Assembly: GCF_018350175.1 (NCBI RefSeq)
Contig: NC_058368.1
Coordinates: 26,228,001-26,292,000, forward strand
Direction of reading: 5' to 3'
Source: Felis catus
Taxonomy: Eukaryota
Length of the DNA: 64,000 bases
Both the position numbers and the translations under genes were made by a program. Every line of letters starts with the position of its first letter. Position 1 is the first letter of the stretch. The notes under the pieces are model-generated. The model saw nothing but the letters and a program-made list of their open reading frames with translations, was not told the DNA's origin and did not search any database. Positions 1 to 64,000 of this stretch are shown here, one piece after another.

Positions 1-207
1 GGAACAGCCGCCGCGAGCCCAGGGGGTTTGAAAGGGTCCGAGGGGCGTGGGGGGAGGGCCGAGCGGGGACAGCGGGGCCGGGAGGGGAGGTTTGAGCGAC
101 ACTGAGCTCGGGGCTCGCCGGCGGCGGCGGCGCTGGGGGTGGCGAGGGGAAGGCGACACTCGCTCCGCGCTGCTTTCGTGCAGAGCGACCGGGAGGGTTT
201 TGCAGCG

Positions 208-230
208 GCCGCCGCCGCCGCCGCCGCCGC
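208..230 (+). repeat. (GCC)7 trinucleotide repeat upstream of the start codon
   Basis: gccgccgccgccgccgccgccgc read directly; a complementary (GGC)4 run lies at 120-131. Confidence 0.95.
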
Positions 231-402
231 GGCGGGAGGAGGGGTTGAGGTGGCTTTTGAGTTGTCGGGAGAAGGTGGGCATTTCTCGGTTTTCCCACCC
301 CCTCCACTTGTCTCCCCCTTGCCTTGTCTTCCCCTCCCTCCTGCCCCGCACCCCACGTGAAGCGGAATATAAAGGGGGGTGTGAGACTAGAGGGGAAAGT
401 GA

Positions 403-417
403 ATGGCGAAGGACTGA
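403..417 (+). other. Short upstream ORF MAKD*
   Basis: ATG GCG AAG GAC TGA; +4 G, -3 T. Only functional if the TSS is upstream of 403. Confidence 0.5.
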
Positions 418-651
418 AGGGGTCCCCCCTTCGGGTCCCTGGCCGCCCTGTTCACCCTCGTTCATCCTCCCTTCCCGAAGCTCGCCCTCGAAGGCAGGAG
501 CGGCCGGCGCCTTCGGCTGAGGAGGAGGAGAAGGAGGAACCGCGCCGGGCGGAGCGTCAGGTCCCGTTTTCCTCCCCGGCGTCTTGAATACAAAGATTAC
601 GGTGCAGAAGGAAATTGCACTCGCCTCCTCCGCCCCCCGGTACCCGACACA

Positions 652-3533
652 ATGCACCAGCCGCCTGAGTCCACCGCCGCGGCGGCCGCGGCCGCTGCAG
701 ACATTAGTGCTAGGAAGATGGCGCACCCGGCAATGTTCCCTAGAAGGGGCAGCGGTAGTGGCAGCGCCTCTGCTCTCAATGCAGCAGGTACCGGCGTTGG
801 TAGTAGTGCCACATCTTCCGAGGATTTTCCGCCTCCGTCGCTGCTCCAGCCGCCACCTCCTGCAGCATCTTCTACGTCGGGACCACAGCCTCCGCCTCCA
901 CAAAGCCTGAACCTCCTCTCTCAGGCTCAGCTGCAGGCACAGCCTCTTGCGCCAGGCGGAACTCAAATGAAAAAGAAAAGTGGCTTCCAGATAACTAGCG
1001 TTACCCCGGCGCAGATCTCCGCCAGCATCAGCTCTAACAACAGTATCGCAGAGGACACCGAGAGCTATGATGACCTGGATGAGTCTCACACGGAAGATCT
1101 GTCTTCTTCCGAGATCCTTGATGTGTCACTTTCCAGGGCTACTGACTTAGGGGAGCCTGAACGCAGCTCCTCAGAAGAGACTCTGAATAACTTCCAGGAA
1201 GCTGAGACACCTGGGGCAGTCTCTCCCAACCAGCCCCACCTTCCGCAGCCTCATTTGCCTCACCTTCCACAACAGAACGTTGTGATCAATGGGAATGCTC
1301 ATCCACACCACCTCCATCACCACCATCACATCCATCATGGGCACCACCTACACCATGGGCACCACCATCCATCCCATGCTGGTGTGGCCAGTACATCCAT
1401 TCCTGGAGGGCCACCCTCCAGTCCAGTATCCAGAAAACTCTCTGCAGCTGGAAGCTCTGACAGTGTTCTAGCAGCGGCCCCAACTTCTGCTGTATCATCG
1501 GGTGGCTCACCTGCATCTGTAATGACTAATATCCGTGCTCCAAGTACTACTGGCAGTATAGGTATAAGTTCTGTTACTGGCACTAATACAATGAGTAATG
1601 TCACCATTACTGCCGTGGGTAGTTTTAATCCTAGTGTGACAAGCAGCATACTTGGTAATGCTAATATAAATGCAAGCAATATTCCTAGTGCTGCTACTGT
1701 GAGTGTTGGGCCTGGAGTTAGCAGCAGTGTTAATGTGAATATCTTGAGTGGCATGGGCAATGGTACTATATCTTCCTCCGCTGTTGTTAACAGTGCCCCC
1801 AGTGCAGCTGCAGGGATGACTGCGGGGTCCCTTTCGGGTCAGCAGCAGCCACCAACAGTTAACACGTCAAGGTTCAGAGTTGTGAAGTTAGATTCTAGTT
1901 CTGAGCCCTTTAAAAAAGGCAGATGGACTTGCACCGAGTTCTATGAAAAAGAAAATGCTGTACCTGCTGCAGAAGGTGTGGCGATAAATAAAGTGGTGGA
2001 AACTGTAAAACAGAACCCGACAGAAGTGACTTCGGAGAGGGAGAGCACTAGTGGGAGTTCAGTGAGCAGTAGTGTCAGCACACTGAGTCACTACACGGAG
2101 AGTGTGGGAAGCGGAGAGATGGGAGCCCCTACTGTGGTGGTGCAGCAGCAGCAACAACCAGCTCTTCAAGGTATGGCTCTTCCCCAGATGGATTTCAGTA
2201 GCACTGGTCCCCAGAGTATTTCAGCAGTTAGCATTCCACAGAGTATTTCTCAGTCACAGATCACGCAAGTACAATTACAGTCTCAAGAACTGAGCTATCC
2301 TCAAAAGCAAGGTCTTCAGCCAGTACCTCTACAGGCCACTATCAGCGCTGCAACTGGTATCCAGCCGTCACCTGTTAGTGTGGTTGGTGTAACTTCAGCT
2401 TTAGGTCAGCAGCCTTCCATTTCCAGTCTGGCTCAACCCCAACTACCGTATTCTCAGACGGTTCCTCCAGTGCAAGCTCCCCTTCCAGGAGCACCACCCC
2501 AACAGTTACAGTATGGACAACAGCAGCCGACTGTCTCTACCCAGATGGTCCCAGGCCATGGTAAATCTGTGGCTCAGAATCCTTCAGAGTATGTGCAGCA
2601 GCAGCCGATTCTTCAAACAGCAGTGTCCTCCGGACAGCCCAGTTCTGCAGGAGTGGGAGCAGGAGCGACAGTGATTCCTACGGCTCAGCCACAGAGTATC
2701 CAGCTGCCAGTGCAGCCCACGGCAATCCAAGCACAACCTGCGGGGGCATCTGGCCAGCCTGTTGGCCAGGCTCAAACAGCAGTATCTGTTGTACCTACTG
2801 GCAGTCAAATTGCAAATATCGGTCAACAAGCAAACATACCTACTGCAGTGCAGCAGCCCTCTACCCAAGTCACACCTTCGGTTATTCAGCAAGGTGCTCC
2901 TCCATCTTCACAAATAGTTCCACCTGCTCAAACTGCGATTATTCATCAGGGAGTTCAAACTAGTGCGTCAAGCCTTCCTCAACAATTGGTCATTGCACCC
3001 CAGAGTACCTTGTTAACTGTGCCTCCCCAGCCACAAGGAGTAGAATCGGTAGCTCAAGTTGTTTCGCAGCCGTTGCCTGCAGTTAGTCCTTTGCCCTCTG
3101 CTAGTAGTATTTCTGTTACAAGTCAGGTTAGTTCAACTGGTCCTTCTGGAATGCCTTCTGCCCCAACAAACTTGGTTCCACCACAGAATATAGCACAAAC
3201 CCCTGCCACTCAAAATGGTAATTTGGTTCAAAGTGTTAGTCAACCTCCCTTGATAGCCAGTAACATAAATCTGCCTTTGGCACAACAGATACCACTAAGT
3301 TCTACTCAGTTCACTGCACAATCATTAGCTCAGGCAATTGGAAGCCAAATTGAAGATGCCAGGCGTCCAGCGGAACCCTCCTTAGTTGGCTTACCTCAGA
3401 CTATCAGTGGTGACAGTGGGGGAATGTCAGCAGTTTCAGATGGGAGTAGCAGCAGCCTAGCAGCCCCTGCTTCTCTTTTCCCGTTGAAGGTGCTACCGCT
3501 GACGACACCCCTGGTGGATGGCGAGGATGAGAG
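652..3533 (+). CDS. TSC22D1: TSC22 domain family protein 1, long isoform, coding exon 1 (960 codons plus 2 nt; gene continues beyond the window)
   Basis: ORF starts [34 protein letters not shown]. It contains [11 protein letters not shown] and [27 protein letters not shown] (conserved motifs 1 and 2 of long TSC22D/BunA proteins) and His- and Q/P/S-rich low-complexity tracts. It ends LVDGEDE at GAG|GTAAGA, a phase-2 donor where the known protein continues S-SSGASVVAIDNK. Confidence 0.98.
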
Positions 3534-3539
3534 GTAAGA
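3531..3539 (+). other. TSC22D1: 5' splice donor of intron 1 (GAG|GTAAGA)
   Basis: Near-consensus donor exactly where similarity to the known protein stops; GT at 3534-3535. Confidence 0.95.
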
Positions 3540-4354
3540 TCATGCCATGTTTCTGCAGACATTCAACAAATTCAGAGTTCATTTATTTAGTAGCTGTATA
3601 GATGCACAAGATTTGTCGAAAGCATTACATATTTTTCCATTTTTGTATGTGAAAATGCATTTTTGTGGTAAGTTTCCTAGAGCAAGAGTGTTATGGAATG
3701 GTTTCAGAGTGGATAGCAAATGGGTGTAAGTAATATGTAAACTACTTGACAGTAGTTATTGAATATTAAGTATAGGTTTAGGGGCACCAAATGGCTTTTG
3801 TTATTTATAAAATGCTTTTTGAAAAGATTACTAACAAAATTTTTGCTAAGCCATATAACATTTAATCTATTCACTTGAATTACTAAATCCTTATGAGCAT
3901 CTCTTGAGTGGGGGTTGTGGTTCCCACGGTTGATTCTCCTTTGCTAGGTTGGGCAATCCTTTTCACTTCTACTGTGTTTGATCTTAGTCTGTGGAAGATA
4001 ATGTTACGTGCTTTTCTTAGACATTGTAGGAAAGATGACCTAGTCTCGGTTTTATAGGTTGCCCTCACAGACTGTAATTAACCAACTTTTGTGTACTTAT
4101 TTAATGGTCATTTTATTTGAACAGAACAGGAATGGGAATTTTAAAAAGTATGTTGGGGGGGGCAGGAGGGTAAACACTGTCAAAATAACCAAATTTATCT
4201 TTGATAGTAGTGTCCTGTACATTTTTTTTCTTTTGTATAGATCAAGGTGGTAGCCATTTTAAAGAGTAGGAAAAGTCTTGGAGGGTTGAATTTATAGACG
4301 CATGAACATAAGACTTTGCTCCCCTGCTAATCTACTCCACCTGTTCCCTTTGTT

Positions 4355-4356
<2 letters not shown>

Positions 4357-4385
<29 letters not shown>
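4357..4385 (+). repeat. Poly(A)29 tract followed by AATAAA (4387-4392)
   Basis: Read directly. Confidence 0.95.
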
Positions 4386-4387
<2 letters not shown>

Positions 4388-7109
4388 ATAAAAACATAGT
4401 CAAAACACATTATTAAGCCACTAGTGTTTTCTTACTTGAATTGGAAATAACGTTTTAAATACGCTATTGATTCCAATTGTGTCTTTGAAGCTGACTGCAA
4501 AAGTTGTGAAATCTCTAATGATTCTACATTGCTTTAAACTAAGTTGAATTTTAAAGGAATGTTCTTTTCACAGATTTGCTGGTCTGTGACTAACCTTGAT
4601 CAAAATAGTATCATAGGAGTTAATGACAAAGGCTATTCATTTTAACTGTGGAACTCTGAATAAGCTCTAAAGATATTTAATTATTTTAGTATTAGTTGGA
4701 GATTTTTGTGATTGAACTTTCACCAAGCTAATTGGAAATTTATATTCTAAATGTGTATTTTTGGTTTTCACTTTGGAAAAATTGAGGGTATTCCAAAAGA
4801 ATTACAGTTTTAGAAAAAGAACAAAGACCAAATGTTGCAGTGAGGTTTTCATGATAAACATTTTTAAGTTACTTTACAGATGTAAGGCAAAGGCATGGTT
4901 AATTGAAATAATTTAAAATTTTGTCTTTTAAGATTTTTGTAATTTTTCCAGTAATCATATAATTAAAACCTTGTTACCGAACCAAATGTAATCTGTATCT
5001 TGTGTACAAAACTGTCCTTAAAAGGTAGAGCTCTTTTAGGGAGATAGTTTCCTTAATAGTCATTATAATCATCGATAAAAGTTTGTTTCATATGCTAATA
5101 TTTATCTGTAACTGCCAATATTCATAATTTTAAAGAACTATTTACCCCAAATATTAATGTTTTCTGAGTCTAAGAGGCATGATCGAGTGAAGCCCCTAAA
5201 AAAACAGGTATATTATGTGGATACTAAATTCAGAGAAATAAAAGACAGATGAAATGCACAAATGAAAACCACACATTTTGAATTGAAACCTGCCATGATT
5301 TTTGTTAATTACCATTTGTGGTCTCCTGACATGACTTTCTCCTTTTTCTCCCCTGGTGGTAGGGCATGATAGAGCTTTCCACAACTTGCTTTTCCAGGCA
5401 ATTAAAGTCAGATGTTGCTACTTACAGTTAGGTTTTTTAATTGTAGGGATAGAGGCCCAATTTAAGATGTTTAGTACAAAATTAATTTTTCCATATAGTA
5501 ACTGAGATGAAGATCATTTAGGGACAAATTATGTAGAAAGGCTTGGAATTTAAGGGACAAAAAGAGATACTGAGAAGTATGATCAAGTACTGGCATAAAG
5601 TAAGTTGAGTTGACGCTACCTGTTTCGAATTTACTACATTTTTGATCCTTTGTTAGTTAACATCAAAGTTGAGTCATCAAAACCAGAAAATTTTTGATTC
5701 AGAGGCATCCTTTAAATGCTAAAAAATTAAAATGTTTCACCCCTAAAATACCTATAAAGGTCAAAAAGGAACACATGCATATTATTTTCTTTACGGTGTT
5801 TTACTGCAAATTATTTCTTTTATCACTAAAGTTTGGAAAAAGAAAGGTTTCATTTAAGTTTGCCTTTGGAAGGAAATTTGACACTATCTACAAGAGAAAA
5901 GTGATAACGGTTAAAAAAAATTCTTTCTACTTTTTCTTCCCATGATAGCTTCCATGTCACTTGCATTGTCTGGGGCTTGGTCACCAATTTCTGTCTCATG
6001 GGAGAAAGGGGTACATTATAATTTCAATATTATGACTTAAAAACCATGTTAACAGTGAAACTTTTTGGCGGTAAGACAAATGAAAGGTGGTTGTTCTTTA
6101 GTCTTCTTTTGAAATAATACTCTTAACACTTTAAAATTTAAAATGTTTATTAGACATGTGGAAAATGATTTCAGTTGATCACGGGGCAACACTAAAACCT
6201 AGAAACAGGGATCAGGCATTAAGATTATGTATCTTTTTTTTTAAAGCTCCTTGAAAAAATCTTAATGTCTTATTTTAGCCTTTGATATGAAGTCACCTTT
6301 ATAGCACATGGAGGTGTAGGTATTCCACACTGGTCTGTAGTCTTTTGTGTTTTGCAACTATCAGTACAGCTTCTTGTGTGAAATTGGTCAAACTTCTGTT
6401 CATCCTTCAAGACTCTGTTCAGAAACGTTCCCTCTGAAGCAGTGGCTTCACCCAGGGAATGTTTCCTTAACACTTTTTAGTGCTCCACTACGGAACGCAC
6501 TGCACACATTCAATTATAATTATGTTCCACATAAGACACTGAGTTCCTCAAAGACAAGAACTAAATATTTTTTGGACAAATTAATGAGCAGACCTTTCTC
6601 TTTTTTCCTGTCACAATTTACAATTTATATTATCCCTTGTCTTAAGCACAGCTGTTAGAGATACAGGATCATATAAGTTATGCAATAAATTGAAGAGAAA
6701 AGAATAAGAAGACTTTTTGTACCTCTTTCACCTCATTATTATTTGAGGTGAATTGATATCTATTTTTTAAATACAGTGCATGTTATATAGTAGGCCCTCA
6801 AATATTTATTAAAGAGGAATGAAAGTTTTCTTATCTATGAAATAGGAGTAATACTCATTTTGCCTACTTCTGAGGATGGCAACATTAGATAAAATAAAAG
6901 TACTAAATTGTACATTTTCATTTTATTTAGGTTGTACCTCCACAACTTAAAGAGTCAAATAATTTACATGGTTATCAAAACAAACAAAAGCTTCCTGCCC
7001 CCTTCCTTTCCGTGTTTCCATTCCCCAAAGCAGTCACTTTGATCTCTTTCAGATGATTGTTATGTTTACCTCCTAGTTGTAAACAACATGCTTGTATTGC
7101 TACTCGATA

Positions 7110-7340
7110 TGTAACATGGCTAGATGGTTAGGAGCATAGATTCTGGAATAAGACTATTTAGGTTTGAACCTAGTTTTATGTAACATTGGGCTACTTAACC
7201 TCTCTATGCCTCATGTTGCTCATTTAAATAAATGGGGATAGCAGTACCTACCTCAGGGTTGTTATAGGAAATGAATTTGGAAAGCCCTTAAAACTGTGTC
7301 TAACTCACATGCCCTACATAGTGTGTGTTAAATAAAATAC
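7110..7340 (+). mobile_element. MIR SINE
   Basis: MIR core-like ...ggtttgaacc...tacttaacctctctatgcctca...ggggatagcagtacctacctcagggttgttatagg. Confidence 0.75.
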
Positions 7341-7599
7341 TTTGTGCTTGTGTTTTGGCTTTTTGAACTTCTGGATAGAAAATGAAAATTTAACTTTATC
7401 ACCTACTCAGCTGATCCCCTTTCCTCCAAGTACCCTTTCCTCTGAATAGCTATGATTACATCATTGTTGATCATTTAGTATTCTTATAAAATATCACTCT
7501 TCATGTCCTGTACAATGTACTGCACTTGCCTACCTCCTTCCCCCAATCCCAGCTATCTAGTACATATAATGTACTAGAATATATAGTATATATATTTCT

Positions 7600-9950
7600 A
7601 TATACTACTTAGGATAAGTTTTCTGTTTCTTCCAAATTCTGTTTCCCCCATTTTTGTATGCCTTTCTACCCATTTTTGCTTTGCCTTTTGTGATAGAGCC
7701 TTTTCTCAGAGGTCTGGTAATTCTTGGTCATCTGCTTGCACTTTAGGAGACTAAAGAGCTTATCTAGTCTCAGTGTGACTTATTGACTGTTTTACCATAG
7801 GGTGATCTGGCTGAAGTTCAATGTCTCTGCCCACCCGGGCTTAGTTTTTTCTGTAATTATCACTAATTCAACATTGCATCGAATGTCTCTTGAGATGTTC
7901 AGACATATCAGGTGTTATCAATTTTATTTTTCTTAGGCAGTCTCTTATATTCCTCTGACCTCCATTTTGGACCTAATTGTGTTCTAGACCTTGGTACACA
8001 TCCATTATTGTGGGATTCCCTTCACTTTCTCCTGTGGTTGGATTTCATTTTGCAGTGATCCTTGTCATGTTCATTCTTGGCTTACTTGATGTTTTAAAAT
8101 GGTTTTAGGGGTGTCTGGCTGGCTCAGTCAGTAGAGCATGAGATTCTTGATTTCAGAGTCATGAGTTTGAGCCCCACATTGGGGTAGAGATTACTTAAAA
8201 AAAAAAAAAATTTTTTTTAAGGAGTGCCTGACTGGTTTAGTTGGTAGAGCACACAACTCTTGATCTCAGGATTATGAGTTTGAGCCCCATGTTGGGTGCA
8301 GAGATTCCATAAAGCTAAAATCTTTAAAAGAAAAAATGATTTGAGTTTACCCTGACACTTAAGGTGGTTTGGTTTGGTTAGGTAAAGAATATTACATTGT
8401 AAAATTGTATTATTTTATAATTTTGCTCCATTGCTTTCTAACTTCCATATTCCTTTTGAGAAGTCTGAAGCCATTCTGATTTCTTATATATTGTATGTGA
8501 CCTGTATATTTATGTTTTGTTTTTCCTTTTTTTCTGACTTGTTTACCCTTCTCTCTCTTGCCGTCTCTCATTCTTTAATTCTCTGAAAGCGTTTAAGGTT
8601 GAATCTGTTTTCAGTGTTCCAGTGTTGAAATTTTACAGTGATGGTTCCTTGGGTAGGTTTCTTTTTACCCTCAGTGTTGCTGAGTACTTGGTATGCCCTT
8701 TTAGTCTGGAAACATCTTTTAATTCTGGGACTTTTTCTTGAATGAGGTCTTAATTATTTCTTTCCATTTTCTGTTTTTTTTTTTTTTTTTTTCCTTAAAT
8801 TCCTTATTAGGATAATGGACCTTTTTGACTTCTGATTTTCTTGTATTTTCTTTCCTATTTTCTATCTCATTTTCTTTTTTGCTCTACTTCTATTAAATTT
8901 TCTATATTACCATATATTTAATTTCCCAAAGCCTTTGCTTTTTGTTTTTTTGCCTTTGCCCCTTTTAAATCGTATCCTGTTCTAATAACAATTGTACTTT
9001 CTCATAGCTGTCTGAATATATAAATGTTACTTTTTTTTTTTATTTAAAGATTTCTTCTCCCTGTGTGACCTGTGTCCTCCTGGTTTGTTTTTTAGTTTGT
9101 ATTTGTTTTGGTCTTTATCTTTCATGTTCTATAGCCTTTCCTTAGTTGTTGGTGGTTGTGTGTGAGTAGGGGAGTAAAATGCTAATTAGAAATCCTCAGT
9201 GAGACTTGTTAGCTTTACTTTATGGTAACCAGGCTGGGCTGTGTGGTTGGAGCACTTTTGATGTCAGTATCTTCATGCCTTTCCTCTGAGCTGGTTAGAT
9301 GCCCTGTAGAAGGCTCTTTCTTGCCTGGAAGTGCAGGTTGTGGGGGATATAGGAGGGGAGTTGGGTAAAAGGTCTTGGTAGAATCTCAGCTTCCCTATAT
9401 ATATTTATTTCTTCAATCACCCTGTTTTCAGTATGTTTTCTTGCCTACAGCTGTACCTGATTTTTTGAAACTTGGAATATTTTGTTTTATATTTTCCAGA
9501 CAACATATTTTCAGTTTTTTTGTTGGGATTGGTGAGGGGGCAGTTGGGATCAGTGGGGCTGGTTACTTGTTAAACAGACTTTTAAACAGTCTTCCTTATT
9601 TTAGCTCCCTCTCTCCCCCATATCCCACTTCGGATGTACGTGGTACTGCCAATTGCTGAGTCTTTTGGGGATTTTACAGTTTAAATTGGGTTTGTTCTTG
9701 GCTTTCTCCACTGTTTGCTAAAGATTTGATTTTCGAGTGTTTGCTAAGTCATTTGTCACTCAACCATCTGCTTTCCAGCTTCCAAATTTTTGTTGCTATT
9801 GTCTTTTTACCCGTTCTGTCATTTTTTATGGGCTTATGTCTTTATATCTTAAAAATTCATTTTTTTTTTTGGAATTTTAGTGGTGTTTTTAGAAAAGGAG
9901 TATAAAATAGATGTGTTTACTATCATTATGCACCTGTCTTAACTGTAGAA
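7600..9950 (-). mobile_element. Ancient degraded L1/HAL1-like fragments, interrupted by SINEs
   Basis: T-rich on + strand, with antisense old-L1 phrases such as ttgagaagtctgaagccattctgatt and ccattgctttcta. Boundaries approximate. Confidence 0.55.
8108..8336 (+). mobile_element. Two tandem short tRNA-derived Can-SINEs
   Basis: Each has ggggtg(c/t)ctggctggctcag-like head, gtagagca...cttgat...tgagtttgagcccca...gggt..agagatt and an A-rich tail (8108-8210, 8220-8336). Confidence 0.85.
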
Positions 9951-11459
9951 TACTGCACAATTAAATGTAAAAAATGATACTAATTTTAATAAAGTCATTG
10001 CTTCAAGATTTGATCTATAAGAGTATATAAATTTTAAGAGTCAAATTGCTTGGCTTATATCCAGTAGAAATAAGAATAGTATATAACGCAGTATTTCACT
10101 TCACAGAAGTGATTAGAAATGTTAGGATAAGCTTCAGTTAATATTTATTAACATGTTAAGCCAATTCAACAGCCTTGTGAGTTAAGTTTTTTCTGTTTTA
10201 CTGGTGAATAAACTGAAGCTTACTTAGTTTATTAGAGAGGTGGGATTGTCTCAGGTTACATACATAATACTAAAACAGCTAATAATAAAAATAATTTTTC
10301 TAATTAAAAATCTTCTGGTATTTCTAATAAAGCCAACAAGATGCCCATAAATATATCAGAGTGGCTGAAAACCTGAAAATAGGCAGGCTTCTTTGATTTG
10401 TGTATTACTACCAGTAACAGAATTACCGTAGAACATACCGACGTTTACCTATAAGCCCTTGGTGAGAAAAAAGGTGTGTAAAGTCATCACACTGGTGTGC
10501 CTGGCATGCAAGACATTCAAGTGTTAAATGAATTAATTTTAGTATGTTTTTTTTGAAAATCGTGTGAAAGTTATCTTTTCAGGAAAACCATTTTAATTTC
10601 CTAATAATTTAAATTCAGTCTTTGTAGAACTGCAAAACAAGTAGATTTTGTTTCTTGTATAGGAAGTTGAATTTAAAAATTTGAAACTATGCAAAGCATG
10701 ACCCGTTGTGGTGCTGCAATATTAGAAGCATGCTGCAATGTTAGAGCTCTGCTGGTTGGTTTTTGCTGCGTCACCATGGTGTTAGCATTGAATATGTCAT
10801 GGTAAGAGTATGCTTTCATGGCTCATTAAAAGAAATTACATGAGGGGAAAACAGTTTAAAGCATGTTTACATTATTTTAAAGAGCTTTATGTAATTAGTT
10901 TTAGAATCTAGGTTGACTTTTTTTTCTAGTCTCACATATATTTACGTGTCCTTCCTTCCACTCTTTCTTCTTCACCAGTTTGACCTGGAAATCATAACTT
11001 GGATTTTCAGTGTCATTGGGCCTAGATGAGCCTTGTTTTTCCTTTCTTGAAACATTCTCCTTTGCTTTCAGCGATCCCCTGGTACAGTTTCTTCCCACCT
11101 TTCTGGCCACTTTTTTTCAGTCTCTTTCAGATTCACCTATTCTCTCAGATTCAGTGTTGGAGTTCTTTTGAATTTCTGAGTCCTCTTCACACTTACTGCC
11201 TTTTCCCTGAGTAATCATCTGCTGTATGGCTTTAATACCGCCTGTATGCTATCCGTTTCTGAATGCGCACCACTAGCCCACACTTCTCATTGCATGTTAG
11301 AATGATCCAGTTATCTGCCTTCATAAAACAGCTCTGCATGTGTTCTCATAGGCCTCTCAACAGATCATAAACTTCTCTCTTTCTTCATTACCTAACTTCT
11401 CAAATTTCTTTCTGCTCTGTCATCTTCATTTTAATAATTATTTCTTTTTTGCTTGTTGT

Positions 11460-11648
11460 AAATTTTTATTTAAATTCTAGTTAATATAGAGTGTAATAAT
11501 GGTTTCTGCAGAATTTAGTGATTCATCACTTATGTACAACACCCAGTGCTCATCTCAACAAGTGCTCTCCTTAATGCCATCACCCATCTAGCCCATCCCC
11601 GCACCTAACACCCCTCCAGCAACCCTCAGTTCTCTATTGTTAAGAATA
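11460..11648 (-). mobile_element. Carnivore L1 3' end fragment
   Basis: gaatttagtgattcatcactta...caacacccagtgctcatc...ccttaatgcc.tcacccat; the same motif occurs at 55480-55680. Confidence 0.85.
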
Positions 11649-12179
11649 TAATTATTACTTCTTACTAATTCTTCACTTTAGAAACTTGAGAGCCATTCTT
11701 GATAGCTCCCTTTCCCTCACCCTCTACATCCTTACCATAACCTTTAAAATATATCCTGAATTTATCCCCTTCCCCCACCATTGCCACAACTCTTGTCTAG
11801 GATAACAATATATTTACCTCTTCAAGTACTGCAGTAGCTTCCTCACTAGCCTCTTGCATACATTCTTGGGTTTGTCTAATATATCTTGTAGTCAGAATGA
11901 TATTCCTAAAATAGAAATCTGTTCAGATCACTCACTTACCCAACACCCTTTAAAGCCTTCCCATTTCTTTGAAAGTAATTACTTTTTGCTTTTGCTTCTT
12001 GCCGGCATATTTTGCCACTTTCCCCCTGACTTTCAGTTTCCTTCTTTCAGTTCCTCAAGTTGCCATCCATTCTTACTCTTCCTCTAGGGTTAGGCACACA
12101 CTGTTCCTTCAACCTGAACATCCCCTGTGACACCTTCCCTCCATTCTTTCTTAAAGTTTAACTGTCACTTTTTTATACA

Positions 12180-12295
12180 AATTTTTATTTTATTTCTAGT
12201 ACAAGTAACATGCAGTGTTAGTTTCAGGTATACAATATAGTCATTTAGCAATTCTGTGTGTTACTCAGTGCTCATCATAGTAAGTGTACTGTCAC
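12180..12295 (-). mobile_element. Short carnivore L1 3' end fragment
   Basis: gtgttagtttcaggtatacaatatagt...ttactcagtgctcatcatagtaagtgtact. Confidence 0.7.
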
Positions 12296-14049
12296 TTTTT
12301 GATAGGCCTTTTCTGACATAACAATCTAAACTCAGGTTCTTTGTAAGTACTCTTTAATAGTACCTTGATTATTTATAGTGTTTATTACAGTTTAATGATT
12401 TTCTGTGCATATGTGATTATGTGATGATTTTAAGCTTCATGGACAGAGATGTTTGATTTGCTGTTATATATCCAAAGTATATTTCAGTGCTTAACAGGTG
12501 GATGCTTAGTAAAAATTTGCTTAATGAATAAATGAAACAAATTGGCATAAGAGAAGGACAACTTTTTAAAAACACTATTATGGTATATTTGAAAGGTAAA
12601 TACGTTCTGTATGGATGATCATGTGATACCATTGTTTCCTCCTTGAATAGAGATGAATCAGAATTAATTGATTATTTTGCTGTGTTTTGAGCCAAAAAAG
12701 CAATGCTTAGTTATTGCTTTAAACAAGCATTTTGTTTTATGTTTATGCTTATTTTGTATTTACTTTTGTTTATGCCAGTAAAAGTTTTCCAACTGGAATA
12801 AGACCAAGAAAAACTGATTTACTTCAAAGTTAGACTATCAGTATTCTTTATCCACTTTTGACTGGTTCATCTACTCAGCGTATAATGATTCTTAAATAGT
12901 ATCCAAGTATTGTGTTGGAAGTCCTTTGGTGCAGTTTCAGCTGTTGAAAATATAAACATTGAACTTATAAAAATGTCATCTGTTTGTATTAAGAACATTT
13001 TAAAAAAATTAAACAGGTTAGTAAGTAGTAAGTTAATTACTCGTTTAAAGTTCCTAACTGATCTATATTACTTACAGTCATTACGGTTACTTATTATTGA
13101 ACAGGTAAGTAATGGATTATGTAAAAGGAGATGAGAAAGGTTTGACAGTGATCAGAATTAGCAGTAAATTAATTGATTATGGGTATTAAATGGGAGTAAA
13201 ACAGCATTAAGAGATGAGGTCTTTACTTTTAAGGCTGGGGTAATTAAAAACAGAAGGGAAGATGTGGAATGTGATGTTGTAGTGCAACGGTCAGCAGGTG
13301 TTGACTGGGGAGAAGATTTACTGTGGTTAGATCATGGTGTGGATCTACCGTGGTATGGGTGGTATTGTCCTTCCTCTTCCATGCAGCCATAGAGTAAAGG
13401 GTTACTATGAACTTCACATAGTTAAGATAGATGTGATAGCATCTTATTTTTCCAGGTCTCCTAGATTATTTTTGTAATATTAACTCACCACTCCGGTTGG
13501 GGAACTTACAATACTGTGGGTACATGTCTGAGTATTCCTTTTTTGAGTAAGTTCTAGTTGGATTGATTATAAAACTGCTGATTGTGATGAGACTTCATTC
13601 CCTGCCAGCTCATCTACTTACCTAATTTCTTTGGTTATTAGGCTTTCTTAGTGTGCATTCACGTGGTAATAACCAGCATATTAACTAGTTAGGAATGCTT
13701 TGAAGGTATAAGCTTACAACTTAAATAATCTAGCACTAAATTTTTGCTGTGATATGGCTGTGATACATTTCTGCTGGTGATAGTATTAAAACCTTACTCT
13801 TGTATGATTTTGGGGGTGAGTGTTTTTAACAAAGTACTTTGAAATAGATTATATCCCCTTGAGTCCTAGCAGTCTTAAAGTTGATAGGATGCTTTTATTC
13901 AGTTTTCACAGAGGAAGAAGCTGAGTCTCTGATTCATTTATTTAGTTGTTGATTAAATACTGAGTTACCTACCTATTATGTACTGGTTTTAGCTTGTTCA
14001 TAGATTGTAACAATTTAGTAGTAAGAGTAGTGGTAATAGTTGTAGGAGA

Positions 14050-14270
14050 GTTGGAAATTACAGTACTTACGTGCAACACTGTTTTAAGCGCTTGACATAA
14101 ATCAACTTATTTAATTCTCAGAACAGGCTTATTGGTTGTAAGTACCATTATTATCCCCATTTTGCAGGTGAAGAAATTGAGGCATAGGATAATTATGGAA
14201 CTTATTCAGGGTCACATAGCTAGTAAGTGGGAGCTGGGATTTAAATCCAGGCAGTTTGGTTTCCTTCCAG
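14050..14270 (-). mobile_element. MIR SINE
   Basis: attattatccccattttgcaggtgaagaaattgaggca...gtcacatagctagtaagtgggagctgggatttaaatccagg. Confidence 0.85.
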
Positions 14271-16228
14271 AGTTTGTGCTTTTCACAACCTTTGTGCTCT
14301 GTTGGCCTCTGTAGCATGTGATCAGAATGGAGCTGTTCTGACCGTTGTTTTCTCAGTCAGCTTTCATGTATTGGAGGGCATTGGCAACTGCAGATATTTC
14401 TTATCTTGTTCAGTCCTCAGAAACTCTTATTTTGATCTTGGAAGTGTGAGCGGGGATGCTACTCTTGTTCTTGCATTCAAGAATATAACCTCCATGAGAA
14501 CAAAGACTTTACCCACTGCATGTGATAGTGCCTGGTTCATGGTTATGTTTTGAAATATTTGTTGAATAAGTGAGTTGACATGTGCAGAGCCCCTCCCCCA
14601 CCAAACATCCAGGATAGGGATATCATTACTGCCAAATATTCTGCCATCCTATTACCATTATATGCATGGCCATTCTGATATACAGGAGTAAGTTTCAGTT
14701 CTCCGCAGATATATTACTTTGCCTGTTATATTAGATTCTCTATGCTTCCCCTTCACCAGCCTATCAAATGATAGGTTACTCAATACCAATTTATTGAGTA
14801 AGTACTAGATGTAAATTATTCCATAGTAATGGTGTTGACAAGATGTAATCAAACATGGTTCTTATCCTCAGAGAGTGTATATGACATATACATGGAGAAA
14901 TTATATGACAACATAAGAGCTAAAGAACATTTTTAAATGACATGAAATATGAAATCAACAAATCAGAAATTTGGAGCTGGAAATCTTGTGATCTTGTTCA
15001 ACTCTTGGTTTATAGATGGAAGAACAAGTTCAGAGAGGCTAAGTGAATTCTCAGATGGTGCTACAAAATGTTTCTTAGACTAACTGGAACTCTAGTCTTG
15101 AAGATGACATAGGAAATTGCATTCAAAGTTTACAGGTGGGATAGAATTGACCTTTGGTGGGTAAGGGTTGTACAGTTATTTGAGTGGACTTTTTGAAAGC
15201 TTTGGGTTGAAGGAGAACGTTTCAGGCAAGAGAGTATTAATAAAAAGGGGAAGAAATAAGAAAAACATTCAGGACATCGGTAATGTAACAGTTGGCCTTA
15301 AAAGAAGTAACTGAAGATTAAATTGGGGAGTGATCTGGCCCTCAACACTTGTTGACTAAATCACCTTCAATTTATGCTAATTTATATTAGTATAAAAGAA
15401 ATCTGTAATTTGGATTGTAGTGGGGTACACTTGGAAGCAGAAAAGGCCGGGCCAGTGAGGAAATTATGTTTTTTTTCTGTTATTAATGCATGAAGGAAAT
15501 ACATTAGAAGAATAGTGATTTTCAATATAAAATGATTCAGTACAGAAGTCCTTTGGTTAGCAGATTTCTCAGTTTATAAAAATACTGTATTCACTTTCCT
15601 AGCCTGTGTTCCCTCAAAACAATGTATTTCTCTTCTCGTGTTTTCTTTTGAAAAACAAACAGACAAAAATAGCGTAATTTCCCAGAAAGGCTATTATCTA
15701 TAGCTGTAGTTTTAAAGGTCTGAAGGATAAGTGGTTATAACCTTCAGGTAGGATGTTTGGCAATTTAATGTTTTCATAGGGTTCATCTGTGTCTAATCCA
15801 AAGCAGATGTGTCCCAAATATACTTAGTAGTGAAAAACCCAAGTGAATGTGGACTTATATTTTAGGATTGGTTCTTAACACATTAGTGATCATAGAGACT
15901 TTTGCCTGCTTTCTTTTCATATATTCAATTGCCAGTCTCTTCCAGGCAGTGGAAAGAAGAGGAATTATTTCTTCCTATCCCTCTGAGCACTCCTATGTCT
16001 CTACAAAAAGGGAAATGGCATATGCAGTTATTTGAAATGTTAAAAGCCTTAGTGCTGTCATTGACACTAAATGTGAGTAATTTGATTATTTTACTGACAT
16101 TTAAAGTGCCATCAAACTAACTTATTCCTTTATATGTTGGTACCTTTTTTCACTTCACTTGCCTTTTTAAATTTTGAGAATATGTTCATATATGTGTGGA
16201 TATACGTATAAAGGAATATAATTTTAAA

Positions 16229-16439
16229 TTAATTTTTTTTCAACGTTTATTTTTGGGACAGAGAGAGAGAGAGCATGAACGGGGGAGGGGCAGAGAGAGA
16301 GGGAGACACAGAATCGGAAACAGGCTCCAGGCTCTGAGCCATCAGCCCAGAGCCTGACGCGGGGCTCGAACTCACGGACCGCGAGATCGTGACCTGGCTG
16401 AAGTCGGACGCTCAACCGACTGCGCCACCCAGGCGCCCC
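16229..16439 (-). mobile_element. Young full-length felid Can-SINE (SINEC_Fc type)
   Basis: Head rc ggggcgcctgggtggcgcagtcggttgagcgtccgacttcagcc, CT-rich linker, CpGs intact. Perfect 20-bp TSD taaaggaatataattttaaa at 16209-16228 and 16440-16459. Confidence 0.97.
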
Positions 16440-19400
16440 TAAAGGAATATAATTTTAAAAGGACATTTTGAAATTCTTAGATTACAAAATATCCTATGTA
16501 TTTGAAAGGATATAATTTAATAAGTGTTTACACAGCACTGTTTCTATCCTTAAGGAGAGCATATTCATTCAAGAATAAGTATATGTTTATACATACATAT
16601 ATGTGTACACACACACATGTACATGAAAGAAAAAGATAATAGGTAACAGGCTCCATATATTAGTCTCCTACTAATTTTGGTCCTTTGCTTCAGTTTTTTC
16701 ACCTATTTATAATGTATTTTATTTTGTAGTATTTATATCTACCTTGGTAGGTTGCTTGAAGCATTTTAGGGAATGACTTGGGATAGAAGTTCAATAAATG
16801 GGAAAAGTATGGCAAGGGTAGGATATATGTTATGAGAGATATGAATAAAACAGTATTGGGAATCAAAGTAAAAATCACATGCCTTTTAAGAGGTGACATT
16901 TGAGACAAGTTTGATAGCTACGAGGATTAGTAGGTTATTTTAGTAGAGAAAACTACACCAAAAAGGCTCAAATTATAGGGAATATTTATGGAAAAGAGCA
17001 TAGGAAATTGCCTAAGTTGGTAGGCAATGGTGTCTGTATACAAGAATATAGAAAATGAAAGCTACCTTTGAAAATCCTTAAAGGCAGAACTGAGAAGTCT
17101 GTATTTAATTGGTCATGGAGTGGAGGGCCCCTTTTAGTTTTTGTGCTATGTAGTGGCCTAGTCCCAGTGATGGGTTTTAGGGAATTGCTGACTTTACTCG
17201 GGATGTCTAGTTGTTTCCTTCCCTAATGGGGTATCAGGAGCTCAGTAATTCCTTTTTCTGTCACTGGTGGAAACCGAGGTATATTGTCTTTGTAGTTGCA
17301 ATCTGAGATAATGGTTTGAATCAGTGACCTTGGCCTCATTAGAAGCGCCAAGGAGGTAAGGACCCAGTCCACACATGGTAACAGTCCACTCACTAATCCA
17401 GAGGTTGAACACTGGTAACTTAATCCTTTGGACTAAAGACTTCCAAATTGGTTGAAATTGCTGTCAAAAAATAAAGCAATGTAGGTGCCCCATCTCCCAG
17501 GAGGGGTGGGCTATTTTTGCATAGCAGATTTGGTCCTTTTTTATACTATTTTTTTTTATTAAAGTCTTACTGTTTACTAGCTTTATCATCTTAAAGCGGA
17601 TGAGGGAGGAAGGGGAAAGAAAAGAAATGGGGCTCTAAGGCAGGTAAGGTGACATTGGGAAAGTAGCAGCTTATAGCCTGATAGCAAAGTAGGAGTTAGA
17701 AATTTAAGAATACCCCAAAGAAACATATAGTATTGAATGTTCACCAGTTGAAAGTAGGATTATGAGTTAGGTAACAACCCACTTACTTACATCATAAGGA
17801 TGTTTTTGTTTATGCTTAATATGAAGTTTATTTTCTTGGTTGTGTTTTTTAGGCAGTGTTGTGGTATTTTCAGCAATGACAAGGATTCTCTTTTGTTCAG
17901 GAAATACTCATGCTTTAAAAATTACTTCTTAAAGGTGATAGGCAATGAAAGTGATATTATTAGCAAATTTATTTTAGAAAAAATCCTGCTTTATAAGTTC
18001 CTTTTTTTGCTGGATTTTGTTCAGGTGTACTGCTTTGGGTGCAAGGTGGTGAGGTGAATTGAGAAAATGCTGGTTTTGGCAGTGCTGTCCACTGTTCAGG
18101 TGCTGATAAGCCGTCAAATGTCTGAGTTTTTCCTTTTCTTCCTCTTTTTAGACTTTATCACTGTAGTTTGTCTTAACTTCCCTTTCAGAGTTCAGCTTGG
18201 AGCCATGCCTTCTGTTCGTTGATGCTCCTCCATGTTGTTGTAGAATCTTGGAATAAAGGATCTGACTCCTAAACTGTTCTTCAGCTAAATTGGGGATCTA
18301 CCAAACATTATTTACTAGTTATTCTCTGAAATGACAGCAGAATTTGTAAGTTTGTACAACTGGTTGTATTTTATTATTAGCTTTACCTGTTTTCCTAGGA
18401 AGGAAGGGTGGACCCAGAATGAGGAGATAAGTGCAAATTAGATAGCTTAATGTTTCCTGTCTTCATTCTTGAATCCCATGATAATTAACCATGATACTGA
18501 ACCCCAATCCTTTTAGGAACAAGTATGTTTAATGCTTACTGAAGGAACATAATAAATGAATTGTCAGCCTCTTTAGCTCTTTTTTTTTGGTAAATTTATA
18601 TAAGATTGATGGTAAATTTGCAGGGGTCTTAAGGATTGTATGACAGATGATTCTAAAATTTCTTTTTCTTTTACTGTATTATTGGCTGATGTATTATTTA
18701 AGTAAAATATTATCAAGTTAAGTAACTTGGTCGCATAACTACTAAATGATGGAGCAAGTATTCCATTAGGTGATTTGATTCCAAAGCTTGTACTCTTAAC
18801 CATTCTGGAGATTGCCTTGGCCCACTGATATGCAGCAAGAGGTGATAGCTGACAACCATAAAAAGTGGTCCTTAGCCTATGAGGATGGAGACATTTGGCC
18901 CCATAGACTTCATTATAGAGTTGTACAGTGACTGATGTTCCTAATGATGATCCTTTCAATCTTAATTTAGTTATTGCTTTCTCTTAATCTTATTTTCTCC
19001 TAACTAACTCTCTTAATTTTGAAAACATTTTCTAATCCAAATGATTAAATTTTCCAAAATTTTGCTGAAGAATAAACTTCAAATTTGGAAAATTAGTTTA
19101 ATTGGAATCCAATTTTTAAGACTAAGTGAGTATACAGATAGTTTTATGACATGAACCTTTCAGTAAGTAGATTAGTAGCCTTGCATTGGTCTCATTTAGT
19201 GAGGTTTTACTATAAGCTGTTGATACTTAGGATATATATATTTTTAATGCTTAACATGATCCAATTACATGAAGATAATTTTTAAAGTATAAAACTCACT
19301 TTAATTAGTTGAATTATAATGGTACATTTTATGACTCAGATCTTTAATTTTGAATGGTGATAGCTTATATTCATCTTGTGCTTATTGGAACAAGAAAATG

Positions 19401-19558
19401 TTTTGAAATATGTGAATGCTTTTATATTAAGTTGAAAAACAGGATTTACTTTGGCTCTTTGCTTATTATCTTAGAAGAGCTTATTATTTTTTTTATGAGA
19501 TAATTGCATTAGGTGTTCTTTTAATTTAAAGTTTTTAATTTAAAGCTTTTACAATAGA

Positions 19559-19769
19559 GGGGTGCCTGTGTGGCTCAGTCAGTTAAGCGTCCAACTTCGG
19601 CTCGGGTCATGATCTCACGGTTTGTGAGTTCGAGCCCTGTGTCAGGCTCTGCTGATAGCACAGAGCCTGGAGCCCACTTTGAATTCTGTGTCTCCCTCTC
19701 TCGCTGCCCCTCCCCTGCTCACGCTTTGTCTCTCTCTCAGAAATAAACAAACGTTAAAAAAAATTTTTT
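19559..19769 (+). mobile_element. Full-length felid-type Can-SINE
   Basis: ggggtgcctgtgtggctcagtcagttaagcgtcc...CT-rich...aataaa; imperfect TSD aagcttttacaataga / aagtttttacagtaga. Confidence 0.95.
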
Positions 19770-20879
19770 AAGTTTTTACAGTAGAACTGCTTTCCTTCAT
19801 TTTCATCATATTTTTCCTGATTTATAAACATTGGAACTATAGAAAGAAGCAATTGGAATTTTTTAAAAATTATAGTTAACAGTAAAGATCTTAAAGGATA
19901 TAATAATTTATTTAATAGTAATATAAATCCTAATCATTTTTTCCATAATTTCACTTCCCACTAATACGACTTTCACATCATGTACAAGTTGATTGCATTT
20001 CTAGGCATTTTATTTATTGATATACTTTGAAAGCCTAAATTTGCCATTCTCCCCAATCCGTGTAGGCAATCACCTTGAAGGGAGAATGTTTTAAAAGTGG
20101 GATTGCCTTTTATGAAATGGAAACCCACTTTGGGTTTTTTCTTGTATTTAAAGATTTAGTTCCTTTTCTAGCTGTACTCACATTTTTATTAGCTCATGAG
20201 GATCTACCAGTTGCTTATTAAATTTGCTTATTAAGAAATGAGTCCAATATGCAAAAACAAAAGCTTTTAACAAGTAGACACGTTGGCCTAACAAAACCCA
20301 AATTGTGCTGTATTTGAGGTTATAAATATGTGACCTGAATGCTGTAAATGCCATTTAGTGGTCTGAGTTAGAGACTCAACATGTGAATAGGGGAGAAGAA
20401 ACAGAAACAGAAAGGTATAGAAGACCTTTAAAAAGGATGGAAGGGAAAGAGGAGGATCTGGTGATAATTGATAAGTTAATAGAGAATTTTGTTGCCTACA
20501 TCTGTAAATCTAGCTATATAAAATATTTTAGAAAAACATCCAAGCTAGTTTAAGCAGTTGTCTGTTAGCCAGTGAGGCTTTTTATAGTACTAATCTTTCC
20601 TGGTATTGTGATGATTTATTTACTTAAGAAATACTTGAATGCTTGTTATGTATGCTAGCACAGAACAAAAGTACTAAGGATAAAAAGAAAAATCATGGTT
20701 TTGGTCTTCAAGAGTTTTGTCTAGTACTCTGAAAAAGCATCATAAGATCTTGGTATATCTTCTGAATTATTCAAATTGAGTTATATATGCTTAGTTTCTG
20801 TATATGGTGTGCATGACAGCTTTTTAATTCAAATTGATTAATTTAGGCTATGGATTAACAAAGAGCACAGAGCACAATG

Positions 20880-21115
20880 AGGTAGAGTTAATGAGCATTA
20901 GCTTTGGCATCAGATCTGATGTCTAATCTTGTTTATGCTACCTCTTCATTGTATGGCCTTTGTAAATATAAATGTAAGCCCCAAGTTTCTTACCTGTGAA
21001 GTGGGGGTAATAGCTACCCTTGAACTGTTGTTGGGAGGATTAAAGGAGATAAAGGCTGTAATGCATACCTAGCTCAGTTCTTAGTAGTTTTTGTAAATGG
21101 TAGCTGCTTTTATTA
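20880..21115 (+). mobile_element. MIR SINE
   Basis: gctttggcatcagatctg...agtttcttacctgtgaagtgggggtaatagctacc...gttgggaggattaaa. Confidence 0.75.
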
Positions 21116-23022
21116 CTGTGCAAATAAGAATGATTCCTTTCATAAGCACTGTAAATTAAAATTAAAAGCTTGCTTACATATTCAGTCCTTCTACATACCA
21201 TAGCCTTCTGAACCAGTGATTCTGCACCTTTGTGACATTTTTGGTATAGCCTTTCTCCCCTAGGTCTCTGTAAGAGAAATAATTCCTATAGGAAAACAGT
21301 GACTACTCTCAATCCTCCTAAGAATGGTATATATCTGGTATTAGCATTCTAGATGCATATGAGAAAAGGGAATTTATTACTTAATAATAGAGGCACCAGG
21401 GATTAAGTCTTCTGAATCCTAGACTGCTGGGACTATATCATATCTAAGTATTTGAGAAGTGCTTTGAAATTCTTGAATTTACAGAAACAAAGTTGTTACA
21501 AAGCACATCTTCCTTTCTTTCTTTATGAGGGTGGGGGTTACTTGCAAGGACTATAGTGTCTTGTAGCAGTTTGTTAATATTTCCAAACTAGAACTATTAC
21601 CCTAATCAAGTGATTCTTAAACTTTTTCATTGTAAAGATTATTTTAGATGGGCATAGTGCCTTGAATACCATCCGTTCCCTACTCAATCCCATATGGGAC
21701 TGAAGACTGTCTCCTTAGAATGGATGGAATTAATGTTTGCTTTTAATAAGATAATGAGTTCAGTACCTGGTTTTTAGGTTTCAAAGATTCATTGAACTGG
21801 ATTTTTAAATCTAGTATAAAAGTTTCAAAAGTAGTGTTTTTGGAATACCAGTTCTTTAAGCCAAAAAAAAAAAACCCCAAAACAAAAACACAATTCTTAG
21901 AACCCAGGAATTTTGGGGAATGCTTTTTGTTATATATATCTTGGAGGTTGACATTGCGTTTTAATGTATTAAAGACCAAGAAATTCTACAGAAGAGAGAC
22001 AATTTTGTTTATTGACTACCAACCTTAGCAACCTTTTTGATCATCTGACATTTATTAATGTCCTGTAGAACTTGTGATCCTTGTAACATACTTTGGGAAA
22101 TGTTAATCCCCTTCAATTTATATACAAAAAAATGTTCTGTGTCATATAGTTAAGTAATGGTGGCAGACTCCAACTGGATCCCATCTCTACAACTACCCCT
22201 AACCGTTCCTTTTCTGCTATATCACCCTATTTTTCATAAGTATTTGATTTATATTAGAAATAAAAGTAAAATTGTTGTCATGTGAGTATATATACCAAGT
22301 GAACCATCTGGCAGAAGTTTCAGAACATATTTTGAGAACTACAGTACTGACATATTTGCAGCCTCATTTAATTGGCCCCATCATTATAAATGCAGACCTT
22401 AGGAATAGATTTCACATGAGTTAGTATATTCTTGGGGGAAATCTGTAAATAGGATAGAAAGTATCCCCATGTTAACTCTGTAAACATTCAGAGATAGGGA
22501 GGCTGATCAGTTTGTTCTATGCTTTGATTACCATTAATGTAGAACATTTTACTAACATTGTGTGTCTTCTGTTTTAGAGTTAAGCTTGATGTTGCTAACA
22601 AAGTGTAGGAGCCAACTAAATGTTATCATCTCTCATTCATCCATTTCCTATGTTGCACCTATTTGAGAAATGGATTAAGAGTATCAAAAGGGATGTCCCA
22701 TTCTGAGGAGAAAAATTGAAGTCTTTTGGGGACTAAAAGATTTATTAAATGGGTGAAAAGAATGATTCTTGGAGATGTTTCTGACGATACATTGGTTGAT
22801 TAAGGAAGGAATTTTTGGTTCTTTTAGGAATGTCTTTGAAAGTAGACCACTGTAAAACTGCAGAAAGAATTTTTAAAACTACTAGCTGCATTTGACAGTT
22901 TCAGAAGATCTGAAGGAGGACTGTAAAGAGATTTTTTTTCTACTTTAAAGTACTATACTCAATAAAATTTGAAGAGTGACTTGTTAAAATATGTGAAAGA
23001 TTATACATGAATTTCATTTCTT

Positions 23023-23230
23023 TTTTTTTTTTTTAAAGTTTATTTATTTTTGAGAGAGAGCGCATGACTGGGGAAGGGGTAGAGAAAGGGAGAGAGAGGG
23101 AATCTCAAGCAGGCTCCCTGCTGTTAGCACAGGACCCAATGCAGAGTTTGAACTCGGGAACCTTGAGATCATGATCTGAGCTGAGACCAAGAGTTGGAGA
23201 CTTAACTGACTGAGCAACCCAGGAGCCCCC
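23023..23230 (-). mobile_element. Can-SINE
   Basis: Poly(T), GA-rich linker, ...gagatcatgatctgagctgagaccaagagttggagacttaactgactgagcaacccaggagcccc; TSD atgaatttcatttctt at 23007-23022 and 23231-23246. Confidence 0.95.
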
Positions 23231-24789
23231 ATGAATTTCATTTCTTAATGAAGGTACATCCATAAGTGAAGTTGTCTCACATGCTGTATTGAGAACTTGA
23301 GTAGCATTGGCACTTTCAAGGGCTTAATCCAAGATCTGTTGTGGCTTTTACAAAATTTTATTGATAGCCCATATAATGCTAACTAAACTTCCTGTATGCC
23401 TTATATCAAATTGTATTTCTTAAATTATATCAAATCATATTCTTAAGTTATTAACTTGATGGTGGTGATAATTCTTTTCCCTTTGTACTTTTTTACTATT
23501 TTTGGAAATATTTTCCCTTTCAAGACATAGATTGTGACAATAAAATCTTATACCCCAAATGTTTGGAAAGTGGAATCAGATATGAAAGTGTTGAATGGTC
23601 AGTAAAATACCAGGATTAAAGTATTTTTCCAGTACTTAAATATAGAATGGCATATCAGGTCAGGCATTTCTCATTTTACTGGTGTATATTCTTATTACTG
23701 TTAGGAAATGAACTACCTGATTAGTTGATCAATACATGCGTTCTTAATTTCCAGTGGAACAGATACCCTCTCTCTAAAACTCATGAGTGATTATTGATAT
23801 TATGACTTTTTTTTTTTTTTTTGTCACTGGTATATAATTTATCTGGACATTGAGGCTCCATCAATTATATATAATAGAATAGAGTAGATTGAAGGCATTA
23901 TTTGTAATTAGATATCTGTTTTGTCTTTTAAAAAACTTAAAGAATTGGAAAGCACCCTGTTCTTATTATATAAAGTTATATTGCTTCTAATATCATGTTT
24001 ACATTTATATGATTATATTATATCGATTTTTATTAGACTTCAATTGAGATGGAGGAGGCAGGTGACGTTTGATCCCATCTTAAATATAGAAGAATTTCAG
24101 TAGGTACATTGCAAGCTCTCTGCAAATAATTTTTTTAAAATGTTGCAATTTAGGACAACTATAACATCCATTCAGAGTATTGTTTACTCTGTAATAAATC
24201 GAAGATTGTTCTCTGGGTAGTAGAATTGAGCTGTCAGAGAATAAAGTCTAATTTTTTGCCAGATTATTATTTTAATCCTGCTCATGATAGAAATGATGAC
24301 TTAAGTTGTAGATATGTTTAAATTACATTAAGATAATTGAACTCATTAAACTCTTCATGAAATTCTTAATGCATTTAAGAGTACTGCATATATTGTTTGT
24401 TAGGCAAGTCAATGGATGTGCAAACTAGAAATTCAAATAAAAAAAACTTTTGGCATCTTGCTTCTTTGTAGACACTTAAAAGGTAAGAGAGATTTCTGAT
24501 TACCATTCCAATATACTTTTAGATTTAGGGTTTTCAAGCTCAATAGAAACGTGTTTCTAGATTATTTTGCAGATAGTGAGTTTTGCTACACTTTCTAAGT
24601 ATTATTGCCTTGTCAAACTTTCATAGGTTGATAGAAATGATGAAGCAAATAACTATCAACTGATCTATGTTTAAATGAAATTGAAGGAAAGAATTTCAGA
24701 ATTCTAGTTAAAACAGAATGTATGTATATTTATTTAACATATGAATATTTTATTCTGAGGACAATGGAAAGCCTTTGGAGGGGTTTTGT

Positions 24790-24960
24790 TAAGTTTATTT
24801 ATTTATTTATTTTGAGAAGGGGGAGGAGGTTGGGGGGCAGAGAGAGAATCCCAAGCAGGCTCCACACTGGCAGCGTGGAACCCAAATTGGGGCTTGAACT
24901 CACAAACGCTTGCCATCATGACCTGAGTGAAAATCAAGACTGAGCCACCCAGGTGCCCCC
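24790..24960 (-). mobile_element. Can-SINE with internal deletion
   Basis: gagagaatcccaagcaggctcc...ggggcttgaactcac...gactgagccacccaggtgcccc. Confidence 0.9.
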
Positions 24961-25059
24961 AGAATGTTTATTTTAGCTGTTGGTCATATACTAAGTATTT
25001 ATAAAGAAAATATTTATGTTAATGAAAATAACATGACTTGGAAAAGTATAAAATTAGTT

Positions 25060-25282
25060 AAAACTCAGGATCCTGGAGACAAAGTGGTTTTGAATTTCTC
25101 TATTGCTTACTAGGTGTATGATCTTAGGTGAGTTACTTCACTAATTTGTGCCTTAGTTTTTCTTATCAATAAAATTGTGATTATTTTAATATTGTATATG
25201 TCAGAGTTAGAGGATTGAATAAGGCAGTATATCTATAATGCATAATATATTGTTTGCTATATATGAGGCTCAATAAATGTTA
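25060..25282 (+). mobile_element. MIR SINE
   Basis: gcttactaggtgtatgatcttaggtgagttactt...gtgccttagtttt...ggctcaataaatgtt. Confidence 0.7.
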
Positions 25283-25294
25283 AAAAATAAAATA

Positions 25295-25458
25295 AAAATT
25301 TTGAGTTTATTTTTGAAAGGGAGAGTGAGAGAGCGAGCACACACACGCATGTGAGCAAGGGGGAGGGGCAGAGAGCACAATCCAGTGGGGTTCTGGACTC
25401 AGGAACCTGAGCCAAAATCAAGAGTTGAAGTTTAACTGACTGAGCTACCTAGGTACCA
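25295..25458 (-). mobile_element. Degenerate Can-SINE
   Basis: tttattttgaaagggagag...ggggaggggcagaga...acctgagccaaaatcaagagttg...taactgactgagctacctagg. Confidence 0.8.
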
Positions 25459-25513
25459 GATGATCATGAATATTTGTAACTGATTTTATAATTGAAAGTA
25501 GAGTAAATTATTT

Positions 25514-25631
25514 GGGGGGCTCCTGGCTGGCTCAGGTGGAAGAGCATGTAACTCTTGATCTTGGGTTGTGTGTTTGAGCCCTACCTTGGGTATAGAGATT
25601 ACTTAAGTGATTTTAATTAAAAAAAAAAAAA
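25514..25631 (+). mobile_element. Short tRNA-derived Can-SINE
   Basis: ggggctcctggctggctcag...gagcatgtaactcttgatctt...tttgagccc...agagattactt plus A tail; aaattatttggg on both flanks. Confidence 0.85.
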
Positions 25632-26186
25632 TTATTTGGGAGTGTCATTATTTTTAAGTAAAAAAAAATGCAAGAGGGACACTTATGACACTAAGCTTTG
25701 TTTCCTATGGACATTTTTAAAGAAAACAATGAGAATTTTTTATTCCTTCTATTTTTATAATACAGCAGTGTAAGTTCATATATAATAATTTAAATTGGAA
25801 GTGCTTTTGTTTTTTTATCCATCTTTTCTATCGTATGTTTGCTGTAGTCTAAAGTTAATTTCTACGCTAGTTGCTTGACATAAACATAATTTAGTTTTTC
25901 TGTTTGTAGGTGGGAAGATTTTGTCTTTTGATCTCTTCTATACTTTCTTCTGAATCAGTTCTCTGTATAGAGAACTATTTACCAAAGATATTAAAAAACT
26001 TAAGACTATCACCATGTGATTAATTTTCTGGTACTAGTATAGAATAGGACAATGCTGTTATTTCCATGAGGATGACTTTTAAATAAAGATTAGTGTAAGC
26101 TTTTCAAATTAAAAAATGTAGACTTATATTTCTTAGTGGACATTTCATAGGTGTGTCAAATATGGTACCTTATTCAGACTTTCTCA

Positions 26187-26394
26187 TTTTTTTTAATGTT
26201 TATTTTGTGAGAGAGAGAGAGAGCGAGCACGAGCAGGGGAGGGCAGAGAGAGAGGGAGACACAGAATCCGAAGAAGGCTCCAGGCTGTGAGCTGTCAGCA
26301 CCCAGCCCTGTGCGGGGCTTGAACTCGTGAACCACGAGATCATGACCTGAGCTGAAGTCAGGCACTTAACTGACTGAGCCACCCAGATACCCCC
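26187..26394 (-). mobile_element. Full-length felid-type Can-SINE
   Basis: Typical body; TSD cagactttctcattttt / cagactatctcattttt. Confidence 0.95.
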
Positions 26395-26434
26395 AGACTA
26401 TCTCATTTTTTATTTTTATTTTAAAATAGCTTTA

Positions 26435-26535
26435 GGGGCTCCTGGGTGGCTCAGGTGGTTAAACTTCCGACTTGATTTCAGCTTAGGTCATGATCTCGCA
26501 TTTCGTGAGTTTGAGCCCTGCATCAGGCCGTGCAC
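26435..26535 (+). mobile_element. 3'-truncated Can-SINE head
   Basis: ggggctcctgggtggctcaggtggttaaa...ttcagcttaggtcatgatctc...gagtttgagccctgcatcagg. Confidence 0.85.
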
Positions 26536-26569
26536 ACTTTAGACTTACTAAAACGTTGTAAATTACTTC

Positions 26570-27190
26570 ATAGAGTTCTCATATATTTCACCCACTTTTC
26601 CCTAATGGTCATATTTTATATAACCATAGAACAAATCAGAAATTAATATTAATACTAACCAGTCTGTAAACTTTATTTGAATTTTGACCATTGTCCACTC
26701 ACTAAATGACCTTTTTCTGGTCCAGCATCTAACCTAGGATCTCATACTATTGTACTTAATTGTCATGTCTCCTTAGTCTCCTTCAATCTGAGATGCTTCT
26801 TCATTCTGTCTTTTTGCCTTTCTTGACTTTGACACTTTTTAAGAGTAACTAGTTAGAATGTCCCTCAATTTGTGTGTCTGATGTTTTCTTGTGATCAGAT
26901 TGGGATAATGCATTTTTGGCAAGAATACCACAGAAATGATAGTATGTCCTTATCAGTGCATTGTATCAGGAGAAATGTGATATTGATTTGTTCCCTTACT
27001 GGTGACGTTATCTTGATCATTTGGTTAAGGAGGTGTCTGCCAAGTTTCTATACTTTTAAAAATTACTCTTTTTCCCCTTTGTAAATAGCAAGGTTTTTTT
27101 GTGGGGAGATATTTTGAGACACTGTAAATGCCTTGTTTCTCATCATATATTCACCCATTAGTTTTAGCATCCATTAATGAATCTTACTTG
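26570..27190 (-). mobile_element. Old L1 (L1MC-like) 3' region
   Basis: ttgtcatgtctccttagtctccttcaatctg, gcatttttggcaagaataccacagaa, ttgatcatttggttaagg...tctgcca. Confidence 0.75.
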
Positions 27191-30100
27191 ATCAGAACCT
27201 ATTGAATTTAATTCTTTACTATCTTTTTGTTGTTGATAATATATTTCTTGTCATAGGTGGATAAGTGTCACAAAAGAATTAACGTAACGGCAGCATAATT
27301 CATAAAACATAACTTTTTCTTTCTGTAGTCTTTTATATTCATCTATGTCTGAATGCAGTCTTTAGGGAAGTAGCACAACACAAGATCTTGGAATAAAAAA
27401 ATGTGATCAAAAGACGATCCTTTTTTTTTTTTTTTTTTTCCTCCCAGTATCTTACATGTACTTCAGGATATGCTGGCCGTTGTAAGAACAAAGCCAAATA
27501 TTTCATATAGTAAAATAAACAGGTGAAAAAGAGATAAAAGTAATGGGCTGCATTAATTATGAAAAGAATTTGCAAGAGTAATTTAGAGCGTTTTCTTAAA
27601 ATTGACTTTCTTTTTTTTGTCAAATCTGGAAGCCTTTTTTTCATTCAAAAGAGGCAGTAGCAAATGTAAATATTTGGTCTTCTTGATCCTGAAGTTGCCT
27701 TTTTTATAGTCGATATATATTTTTTATGATTGTGTTTTATCTTTTATTCTATAGTGGATTAACTACTTTAAAAAATGTATTGTGCGTTGTTTCCTTATCT
27801 GTTTTATTTCATCTTCTACCTTAATCAGTGGAACGTGAAGACCCATTGCTTGTCTCTTTCTTGTTTATCTTTTGACAAATACTTGATGTTTAAACCTAGT
27901 GGAGTAACTTGAATCCCAATAACATTTTTGGATAGCATCTTTTCCAAAAGGACGAAGAGAAAATACAGTGGTAAATCTTGGAATTTGGTAGTTCTTGAAA
28001 CATTCTAGTAGTTAAGGTTCATCATTCTCATTACAACTTTCTTTTAGGAAATTGCTTTCCATGATAAGTGTATATCCTCATATTGGTATGCATTCCTTAA
28101 AGTTTCAGGCTTTCTTCCTTATTTTGGCGTTTTTGAGGTGTGACCTACTTGACAATAAATATAAGATTGTAGCTAAGAAGTAATCTTTCCTTCCAGAGTC
28201 ATTACAATACTGTGACTAATTCTAAGGTAGCTGGTTTTGTTTGTTTGTTTGCTTGTTTTTTGGCAAGATTTCACTTTCTCAAAATGAAATTTTTAAATTG
28301 GATGTTCTGGCAATACCTGGGTTCTTTTCTTACTGATTTTAAATCTGGAAAAGAAGATTAGAAAATCTATAACGGGTGTTAAAGTTTAGCTAAAATTTGT
28401 ATCATCCTAGGATACGTTTGTTTTCTGCTGACCATATTGAAAAATTAATCCTAGAAGCTGATGACCCCCAAAAAGGTACATGAAAGTAATACTTTTGATT
28501 TTATTTTCCTTAGGATTAGAAAGTTGAACTTTTTAGTGTCTACTTTAGACATCAGCCACTTGACAAAATTTTTTTGTGTGTTTGTTTCTTGATCAGTAGA
28601 CTTCATTTGTATAATATTTACTGAATTAACTGTGCCAAGCACTCTTCTAGGGTCTGGAGATAGACTCTCATGGTTTCTGTTAAGGATGTTCTTTTATTTT
28701 CTTAATGCCAGCTAGGACTGTTCTGGGCACTTGAAGGGGTTTGTGAGATGATGATTATTATTTTTTTTTAATAGACGTGCCTTAGGACCAGTAAGAATGA
28801 TTAGTGATTAAAAAAATAAGAATATGTTACATCATGCTTCCAGTTTAGTGTAGAATGTTTTATTTTGTAAATAATCTATAAATCTGTAAATTAGCAAGTT
28901 CAATTTCAGTCAGTTGTAATACAAAGGAATAGAAATAGTCTTTGTAGAAACACATTACCTTGCATTTCACTGCTTAAAAATGATTAGGCTTAGCCTTTTC
29001 TCTTTCTTCGGTATTAGAAATGCTTAAAACTAATAAGCAATATATGCTCATTTAATAATTTAGTATTGAGAACAAGTATTGCAAATAGTCTAGTTTGCAT
29101 ATTTTGGGAGAATTTCTCAGTGGTGTTTAAGTACGAAATACTTAGGTTTATTGTTTCTGATTTGAATATACCTGGATTTTCAGTAAGAATCTTTAAAAAT
29201 TTAAATACTTAGGGATAATGTTAAAATGATTTTATTGAAGTACTAGTGGATTGATAGACCTCCTAACATCCATTTGAGTTCCTTTGTGACATTTTAGCAC
29301 AGGTGATTTTGTTAGCTTTGTTTTAGAATTTATTCTCTAGTGGTTGAAATACAGGTTCTCCAGTGGAGTGCTTATTGTTTTCATCTCTTTAAACATTACA
29401 TAGAAGAATGCTGTTTATTAAAATAGAATTAGGTAAGGTCCTACTGTGTCATTCTTAAGAGCCTTTATCAATGGTAGTCTCGCAAAGGTTGTTCTTTCTT
29501 GTTTGAATAACGATCTCATTTTGTAAGTGCCTTTACATTTTTCTTTATAAATGATATATGATCAAATCCACAATCATCATAAATAATTAACTCCTGAAGC
29601 AAGAGAGATATCACCTCTCCTCAAGGATTCAAATAATTTCTATTTAGGGAAATCTGTATTCAGAGTATGAGTATGTTGAGTATGAGTATGTTGAATCCAT
29701 AAGTTTTGTTACTTTAAGCAAAATCAAGAAGTTATATCTTGAAAATAATCTCACTTGGGAGAAGTTTTTATGAGTGTATCTACTTCTCCAGCCCTATAAC
29801 CTATCCTAAGGGCATTTGGTTTTTTAAATATGTTTGTATTTTTAATTTATAAATTCTGTGGGGGTGTGGTAAGTAAATCAGTGGTTTAGAGCTCCTATTG
29901 AAGGGGAAATTGTAAACTTAGCCCACTGTTAATCTGAGCAAGATATGATTTCCTGGGAGTTGTTTTTCATTTTCAAAGTTAAGTGAGCCTGTAACTTAAA
30001 AAAAAATTCAGCAGTTAATATCTTTTATTCCAAAATGGAATGCTCCCTTTTGACCTGTATTTTCAATCAGAAGTATTGTTACTATTGATTAGTATTCAAG

Positions 30101-30350
30101 AAATAAAACTGGAAAATTTGGAAAATCATATTTTTTATAGTTTCTGAATCTGTTTTTTTAAACTATATCATAAAATAGTTAAGGTTTACTTAGATCTCAT
30201 TAATTTGGAAATCTTTAATGTTATTAGTTTGTATTGAAATATTAGACATGAAAAAGAATGATTTGTTAAGGAAATTAACTGGAAAAGACTAGAGGGTGAT
30301 TTTTTTCATAATGTAAAAAAGACTTTTGTAGCACCTGATTGCACAGTATA

Positions 30351-30836
30351 CAGTAGTCTCTCCTTACCTATATGGGTTATGTGCTAAGACTCCCAGTGGA
30401 TATCTGAAAACACATATAGTACCAAACTCTGTATATACTGTGTTTTTTCCTGTACCATAACATACCTATGATAAAGTTTAATTTGTAAATTAGACACAGT
30501 AAGAGATTAACAACAATAACCTAATAATGAACTAGGACAATTATAACAGTGTACCCTAATAAAAATAATGTGAATGTGGTCTGTCTCACTGTCAAAAGAT
30601 CTTATTTTACTGTATTCACCCTTCTTTCTCTTGTGATGATGTGAGATGATAAAATGCTTAGAGATGAGATGAAGTGAAGTGAATGACCTTTGCCTTGTGA
30701 TGTAGCATTAGGCTGCTGTTGACCTCCTGACGACGTGTCAGAAAGAGGATAATCTACTTCCGGATCATGGTTGAACAGGGTAAATGGAAACTTGGAAAGC
30801 AAAACCTTGGGGTTTTGTAGGTACTGCTAGTGTGTG

Positions 30837-30876
<40 letters not shown>

Positions 30877-30905
30877 TCTGTCTGTCTGTCTCAGAGGGAC
30901 TACAG
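30351..30905 (-). mobile_element. MER44-like non-autonomous Tigger (TcMar) DNA transposon
   Basis: TA on both flanks (30349-50, 30906-07); termini CAGTAGTCTCTC and GAGGGACTACAG are inverted matches at 10/12; internal catacctatgataaagtttaatt...agtaagagattaacaacaataac as I recall from the MER44 consensus. Confidence 0.85.
30841..30892 (+). repeat. (TG)17 plus (TCTG)n microsatellite
   Basis: Read directly. Confidence 0.95.
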
Positions 30906-31037
30906 TAGGTACAATGAATACATAAATGAGATGGCTCTGATGTATTAATTCTAAACCTTTCTCATCTGTTAAAAAGTCGTACCTTAAGAACTCCAACTGT
31001 GGAATACCTTGTTAATCTTTTTGGGATTATAGTGGGG

Positions 31038-31106
31038 GTTTTTTTTGTTTGTTTGTTTTTTTGTTTTTTGTTTTTGTTTTTTGTTTTTTGTTTTTTGTTT
31101 TTTTTT
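31038..31106 (+). repeat. (GTTTTT)n-like T-rich simple repeat
   Basis: Read directly. Confidence 0.9.
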
Positions 31107-32940
31107 GGACTCCTGAAAATACCTAGAGTGCCATTCTTGAGATATTTAGTATTCAGATCTTTTTCTAATTTGTACTTCCTTCCTGTCATCGTCCCTCATA
31201 TACCTCCTCAATGTGATTATACTGTAAAATACTGTTGTAAGCTACTGGTTAAAAAGTATAGTCTTTAAAACTAAAAGACCTGAGGATTTAAAATCTATTG
31301 GAAACTTAAAATAAGAAAATAGCTGCCACATAGGCTTGTAAAGTACTTTCGTACTAATTTATTTGCTACCTCTTGCTAGATGGAAGTTTCACCCCGTTGA
31401 CTTCTTTTAGATTTCTTTTTTCACTTCTTTACATTTTGGAAATCACAGATTTGATGGTTAAATCATAGATTTTCTTTTCTTAGTCCAAACTGTTTTCATT
31501 TCTCACTTGTACAGAATTGAATATATTCCTAAAGCAGAAGGGTTAGCTTGTTCTTTCTTCTTCAGGCTTTTAAAAAAAAATTGAGTCTAAATATTGTTAG
31601 GTAATGGAATAACGATTCCTTTTCAGCTGTGTTGGTATATTTCCAAACTGGCTGGCAGAGCCAGGAGGAAGTGAAGGCATTAAAACACTAACTTTGGTTG
31701 GTTGCTACCTTCTTAGTGCTGAGACTATAACCTTTGTTGGTTGATTGATAGAGAACAAGAGAGCACAGTCCTCGTTCCACTAACAGGTAAGGAACCCTTG
31801 TGATAACCAGTTGGCGTGAGAAAGAAAATTACTTGATTAGCAGTTTTTTTCTTAATTTATCCCCAAATATAACATGTCCATGAAATAGGATAGTGTGATT
31901 ATGTTCAATACAACAGGAATGTGCAGCACCTTTCTAGTTAGAAGAAGATCTGAAATTTAATAGGGATATATCACTCTGTACCACAAAGTATAATTGGTCT
32001 GTTTTCCACTGTTAAAATTTATCCTGCAGTCCCTATAACTTTAAATACATATCTGCCTATCTTATTCTCCTTTCAGCTTTTCCTTGATCAGATGCTATGT
32101 GCTTTGAACTTCCTTCTCTTATTTACCTTATTCCTATAATAAAGCAAACTATTTTCCAGTATCTTTGTCATCATCTATTATTTGAGTATATCTTACTGCT
32201 TTAATTTCTGCATTGTAGCCATTAATGATTTATTTCCTGGTCCTTCTTGACCCAAAACCAAATGATCATACATTTAAAAAAGATTTTTAGATTGTATTAC
32301 CTATGTACAGTATTCTGCCCTCCCACTTTTAAATATGAGTGCTTGAAGAAAAACTCTTTTTCAGTGATGGTGGTCCTAGCTTGATAAAATTTAGGTTTAG
32401 CTTTGTATTGCTATAATGTGGGACTGTAGTTTAAGTCTTTAAATTACTGAAGACTTAAAAACAAGAACAAATTCAGCTTCTTAGACACTTCCCAAAGTTT
32501 AGTAGTGTTCCTGTTAATATGCTTGATTATTCTGTTTCTCCTTTTCAATCCATCTTCTTCTCTTTGACAGAAGAATTAACTGGGACTCCTCCTTTGATAT
32601 AGCGGAGGTCGAGTTCCTTTCCCTGTCCCTTTAAGACAACTGTGCTGCTGTGCTCTTGTTCTAGTCATAATTTATCATTTTTTGATTCGGTCTTCCACTT
32701 GAAGTTGGGTGGTTTGTCACAGAGTGTGTTATGGCTTACACCAAGATAGGTCCCTTCTTAATAGGTTACTGAAGAATTAATCGTTTGTGGTGACAGATTT
32801 CAAAGATTCAAATTAAGAAGGCACTAAAGAAAGTGTGCCCAAAGGTAGCTCCTTTTTATCCTGAGGATAAGTCATTGCAAACTCAAATGACCAGAGAATG
32901 TAATTTCTTAATAAGAATTTTTTCTTAAATCTATATTCAG

Positions 32941-33028
32941 CTCTCTATTTCAGTGCTTCTCTCCTACCAGAGGTGCAAGGAGTGATCCTAGAACCACAGA
33001 TACAGCCAAGACCACGGAGAGCTTTTGA
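32941..33028 (+). CDS. TSC22D1: Putative alternative coding exon of TSC22D1 giving C-terminus (S)SLFQCFSPTRGARSDPRTTDTAKTTESF* (no TSC box)
   Basis: Acceptor ttttttcttaaatctatattcAG (32939-40); phase-2 join to exon 1 is open to TGA 33026-28; candidate donor CAA|GTGGGT at 33110/33111. I recall this peptide from a human isoform annotation (unverified). Confidence 0.6.
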
Positions 33029-34009
33029 CGTCAGGGGTCCACTTTCTCCACTGAACCCTTGGAGGCAGAATATCCAGCTTCTGGAGAGAGTGGGAAAGGA
33101 TAATAAACAAGTGGGTGCTTTCCATTATTTACTTGGGTTTATTTATAGATCGGAGTGTCCGTCCATTGCCCATTTAATTCTATTGGTGTACTCCTTGGGT
33201 TCATATAAGAACCAAGTGGGGCTGCAATCTGTTTGTTTTTTCTTGAGAATGCTAACTAGTGCCCATTCAGAAAAGAGGCCTAAAATTTATTTAATTTTCT
33301 CTCCAGATAATTAAAGCAGTGGATGATTTGGGGCACTAGATTTGGTGACTGCCTGTGTTAAGTGCACAGGAATTTTTAAAAGGAATATTTGCCCATTTTA
33401 ATGTTTAATGGTATTAGTGGACTTCTAAGTGCTCTTTTATTACCGGAAGGTAAAAAAGAAGTTTTTGTATTTCATCTTTGGGCAAGCTGGACATCTGAGC
33501 TCTCCTAATTTGCACAAGTCTGATGTCCAGGTGTTATCCTACCCTGTTAGAGAGAACTTTTTGGTCTTTTTCCTACCTCAAACTTTAGGACTTCATATTA
33601 ATTAGATCTTTTAGAAGATACAATGATAGTACCATTATGGTTTTACTGTCAAATTGAGGCTTCATTCTTTAATGAGATAAATGTGAATGAATATAAGTTT
33701 CAGGATATATTATCCCTGAAAGCTATGTTAAATATATACTCATAAGTAGTTTTCCAGTCCCTAGGAATAATGTTATTTGTGGCAAAAGAGCCTTGTCCTA
33801 GATGTTTCCCATGGCATTAAGATGGTTTTCTCTTAGTTTCTTTGATGCCAAGGGTAGGATTTGATTCCAGGAAGTTCTTATCATCTACAATGGGTAGAAC
33901 ATGACTTTGGTGTCTTTGGCAAGTTTTCATTTTTCCTTGGTGGATTCCTTCTGTGACTCCAGGTATCTTGATAATGGGAGACCGGTTTATTTGTTCTCTA
34001 ATTGCCCAG

Positions 34010-35745
34010 ATTTCTTTCAACTGGTAAACATCATACTTCTTCAGCAAAAGGAACTCTTCTAGCAGAGCCTTCATGGATGATATCTGTCACACATGCAGCA
34101 CCTGCAGTTTGGAAGGCAGTGGTGAACGGAGCCACGCAATATATCTAGAAGACACAAGGATGAGAGAGCCACCTGATCTTGTCATTTATAAACTTTAAGA
34201 TTTACTCTCGTGTACTCTTGGTCTGGAAACGGAAAGGCTCAAATAATGAAATAATTTTTTCAGATTGGAGTTTTACATGGCCATGCAAATATTCCTTTCT
34301 ATTCAGAAGACTGAAATAGAGAAAGTATGAGAGACTCCTTTCTTTTAAAAGCAGCTCTCTGTTTCACTTAAAAGATTTGTGGGATTGAAAATCACCTTAA
34401 TGAAGCAGGCAAATTTTTTGTTTTTAGTAGTATAGGAGATCCAGAAAACTTACAAAATTATTTTTTGTTGCCTGGCATTGAAAGGAACTAGTAAATAAAA
34501 AGGTGAACTTCTTAACTATTTCCAAATTGCTTTTATTATTAGGATACACTCTTTTAGCTTATCTTTTTCTGCTCTTGAGCCTTCTTATTTGTCAAGTCAA
34601 CAAAGGTTCCAGTATAGAAGTAGAGGAGACATCTTCTGAGATCAAAGTAGCTTGTTCGGTCTTCTAAAGTAGTAAATACCTGTTAAATTTGAGGTATTGT
34701 TCTGCATTGAAGGCATTCTAAAGTTTGAACGATACTGAAACAAAGACGCATGTAGAGAGCACAGGCAGTTAGTAGTATGGGCATAAGTCTCCACATGTGA
34801 ATAAGTGTTGCAAAACATTTGATCCAAACGGAAGTAGTTATCAAAATGTTTCTGTTTTTCTCTTTGGCATCTATTAACTGATCAGTCAAAAGCTATTAAA
34901 GAAGTTTTTAAAAGCTACCTGATGCTGCCAGTTTGTTTTATTTGGTATAAAGTTTAGGAATAAGAATCCTCGAGTTATTAATATGGAAGCATCTAAAATG
35001 ATCTTGAAGGTCTTAGGAGCCACATTTGCTAAGTTATACCTGGCGTGTCGCCTCTCTATGAGACCTTTTTTTCCCCCCATTAGTTACGAATTTTTGTATA
35101 GTACTTAAAGGTTTAAAAGATCAGTTTGAACTAAAATTTCTGTAGGGAGCTCTGAATTCCCATAAACGATTATAGCTTTGTATGCTTGATTTGTTTTTGT
35201 TAAATTTGGATAAGAGTCTTCACAGACACCTATAAATTAAAAAATAACTACCCAACATTTTAGAAAGAACTGAGGGGAACTGAAAGTGAAATTTGCTTGG
35301 AAATTAAGCTAGTTGAACTCTTGGAACCACAGTACCAACAAGTTTATGGCCTGTGCGATTAGCCTTTTGTTTCAGTTTTAAAGATGAAAAGTGATTTAAT
35401 CTCTTAACCTCATGCTTTGATTAAATTTTAGCTCTGTTCCTTAAAGTGTGCAAAAGAAATGTAAGTGCATTTAATTCACCTCATGCCACTAAAAGCTATT
35501 TAAAAGTGAAACTTTTTGTATATTAATGTGAACTGATTTGTTTATTTAAACTTTTATTTTGATACATTTTCCTTTCAGATTTTTCAATATTTCGTGTCAC
35601 TATGCAATCCTATATTTTTCAGTGTTTATTTTATGATTATTAGTATAAGCTAATTTTTTTTCCTAGAATGACTAATTGTGTAATATTTGTACTATGTGAT
35701 CATTTGAAAACTAATAAATATTTTCTCCATGAAAAAAATGCACTT
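34010..35745 (+). other. TSC22D1: Putative alternative last exon / 3'UTR of TSC22D1
   Basis: Acceptor tttatttgttctctaattgcccAG (34008-09), repeat-free U-rich UTR-like sequence with several TGTA motifs, AATAAA at 35713-35718. Confidence 0.5.
35713..35718 (+). terminator. Candidate polyadenylation signal AATAAA
   Basis: Preceded by TGTA motifs (tgtgtaatatttgtact) and followed by a T-rich stretch at about 35760. Confidence 0.5.
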
Positions 35746-38700
35746 ACTGATAAATGGCTTATTTTTGTTTCAGGAGTAGAAAATGAAAACTACAACAGTA
35801 TTTTTAAGTGTATTTTAATTTTATGTGTCTTCCTCTAAGTATTTCTGAATATATATCCTCTTCTTGTGTATGTTAACCTTTTTGGAAAAAAATTTTTTTA
35901 AAAACTATTAAATTAAAATGATTCTTCATTGGGTCATCCAGTCCCAAATGTATGAAATAAGTGATCTATTTAGTCTTTTTTCTCATTTTCCTGATAAGCT
36001 TCATCTTTGTTTTCAGAATTGGATTTTTTTTTTTTTAAGATACCGTTTTTGTGTGTCCATTATACGAACCATTAAAACTCTCGAGTAAATATTGTAAATA
36101 TCAGGAATAATATGGTCAAGTTTTTTGAAGTGAGATTGATCAAAATATAATCCCTTACAAAATAGCATATAAAAGACAAATTCTCAACCCAGGAAAAGAA
36201 CATTTGGAAATAATGGCTGATTGGAGAACTATCCAATTCACAAGAGCTGTTAACAGGAGAAAGAAAAATGTTTTAATGTTCTGTTTGAACAAATAATTGT
36301 AGAAGGAGAAACCTTATTTAAGAGTCTCTTGCTTTTAACCTTATCAAGACAACATGGAAAAGGGTAAAGCTTGGTTTTTGAGATTCTTTATAGCTTACAT
36401 AAACTTATTTGAAGCCACTGGAACAATTTACCTTTTCTATGCAGAGTCTGCTAGAAGCAAGAGGGTTTTTCCCTTTTGATTTGAAGAAAACTTACATAAG
36501 AAGTGGACTCTAAAAATTAAAAATGAACATTGTGATGGTGTCCTAGGCAAGAAATAAAAGTTGAATTAATGACAACTTGTGGATTAAAATGAAACAGTTT
36601 GGCTCCCCAAAGAAATTATACTCTGAAAAAATAAAGAAAAAGGAAATTATGATTTAGAATAGTTACTGTGTCTGTGGGGTAGGAGGAAACTAAAAATTCT
36701 TGGTTTTATTAGTCTGGTAAGTTTGGAAAAGGGAGTGAAAAGAGTTAAGATTCTGTGGATAAAATTTTGTTTTTAGAATTAAAGCCATTAAAAGATTTAC
36801 AGACCTACTTCAATGGAAGGCTATATTTTTTACTTGAATACAAAAAAATTATCAGCCATAACTATATGTGTATAAAGAGTGGGTTGTGGAGTTTTAAATA
36901 AAAAGCCTGTACCAGAAACTTCAAACATACTATAAAAGTAATGGTGAAATGGGAGTTTTAAATACTTTAAATTCTTACTACATGGATGCTTCCCTACACG
37001 GTCTTCAAAATAAAAATATTACAGAATGTTAAACATGGTTTATCTTTGTATCTTCAAGGTTGAGAACATAGGCTTGTTTCACCATCATTGATTGGATTAA
37101 CTGTAGTGTAAAATTTTGATGTTCATTAGTGAGGAGACTTTTTAAAAAATAGCTTTTGTTTAAAAAAAGTAAACGTCACATAAGCAGTGTGACTGGCAAA
37201 GTACTGATCTTGCAGTTTATTGTAAATACAAGCTCAGATCTTATTTTGCTATATTGAAACAATTGAGCAAAACGTCCATTGGTTAGATGTCCCATGTAAT
37301 TTCTTGTTTTCTTTTTATTCAGGTATTTTTATTTCCCATTAAAAAGATTACATATTAATTTAGTCCTAAAATGTGAAAGATTTTTGTTTTCAAAAATAAG
37401 CACAAAGATGCTCTAAAATTTTTTAACACTAAATATCATCTAAGGTAATTAGATTACTGCAGTAAAAATGTTAGGGAACTTCAAAGTATACATCGGAGTT
37501 TTCAGGAATTATGATCAAAGGGATCTCTACTCAAGAGGTAAGGTATGGCATAGGTAGAAAAATGTTCAAAGAATGTGTTCAATGTGATGTCTGATGGGGA
37601 AGTAAACTACAACAGATATCCTTGGATTTTCAGACAGGTGTAGAATTAGGAAAATAATTTTTTAAATAAACCTCTCCCAGAAAAAAAAGGATAAGCCACA
37701 GATTGTTTTTATATGACTTTGGAGTGCGTTTAGATACATCTATAGACATTGTACCTTTGGTGTACTTAGCCTCCTGTATTTTAAGCTATGTTTTACTTGT
37801 GGTCTCTTAGTGTTTATCATCCAGTTTTGACTTACCATTTCTTAAGCTTTGAGTGCTATTAAAATATACTTTGTATGGAAAGTTGAGTACATATTCCGTG
37901 AGATTGTTGCCTGGCTTCATTTTGCCCATTTTTATTAAATGATATCTAGAACTTAGAAAACTGTTGTACTGAATAATTTTTACTTGGTTTGAGAAATTAA
38001 TTTGAGTCTTATAAACATTCATTTATACTGTAACTTAGGGGAATTTGTTCTATAAGGATTAAAAAATAATATTGAAGGGCTAGTATATAAAATCATTTAG
38101 AGAAGAAAGTTATGCTATTATTCTCTGAGGAATAATAAGTAGGTTCAGAGTAAAGTGTTAGCATATAGTATTTAGTGTATCTAGAATCAAAGGAAAATGA
38201 AATATTCATTACAAATGACCTGAAAAAATGATTTAGGTGTTCTTCCCTAGAAATAGTAGTATAATTTATTCAATAGATGGTAACATAGAAACCACAATAA
38301 TCTTTCATCCTATCCTTTAATTCTTATTATAAGAACACTAGTTTGTGGACAATAGTTTGCTGTCTGTTCCACTTTCACCTTTATATGTAGAGCAAATGAT
38401 AATGTTGATATGAACTAGTGATAGAACCCACTACTTCATGAGGTAGCTGATTTCCTATTCAGGATGCCTTAATGGTAAGAAGTGGATCCAAGATTTGCTT
38501 CCTTGGCATATTTTATTTGAAAATTACCATAGACAGTAATCTATTTTAGCACCCTCATTTTACATACAAAGTAGCGTATACCCAGGAATATCTCCTATAT
38601 TTCTAACATCACACAATTGATAAACAATTGTAGGACTCCGGTCTCTTGACTGCAAGCTCAGAGATCTGTATTCTGCCGTCTTCTCATGTTGATCCTAGTT

Positions 38701-40129
38701 CTGGACAACATAGTGCAAGTCTGATTTCCTTCAAACATGACAGCCTTCAGGTATTTTAAGATGGCTGTTACATCCCCATTAATTTCAAGCCCATTTTTTT
38801 GTTTGTTTTTGTTTGTAAATAGATTTAAGCACCTCCATTTTCTTGTTCTTATTCACGTAACATAGTTGTGAAATCCTTGAAGGTTTTGTAGATCTTCCAT
38901 GAACATGCTTCAGTTTATCATTGTTTTTCTTAATGTGTGACACTGAGCCAACACAGTACAGATGTGCTCAGACTGGCTGTAGAATACTCATGGCCACTTT
39001 GTTTATCCTTCTATATCTGTCCAGTAAGGTGCTTAATTTTATGCATGTTGAGGTTCTCTTGCACAAAAACGTTCTATAGTGATATGCAGAATACTTGGTG
39101 TCTAAAAATTAGGCTAGTAGTCTTTAGGTACAGGCAAATGTGTGCAGTTCAGCGGGAAAGAAAAAATATTATCGTAATGGCTAAAACTTTAAGAAATCAT
39201 AGTTTAAAAAGTACAGTCTTCCATTTTGTATTTGCTTGCTTAGTTCTGACTCAGATGAACCAGAATGACCATTTTAAATGACTTGTATAATGTGAAATGT
39301 TACTTTTCAGGTGGTTCTTGATAATTTAAGGGTAACCAGGCCTGTTGGAGCTAAACTGTTGACACATGACTGACCATGAGAAGAAAATCAACTGGTGTTT
39401 AGTAACATCATTAAAATTAGAAACAAAAAGCAGTTCTTCAGTGGAAAGGTTAGGGATAGATCCCAAATAGCAGAGAAGATGGTGAAGTAGCAGTCTTGGA
39501 AATCTGAGAATGTGGCCTAAATTCTAATGAAGGCATAGTCTTATGTTGCCTCTTGAAACATAGTGCGAATACTCTACTCCAGCAGTGTTATTGTAGCGTA
39601 ACAGCATTTTAAGTTACCAATTAAATATTTAGCCTTTTACCCCCCCAATTTTAAAATTGAGCTCCTGGAAGACATAGAATGTTTAAGGGTTGCGTGTTTC
39701 TCAAACAAAGGTTTGTTTGAGAAACACTGGTTTGAAATAGGGTATATTACCCTACGTAAATTAGAATTTTAGGGCGAGGGAGAAAGAAAAGAACAAACAC
39801 ATGCCTCCTGTGTGCAGCTTTGGCCAGCTGCTTTATGTATATTTACCTAATTTAATCCAGCTGACCTGTGACCTGTGAGAAAGGGAATGTTTTTCATTTT
39901 ACACACAAAAATAATACCAGAGGTTTCAAAACTTGCCCAAGGGCATATACTCAGTAAGCAACAAAGATGGCATTTGAAAGATCTATCAAAATATAAAGAA
40001 TTCTGCACCATTGATTACCAAATATCTTTGCCAAAATGAATGCATATTCCCAGGAACATTTTTCTTATAGAAGCTCAGTGTTTAAAGTAGATACAAGGGA
40101 TATTTTTACTTAGTATGCCTTTTCAAATT

Positions 40130-43100
40130 GTATTTAAAGAGTAGTTTTGGTTTTACAGAGCAGTTGACCAGAAAGTAGAGACCCCCACCTCCAACCATAT
40201 ACCCTGTTTTTCCTCCCATAGTTGACCTTCGTATTAACCCCTTACTTTTGTGTGACACATTTGTTGCAATTAATGAACTGATACTGATACATCGTTAGGA
40301 TTTACTTTTGTGTCATACACGTCTTTGGGTTTTGCTGAATACTTTTGTATCAATGTTAATGAGAACTATTGATCTGTAATTTTCCTTTCTTGTAATGCCT
40401 TTGTCTGATTCCGATACTAGATTTGCCTCATAGAATGAGGAATTGTTCCTTCTCTTTCTACTTTCTGAAAGAGATTGCAGAGAGTTGGTATCATTTCATT
40501 AAATATTTGGTAGAATTCACCAATGAAGCCATCGGCTTGGTGCTTTCTGTTTGTGAAGGTTATTAATTACTTAGTTTTTTTAAAATACAGATAACCTATT
40601 CAGTTTATTTCTTCCTATGTAAGTTTCAGTAGATGTGTCTTTTAAGGAATTGGTCCATTTCATTTAAGTTTTCAAATTTGTGGTGATAGAACTATTCATA
40701 ATATTCCTTATTATCTTTTTAATGTCCAAGAGACTGGCAGTAATGGCCCCTCTTTCATTTGTAACATTAGTTGTGTCTCCTTTTATTTGTTAGCCTGGCC
40801 AGAGATTTATCAATTTTATTGGTAAAATAGCCAGATTTTGGTTTTGTGTTTTTTAATTTTCAGTTTCGCTGATTTCTTCTCTAATTTGTATTCTGCTTGC
40901 CTTAGGTTTATATTGCTCTTCTTTCTAAGCACTGTTTTGTGCTATCCCACTGTTTTGATAAGTTATATTCTTGTAGTTTGAAATATTTAAAGATTCTTCT
41001 TGAAATCTTTTTTACACCACTGTGTTTTTTAGAAGTATGTTGTTTAATCTCCCAAGTATTTTGGGATTTCTATCTACCTGTAAATATTTGTTACTGACTT
41101 TTAGTTTAATTCCACTGTGGTTTGAGACCATACTTAGTGTGATTTCTACTCTTTTAAATTTTGTATGATGTGTTTTATGGCCCTTAATCATGGTGAAAAT
41201 TCCACGTGAGCTTGAGGCATATTTTGTTGTTGTTGGATGAAGTATTCTTTAGGTATCACTTAGATACAGTTGATTGGTGTTGTTCAGTTCAACTGTGCCC
41301 TTACAAATTTTCTATCTGCTGGATCTGTCAATTACTGATAGAGCAGTGTTGAAGTCTTTAAGTATAATAGTGGATTGATTAATCATTTTCTCAGTTCTGT
41401 CAGTTTTTGTCTCATATATTTTTGATGCTCTATTGTTAGGCAAGTGTGTAGTAAGGCTTGTTATGTCTTCATGGAGAATTAACCCTTTCATTAAGTAATG
41501 ACCCTCTTTATCACTGAGATCTTTTTCTTGTTCTGAAGTCTACATTTTCTAAAATTAATGAAGCTAGTGTAGCTTCAAGTGTTGTCATGGTATAATTTCT
41601 TCATCCTATTACTTTTAATCTACATGTATCTTTATATTTAAAGTGAATTTCTTATAGACAGCATGTAGTTGGGTCTTCTTTTTATTATCCACTTGATAGT
41701 CTCTGTCTTTTAACTGATATATTTCAGCCACTTACATGTAAAGCAATTATTGATATAGTTGGATTAATATGTTGTTTGTAACTTTTCATTGCCTTTGTTC
41801 TTTTAAAATTTATTTTGCGTTTCCCCCCTTTTTTAATTTTTTCTGATCTTGAGTACTAATTCCATTTTCTCTCGTCTTAGCATACTTCTAAAACTTTTTT
41901 TAGTTGTTGCCTCAGAGTTTGCAGTATACATTTACAACTCAACTATCTTCAACTAATACATAACCATTTCATGGGTAGTGCAGATATCATATAATAGAGT
42001 ATTCCTGCTTTTTCTCTCCTATCCCTTATAACATTGCTGTTCTTTGTTTCACTTTTCCATAAGCTATAATCAACCAAAATATTGTTGCTGTCATCTTGAA
42101 CAAACAGTGTTAACATCAATTTAGAATTTTAAAAATAAAAGGTTTTGTTTTGCCCTTTATAATCACTTCTCTGGTGCTCTTCCACAATAAAATTGTGTAG
42201 ACCCATGACCTATATAATCTTTCTTTTCTCTGGAGAACTTATTTTAGCATTTCTTTCAAGGCTGGTCCACTGGTGACAAAAGTTGCTTTTTCTTCTTTAA
42301 TTTTGAAGAATAGTTTTGCTGTATTCAGAATTCTAGATTGGTAGGGGTTTTTTCCCCTTTCAACACTTTAAATGTTCTGCTTTACTTCCTCTTCTTGTTT
42401 GTATGATTTATTCCTCTGTAGGTAAGATTTCTTCTCTCCTACTCCTACCTCTGGCTTCTTTCAAGATTTTTCCTTTGTCTTTGATTTTCTACAGTTTGTG
42501 ATATGCCTAAGTGTAGATATTTTGGGATTTATCCTGTTTTATATTCTCTGAGCTTCCTTGATCTGTGTTGTAGTGTCTCATAAATTTTGGAACGTTCTCA
42601 GCCATTATTTTTTCAAATATTTCTTCAGTTCCTTTCTCTCTTCTTCTCCTGGTGTAACCATTGTGCGTATGTTGCATCTTTTAAAATTGTCCCATGGTTT
42701 TCGTATATTATCTTCCTTTCCCCCCTCCTTTTCAGTTAGGAGGTTTCTGTTGACATATCTTTGAGCTCATGGATTCTTAGGCTTTGTGCAGTCCACTTAT
42801 GAACCCACAAAATTCATTCTCCATTTCTGACTTTGTTTTTGAGTCCTAGCATTTCCTTTTGATTCTCTCTTAGAGTTACATGACCCATTCATTTTTTCAT
42901 GTTATCTCCTTTTTCCACTCAAGCTTTTAGCGTGTTAATGGTTATATGAAATTGTTGGTCTATTAGTCCAACATATCTGTCATATCTGAACCTGGTTCTG
43001 ATGCTTGCTTTGTATATTCATATTGTGTGGTTTTTGGGTTTTTTTTTTTTTTTTTTGGTTGTTGGTTTTTAATCTTTTAGGGTGTCTTGTAATTTTTTGT

Positions 43101-43980
43101 TAAATGCTGGACATGATGTTTTGGAAAAGGTACTTAGCAGATAGGTCTATAGTGAGGTTTTATGTTGATCTGACTAGGTGTTAGTCTGTTTACTGTTTGC
43201 TCTACCTGTATATGTCAGGCTGAAATTACCTCTTGCGTGCTTTTTTAGGTCCACTCTGATTGCATAGAGATTCCTTTATAAATAGAATCAGAGCCTTCTT
43301 TCCATTGTAATTCCTTGTTGATTTGGTGGGTAAGGTGTGGGGATAGAAGAAGTTCTTTGTGGTCCTGTCAATGGTCTCAATCTTTTAGTGGACTCTCCTG
43401 TGGGCTTTCACCTTCACAAGCATCCCCCTACCTTTCCCCTTATGAGACGCAAAGGGTAGAAAGGGCGTGATTTGGGTATTTCTTTCTCCATTTTGTTAGG
43501 CTTTGGTTAAATAATTTTCCTTGAGGGCAGCCCTTTGTTAAGGAGAACCATATGCTCTGGGTGTACTTCAAAATGGTTATTTTTCCTTCTGCTTCCAGAA
43601 CTAGAAGAGATTTTTCTGTTCTTTACCTTGAGAAAGTGATGGGGCTTCTGGAGATAAAACTCATGAAAATGTAACAGGCCCCTTAAAGTTGATTTCCCGA
43701 AAATTTTTAATCTCTCAAGTTCATGGGCCCTCAGTCTCTAGCAGTTAGTCAATTCCTTTTATGTTTTTCTACCCGGCTGGCTTCAGTGGTGGTTTCTCCT
43801 GGCAAGCTGCTGATATCTGTATTTTGCCTAGTTCTTCAGTTTTGGGGCTGGCAGTTGATCCTGTGACCTTAGATCTCTGATGGATATAAGAGAATTTGTT
43901 AATTTTCAGTGTAGCTTTTTTCTTGTTGTATGCTCAGGAAGTGACAACTTGTACTTGTTGGAAGGAAACTGGAAGTCACT
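40130..43980 (-). mobile_element. Large old L1 (L1M class): 3' end fragment plus ORF2/ORF1/5'UTR remnants
   Basis: Antisense L1 phrases (atttggtagaattcaccaatgaagccat, ggaattggtccatttcatttaagtt, tcttatagacagcatgtagttgggtct); ends ggaaactggaagtc (rc gacttccagtttcc, L1M 5'-end-like). Confidence 0.85.
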
Positions 43981-45061
43981 GAGCATTTTTAAATGTTTGA
44001 ATTTGCCTTCAATTTGGTTTGTCCTTACACAAGTAATGGTGCTTTACTAGGAGCCTTCTAAGCCATTATAATTATTTAATTTGATTCATTTAATGAATCA
44101 TTTAGCACTAAATTTCATGCATCTCCCAAACATTGGTGATATTAAGATGCTTCTACACTTGTACACCTCTTTTCAAAATCTTGCTTTTTTTGTTATCCTC
44201 TGGAGCCTGGTTGTGTCTCTTATATCTTGTCAAGGACTTTGTGGCTGTAGTACTTTCTCTCTTAGGAACAAAGCTCCTTCTCTGTTGGATCATTATTGTG
44301 TCTAGTTATTCAGTCATATATCATGTTAAGAAGAGGAAACTACTTAATCTTCGCCCCCTTTAACTTATGCAATCTCTTCTCACTTTTATTACCAAGAATT
44401 GTCTGCTCATAATGTTACAGTTTCTCAAATTTTATTTACTTTTCAATCTGTTCCAATCTGGCTTTTGCATCTAATACTGCTAGGACTGCTCTTGTCAAGG
44501 TCACCCAAGTCCTCCCTGTTGCCAAATCCACTGGGCACTTAACCTGTGCTGTTTTGACCTTTTAGCAGAATTCAGTGTAATTGAACACTTTTACCTCTGA
44601 AACACCCTCTTTATGACTTCCATAACAGCATATACTTCTGGTTTCCCTCCCTGCCTTTACTTTTTAGTTGCTGTTGCTGGTCTTATTTTTTTATACACTA
44701 TGGAGAGTAGTTCAGTGCTCAGTCCTTGAGCTTTTCCCTTAACCTCTTTTCCCTTTACACTTAGATGATCTTATCTATTACCATGGTTTAATACCTTTGT
44801 TAACTCTCCCCAAATGTTTATCTCCCCCCTCCCCTCTAGCCCTTCCTCAAAGCTCCAGTCTTGATATTCACTTGGATAATTAAAGCAAATTAAAATGTCC
44901 AATCCTGAGCTATTTTTCTCAGTGCGGCACCATCGTTTAGCTCATTATGTCAAAAACCATGGAGTGGTCTCTTCCTTACATCCCATATTCAGTCTCTTCA
45001 TTATTTGTTACCTCACTTGTTTCTTTTTTGGACTTTTTAAACTTTATATATAGCAGTTTTT

Positions 45062-45265
45062 TAAAAAAATTTTTTTAACATTTACTTTTGAGAGACAGTG
45101 CAAGCAGGGGAGGGACAGAGAGAGAGGGAGACAAAGAATCTGAAGCAGGCTCCAGGCTCCTAGCGGTCAGCACAAAGCCTGACGTGGGGCTCAAACCCAT
45201 GAACAGTGAGATCACGACCTGAGCTGAAGTCAGACGCTCAACTGACGGAGCCACCCAGGGGCCCC
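45062..45265 (-). mobile_element. Full-length felid-type Can-SINE
   Basis: Typical body, agcagtttt on both flanks. Confidence 0.93.
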
Positions 45266-45271
45266 AAGCAG

Positions 45272-45371
45272 TTTTTTTTTTTTTTAAGTAAACTCTATTC
45301 CACATGGGCTCAAACTCAAAACCCTGCAGTCAAGAGTCACATGCTCCATCAACTGAGCCAGCCAGGTGCCC
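45272..45371 (-). mobile_element. Short tRNA-derived Can-SINE
   Basis: ttttaagtaaactcta...gggctcaaactca...gtcaagagtcacatgctccatcaactgagccagccaggtgccc. Confidence 0.85.
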
Positions 45372-46643
45372 ATATTTGCAGCAGTTTTAAGTTTACAGAA
45401 GAATTGACCAAAGGGTACAGAAAGTATCTATATCGATTCCTCCTCCTCCTTTCCCTACTAATTAATATCTTGCAGTTATTTAGTGTATTTCTTGCAGCTA
45501 AACCACTTTTGATACATTAAAGACCACAGTTTAAGTTAGGATTCACTCAGTGTGCCTAATGTCCTGTATGCACCATTAGGGCATCTTACATAAGAGTTTC
45601 ACTGCCCTTAAAAATCCGTCCCCCCTCACCCCCCCCCTTTTTTTTTTTTTTTTTTTTTGTCCACCTTTTTATCCTTCACCATCCCAATCCCTGACAACTA
45701 CTGAACTTTTCCGGTGTCTGTAGTTTGGCTTTCATATAGTTAGAGTCATACCAGTATGTAGCCTTTTCTAGTGGCTTCTTTACTTTGCAATATGCAGTTA
45801 ATGTTCTTCCTTTTCTTTTTGTGACTTCATAGCACATTTCTTTTTAGCAGTGTATAACTCTACCGCAGTTCATTTTTTCACCTATTGAATTATATCTTGG
45901 TTTCTTCCAAGTTTTGGCACTTAAGGATAAAGTGCTGTAAACATTCATATGCAAATTTTTTATGGACATACGTTTTCAACTCATTGGGAAAAATACCTAG
46001 TAGTGTGATTTTTGAGTCTTTCGGTAAGCCTATGCTTAGCTTTGTGAGAAACCACCAAACCCTTCCACAGCGGCTGAACCGTTCATTTTGCACTCCCACT
46101 AGCAGTCAATGAGACTTCCTTTAGCTCCACACTCTTGTCAGTGTTTTGTGTTGTTGGTGTTTGGGATCGTAGCTACTCTAATAGGTAGATGTATGGTGGC
46201 ATCATTGTTTTAATGTGCAGTTCCCTAGTGACATGATACCAAGTATCTTTTCATAAGCTTCTTACCTATCTGTGTATCATCTTTGACAGGTGTCTGTTTG
46301 GATTTTTTGCCCTTTTAAAAATCTGTTTTCTTACTGTGTTTTAAGAATCCTTTGTATATTTTGGGTACTAGTCCTTTCCCAGATAAGTGTTTTGCAAATA
46401 TTTTCTGCTAGTCTGTGGCTTGTCTTTGTTCTCTTAACAGTGTCTCTTGCAAAGGAGCAGTTTTAAACCTTAATGAAATCCACTTCATCATTTTTTTTCT
46501 TTAGTGGGTCATGCTTTTGGTGTTGTATCTAAAAACTTATTGCCATACCCATAGTCACTTAGATCTTCTCCTGCGTTATCTTGTGGAAGTTTTACAGTTT
46601 TGAGTTTTAAATTTAGACGATCAGTTTTGAGTTAACTTCTTTG

Positions 46644-46678
<35 letters not shown>

Positions 46679-47809
46679 TTTTTTTTTTTTTTTTTGCATG
46701 TGGGTGTCCAGTTGTTTTAATACCATTATTTGAAGAGATGGTGTTTTCTCCTTTGAATTACTTTTGCTCCCTTTTCAAAGCTCAGACTTAACTCCTAAAT
46801 CTCTCTCAAAGTTGTCCACATCTTACCATTTCCATCTACCAACCTTTCCTCCAAGCCACCATCACCTCTCGCCTGAACTGCTACAGGTCTCCTTGCCTTA
46901 TTGTTTGACCTCGGCATCTGTGTATGAGTTATTATAATTTTAAAGCATAAATAAAATTGTGTCTGTTTTCTGCTCAATACTAATTGCTTTCTATTGTAAA
47001 AACAATGAAATCCAAATTCTTTATCATGGCCTATTAAGCCCTAAGTGATCTTGACCTGACTCTTCCTCAATTTTACCTTTGCTTTTGCTCTCCCGACAGC
47101 TTTGGGCTTATTTCATTTAGTCTCTGAATTATTTAAATTATATATCTTCTACCTTAGCAGATTTGTAGTAATGGAATATCCCTTTTCCGGCTTTTAGGTC
47201 TCAGCTTAAATGTTTTCAGAGATGCCTTCTCTAGCTACTATGTTATAAACATTCAGTTCTACATCTCGCCTTTCATTCTTATATTGATTTCTTCCTAGTA
47301 TTTTTCTCAATTTAAAAGCATATATTGTCTGTTAGTTGACTTCCAGTGACCAGAGATTGTGGCTCTCTTGTTTATGTTGTTTTTTAGCACCTGGCACGGT
47401 GGTTTCCACATAGTGGACACTGAACAAATATTTTAATGGAGTAGACATAGGCAGCCTTTGAAATGCCCAAATCTAGTGAGGGACATCCACACATAAATAG
47501 ATGAATTGTAATGCCACTTCGGTCCTATTGGATAGTTGTCCCCGAAAATAAGAGATGAAAGATTTAAAAAGAAATCTTTGGGATTCTTTCTCACTAGTGT
47601 GAACTGGTGATTACAAAGGTCAGTTTATGAAGTCTTAACTGCCTAGGCTTCTTAGCCATAAATTCATATTTTTATTATTTGCTAATTTGGGGGTCAACAG
47701 AACTCTCATCCCAGCAGTCCGAGACTTAGGACCTTATGTGCCTGAAGAACCCACCATTCTGTAGGGACAGTGTGGGTGCGTAGAGGCGGTCTCATGCCCA
47801 CCAGGAGGC

Positions 47810-48035
47810 CGGGTGGCACATTGTTGGAGCATTGGCTGTAGAGTCAGTGTTCGCTTTTGAGGACGCAGTGCTGCCATTTACCTCAGCACATCATTGAACC
47901 TCCCTGTGCCTTAGGCTCCTCATCTGTGAAGGAGCTAATGAACTTACAGCATTGTTTTGAGGATTAAATGGACATATATATATATAGCATTTACTATGTG
48001 TCACGTCCCGCAATAAATGCAAGTGTTTCTGTTGT
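47810..48035 (+). mobile_element. MIR SINE
   Basis: ggctgtagagtcag...gctgccattta...aacctccctgtgcctta...ctcatctgtgaa...gttttgaggattaaatg. Confidence 0.7.
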
Positions 48036-48099
48036 TATGTAAAGACCTCTTTTAAGTAAGATTTTATTACATTGGGATATAAACGTGTAGCTTTTCTCC

Positions 48100-49580
48100 A
48101 CAGATCCCTCACTTCCTATTGGACAGAGAAAGAGAGGCTTCCCTCTCCCTGATGACAGACATAAAATGTGCCTTTGCCACCCTCATCGTTTTCTCTCCCT
48201 CCTGTGTGCTACATCACACCACCTCTGCTTTCTTAGATGTCCTAACATTTTGTTATCCCTTCTTTATTTTCATATTCACCTGCTTCCTTTCAACTAGATC
48301 CTTCTTATATGCCTATAAACATGGTAAAATCTCTCCAATTAAAAAAAATAGGTAACTGTAGCTGCTGCCCTGCCCTCCCATCATCTATGTACCCAGAACT
48401 GACTATAACATTCTGTCCATTGATTTCTTCCAACATTGCTGCCTTCTCAACCCACTCTGGGCTTGTTTCTACCTCTTAATAACTTCATTGAAATAATACT
48501 GATAATACTATTGATAATAATAATACTCATCACCAAAACAAATGGACAATTTTCCTATCTTGTCAGAAGCATTCAAAGCAACTGATGTCATTCTTTTTTG
48601 ACATTTTGGTTCTGTGGGTCACTTCTGATTTCCTTGTATCTTTTTGGTGGTTCTCAGTCTCATTTGCAGACTATTCCCACTCTACCGAGGTTTTATTTTA
48701 TATATTGGAATTGCTAAGGTTGGTCATGATTTCAACTCTTCGGGCGTCTGTATCCATATTGCAGATTCATTACCTTTATAATGATGATTCAAGTTTAATA
48801 ACACTGGCCCAACTTTATAGACCAAATACCTGTTTGGCATCTCTTTGCATGTGCTCCAAGAGCACTTCAAACATGTTTTATGAATTTATGATCTCGCCCC
48901 CCCTCCCCTTAAATGTGGGCTTCCTTTACCTTTCCCCATTTTAGCGAATATTACCCCAGTCCATCATCCAGTCTTATTTTGTGTCTAAAATATCTCAGCA
49001 ACCTGTTTTCCTGTTTCTACTACTCTGGCTCAGTCCATTATTTCCTAACTTGAAATAATTTCCTAACAACATTTCTAAGTTGTTTCCTTGTACATACCCT
49101 TGCACTAATTGAATTCAGTTGCCACAGTATGCCAGAGTGATGTTTTCTTAAGACACAAATTTAATGATATTATCCCTTTAATTAAAACACTCATTTGACT
49201 TCCTATTGCTCTTAAGATCTATGGGAAGGATAGGGACACAAATCCTTTATATTATAATTTGTGAAACCCCGAAAGACGAGTTCCTATTTATCTGTCCCGT
49301 CTCACCTTTGGCCACACGGTGTTTTTCTTTCTCATCCTTCATGTCTCAGCTCAGTGGTCATTTTCTTACGTCAGGAATACCTCCTCTGATGTTCTTAGGT
49401 TAGATCATCTATTTGCTCTCACAGTGACCTGTGTACCTACTGTCTCATTGCTTATAGTCATGGTTTTACATTTTTATGTGCCATTTTCCCCCTCCAGCTA
49501 AAAGACCCCAAGAGGCCAAGGATCTTGTTTGCTTTTGTTTATCATTTGCCAGTGCTTAGCACAGTTAACTGGCTTATACC
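48100..49580 (+). mobile_element. L2 LINE fragment
   Basis: Pyrimidine-rich L2 body ending ...gaggccaaggatcttgtttg...ccagtgcttagcacag. Confidence 0.65.
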
Positions 49581-52500
49581 CATCATTAATTGATTCTTAA
49601 GATACCAATTTTATTTTTCCTTCACTAAGGAAAAAGAAAGTAATCTAATGAAAGATAAGCTTACAATATTATCGAAAGAATTTCCTATAAAAGCTGAATT
49701 AACTTGAATTGTAACATTTTCTCCCAGCCTACCACAATTCTATGATGGTAAAATAAATGTTATTGAAGGGAAAAAATTCTGGAATCTATTTCTAGATTCT
49801 GATACACTATGAAAATAATTGGCACTTAATAGTGGTTCCACTCTTCAGGCCTTCCAGAACAAACATTAGATTTGTTTCTGACTTTAAAGATAAATATTCA
49901 AGGTAGTTGTGATTTGGCTTTAAGTATAGGTTTGATGACTTTCTGAACTCTCAAATGATTCTGACTTGTGATTGTATCTGGGAAGGGATATTTAGTGATA
50001 ATTTTAGTTTAAGAACATCACAAGAATTTTTAAATTTAGGGTGATGTGTAGTGAATCATTGCTTGTTTGTTTAGCTAGCTCTTCATTTCATTAATTTATC
50101 CTTTCTTTTTTTTCCTCACGCTTTTGTTTCCTACAGGGAGATTAACCACTGTCAGCATTTGTGTTTTCATTCCTCGCTTGAGGACCTCTCCTCTGCACTA
50201 TTCCGATAGGAGGTTGAAAAGGTCGTTTCCATAACATTTAATTTTTTATCTTGATTCAGTTTATTCTTCATATTAGAGAAATTTATCATGGAAAGACTCA
50301 GTTTGCCACTTAACATTGGATGTTCTCGAAGGAAAGTTTAAAAAATCTATCAAAAAACCTTTCTGTAATTTTAGGGGCTGTTTTCCTAGGTTCTAAATAA
50401 TAAACACTCCTGGCAACCTGGCATTTGGTAGCGAGGGAATAAACTAATCACTTCAGTCTTTTGCAATCACTTAAAATACTCATTAACTGTGAGTCATTGT
50501 TTTGAAATAACGTACATTCTAGCTCTTTTTGTTTTTCTTGCTTGAATTGCTTCGTGTTCTTTAGAAGAGTTGGTGGCGGTTTTGAGCTTAGTGTGCATTT
50601 TTATTCTCAAAATTAGGTGGTGCCAAAGCATATTGCTGGACAACAGACTATTCCCATCCAGTCAGATTGGTTGTACATGTCCTTTTGTAGAGTGAAAAGT
50701 ACACTGAAGTATAGAACTTTTTTCTTCTTGCTGAGGTACTGATAAGTTCATTTTGCGAAGTGGATATGTTTGAATTAATAGAGAACTAATTACCTTTGGC
50801 ATCTTAGAAACGTATGAAGTGCTCCTTTGCTAAAGGTAGAACTGCATTTATTTTCTCAGTAAAATTTGTAGTAGTCCTTTGAAAGCAGATAATAACCTTG
50901 ATATTTATTTAACAGTTAAAAGTCAGGCACTATTATCACACTGATTAAAATATATCTGTGTAAAATAGCTTGTTAAATACTTCCTAGAAATTTTAAAGTT
51001 TTAATTATAAGGACTCAGTAATTTTTTCATAAGCAATTTTTATTTAAACACTTTAAGTATGTAGTCTTTTTCTAAGTTAGTAGGATTCTGTACGTTTTCT
51101 AATATAAGCCCTTTTTTTCTTCATGGAAAATGTGACTTAATGAACTCGTGTTTTTTTTAATAATGTCTTTGGAAAGTCATTAAAAACAATCTTGTAATGG
51201 CTATCAGATTTCTAAAAATAATTAACTCCACTTCCACTTTTTATATAAACTAGAGCCATGGTATTTTAGTTGTAAAATTCAGTGCATTAAAAACAAAAAT
51301 CAATAATCACCTTCTAGCAGTCACCTTTGTCCTCTGAACTCTTTGTGTTGGTGGTGGATATAGGACAGTCTGAATAAGGACATTTTATGCACATTTTCTA
51401 ATTAAGTAGTCTAAATTCCAAACCTGTGTTTAAATGTATTAATTTATCTTCACATAGTATAGTTTCTTAATAGGTCTGTAGTATATATTAGCATTGGAAA
51501 ATTTTCATTGCCTTTTCCACTGAGTCCACTAAAAATGTCAGGTTACCTGTAATGAAGAAGAGGTTATGCTAGAAGATTCAACACCTCTTTTGAATTCTTG
51601 GAAATGTATTATATGACATGCAGGCTCTACTAGGAAGGAAGGTATTTATATGTAGATTGTAAACTTATAAATTTTCAATGAAAAATGGAGTACTATTTAT
51701 TGGCTATGCTTTTGAGCATCATCTTATTTTCTATTTAATTTTGGCTTCTTGATTAGGAAAAGGGCCAAATTTGTTACATAAATTGTTTTTTTATTGCTCA
51801 CCTCAATAACTCCTAAGTATTTTTTTTTTTTTTTTTGGCTCACCCCTAATGTAAGTATATATTTTGAGTGTGCAATTCTGAGAGTTTTTGTTTGTTTGTT
51901 TTTAGATTACTCTCAACATTTCAGTACAAGTCACAAAATGGTGGGGATTTTCTAAAAACATTTGTCTTTAAAATTCCTTTCTCATAGGAAGTTACTGTAG
52001 AAAAGCAGTCACCGTCTCATGAACTGTTAATAACTTTCCCTTTACATTGAAGGTACAGGTGTGGTGTGTTTATTGTTTTGAAGATTCTGCTTTGTCATTA
52101 CAAAAAAGGTCAGCAAATTTTGAATGTTTTTATTTCTGTGAAAGAGAAGTCCATAGTCCATCTCTTAAGTTTAACAGCTCCTAAGTTCTTTATGATAGAT
52201 AACTAGTGGACTGTATAGGGGAAAATAAAATAATTTTTAGCTGCTCCCTATCTCATGAAATATCCTAATGATTCTTCATTTTAAAGGTCCTTTTTTTTTT
52301 TTTTTTTTTTTTAAATTAACCACACAGATGATAACCCTGGAACATTAAGTGCACACTTCTTATTTCAGCATTTTTGCTGCAGTAGCTTGCCTGTGACTGA
52401 CTGGTTGAGTGATTTTCACCTGAGTTGCTGTCTTTGTAAATTTGTCGGAGAATCCCTTTTCTAGTTAAAACAGCTGTTCCATCAGAAGTTACACACGATT

Positions 52501-55245
52501 TATTAAAGAAAAAATTTGCTATTGAGATTACATGTTATCCAGTAAAACTTTTCTTGAATTCTTAACATATACATACAAAATGTTTTATTTTGAAAGTGGA
52601 ATCTAGCAAGTACCATAGTCTGAGACATGTAAGGTGTGTGTCTTTTATCTTCTATCCAACATTTCCTACTATATAATTTGCTCCAGTCCTTCTTTCTTCA
52701 TATATTAAGCAATTTTTCCTATAATTCTTCCGATAATATTTAGTGATTAAGGATTGCATTTTGTCACTATGCTTTTTTTTCTTTGTAATCCTTTACCCAT
52801 TTTACCATAGGAGGAACAGCAAGTCTTTCCCATGTAACATAACTTTATTTGTTAGGACTGTTTAATGAGTGCTGTAAATGTTGAAAGAATTGGGTTGAGT
52901 ATTGCATGGCTTTAAACGGGTCTTTAAAAAATACAGATGTTTGTGTTTATGTTCTGGATGTTTAAGTTTTAGATGTCTTGTTAGTGATTCCTATTCTCTT
53001 AAATTATAGCACAGTATATTCTTATTAGGACTGTGATTGTTGGTTTTGGTAGTGGGTACAAATCTATATTTCATGTGGAATTCTTGATAGTTTTGCAGGT
53101 TCTTTTTTCATAGATCTGATTAGCGTGATTGCATTTATCAACTGGTGCGGTGAATAAGGTGTTCATGCTGGGAGAAGTGTTTTGGCTCTACCATTTTCCT
53201 TTTATGTGCTTGTGTTTGCATTGTTAGTATCATTCCAGTTCTAAATTTCTTCGCAGGAATATAGCAAAGCCTTTTCTCCATTTGGTGTGGGTTATTTTGT
53301 TTAAAACAATATAAAATAACTCATTTAATCAGATGCCCATAAGCCTCAGTAGAATTTAAAACATGGAAAATGACAAGAAAGAGTCGAAGGAATACTGAAA
53401 TTCCTGTACCTTTGTAGCACTGCCACTGAGGAAGCCTTGTGTGGAACACACCTTGGACTTTGTAGTTGATGGAGACCATCTGACCGAGGGATAGACTAAG
53501 TATGCAGTGTCAGTTTGCATGCTAAATATCAGCAGGGTGCAGCATCTTTCTGAAGTTTTTGATTTAAGAAAAAAATTTAAGAGTTTTTCCTGCACCAAAT
53601 AGATGGTCTTTTACCCTCTAATTTGAAATTTACTGGTTTAGACTATGGTTAAAAAAACCTCTTTTTCATAGTCCTTGAAAATTAAAATAATTCGCATGTC
53701 ATTTAAAATTCCAGCCTTATGAAACGGTTCACAATTTTTCCATCACCTTAAATTTCCTTAATTTTTTTTTAATTTCCGAGGGTATCAAACCTTCTGAATT
53801 AAACCACCGTGCAATCTTAGGCAAATATTAAAACAAAGTTTGATGAAAGTGATAACCTACATCCATGCTACTATAACTAGGACTGTATGAATAAAGTAAG
53901 CAATCTATTTTTAACTTTACCCTTTTTAGGGGGATGAGACAATTTGTTTATTAGAAATACTCTTTGTGGATTTACATATGTAATTTGTTTACCTCCACTT
54001 TGAAATAGCATATTCATTTTCTTCTGGAGACTTTTAACTTTTTTCACTGAAACTTTTGAGCATGAAGATGTATTCTTGATTTACCTAATTTGTGAACATT
54101 TAAAGTAAGAGTATTATTACGCTGGAAAATACTTTAAAATGCTCAGGTTTTGATAGATTAAAAGGAATAATGTTCCCACACATTTTGACTTTGAAAATTT
54201 AATGATTGCTTTCTGTTATCGATGTGACTTAGAAATTGTAGGGGCTAATAATTTTTTCCAAGAAATTTTCTAATTTATGCTCACTTAATTTTTCTACAAC
54301 TCTTACTAATATTTTAGGAGGAAGTAATTATATATACACCTATATTTATTTGTGAATACCCACAAACGTGCATACATACACTTCGTATATGTGTGTGTAT
54401 ATAAACACTTTGTTGATCTCTGACCAGGGAGAGCATGCTAGATCACATAGCTGTAATTCTAGATTGCTTTTTTAGAATTGGTGCCATGTTCTAGAGCTAA
54501 GAGGTCAGGAGGTAGAAGGAAGAAGGGGTGACTGACAACTGGAAAGATCTGGGGAAATGACTGCTGTCCCTTTCTTCATTAGTAGTAACCAGTCTGCTTT
54601 TGCTGAAATGTCTTATGTTTGCTTTTAAGAAGCTCCTGTTGTTAATAGTGTTGCTGTTTCCAGAAGTAGAAGGGAGAAGGAAGGGAATTATAGAGGCAAA
54701 ACTTGACTTTTAAAATCCTGTCTTTGAGGGGAGAAATTTCAAGTGCCTGGATTTCATCTTTTCTATTTAGTGTACTTTTGATGCGGTGTTTTTTAAGGTG
54801 TCCCTTTCTACATTTTGCTGCATTTAACAAACATAAATAGTATGTCACTTGCAATATTAATTTTTCTCATTATAAGTAAGGAAGAATGTTTCATTACTGG
54901 TATAATGCAGTTACTGGGTATATTTTGAAGGTGACCTAGGTGTGTTTGATGCATTGGGATGTCCTGGGTTTTTCTGTCGACTGGCTACATAGCTAGTTTC
55001 CATTAGCTGTGATACCCATGTTACCATTTGGAGCTTGAATCCATGCCTTCAGGAACTTTTATCAAGAGACTCAGATTATTAAGAGGTGTTTTGTTTTGTT
55101 TTATTTTAAGTAGAGTCATCAGAATTAAGAAAGAAGTCACCCATAGTGGAGGGGAAACAGGAAGAGAGAGTGCCCCTCATCATTCAGCATCAATTTCTAG
55201 TGCCCCCAGATTCCCAAGCACGTTAATGATGTTTAACAAGAAAAC

Positions 55246-55459
55246 TTTTTTTTTTTTTTAAAGTTTATTTTGAGAGAGAGTGTGAGTTGGGGAGGTGCAG
55301 AGAGAGAGGAAGAGAGAAATCCCAAGCAGGCTCTGGTGGTGGCACTCGACGTGGGACTTGAACCCACAAACCATGGCTTGAACTCACAAATCATGAGATC
55401 ATGATCTGAGTGGAAACCAAGAGTCAGAGGCTTAACTGACTGAGCCACCCAGGCCCCCC
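55246..55459 (-). mobile_element. Can-SINE
   Basis: Typical body with a duplicated ggcttgaactcacaa-like segment; TSD aacaagaaaactttt / aacaagataactttt. Confidence 0.93.
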
Positions 55460-55479
55460 AACAAGATAACTTTTATCTT

Positions 55480-55895
55480 ATTTTTTTATTTAAATCCAAG
55501 TTAGTTTACATATAGTGTAATTATGATTTCAGGAGTAGAATTTAATAATTCATCATCACTTACATATAACACCCAGTCATCCTCCCAACAAGTGTCTTCC
55601 TTAATGCCCATCACCCATTTAGCCCTTCCTCCCACCCAACAACCCACCAGCAACCCTCTGTTTGTTTTCTGTAGTTAAGAGTCTCTTATAGTTTGTCTCC
55701 CTCTCTGTTTTTATCTTATCTTTCCTTCCCTTCCCCTATGTTCCTATGTTTTGTTTCTTAAATTCCACATATGAGTGAAATCATATGATATCTGTGTTTC
55801 TCTGACTTATTTCACATAGCATAATACATTCTAGTTCCACCCATGTTGTTGCAAATGGGCAGATTTCATTCTTTTTGGTCACCGAGTAATACTCC

Positions 55896-55934
<39 letters not shown>

Positions 55935-56325
55935 CACATCTTCCGTATCCATTTATCCTTTGATGGACATTTGGGGTCTTTCCATACTTTGGCTATTGTC
56001 GATAGTGCTGCTATAAACATTGGGGTGCATGTGCCCCTTCGAATCAGCATTTTTGTATCCGTTGGATTTACCTAGTAGTGCAATTACTGGGTCATAGGGT
56101 GGTTCTATTTTTAATTTCTTGAGGAACCTCCATACTGTTTTCCGGAGTGGCTGCACCAATTTGCATTCCCACCAGCAGTGCAAAAGTGTTCCTCTTTCTT
56201 CACATCCTCACCAACATCTGTTGTTGCCTGAGTTGTTAATGTTAGCCATTCAGACAGGTGTGAGGTGGTATCGCATTGCGGTTTTGATTTGTATTTCCTT
56301 GATGAAGAGTGATGTTGAGCATCTT
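55480..56325 (-). mobile_element. 5'-truncated carnivore L1 (ORF2 Cys-rich C-terminus plus 3'UTR), with (TG)n at 55898-55932
   Basis: Minus-strand translation [37 protein letters not shown] is the L1 ORF2p C-terminal signature; frameshifted afterwards. Confidence 0.95.
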
Positions 56326-56551
56326 AAAACCTTTTTTTTTTTTTTTAATAGTGTGGATACTGTTGTTCTGCAGGTAAAGTAACACATTACTCTAGGATAC
56401 TCTAGGATAACACAGCTTAGCTAAAACATTTAGAAACTACTTTTGGAAAATGGGATTATGTTTATATTAAAATCAACTTCAATTTCAGTTTCAACCATTC
56501 CTTTCAAAGTACTATAGAGGGCAACATGAAGAGGTTTATCTGCTCTCAGAA

Positions 56552-56792
56552 ATAGTATACATTGATTTTATTCATATAGTATACATAGGTATTTTATTTT
56601 ATATTTTATATTTATTATTATATATTATATTATATTGTATATATAATATAATATATAATAATATATAATATACATATATAATATATATAATATATATATT
56701 TTTATAAATATATATATTTACATATATAAATATATATTCTTATATTTTATATTATATTTTATTCATATAGTATACGTAGGATTTTATTCATA
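56552..56792. repeat. AT-rich low-complexity tract inside a 24-25-bp minisatellite
   Basis: atagtatac..g.attttattcat-like unit three times, with about 170 nt of almost pure A/T between copies 2 and 3. Confidence 0.9.
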
Positions 56793-56849
56793 CTGATATC
56801 CTTATTTTTCCCCTCTGTGAAATTATTGCACATTTGAAATGAAGAAGCT

Positions 56850-57950
56850 TTGTTTATTTTAAAGATTTTTAATAGGTTTAAAAATAGTACATATTGCGAA
56901 GTATTGCTCTTATCTCTGTTCCATATTCACCCAGTGGTATCTACCTTCCTTACGCAGCTCTAAGCAGCCACTATTAAGTTCTTTATTGTTCTTTCAGACA
57001 TTCTATATACATATTAAAGCAATTCAGAATTTATATTCTTATTTTTTCCACTTTTTAAAACTTTATGCAAAAGGTAGCACATTATACACACTGTTTTGTC
57101 CCTTTTTTCATACAATAAATAGACTATTTCCTCATTCTTTTTTTTTTAACAATTGCATAATACTGCATTATATGGGTGGACTGTATTTTACTTACCCAGT
57201 CTCTAATTACTGTATTTTTAGGTTTTTTCCTCTTTTGCTAATATTGTGATGAGTAACCTTGTACATTTCCTATCTGCATAATTATATTCATAAGTAAAAT
57301 TCCCAAGAGTAGACTTGCAGTATCAAAGTGTATTTGTAATTTTGAGGAAAATTGTCAAGTTTCCAACCATGAGATTTGTGCCAATTTATGCTCCCACTAG
57401 CAATGGGTGAGAGTGAGTGCATTTTTCCCTCCTGGCTTGTCTTTAGAGTATACAATTGAATTTCTGGATTTTGCCCATCTGTAAGGTGAAAATTGTATCC
57501 CGGAGTAGTTTTTATTTGCATATTTCTTATGAGTAACTTTAGGCTTTTCATATTTATTTCCATGTACTACCAGTTCATATTTTTTGCCCATTTCTGTTGA
57601 GTTTTTGTTGCTGTTAGTCTTTTGTGATAAGAGGGAGTAGCCAGTATTTTTCCCAGTTTGACATTTGTTTTTTGATTTTGTGTGTGTGTGTGTATATATT
57701 GCCATTGCAGAGGTTTTTGATTTTTATGGAATCAAATTCATCGAAGTTTCCATTTATGACTAAAATTTTGAGTCAGAAAGACCTCTCTTCTCCAAAGGTA
57801 TGAAGAAATTATATTTTCTTTAACTATTAGTTTCATTTTTTCTATATGCATCTTTGACTCCTTTGGAGTTTATTTTAGTTCACTAAGTAGATCCAACTTT
57901 ATCTTTTTGCAGATAGCTCCTGTTGATCTGACAACATTTAATGAGTATAT
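56850..57950 (-). mobile_element. Old L1 (L1ME-like) 3' region
   Basis: tttgtgccaatttatgctcccactagcaatg, gtagtttttatttgcatatttcttatgag, ttttgcccatttctgttg. Confidence 0.75.
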
Positions 57951-58829
57951 TTTCTTTAGATGATCAGCTCATACTCAGCAGGAGTTTAATTAGAATATCC
58001 TTTAATGTTTTGAATCTAAGGACAGTAAATAAAAGATGGGTAATAGGAGAGGTAGCATTTTTCTGTATTTAGTTCTCTTCTTAATTGAGTTACCAAACTT
58101 GTAATGATCTATAGGTACCCACATGTAGAAAGGAAAATTTCCACAACTTTTCTACTACATTTGCTAGAGTTTAGTGTAGGTCACTATCAAGGTTTGTCTC
58201 TCAAAACTCAAAACTGTGTTGTCCATACGTACTTAAGTAACTTGTCTTCTGAGTTCTCTCCCCACAAAGACCTTAAGTAGTTAACTTTGAGAGCAAACTT
58301 AGAAGGAGAAGGTGGTAGAGAGAAGATACTCTACCATGGTTCAGCATAGCACTGACTGGTATTGCTTATGGTGACATATAGTTGGATATGTCTCCTCTGT
58401 TTGCTGTTAGGATTTCCAATGGTTGTTGCAAATTCTGAATCAAAAGAAAAAGAAAAAAAAGAACCATCAGATTTTATAAGCTGATTTCTGTTTTAGTCAA
58501 TTCACATTATTTCAGGAGTGTTTTCTATTAAATAGTTCATTCTATCTTGTTAGTCTATTCCTAATCCATTTATCTTCATGTTTTCAAGGATGAAAGTCAC
58601 TGATATTTGTGTTTTTTGTATATGGTACAAGAAAAGATCTGACAAAACCCATCATTTCTTTCAGTGAGATTGAAATGAATTGATACTATACTGATCACAA
58701 AAAGCATCTATATATATTTGAAAAAGTGAGTAGGTTCATGTTTGAAGATACAGAGCCCAGGGTTTCCTATTTATCAATCACCTTTTAGATCCTTTACACT
58801 AAATCATTTAGACTGAGTCCTACATGCAG

Positions 58830-59560
58830 TAAAGCAAAATGGTATGGGAGAGGCAGTCCCTTCTCTCATGCAGGAGCTGACTTAATAGGGGAGACAGCCA
58901 TTACAGAACATTTCAGAGGTGTGAGGAGAGGTGAGGTAGGGGATTACTGTGTGATTGGTCACAGTTAAACCTAACCTGGTCTGGAAGAGCAGGGAAGGCC
59001 AGCCCGAGGAGGTGACTTTTAAGCTGATCCCTGAAGAGGATCCATGAGATAGGACTGGAGGCCAGAAAATCAAGTAGGAGGCAATTTCAGGATGTAGCCA
59101 AGAGCGAATGTGGGTCTGAACTAGGTCAGAGGCTTTAGAGATAGGAATGAAGAGACAGATTTGAGATAGACTTAGGAATTCCTGCCTCGTTAATTGATGG
59201 ATGTGGGTGTAGGCAAGAGATAAATTAAGAATAACTTGTTTTTCTAGGTGGAAAGTGATTCTGTCTCACAGAAATAGGAAATACAGGAGGAACAGGTTTT
59301 CAGAGGGAAGACTAAATCACTTGTAAGCATGTTGAGTTTGAAACAAATACCCAAGTAGAGATGCCTAGTGAGCATGCAAATTTGAGCCTGGAAATTGGGA
59401 TAAAATTCTGAAATGAGGAGATTGACTTGGAAGCTGTTATCCTCAGGTTGATAAACAAAGATAAGGGAGTAGAGGTGATGACCTAGGAAGTGTGTGTAAA
59501 ATAAGAGCAGGGAGTTCAAGGAAGAGCTTTTGGGAACATCAGCATTTAAGGGATGTGAAG
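58830..59560 (-). mobile_element. L2 LINE fragment
   Basis: cagggaaggcc...gaggaggtgacttttaagctga, gacagatttgagatagacttagga, gcatgttgagtttgaa. Confidence 0.7.
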
Positions 59561-61399
59561 ATTCTCATAACGGCCTTTGATTGGGCCGTTTCTCCTTCCC
59601 TGAATGCTACCCAGCTTCTTCACCTAACCAAACCTAATCAGTCCTTCAGCAGTGAAATTAAAACCTATTTTTTATCACAAAACCATTTCTACCACTTTCT
59701 CTAGAATTTAGGGGAAAAAAAAGATATTTATTGTTTGTAGCATTTATTTTTAGTCAATCAAATACTACTACATAGAATCCCAGCTTTTTGACTTAACTGG
59801 TTCCTGAATGTTTAAAAAGTGTGTGTGTGTGTATTTTTTTTTTCTTTTTGGAAAGCTGTCATTTGGATGGGTGGGTGTTTTTAGATTGTTATACTGAGCA
59901 CCTACTTATATGTCAACTAATTAGGTGCTAGATGTTAGAGATCAAGAAATACAATATATCTCCTGATCTGATGGTGTCAGTAGCTTAGTGTGGAAAATAA
60001 GACAACTGGGCGGATGTTTTATGAAGTTCATAATTTCCCTTATTCTCTCCTCCTAAATGTAAATTTGAACTAATTTGTTGCTGCATTAACCTTATTTCTC
60101 CCCCCAACTATTAGAGTGACATATACTCACCTGTAGAAAAACAGAAAAATCTTGGGCATAGATTGTTGTTCAAGTTGTTTGAAAATATTTGAAGTTATAC
60201 CTGGTTACACATACATTTCTATAGTTGTTTTTTTTTTTTTAACTTAGTGTTTCCCCACATTATCATAAGTTCTTCAGAAATATTTTTACTTGCTATATAA
60301 AAACATTATGTGGCTGAATCAGAGTTTCCTTATTTTCATTGCCAGACATTCATTTCATGTTTTTCACTGTTTCCTTATAAATAGAGATTTAATGAACATT
60401 CATGTTTGTTCATTCATCTTTTTATGCATTTAGGATTGTTTCCTAGGGTTAATTCGCAGATATAAAATTACTGGGCAAGAGTACACACACTTTTGTGACT
60501 CCTAATAAATACTGGCAAATTGCTTTTCAGAAGGGCCTTGACTATATTTGCACTAGCAATATATGAGAGTACTCAGGATATTATCTTTTACTAAATTTGC
60601 TAATTTTCTAATTTTATGGGTAAAAATAGCACCTGGTTTTAATGTGAATCTTTGATTATTAATGATAAACATGTTAAAACTAATTGCATTTCTTCTTTTG
60701 ATGTCTTCTCCCCCTTTAGTTCTAGTAACTAATTTAGTGAACAGTTGCATATTCTTACTGATTTAATAGACTTAGATCATATCCTTAGCTTTTATCATTT
60801 TCATGACCAGGAGGTCTAGTTGTTTTTTTGTTTTGTTTTTTGTCTTAAAAGTGCATTAAAACCTTCCTACTCCTCCCCGCTTCCTTTTTTTAAAACTATG
60901 GTAAACTACCCATCTTAACCATTTTTAAGGGTACAGTTCAGTGGCATTAAGTGCATTCACTTTGTGGGACAACCATCACCACCACCTTACCCTCTTCGTC
61001 ATTTTGATTAGTCCTGCAGCATAACAGTGTTGGCTTTGAGATTCACCAGTGTTACCTGTGGCATTCCTACCGTTAGTGAGCCATTATTTTGGTTAATATT
61101 TTAAAAATAATTTTGTGGAGATTTGTTGGTTTGTCTAAGCATAGAATCACACTGTCTGGGTGCCATAGTTGAGATTTCAGTTTATATTGGCTCTTGGGTT
61201 GTTATTAATAATTTAGGGTCCCTCATTCAATATTATGGCTTATTGGCATTCATGTCTATTTTCCCTAAACTTACTGTTTTGTTCTACACGATGGATGCTC
61301 ATCTGCTATTTCATCTTCTCACACGGCCTCATGTGATATTTACACAGTGTGTCGTTGTTCTTTTTGACTACTTCACTCAGAAATTTTGTCTGTGAGGAT

Positions 61400-61810
61400 A
61401 GGTCTCTGTGTCTGTCTGTGTCCTTATGTGCTGGCAGAGGGCACAGGAAGGTGGGAGGAGGGCACAGGGTGTGGGGTGGGAGGAGTGTGACTTATTCAGA
61501 AAACCGAAGGGACACAGGGTGGCTGGGCACAAGGAGCCAGGGGACCGTGGTATGAGGTGGGATTGCAGGGGTAAGCAGGGGCAGGTACTGTAGTGCCCTG
61601 TGGTAGCTAAATTCCTACAGCACTGAGACTAGAACTCCATTAAAGGCTGTGAATGGGAGCTGGAAACAGTCTAATATGTATATGTGTGTATATAATTTTT
61701 TTTTTTTTTTAAGATCATCCTGGCTGCTGGGTTGGGGAACTGGATTATAGAGGAAAAAGAATAGAAGCAGGGTGATGTGTTGGGAAGCTGTTTCTGTTAT
61801 CCCGGGGGCA
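61400..61810 (-). mobile_element. L2 LINE fragment
   Basis: gggtggctgggcac...atgaggtggga, tttaagatcatcctggctgctgggttggggaactggattatag. Confidence 0.6.
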
Positions 61811-63438
61811 CTGCTATACTGATTTTCTCTCTTTCTTTTCATTACTAAATGCACATATTGTGGCCATCTGTGGCACAACTGAAGATAACTGGCCAGGTTT
61901 ATTCCATGGAAAAGTGAAACTTATAAGAACAAATGAGCATCTGGAGTGCTGGGTTCATTAATATCCTATTGTAACCAAGCTAACTAACCCCAGGCTAAAT
62001 ATAGTAAATCTCAACAATTCACTGTCGACTATCATTGAACATCCCTGTGAGGTTAAATGAGCTTTAATGATAAAGGACATAGTGAATTCAGAAAGATACT
62101 CATATTCCTATTTTATATATGAAGAACAGGAAGTACAGTCATTAATAGTACCAAAATAAAAAAGCAAAGCATCTGTCGGTTTCTTTTAAATGCAAGCACC
62201 ATTTTGTCACCATCGTGCTTTTTGTTTAATTCCTTCCAAATCTCTTATAACTTCAGGGTGTAAATGAAATTAGAGAGTTATATGCACATTTTTGGTATTT
62301 ATTATTTTTGTGTCCCAAATTAAAGGTTGTGTAATTGCTCTGGGAATCTGCCTCTGATTCCCCACGCCTGGGAAAAGGCCCGTCTTACGTGCTCTGATGG
62401 TACCTTATACCTTCCTCTGTGTTAACCATCTACTTGTGCTGAATCCTGTGGCTCTGAGGGCAGCGATCAAAACTGGGGAGAATGAAGGCAAGGGCAGGAC
62501 ACAATTAGGGGGACAACCTGGCAGGGACTTGAGGCAAGTCTGAAACTTCTGTGAAGTCCTGTGACTCTTCTGTTTCATGCCACAGTACAGTTTTGTTTCA
62601 ATAGGAAATAGTATTTTAAATTACCTAACATCGAACACAGTTGACATTACAGGGAGCTGCAAGTGTGGCTTTCTCTACTTTCAGCATACTGTTATCTTCT
62701 CCAGGGTGAGGAGTTACGGTTCTGTAGTATTTTGTATACTTTAAGTTACTTCCTTTTGTTGGCTTTAGGGGATAACATCAGTGTCTGTGTGATTCACCTT
62801 TGTAAGGTTTTTAAAGATCCTGTATTTACTATGAGCGCAAAATGTTGAAAAGGATTCAGATCCTTAGTTCTCCAGGATAACGGATGCTCTGACTCCTTTC
62901 CTTCTTCGACCTGGCTAAGCTTCCTCTTACACTGCTTTTGAGCCTTGCTTATTTCGACACTGCACTGCTCTAGTTTTCTTTCTGCTGTTTTTATCTCCTT
63001 TCTTGGTTATTTACCCTTGCTCCCTTGAGCTGGGTGTGGGTATGTAAAAGTCATCTCCTTAGTTCTATTTCTTTCTGTCAACTTCCTGCTGAAGCATTTG
63101 CCATAGTTCTTCACCTCCACACTCTACAGAGGACTCCAAATCCTTACCTTCAACCTTGGACCTTGTTCCCATCTCCCTGTCCTATGGAGCTAACTTTGCC
63201 TCAGATTTTGTTGGAGCTCCTTCTAAGTGCGTAGCTTCTATGAATGATTGCCCCGGCGTTTCCATCATCTTTGCTCTAAAGCGTAGTCACCTTTGCGTCC
63301 ACTTTCCTATATATCACCACCACAGCCCCAGGTGATAACCGCTTCTTTGGACTGTTTGTGGGAGACACCATATGGACCGTTGGGCATCCAATAACCATCC
63401 CAGTCATGCAATTAGTCTTATTAAAACATTCGTTCTCA

Positions 63439-63641
63439 GGGAGGCTGGGTGGCTCAGTTGGTTACGTGGCCGACTTTGGCTCAGGCCATGATCTCACTGT
63501 TCGTGGGTTCGAGCCCCGCGTCAGGCTCTGTGCTGACAGCCTAGAGCCTGGAGCCTGCTTTGGATTCTGTCTCCTGTCTCTGCCCCTCCCCTGCTCATTC
63601 CCTTTCTCTTTCTCTCTCTCAAAAATAAACATTAAAAAAAA
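63439..63641 (+). mobile_element. Full-length felid-type Can-SINE
   Basis: gggaggctgggtggctcagttggtta...gggttcgagccccgcgtcaggctctgtgctgacagc...ctctcaaaaataaac; imperfect TSD ttaaaacattcgttctca / ttaaaaattctctctca. Confidence 0.93.
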
Positions 63642-64000
63642 TTTAAAAATTCTCTCTCAATACTCAATTTAGAAGTCTTTAGTTGCTTCCTCTTGTCCTA
63701 GCTGACTACTTACTCATGCTTTTAATAATTTTACTTCATCCTAGCTCCTTGCTCTTATGTACTCTCTTTACCTGAAATTCCCACTTCACTCTTCCCCTGA
63801 AACTTACCTCTCCTGGGATCACGTTTTAAGTTATGCCTGATTAGATGTGAACTGCTTTTGGAAACTCAAGATAGGTGTTGTTTGTTGGTTTGTTTTTTTG
63901 GTGACAGTTTTAAAAAAAAACTGCCACTCATCCACACCCTGCCTTATTCATTTCTTGAGTCCAGGGGCAGAGTGGTTATAAGAAAGGACCTGAGCTGCGC

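Follow-up and report, generated by a model that had tools for sequence, protein, structure and literature searches.

A TSC22D1 alternative exon, conserved across therian mammals, that probably ends the long protein ahead of its TSC box and leucine zipper

Introduction

Tandem alternative 3' splice sites comprise the NAGNAG class as well as more widely spaced tandem acceptors, and some alternative exons are dual-coding, as in CDKN2A (p16INK4a/ARF) and GNAS (XLas/ALEX). In addition, splicing-factor genes carry highly conserved exons that bring a premature stop, the so-called poison exons. To our knowledge, TSC22D1, the gene considered here, is not a splicing factor, and we know of no autoregulation link for it.

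TSC22D1 gives rise to a long (TSC22D1.1) and a short (TSC22D1.2) form from one gene, which differ in domain content and possibly act in opposition, as outlined in the relevant sections of two papers (PMC12266109, PMC12838652). The isoform passage of the latter, a 2026 review, gives only 1073, 144 and 86 residues for the human isoforms (PMC12838652), and the TSC22 domain is stated to be in all isoforms in the corresponding text of the former (PMC12266109). According to the passages on protein interaction in two studies, TSC22D proteins dimerise via the leucine zipper (the TSC22 domain), the RFxV region in their N-terminal part binds OSR1/SPAK and NRBP1, and RFxV/RWxC motifs bind the OSR1/SPAK CCT and NRBP1 CCT-like domains (PMC12413468, PMC12266109). 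Long TSC22D proteins, NRBP1 and WNK kinases are described in the same context as acting together in cell-volume and renal salt control (PMC12266109), and the experimental sections of one study use a long isoform carrying C-terminal tags (PMC12413468).

The exon analysed here lies in the first intron of felid TSC22D1 behind three candidate acceptors, termed AG1, AG2 and AG3 from 5' to 3'. Its closest counterparts are the predicted TSC22D1 isoforms X2/X3 of Panthera tigris, Panthera leo, Panthera onca, Prionailurus bengalensis and Felis catus (with equivalents in about 50 other mammals), which have identical tails and junctions; the felid predictions show no structural difference from the exon in our DNA. 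The tails that they share are SSLFQCFSPTR...TTESF, SASLLPEVQG...DNKQISFNW, the read-through ...IFSPDN, ...DNKQVS and ...DNKQLLWCKCGSY. Like other tandem 3' splice sites, this one has several AGs behind one branch-point-like site, with models of a single species making use of two of them; unlike in NAGNAG sites, the spacing is 13 and 17 nt instead of 3, so the choice of acceptor changes the reading frame rather than adding a residue. As in CDKN2A and GNAS, annotated products exist for two reading frames of one and the same stretch, here of 71 nt, but only the AG2 frame of the TSC22D1 exon shows signs of retention. The likeness to poison exons consists in a premature stop on inclusion, frozen synonymous sites and conserved intron flanks, whereas the stop of several TSC22D1 forms is at a position that should be safe from nonsense-mediated decay. 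Finally, the known short TSC22D isoforms keep the TSC22 domain and lose the N-terminal docking motifs, while truncated long forms would do the reverse.

Results

Three tandem acceptors in the first intron of TSC22D1

The gene at this locus is TSC22D1: residues 840-960 of exon 1 are 100% identical to a felid TSC22D1 protein cluster, and the TSC-box exon is located at about window coordinate 133011 (the window being the whole 64-kb stretch of DNA analysed here). Exon 1 ends in phase 2 (..GAT GAG AG), and the first intron is roughly 130 kb long, the alternative exon being located 29.4 kb from its start. The sequence-only reading had proposed three tandem CAG acceptors ending at 32940, 32953 and 32970, and all of them were borne out when the letters were re-read. 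The 20 nt upstream of AG1, AG2 and AG3 contain 15, 15 and 16 pyrimidines, respectively. A branch-site scan of the upstream flank found TTAAT (32908-32912) as the only YTNAY site, the A of which is 29, 42 and 59 nt away from the three acceptors. Three AGs, each preceded by pyrimidines and sharing one branch-like site, give the locus the layout of tandem alternative 3' splice sites. Groups of three acceptor-like YAGs (each with at least 15 of 20 upstream pyrimidines) within 31 nt occur twice on the plus strand of the 64-kb window, including the TSC22D1 site, and not at all on its minus strand. The pattern is therefore uncommon, yet it could have arisen by chance, and its weight derives from the cross-species gene models presented below.

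The proposed reading frames also agree with the letters. Read from 32942, the AG1 frame gives SLFQCFSPTRGARSDPRTTDTAKTTESF and then the TGA at 33026-28, and the AG3 frame, read from 32972, is the same as the AG1 frame. The AG2 frame runs from 32955 as ASLLPEVQG...DNKQ to 33110 and continues as VGAFHY... to the TAA at 33312-14; it is the sole one of the three frames that stays open across the exon. The suggested donor CAA/GTGGGT at 33110/11 is present, and no other GT site in 32941-33330 is better. None of the three exon lengths is divisible by 3, which means that the reading frame ends before the TSC box and leucine zipper whichever version is included. The coordinates of all features are collected in Table 1.

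Table 1 Features of the TSC22D1 alternative exon and its surroundings (window coordinates).
Feature	Position	Strand	Details
TSC22D1 long-isoform exon 1, coding part	652..3533	+	ORF, 961 codons including the split codon
RFRV, CCT-domain docking motif (residue 407)	1870..1881	+	GRWTC 17 residues further on
Exon-1 splice donor GTAAGA	3534..3539	+	GAG/GTAAGA at 3533/3534; 7/9 matches to CAGGTAAGT
Upstream intron flank, conserved	32824..32940	+	YTNAY branch-point-like site and AG1 pyrimidine tract
Acceptor AG1	32939..32940	+	Exon start 32941; reads S-SLFQCFSPTR...TTESF-stop
Alternative exon	32941..33110	+	170 nt from AG1, 157 from AG2, 140 from AG3
Acceptor AG2	32952..32953	+	Exon start 32954; reads S-ASLLPEVQG...DNKQ
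Acceptor AG3	32969..32970	+	Exon would start at 32971; R-GARSDPR...
RAFDV in AG2 frame (R-x-F-x-V pattern, putative)	33018..33032	+	RAFDA in giant panda records
TGA stop, AG1/AG3 frame	33026..33028	+	82 nt 5' of the exon's donor
AATAAA hexamer, 3 nt before the donor	33102..33107	+	Consensus match only
Alternative exon donor GTGGGT	33111..33116	+	6/9 consensus positions; common to all ...DNKQ/ISFNW, /VS and /LLWCKCGSY models
Donor read-through VGAFHY...IFSPDN-stop	33111..33314	+	Conserved downstream flank; stop position differs between species
Upstream acceptor, second alternative exon	33961..33962	+	...DNKQ-VS-stop (GTA TCT TGA), start 33963
Second alternative exon	34010..34027	+	Via acceptor 34008-09; ISFNW then TAA 34025-27
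AATAAA, candidate poly(A) signal should the 34010 exon be terminal	34494..34499	+	Consensus match only

The alternative exon stretch is single-copy in the 2.43-Gb genome. Searching this genome with the AG2 tail returned only its own locus and two weak, stop-containing matches (E = 0.3 and 1.3), and a paralogous or repeat origin of the exon was rejected on this result. An Rfam family in 32000-35000 was likewise rejected, since the search gave only two matches, both below threshold (E = 0.13 and 0.54) and located on the minus strand at 34234-34384. Nothing suggests a gene on the opposite strand under the exon, where the longest stop-to-stop frame has 59 codons.

Use of the acceptors in mammalian gene models

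We sorted 193 long TSC22D1 protein records by the sequence that follows exon 1; the set consists of cluster representatives plus the listed members of five clusters, with no Homo sapiens record in any list, and the underlying gene models are predictions, part of which may have been propagated between species by homology. After exon 1, 69 of the 193 records continue into the TSC box, 72 into the AG2 tail (SASLLPEVQG...DNKQ), most of them then being joined to the 34010 exon, and 24 into the AG1 tail (SSLFQCFSPTR...TTESF-stop). An AG3 start occurs in just two records, Mus musculus X7 and Mus spicilegus (R-GTRSDPR); the AG3 form is absent from the 15 felid records and has no model outside Mus among the 193. 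Hence, of the three acceptors proposed, AG1 and AG2 find support in the models of many mammals, felids included, but AG3 does so only in Mus.

The AG2 tail is found in 54 cluster representatives, which cover all placental superorders and six marsupials (the latter at 91-92% identity), and in 43 of the 72 records each of its 52 residues agrees with the window. Cetaceans depart from this, their tail ending early (...ERVGKG-stop). The AG1 tail is found in 16 cluster representatives, two of which derive from Logan contigs of 4317 and 3314 nt; since exon 1 and the tail are 29 kb apart in this genome, these contigs can only be spliced RNA. One Logan-derived record contains the AG2 tail joined to ISFNW. 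AG1 and AG2 models coexist in Pongo pygmaeus (X3/X4), Lemur catta (X2/X4) and the meerkat (X2/X3), and tails are present in orang-utan, siamang and macaque records. The felid models represent the AG1, AG2, read-through and cassette forms; the AG2 tail is in 9 of the 15 records, with tiger and lion X2 using AG1 and jaguar, leopard cat and domestic cat X3 using AG2. The suspicion that part of this was already annotated thus proved right for non-human mammals (72 AG2 and 24 AG1 records of 193). The exon is present in public gene models of dozens of mammals and is not new.

Downstream, the endings ISFNW-stop, VS-stop and LLWCKCGSY-stop map exactly to 34010, 33963 and the canonical exon 2, respectively. 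The ...DNKQISFNW ending is seen in 28 records, marsupials among them, and the DNKQ-VS form in six, two of which are felid. Every version of the exon brings a premature stop, located at 33026-28, 33969-71, 34025-27 or inside exon 2. When AG1 is combined with use of the donor, the stop precedes the junction by 82 nt; in the cassette form it lies 22 nt before the exon 2/3 junction.

Domains and docking motifs of the predicted products

As had been claimed, the alternative products lack the TSC22 domain: two of them (P0185 and P0187) gave no Pfam match, while the canonical product (P0184) contains PF01166 at 97 bits, and this domain is absent from all 54 tail-bearing cluster representatives. The docking motifs ascribed to exon 1 were also recovered, as RFRV and GRWTC, which match the reported RFxV and RWxC motifs; the surroundings of RFRV are identical to those of the validated human F407 motif given in an entry of a published supplement (PMC12413468, supplement file 3). 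Taken at the level of sequence, these data suggest a long TSC22D1 that would keep the RFxV/RWxC docking region without the dimerisation domain.

A HMMER comparison of the 52-residue AG2 tail with a protein library gave 7 matches and no non-therian homologue, which is weak evidence because the library holds 50%-identity representatives. An 840-residue tandem-repeat protein (P0205, 38% identity) was regarded as a spurious homologue of the tail. Degenerate tail patterns had no match in metagenome contigs.

Conservation and frame behaviour

The AG2 frame is present from marsupials to placentals, whereas the AG1 tail is seen only in Boreoeutheria, within which Mus, Nycticebus, Condylura, Mastomys and Heterocephalus have a replaced or frame-shifted version. 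Because of this restricted appearance and its loss in several lineages, the AG1 tail is most likely a by-product. The idea of a dual-frame exon is accordingly upheld in that two frames occur in gene models (24 AG1 and 72 AG2 records), but as protein the AG1 frame seems free of constraint. Independent indels have occurred in Mus, Nycticebus, Condylura and two genomic ORFs, and in each case the distal AG2 frame is entered from the other proximal one.

Within the 71-nt overlap of the two frames, 211 of the 213 possible base changes are visible in one frame or the other. The overlap is identical to the window in the species that have both tails annotated (felids, meerkat, orang-utan, macaque, two lemurs and pangolin), and the synonymous sites of the AG2 frame are therefore frozen too. 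AG1 tails showed two variants, neither of which alters the AG2-frame protein; the AG2-frame changes within the overlap point the opposite way, four of five being silent in the AG1 frame, and in this nearly invariant stretch the frames are inseparable. Eighteen types of AG2-frame amino-acid variant are distributed 5:11:2 over codon positions 1:2:3, against opportunities of 146:156:50, which shows that second codon positions are not spared. The conserved block begins about 115 nt before AG1 and reaches 60-135 nt beyond the donor; in the upstream flank, genomic ORFs of other species (P0209 and P0204) align in an arbitrary frame over 23/33 and 15/21 residues. Conservation of synonymous sites and of intron flanks points to regulation of splicing, either in addition to constraint on the protein or in its place.

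Discussion

The data demonstrate the exon, the way in which gene models splice it, and its conservation. These findings are probably best explained by a real TSC22D1 exon, alternatively spliced and shared by therian mammals, that would truncate the long protein before the TSC box and leucine zipper. In this mechanism, the phase-2 donor of exon 1 (3533) would be joined to either of two tandem acceptors, which are separated by 13 nt. Use of AG2 (32954) would give the main and old product, a 52-residue tail that would usually be spliced from the donor at 33110 to the small exon at 34010 (ISFNW-stop). Rarer routes would enter 47 nt earlier (VS-stop), go straight to the canonical exon 2 (LLWCKCGSY-stop) or read through the weak donor. 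AG1 (32941) would shift the frame and yield a 29-residue tail, most likely a by-product, while AG3 may be productive only in Mus, where an indel altered the frame relations. The conservation of the flanking intron suggests that inclusion may be regulated. Beyond the database annotation, the analysis adds that the exon is very old and very strongly conserved and that the AG2 frame is the one kept. We found no study of this exon in the literature searched: full-text queries with the two tail peptides gave no mention of them, and queries on TSC22D1 with intronic polyadenylation returned nothing on this exon.

It is possible, although we consider it somewhat doubtful, that the exon is mainly regulatory, its inclusion diverting long-isoform pre-mRNA to truncated or unstable transcripts and thereby tuning the amount of TSC22D1.1; the tails would then be by-products, and the conservation would be that of splicing-regulatory RNA. 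The frozen synonymous sites of both frames in the overlap fit this explanation, as do flanks that are conserved past the exon while the stop positions there vary, the lack of codon-position bias among amino-acid changes, and frameshifting indels tolerated in at least five lineages. Nonsense-mediated decay usually requires a stop more than 50-55 nt upstream of the last exon junction, and the stop of the AG1 form that uses the donor is beyond this distance. However, the cassette-form stop is too close to the exon 2/3 junction, and the ISFNW exon may be terminal given the AATAAA at 34494, so several forms should escape decay. That the distal AG2 frame is still reached via another acceptor after indels hints at value at the protein level. 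Furthermore, RNA folding of 32900-33260 gave nothing out of the ordinary (z = -1.18, a fold equalled by 14 of 100 shuffles), so a structured RNA was rejected there, and no literature was found that links TSC22D1 with 'poison exon'.

A second alternative is unlikely: the distal AG2 peptide (…RRAFDVRGPLSPLNPWRQNIQLLERVGKDNKQ) would be a functional C-terminal module with an extra R-x-F-x-V CCT-docking motif, and the three AGs would serve as a frame selector. After lineage-specific indels, one AG would keep the distal peptide readable; in most therians this would be AG2, but in Mus it would be AG3 and in Nycticebus and Condylura AG1. The product would form a third TSC22D class that is long, lacks the TSC22 domain and docks WNK/SPAK/OSR1/NRBP1 but cannot dimerise; if true, this would contradict the current statement on the presence of that domain in all isoforms. 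An R-x-F-x-V-type motif also arises in 1034 of 20000 composition-matched shuffles (5%). The sequence-only reading had proposed a switch that makes kinase-binding, non-dimerising proteins; such a switch may exist, and RNA-level regulatory constraint fits the conservation at least as well.

We regard it as very improbable that the 157-nt exon and a 14-nt micro-exon (34010-34023, CTG/GTAAAC) form an in-frame insertion module of 171 nt (57 codons) leading into exon 2 and the TSC box, with ISFNW-stop as read-through of the micro-exon donor. The arithmetic fits, TG plus the C of exon 2 giving Cys followed by SSGASVV; the TAA stop shares bases with the GTAA in the donor-like site; UCUCU and UGC, which we take to resemble reported neuronal micro-exon enhancers, are just upstream of the 34009 acceptor; and a second frame-restoring candidate is found at 35432-35460 (29 nt, then GTAAGT). 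Nevertheless, none of the 72 AG2-frame records runs into the TSC box and PF01166 occurs in 0/54 tail-bearing representatives, an absence that is weak evidence since such isoforms may be hidden within 90%-identity clusters. Moreover, the micro-exon donor-like site matches only 6/9 consensus positions, and a length that restores the frame arises by accident in 1 of 3 cases.

Splicing noise over an unrelated conserved non-coding element (e.g. an enhancer), copied between species by annotation pipelines, is hardly credible: the conserved block is indeed wider than the exon and no literature on these isoforms was found, but the same junctions come from raw Logan transcript contigs and from pipelines that work independently (NCBI, Ensembl/UniProt), mammals of different orders agree on the downstream partners (33963, 34010 and exon 2), and the AG2 frame alone of the three is open through the exon.

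Returning to the truncating exon that we favour, a conserved long isoform without the TSC22 domain, if real, would escape detection with C-terminal tags or with reagents against the C-terminal domain, and it could act as a monomeric competitor for docking partners.

Read-through of the exon donor to the TAA at 33312-14, as had been suggested, is matched by the cheetah X1 and Geoffroy's cat X1 models, which end at the same stop; in other species the stop follows after 19 to 48 residues and some frames are shifted. Within this read-through segment, the species of the window has Ser where other felids have Leu (IYRSECPS versus IYRLECPS).

A conserved alternative exon in the first intron of TSC22D1

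The assembly that carries the window comprises 2.43 Gb in 71 contigs, with the window on contig 1 (26228001-26292000), and the alternative-exon stretch occurs in it as a single copy. At its start, the window contains the large exon in which the coding sequence of the long TSC22D1 isoform begins; the reading frame of this exon ends in ...PLVDGEDE followed by AG|GTAAGA, so that its donor is in phase 2. Its residues 840-960 match a protein cluster at 100% identity, and as each named member of this cluster is a cat, the source animal is a felid. Because the remaining canonical exons are located far beyond the window, the alternative exon lies 29.4 kb inside a first intron of about 130 kb. The exon is a real feature, and the earlier sequence-only reading had observed it accurately: on re-reading the window, all its coordinates were correct, including three tandem CAG acceptors (AG1, AG2, and AG3), each with its own pyrimidine run, of which AG1 and AG3 open one frame and AG2 another that reaches a candidate donor or reads on to a TAA stop. 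None of the three resulting exon lengths is divisible by three. Two clusters of three acceptor-like sites within 31 nt, this one included, are present on the + strand of the window, and the - strand has none.

Features of the TSC22D1 locus (window coordinates, + strand)
Feature	Position	Details
Exon 1 ORF	652..3533	
Other triple YAG cluster	11100-11150	intron 1; TTTCAG, TTTCAG, TCTCAG; sole other such cluster within 31 nt on either strand
Branch-like site	32908-12	TTAAT; only YTNAY nearby
AG1	ends 32940	15 pyrimidines in 20 nt upstream; 29 nt from branch-like A; exon 170 nt
AG2	ends 32953	15 pyrimidines; 42 nt; exon 157 nt
AG3	ends 32970	16 pyrimidines; 59 nt; exon 140 nt
AG1 frame	from 32942 (AG3: 32972)	SLFQCFSPTRGARSDPRTTDTAKTTESF; stop 33026-28
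AG2 frame	from 32955 to 33110	ASLLPEVQGVILEPQIQPRPRRAFDVRGPLSPLNPWRQNIQLLERVGKDNKQ; open until TAA 33312-14
Hexamer	33102-33107	AATAAA, 3 nt before donor, then U/GU-rich sequence
Candidate donor	33110/11	CAA|GTGGGT; 6/9 consensus match, best GT site within 32941-33330; ignored: VGAFHY...
Read-through codon	33151-33153	TCG (Ser), contains CpG
Second alternative exon, early entry	33963	47 nt before 34010; VS-stop
Second alternative exon, late entry	34010	ISFNW-stop
Candidate exon	35432-35466	ttttag|CTCTGTTCC...GAAAT|GTAAGT; 29 nt
Canonical exon 2	~131.8 kb (beyond window)	CTCCTCTGG...GCTATG; 52 nt; entered in phase 0: LLWCKCGSY-stop
TSC-box exon	~133.0 kb (beyond window)	

If U1 binding failed and cleavage took place at the AATAAA hexamer, AG1 transcripts would keep their regular stop codon, followed by a short 3' UTR, and AG2 transcripts would lack a stop codon altogether. 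The KDKKQ tails in horse and flying fox imply that the counterpart of this hexamer is altered there.

Annotated protein forms and downstream partners

A protein collection was queried with the exon 1 end (best 120 of 239 matches) and with the AG2 tail (54 matches), listed members of five protein clusters were also taken in, and the 193 records containing the exon 1 end, a non-random sample, were sorted by what comes next. Among the matches listed, exon 1 was followed by the canonical SS(S)GASVVAIDNK in 69 records, by the AG2 tail SASLLPEVQG... in 72, by the AG1 tail SSLFQCFSPTR... in 24, by the AG3 reading R-GTRSDPR... in two (both Mus), by SSISVLLSYQRCKE-stop in the third frame in two (Mastomys and Heterocephalus), and by other lineage-specific tails in 10; the remaining 14 end at exon 1. 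The 15 felid records among these matches comprise four canonical, nine AG2, and two AG1 forms. No human TSC22D1 record with the exon 1 end was among the matches listed. As had been suspected, the structure is already present in public gene models, cats included, and the alternative exon is therefore no discovery. The claim of three acceptors stands for AG1 and AG2, which appear in many models; AG3 was seen in Mus records only and in 0/15 felid records among the matches listed. Two AG1 proteins derive from Logan contigs (4317 and 3314 nt) that can only represent spliced RNA, and one AG2 protein ending in ISFNW is also on record from Logan; these proteins are evidence independent of gene prediction.

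The continuations after ...DNKQ map exactly to the window and the genome. This conserved exon has two acceptors 13 nt apart, both in models of the same species, and a weak donor with several downstream partners, each of which ends the frame before the TSC box; the alternative products are without the TSC22 domain.

The second alternative exon likewise has tandem acceptors 47 nt apart (33961-34010), each found in felid models, with UCUCU and UGC directly upstream of the 34010 acceptor. In its ISFNW-stop form, the first 14 nt lead up to a donor-like CTG|GTAAAC (34010-34029), whose GTAA provides the TAA stop. A total of 157 + 14 = 171 nt would enter canonical exon 2 in frame (TG + C = Cys, then SSGASVV), a route found in 0/72 AG2 records among the matches listed. 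The 29-nt candidate exon would likewise restore the frame into exon 2 (157 + 29 = 186 nt), and the vampire bat model tail LCSLKCAKEM-stop is a read-through of its donor. At the counterpart of the read-through codon 33151-33153, the other felid and most placental read-through records among the matches listed have Leu (IYRLECPS), and marsupial and flying-fox records have Ser. Canonical exon 2 (positions 1486-1537 of stretch L010) gives SSSGASVV after exon 1 in most species and SSGASVV in rodents and one elephant record, for which a 3-nt difference at its acceptor, either a tandem acceptor or a lineage indel, would account.

Age of the exon and maintenance of its frames

What is new in the present analysis is that the AG2 frame is the old, maintained one, that the AG1 frame is probably a by-product, and that AG3 is supported in Mus only. 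The AG2 tail was found in every placental superorder and in six marsupials, where 4 or 5 of the 52 positions differ and ISFNW is kept; among the matches listed, it is identical to the window across all 52 residues in 43/72 records. A dedicated search with the AG1 tail gave 16 clusters, all from Boreoeutheria, plus two frame-shifted forms. Of the 213 single-base changes possible in the 71-nt overlap of the two frames, 211 would change the AG1 peptide, the AG2 peptide, or both. Nevertheless, in several species with annotations for both tails (felids, meerkat, orang-utan, pig-tailed macaque, ring-tailed and mouse lemurs, and pangolin), neither tail differs from the window, so even the sites that are synonymous in one frame or the other are frozen; usually about one-third of synonymous sites differ between carnivores and primates.

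Conservation also extends past the exon into both flanks: in genomic ORFs of two species the alignment still holds at about 115 nt and 50 nt before AG1, and read-through translations can be aligned over 19 residues (marsupials) or about 30-45 residues (many placentals), with varying stops and late frames. The 18 types of single-residue variant in the AG2 frame, counted without four rows affected by the Oryx frameshift, fall on codon positions 1:2:3 as 5:11:2, versus opportunities of 146:156:50, so the sparing that second positions usually show is not evident. Such a pattern resembles that of alternative exons whose splicing is regulated and whose introns carry conserved elements, and it cannot alone show protein constraint. 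The degree of conservation of exon and flanks demands explanation.

Several points favour the AG2 frame over the AG1 frame, with the caveat that annotation pipelines favour long ORFs. The two substitutions found among AG1 tails, in Catagonus (32993) and Ochotona princeps (33002), are both silent in the AG2 frame. Furthermore, several lineages have given up the AG1 tail. The Mastomys and Heterocephalus records follow the third frame, which stops after 14 residues, and in Mus, Nycticebus, Condylura, and two genomic ORFs independent indels lead the proximal AG1 frame into the distal AG2 frame (...PRPRRAFDV... or ...FDVR...DNKQ), the Mus model being entered at the AG3 counterpart. These data indicate that all three AGs are in use somewhere among mammals, with the distal AG2 peptide remaining readable. 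A further caveat is that 4/5 AG2-frame changes within the overlap leave the AG1 peptide unaltered. In cetaceans the AG2 tail stops early (...ERVGKG-stop), its final residues thus being dispensable there.

In Oryx and a ruminant-like ORF, ...ERVGKG is joined, in other frames, to the exon entered at 33963 or 34010. Together with the cetacean records (P0136-P0138, P0116, and P0206 in all), this implies that Cetartiodactyla have an indel and a shifted donor; should the exon there have a length divisible by three, splicing it directly to exon 2 would preserve the frame. Four named records of muroid rodents and two Logan-derived records (P0060, P0067, P0073, P0108, P0117, and P0118) have a different alternative tail, SFGLFPPWLPEPGGSEG..., after exon 1, which was not found in the window.

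Possible consequences for TSC22D1 function

The literature searched, which leaves out most subscription journals, yielded nothing on the tail peptides or on TSC22D1 with 'poison exon', and the available part of a 2026 review gives human isoforms of 1073, 144, and 86 residues only (PMC12838652). The sequence-only reading had proposed proteins able to dock kinase partners but unable to dimerise. This idea is reasonable on sequence grounds because the predicted products would retain the N-terminal docking region and lose the homo- and heterodimerisation domain. RFRV at residue 407 has a context identical to that of the human F407 motif, which, in the accessible text of PMC12413468, bound the OSR1/SPAK CCT domains and NRBP1; GRWTC in exon 1 fits the RWxC motif in the accessible text of PMC12266109, and both texts assign homo- and heterodimerisation to the TSC22 domain. 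The main rival explanation is that the exon mainly tunes the amount of full-length TSC22D1, for which the codon-blind conservation speaks; contrary to simple nonsense-mediated decay, the cassette form, in which the alternative exon is spliced directly to exon 2, has 22 nt between its stop and the exon 2/3 junction, and another stop may belong to a terminal exon that has an AATAAA at 34494.
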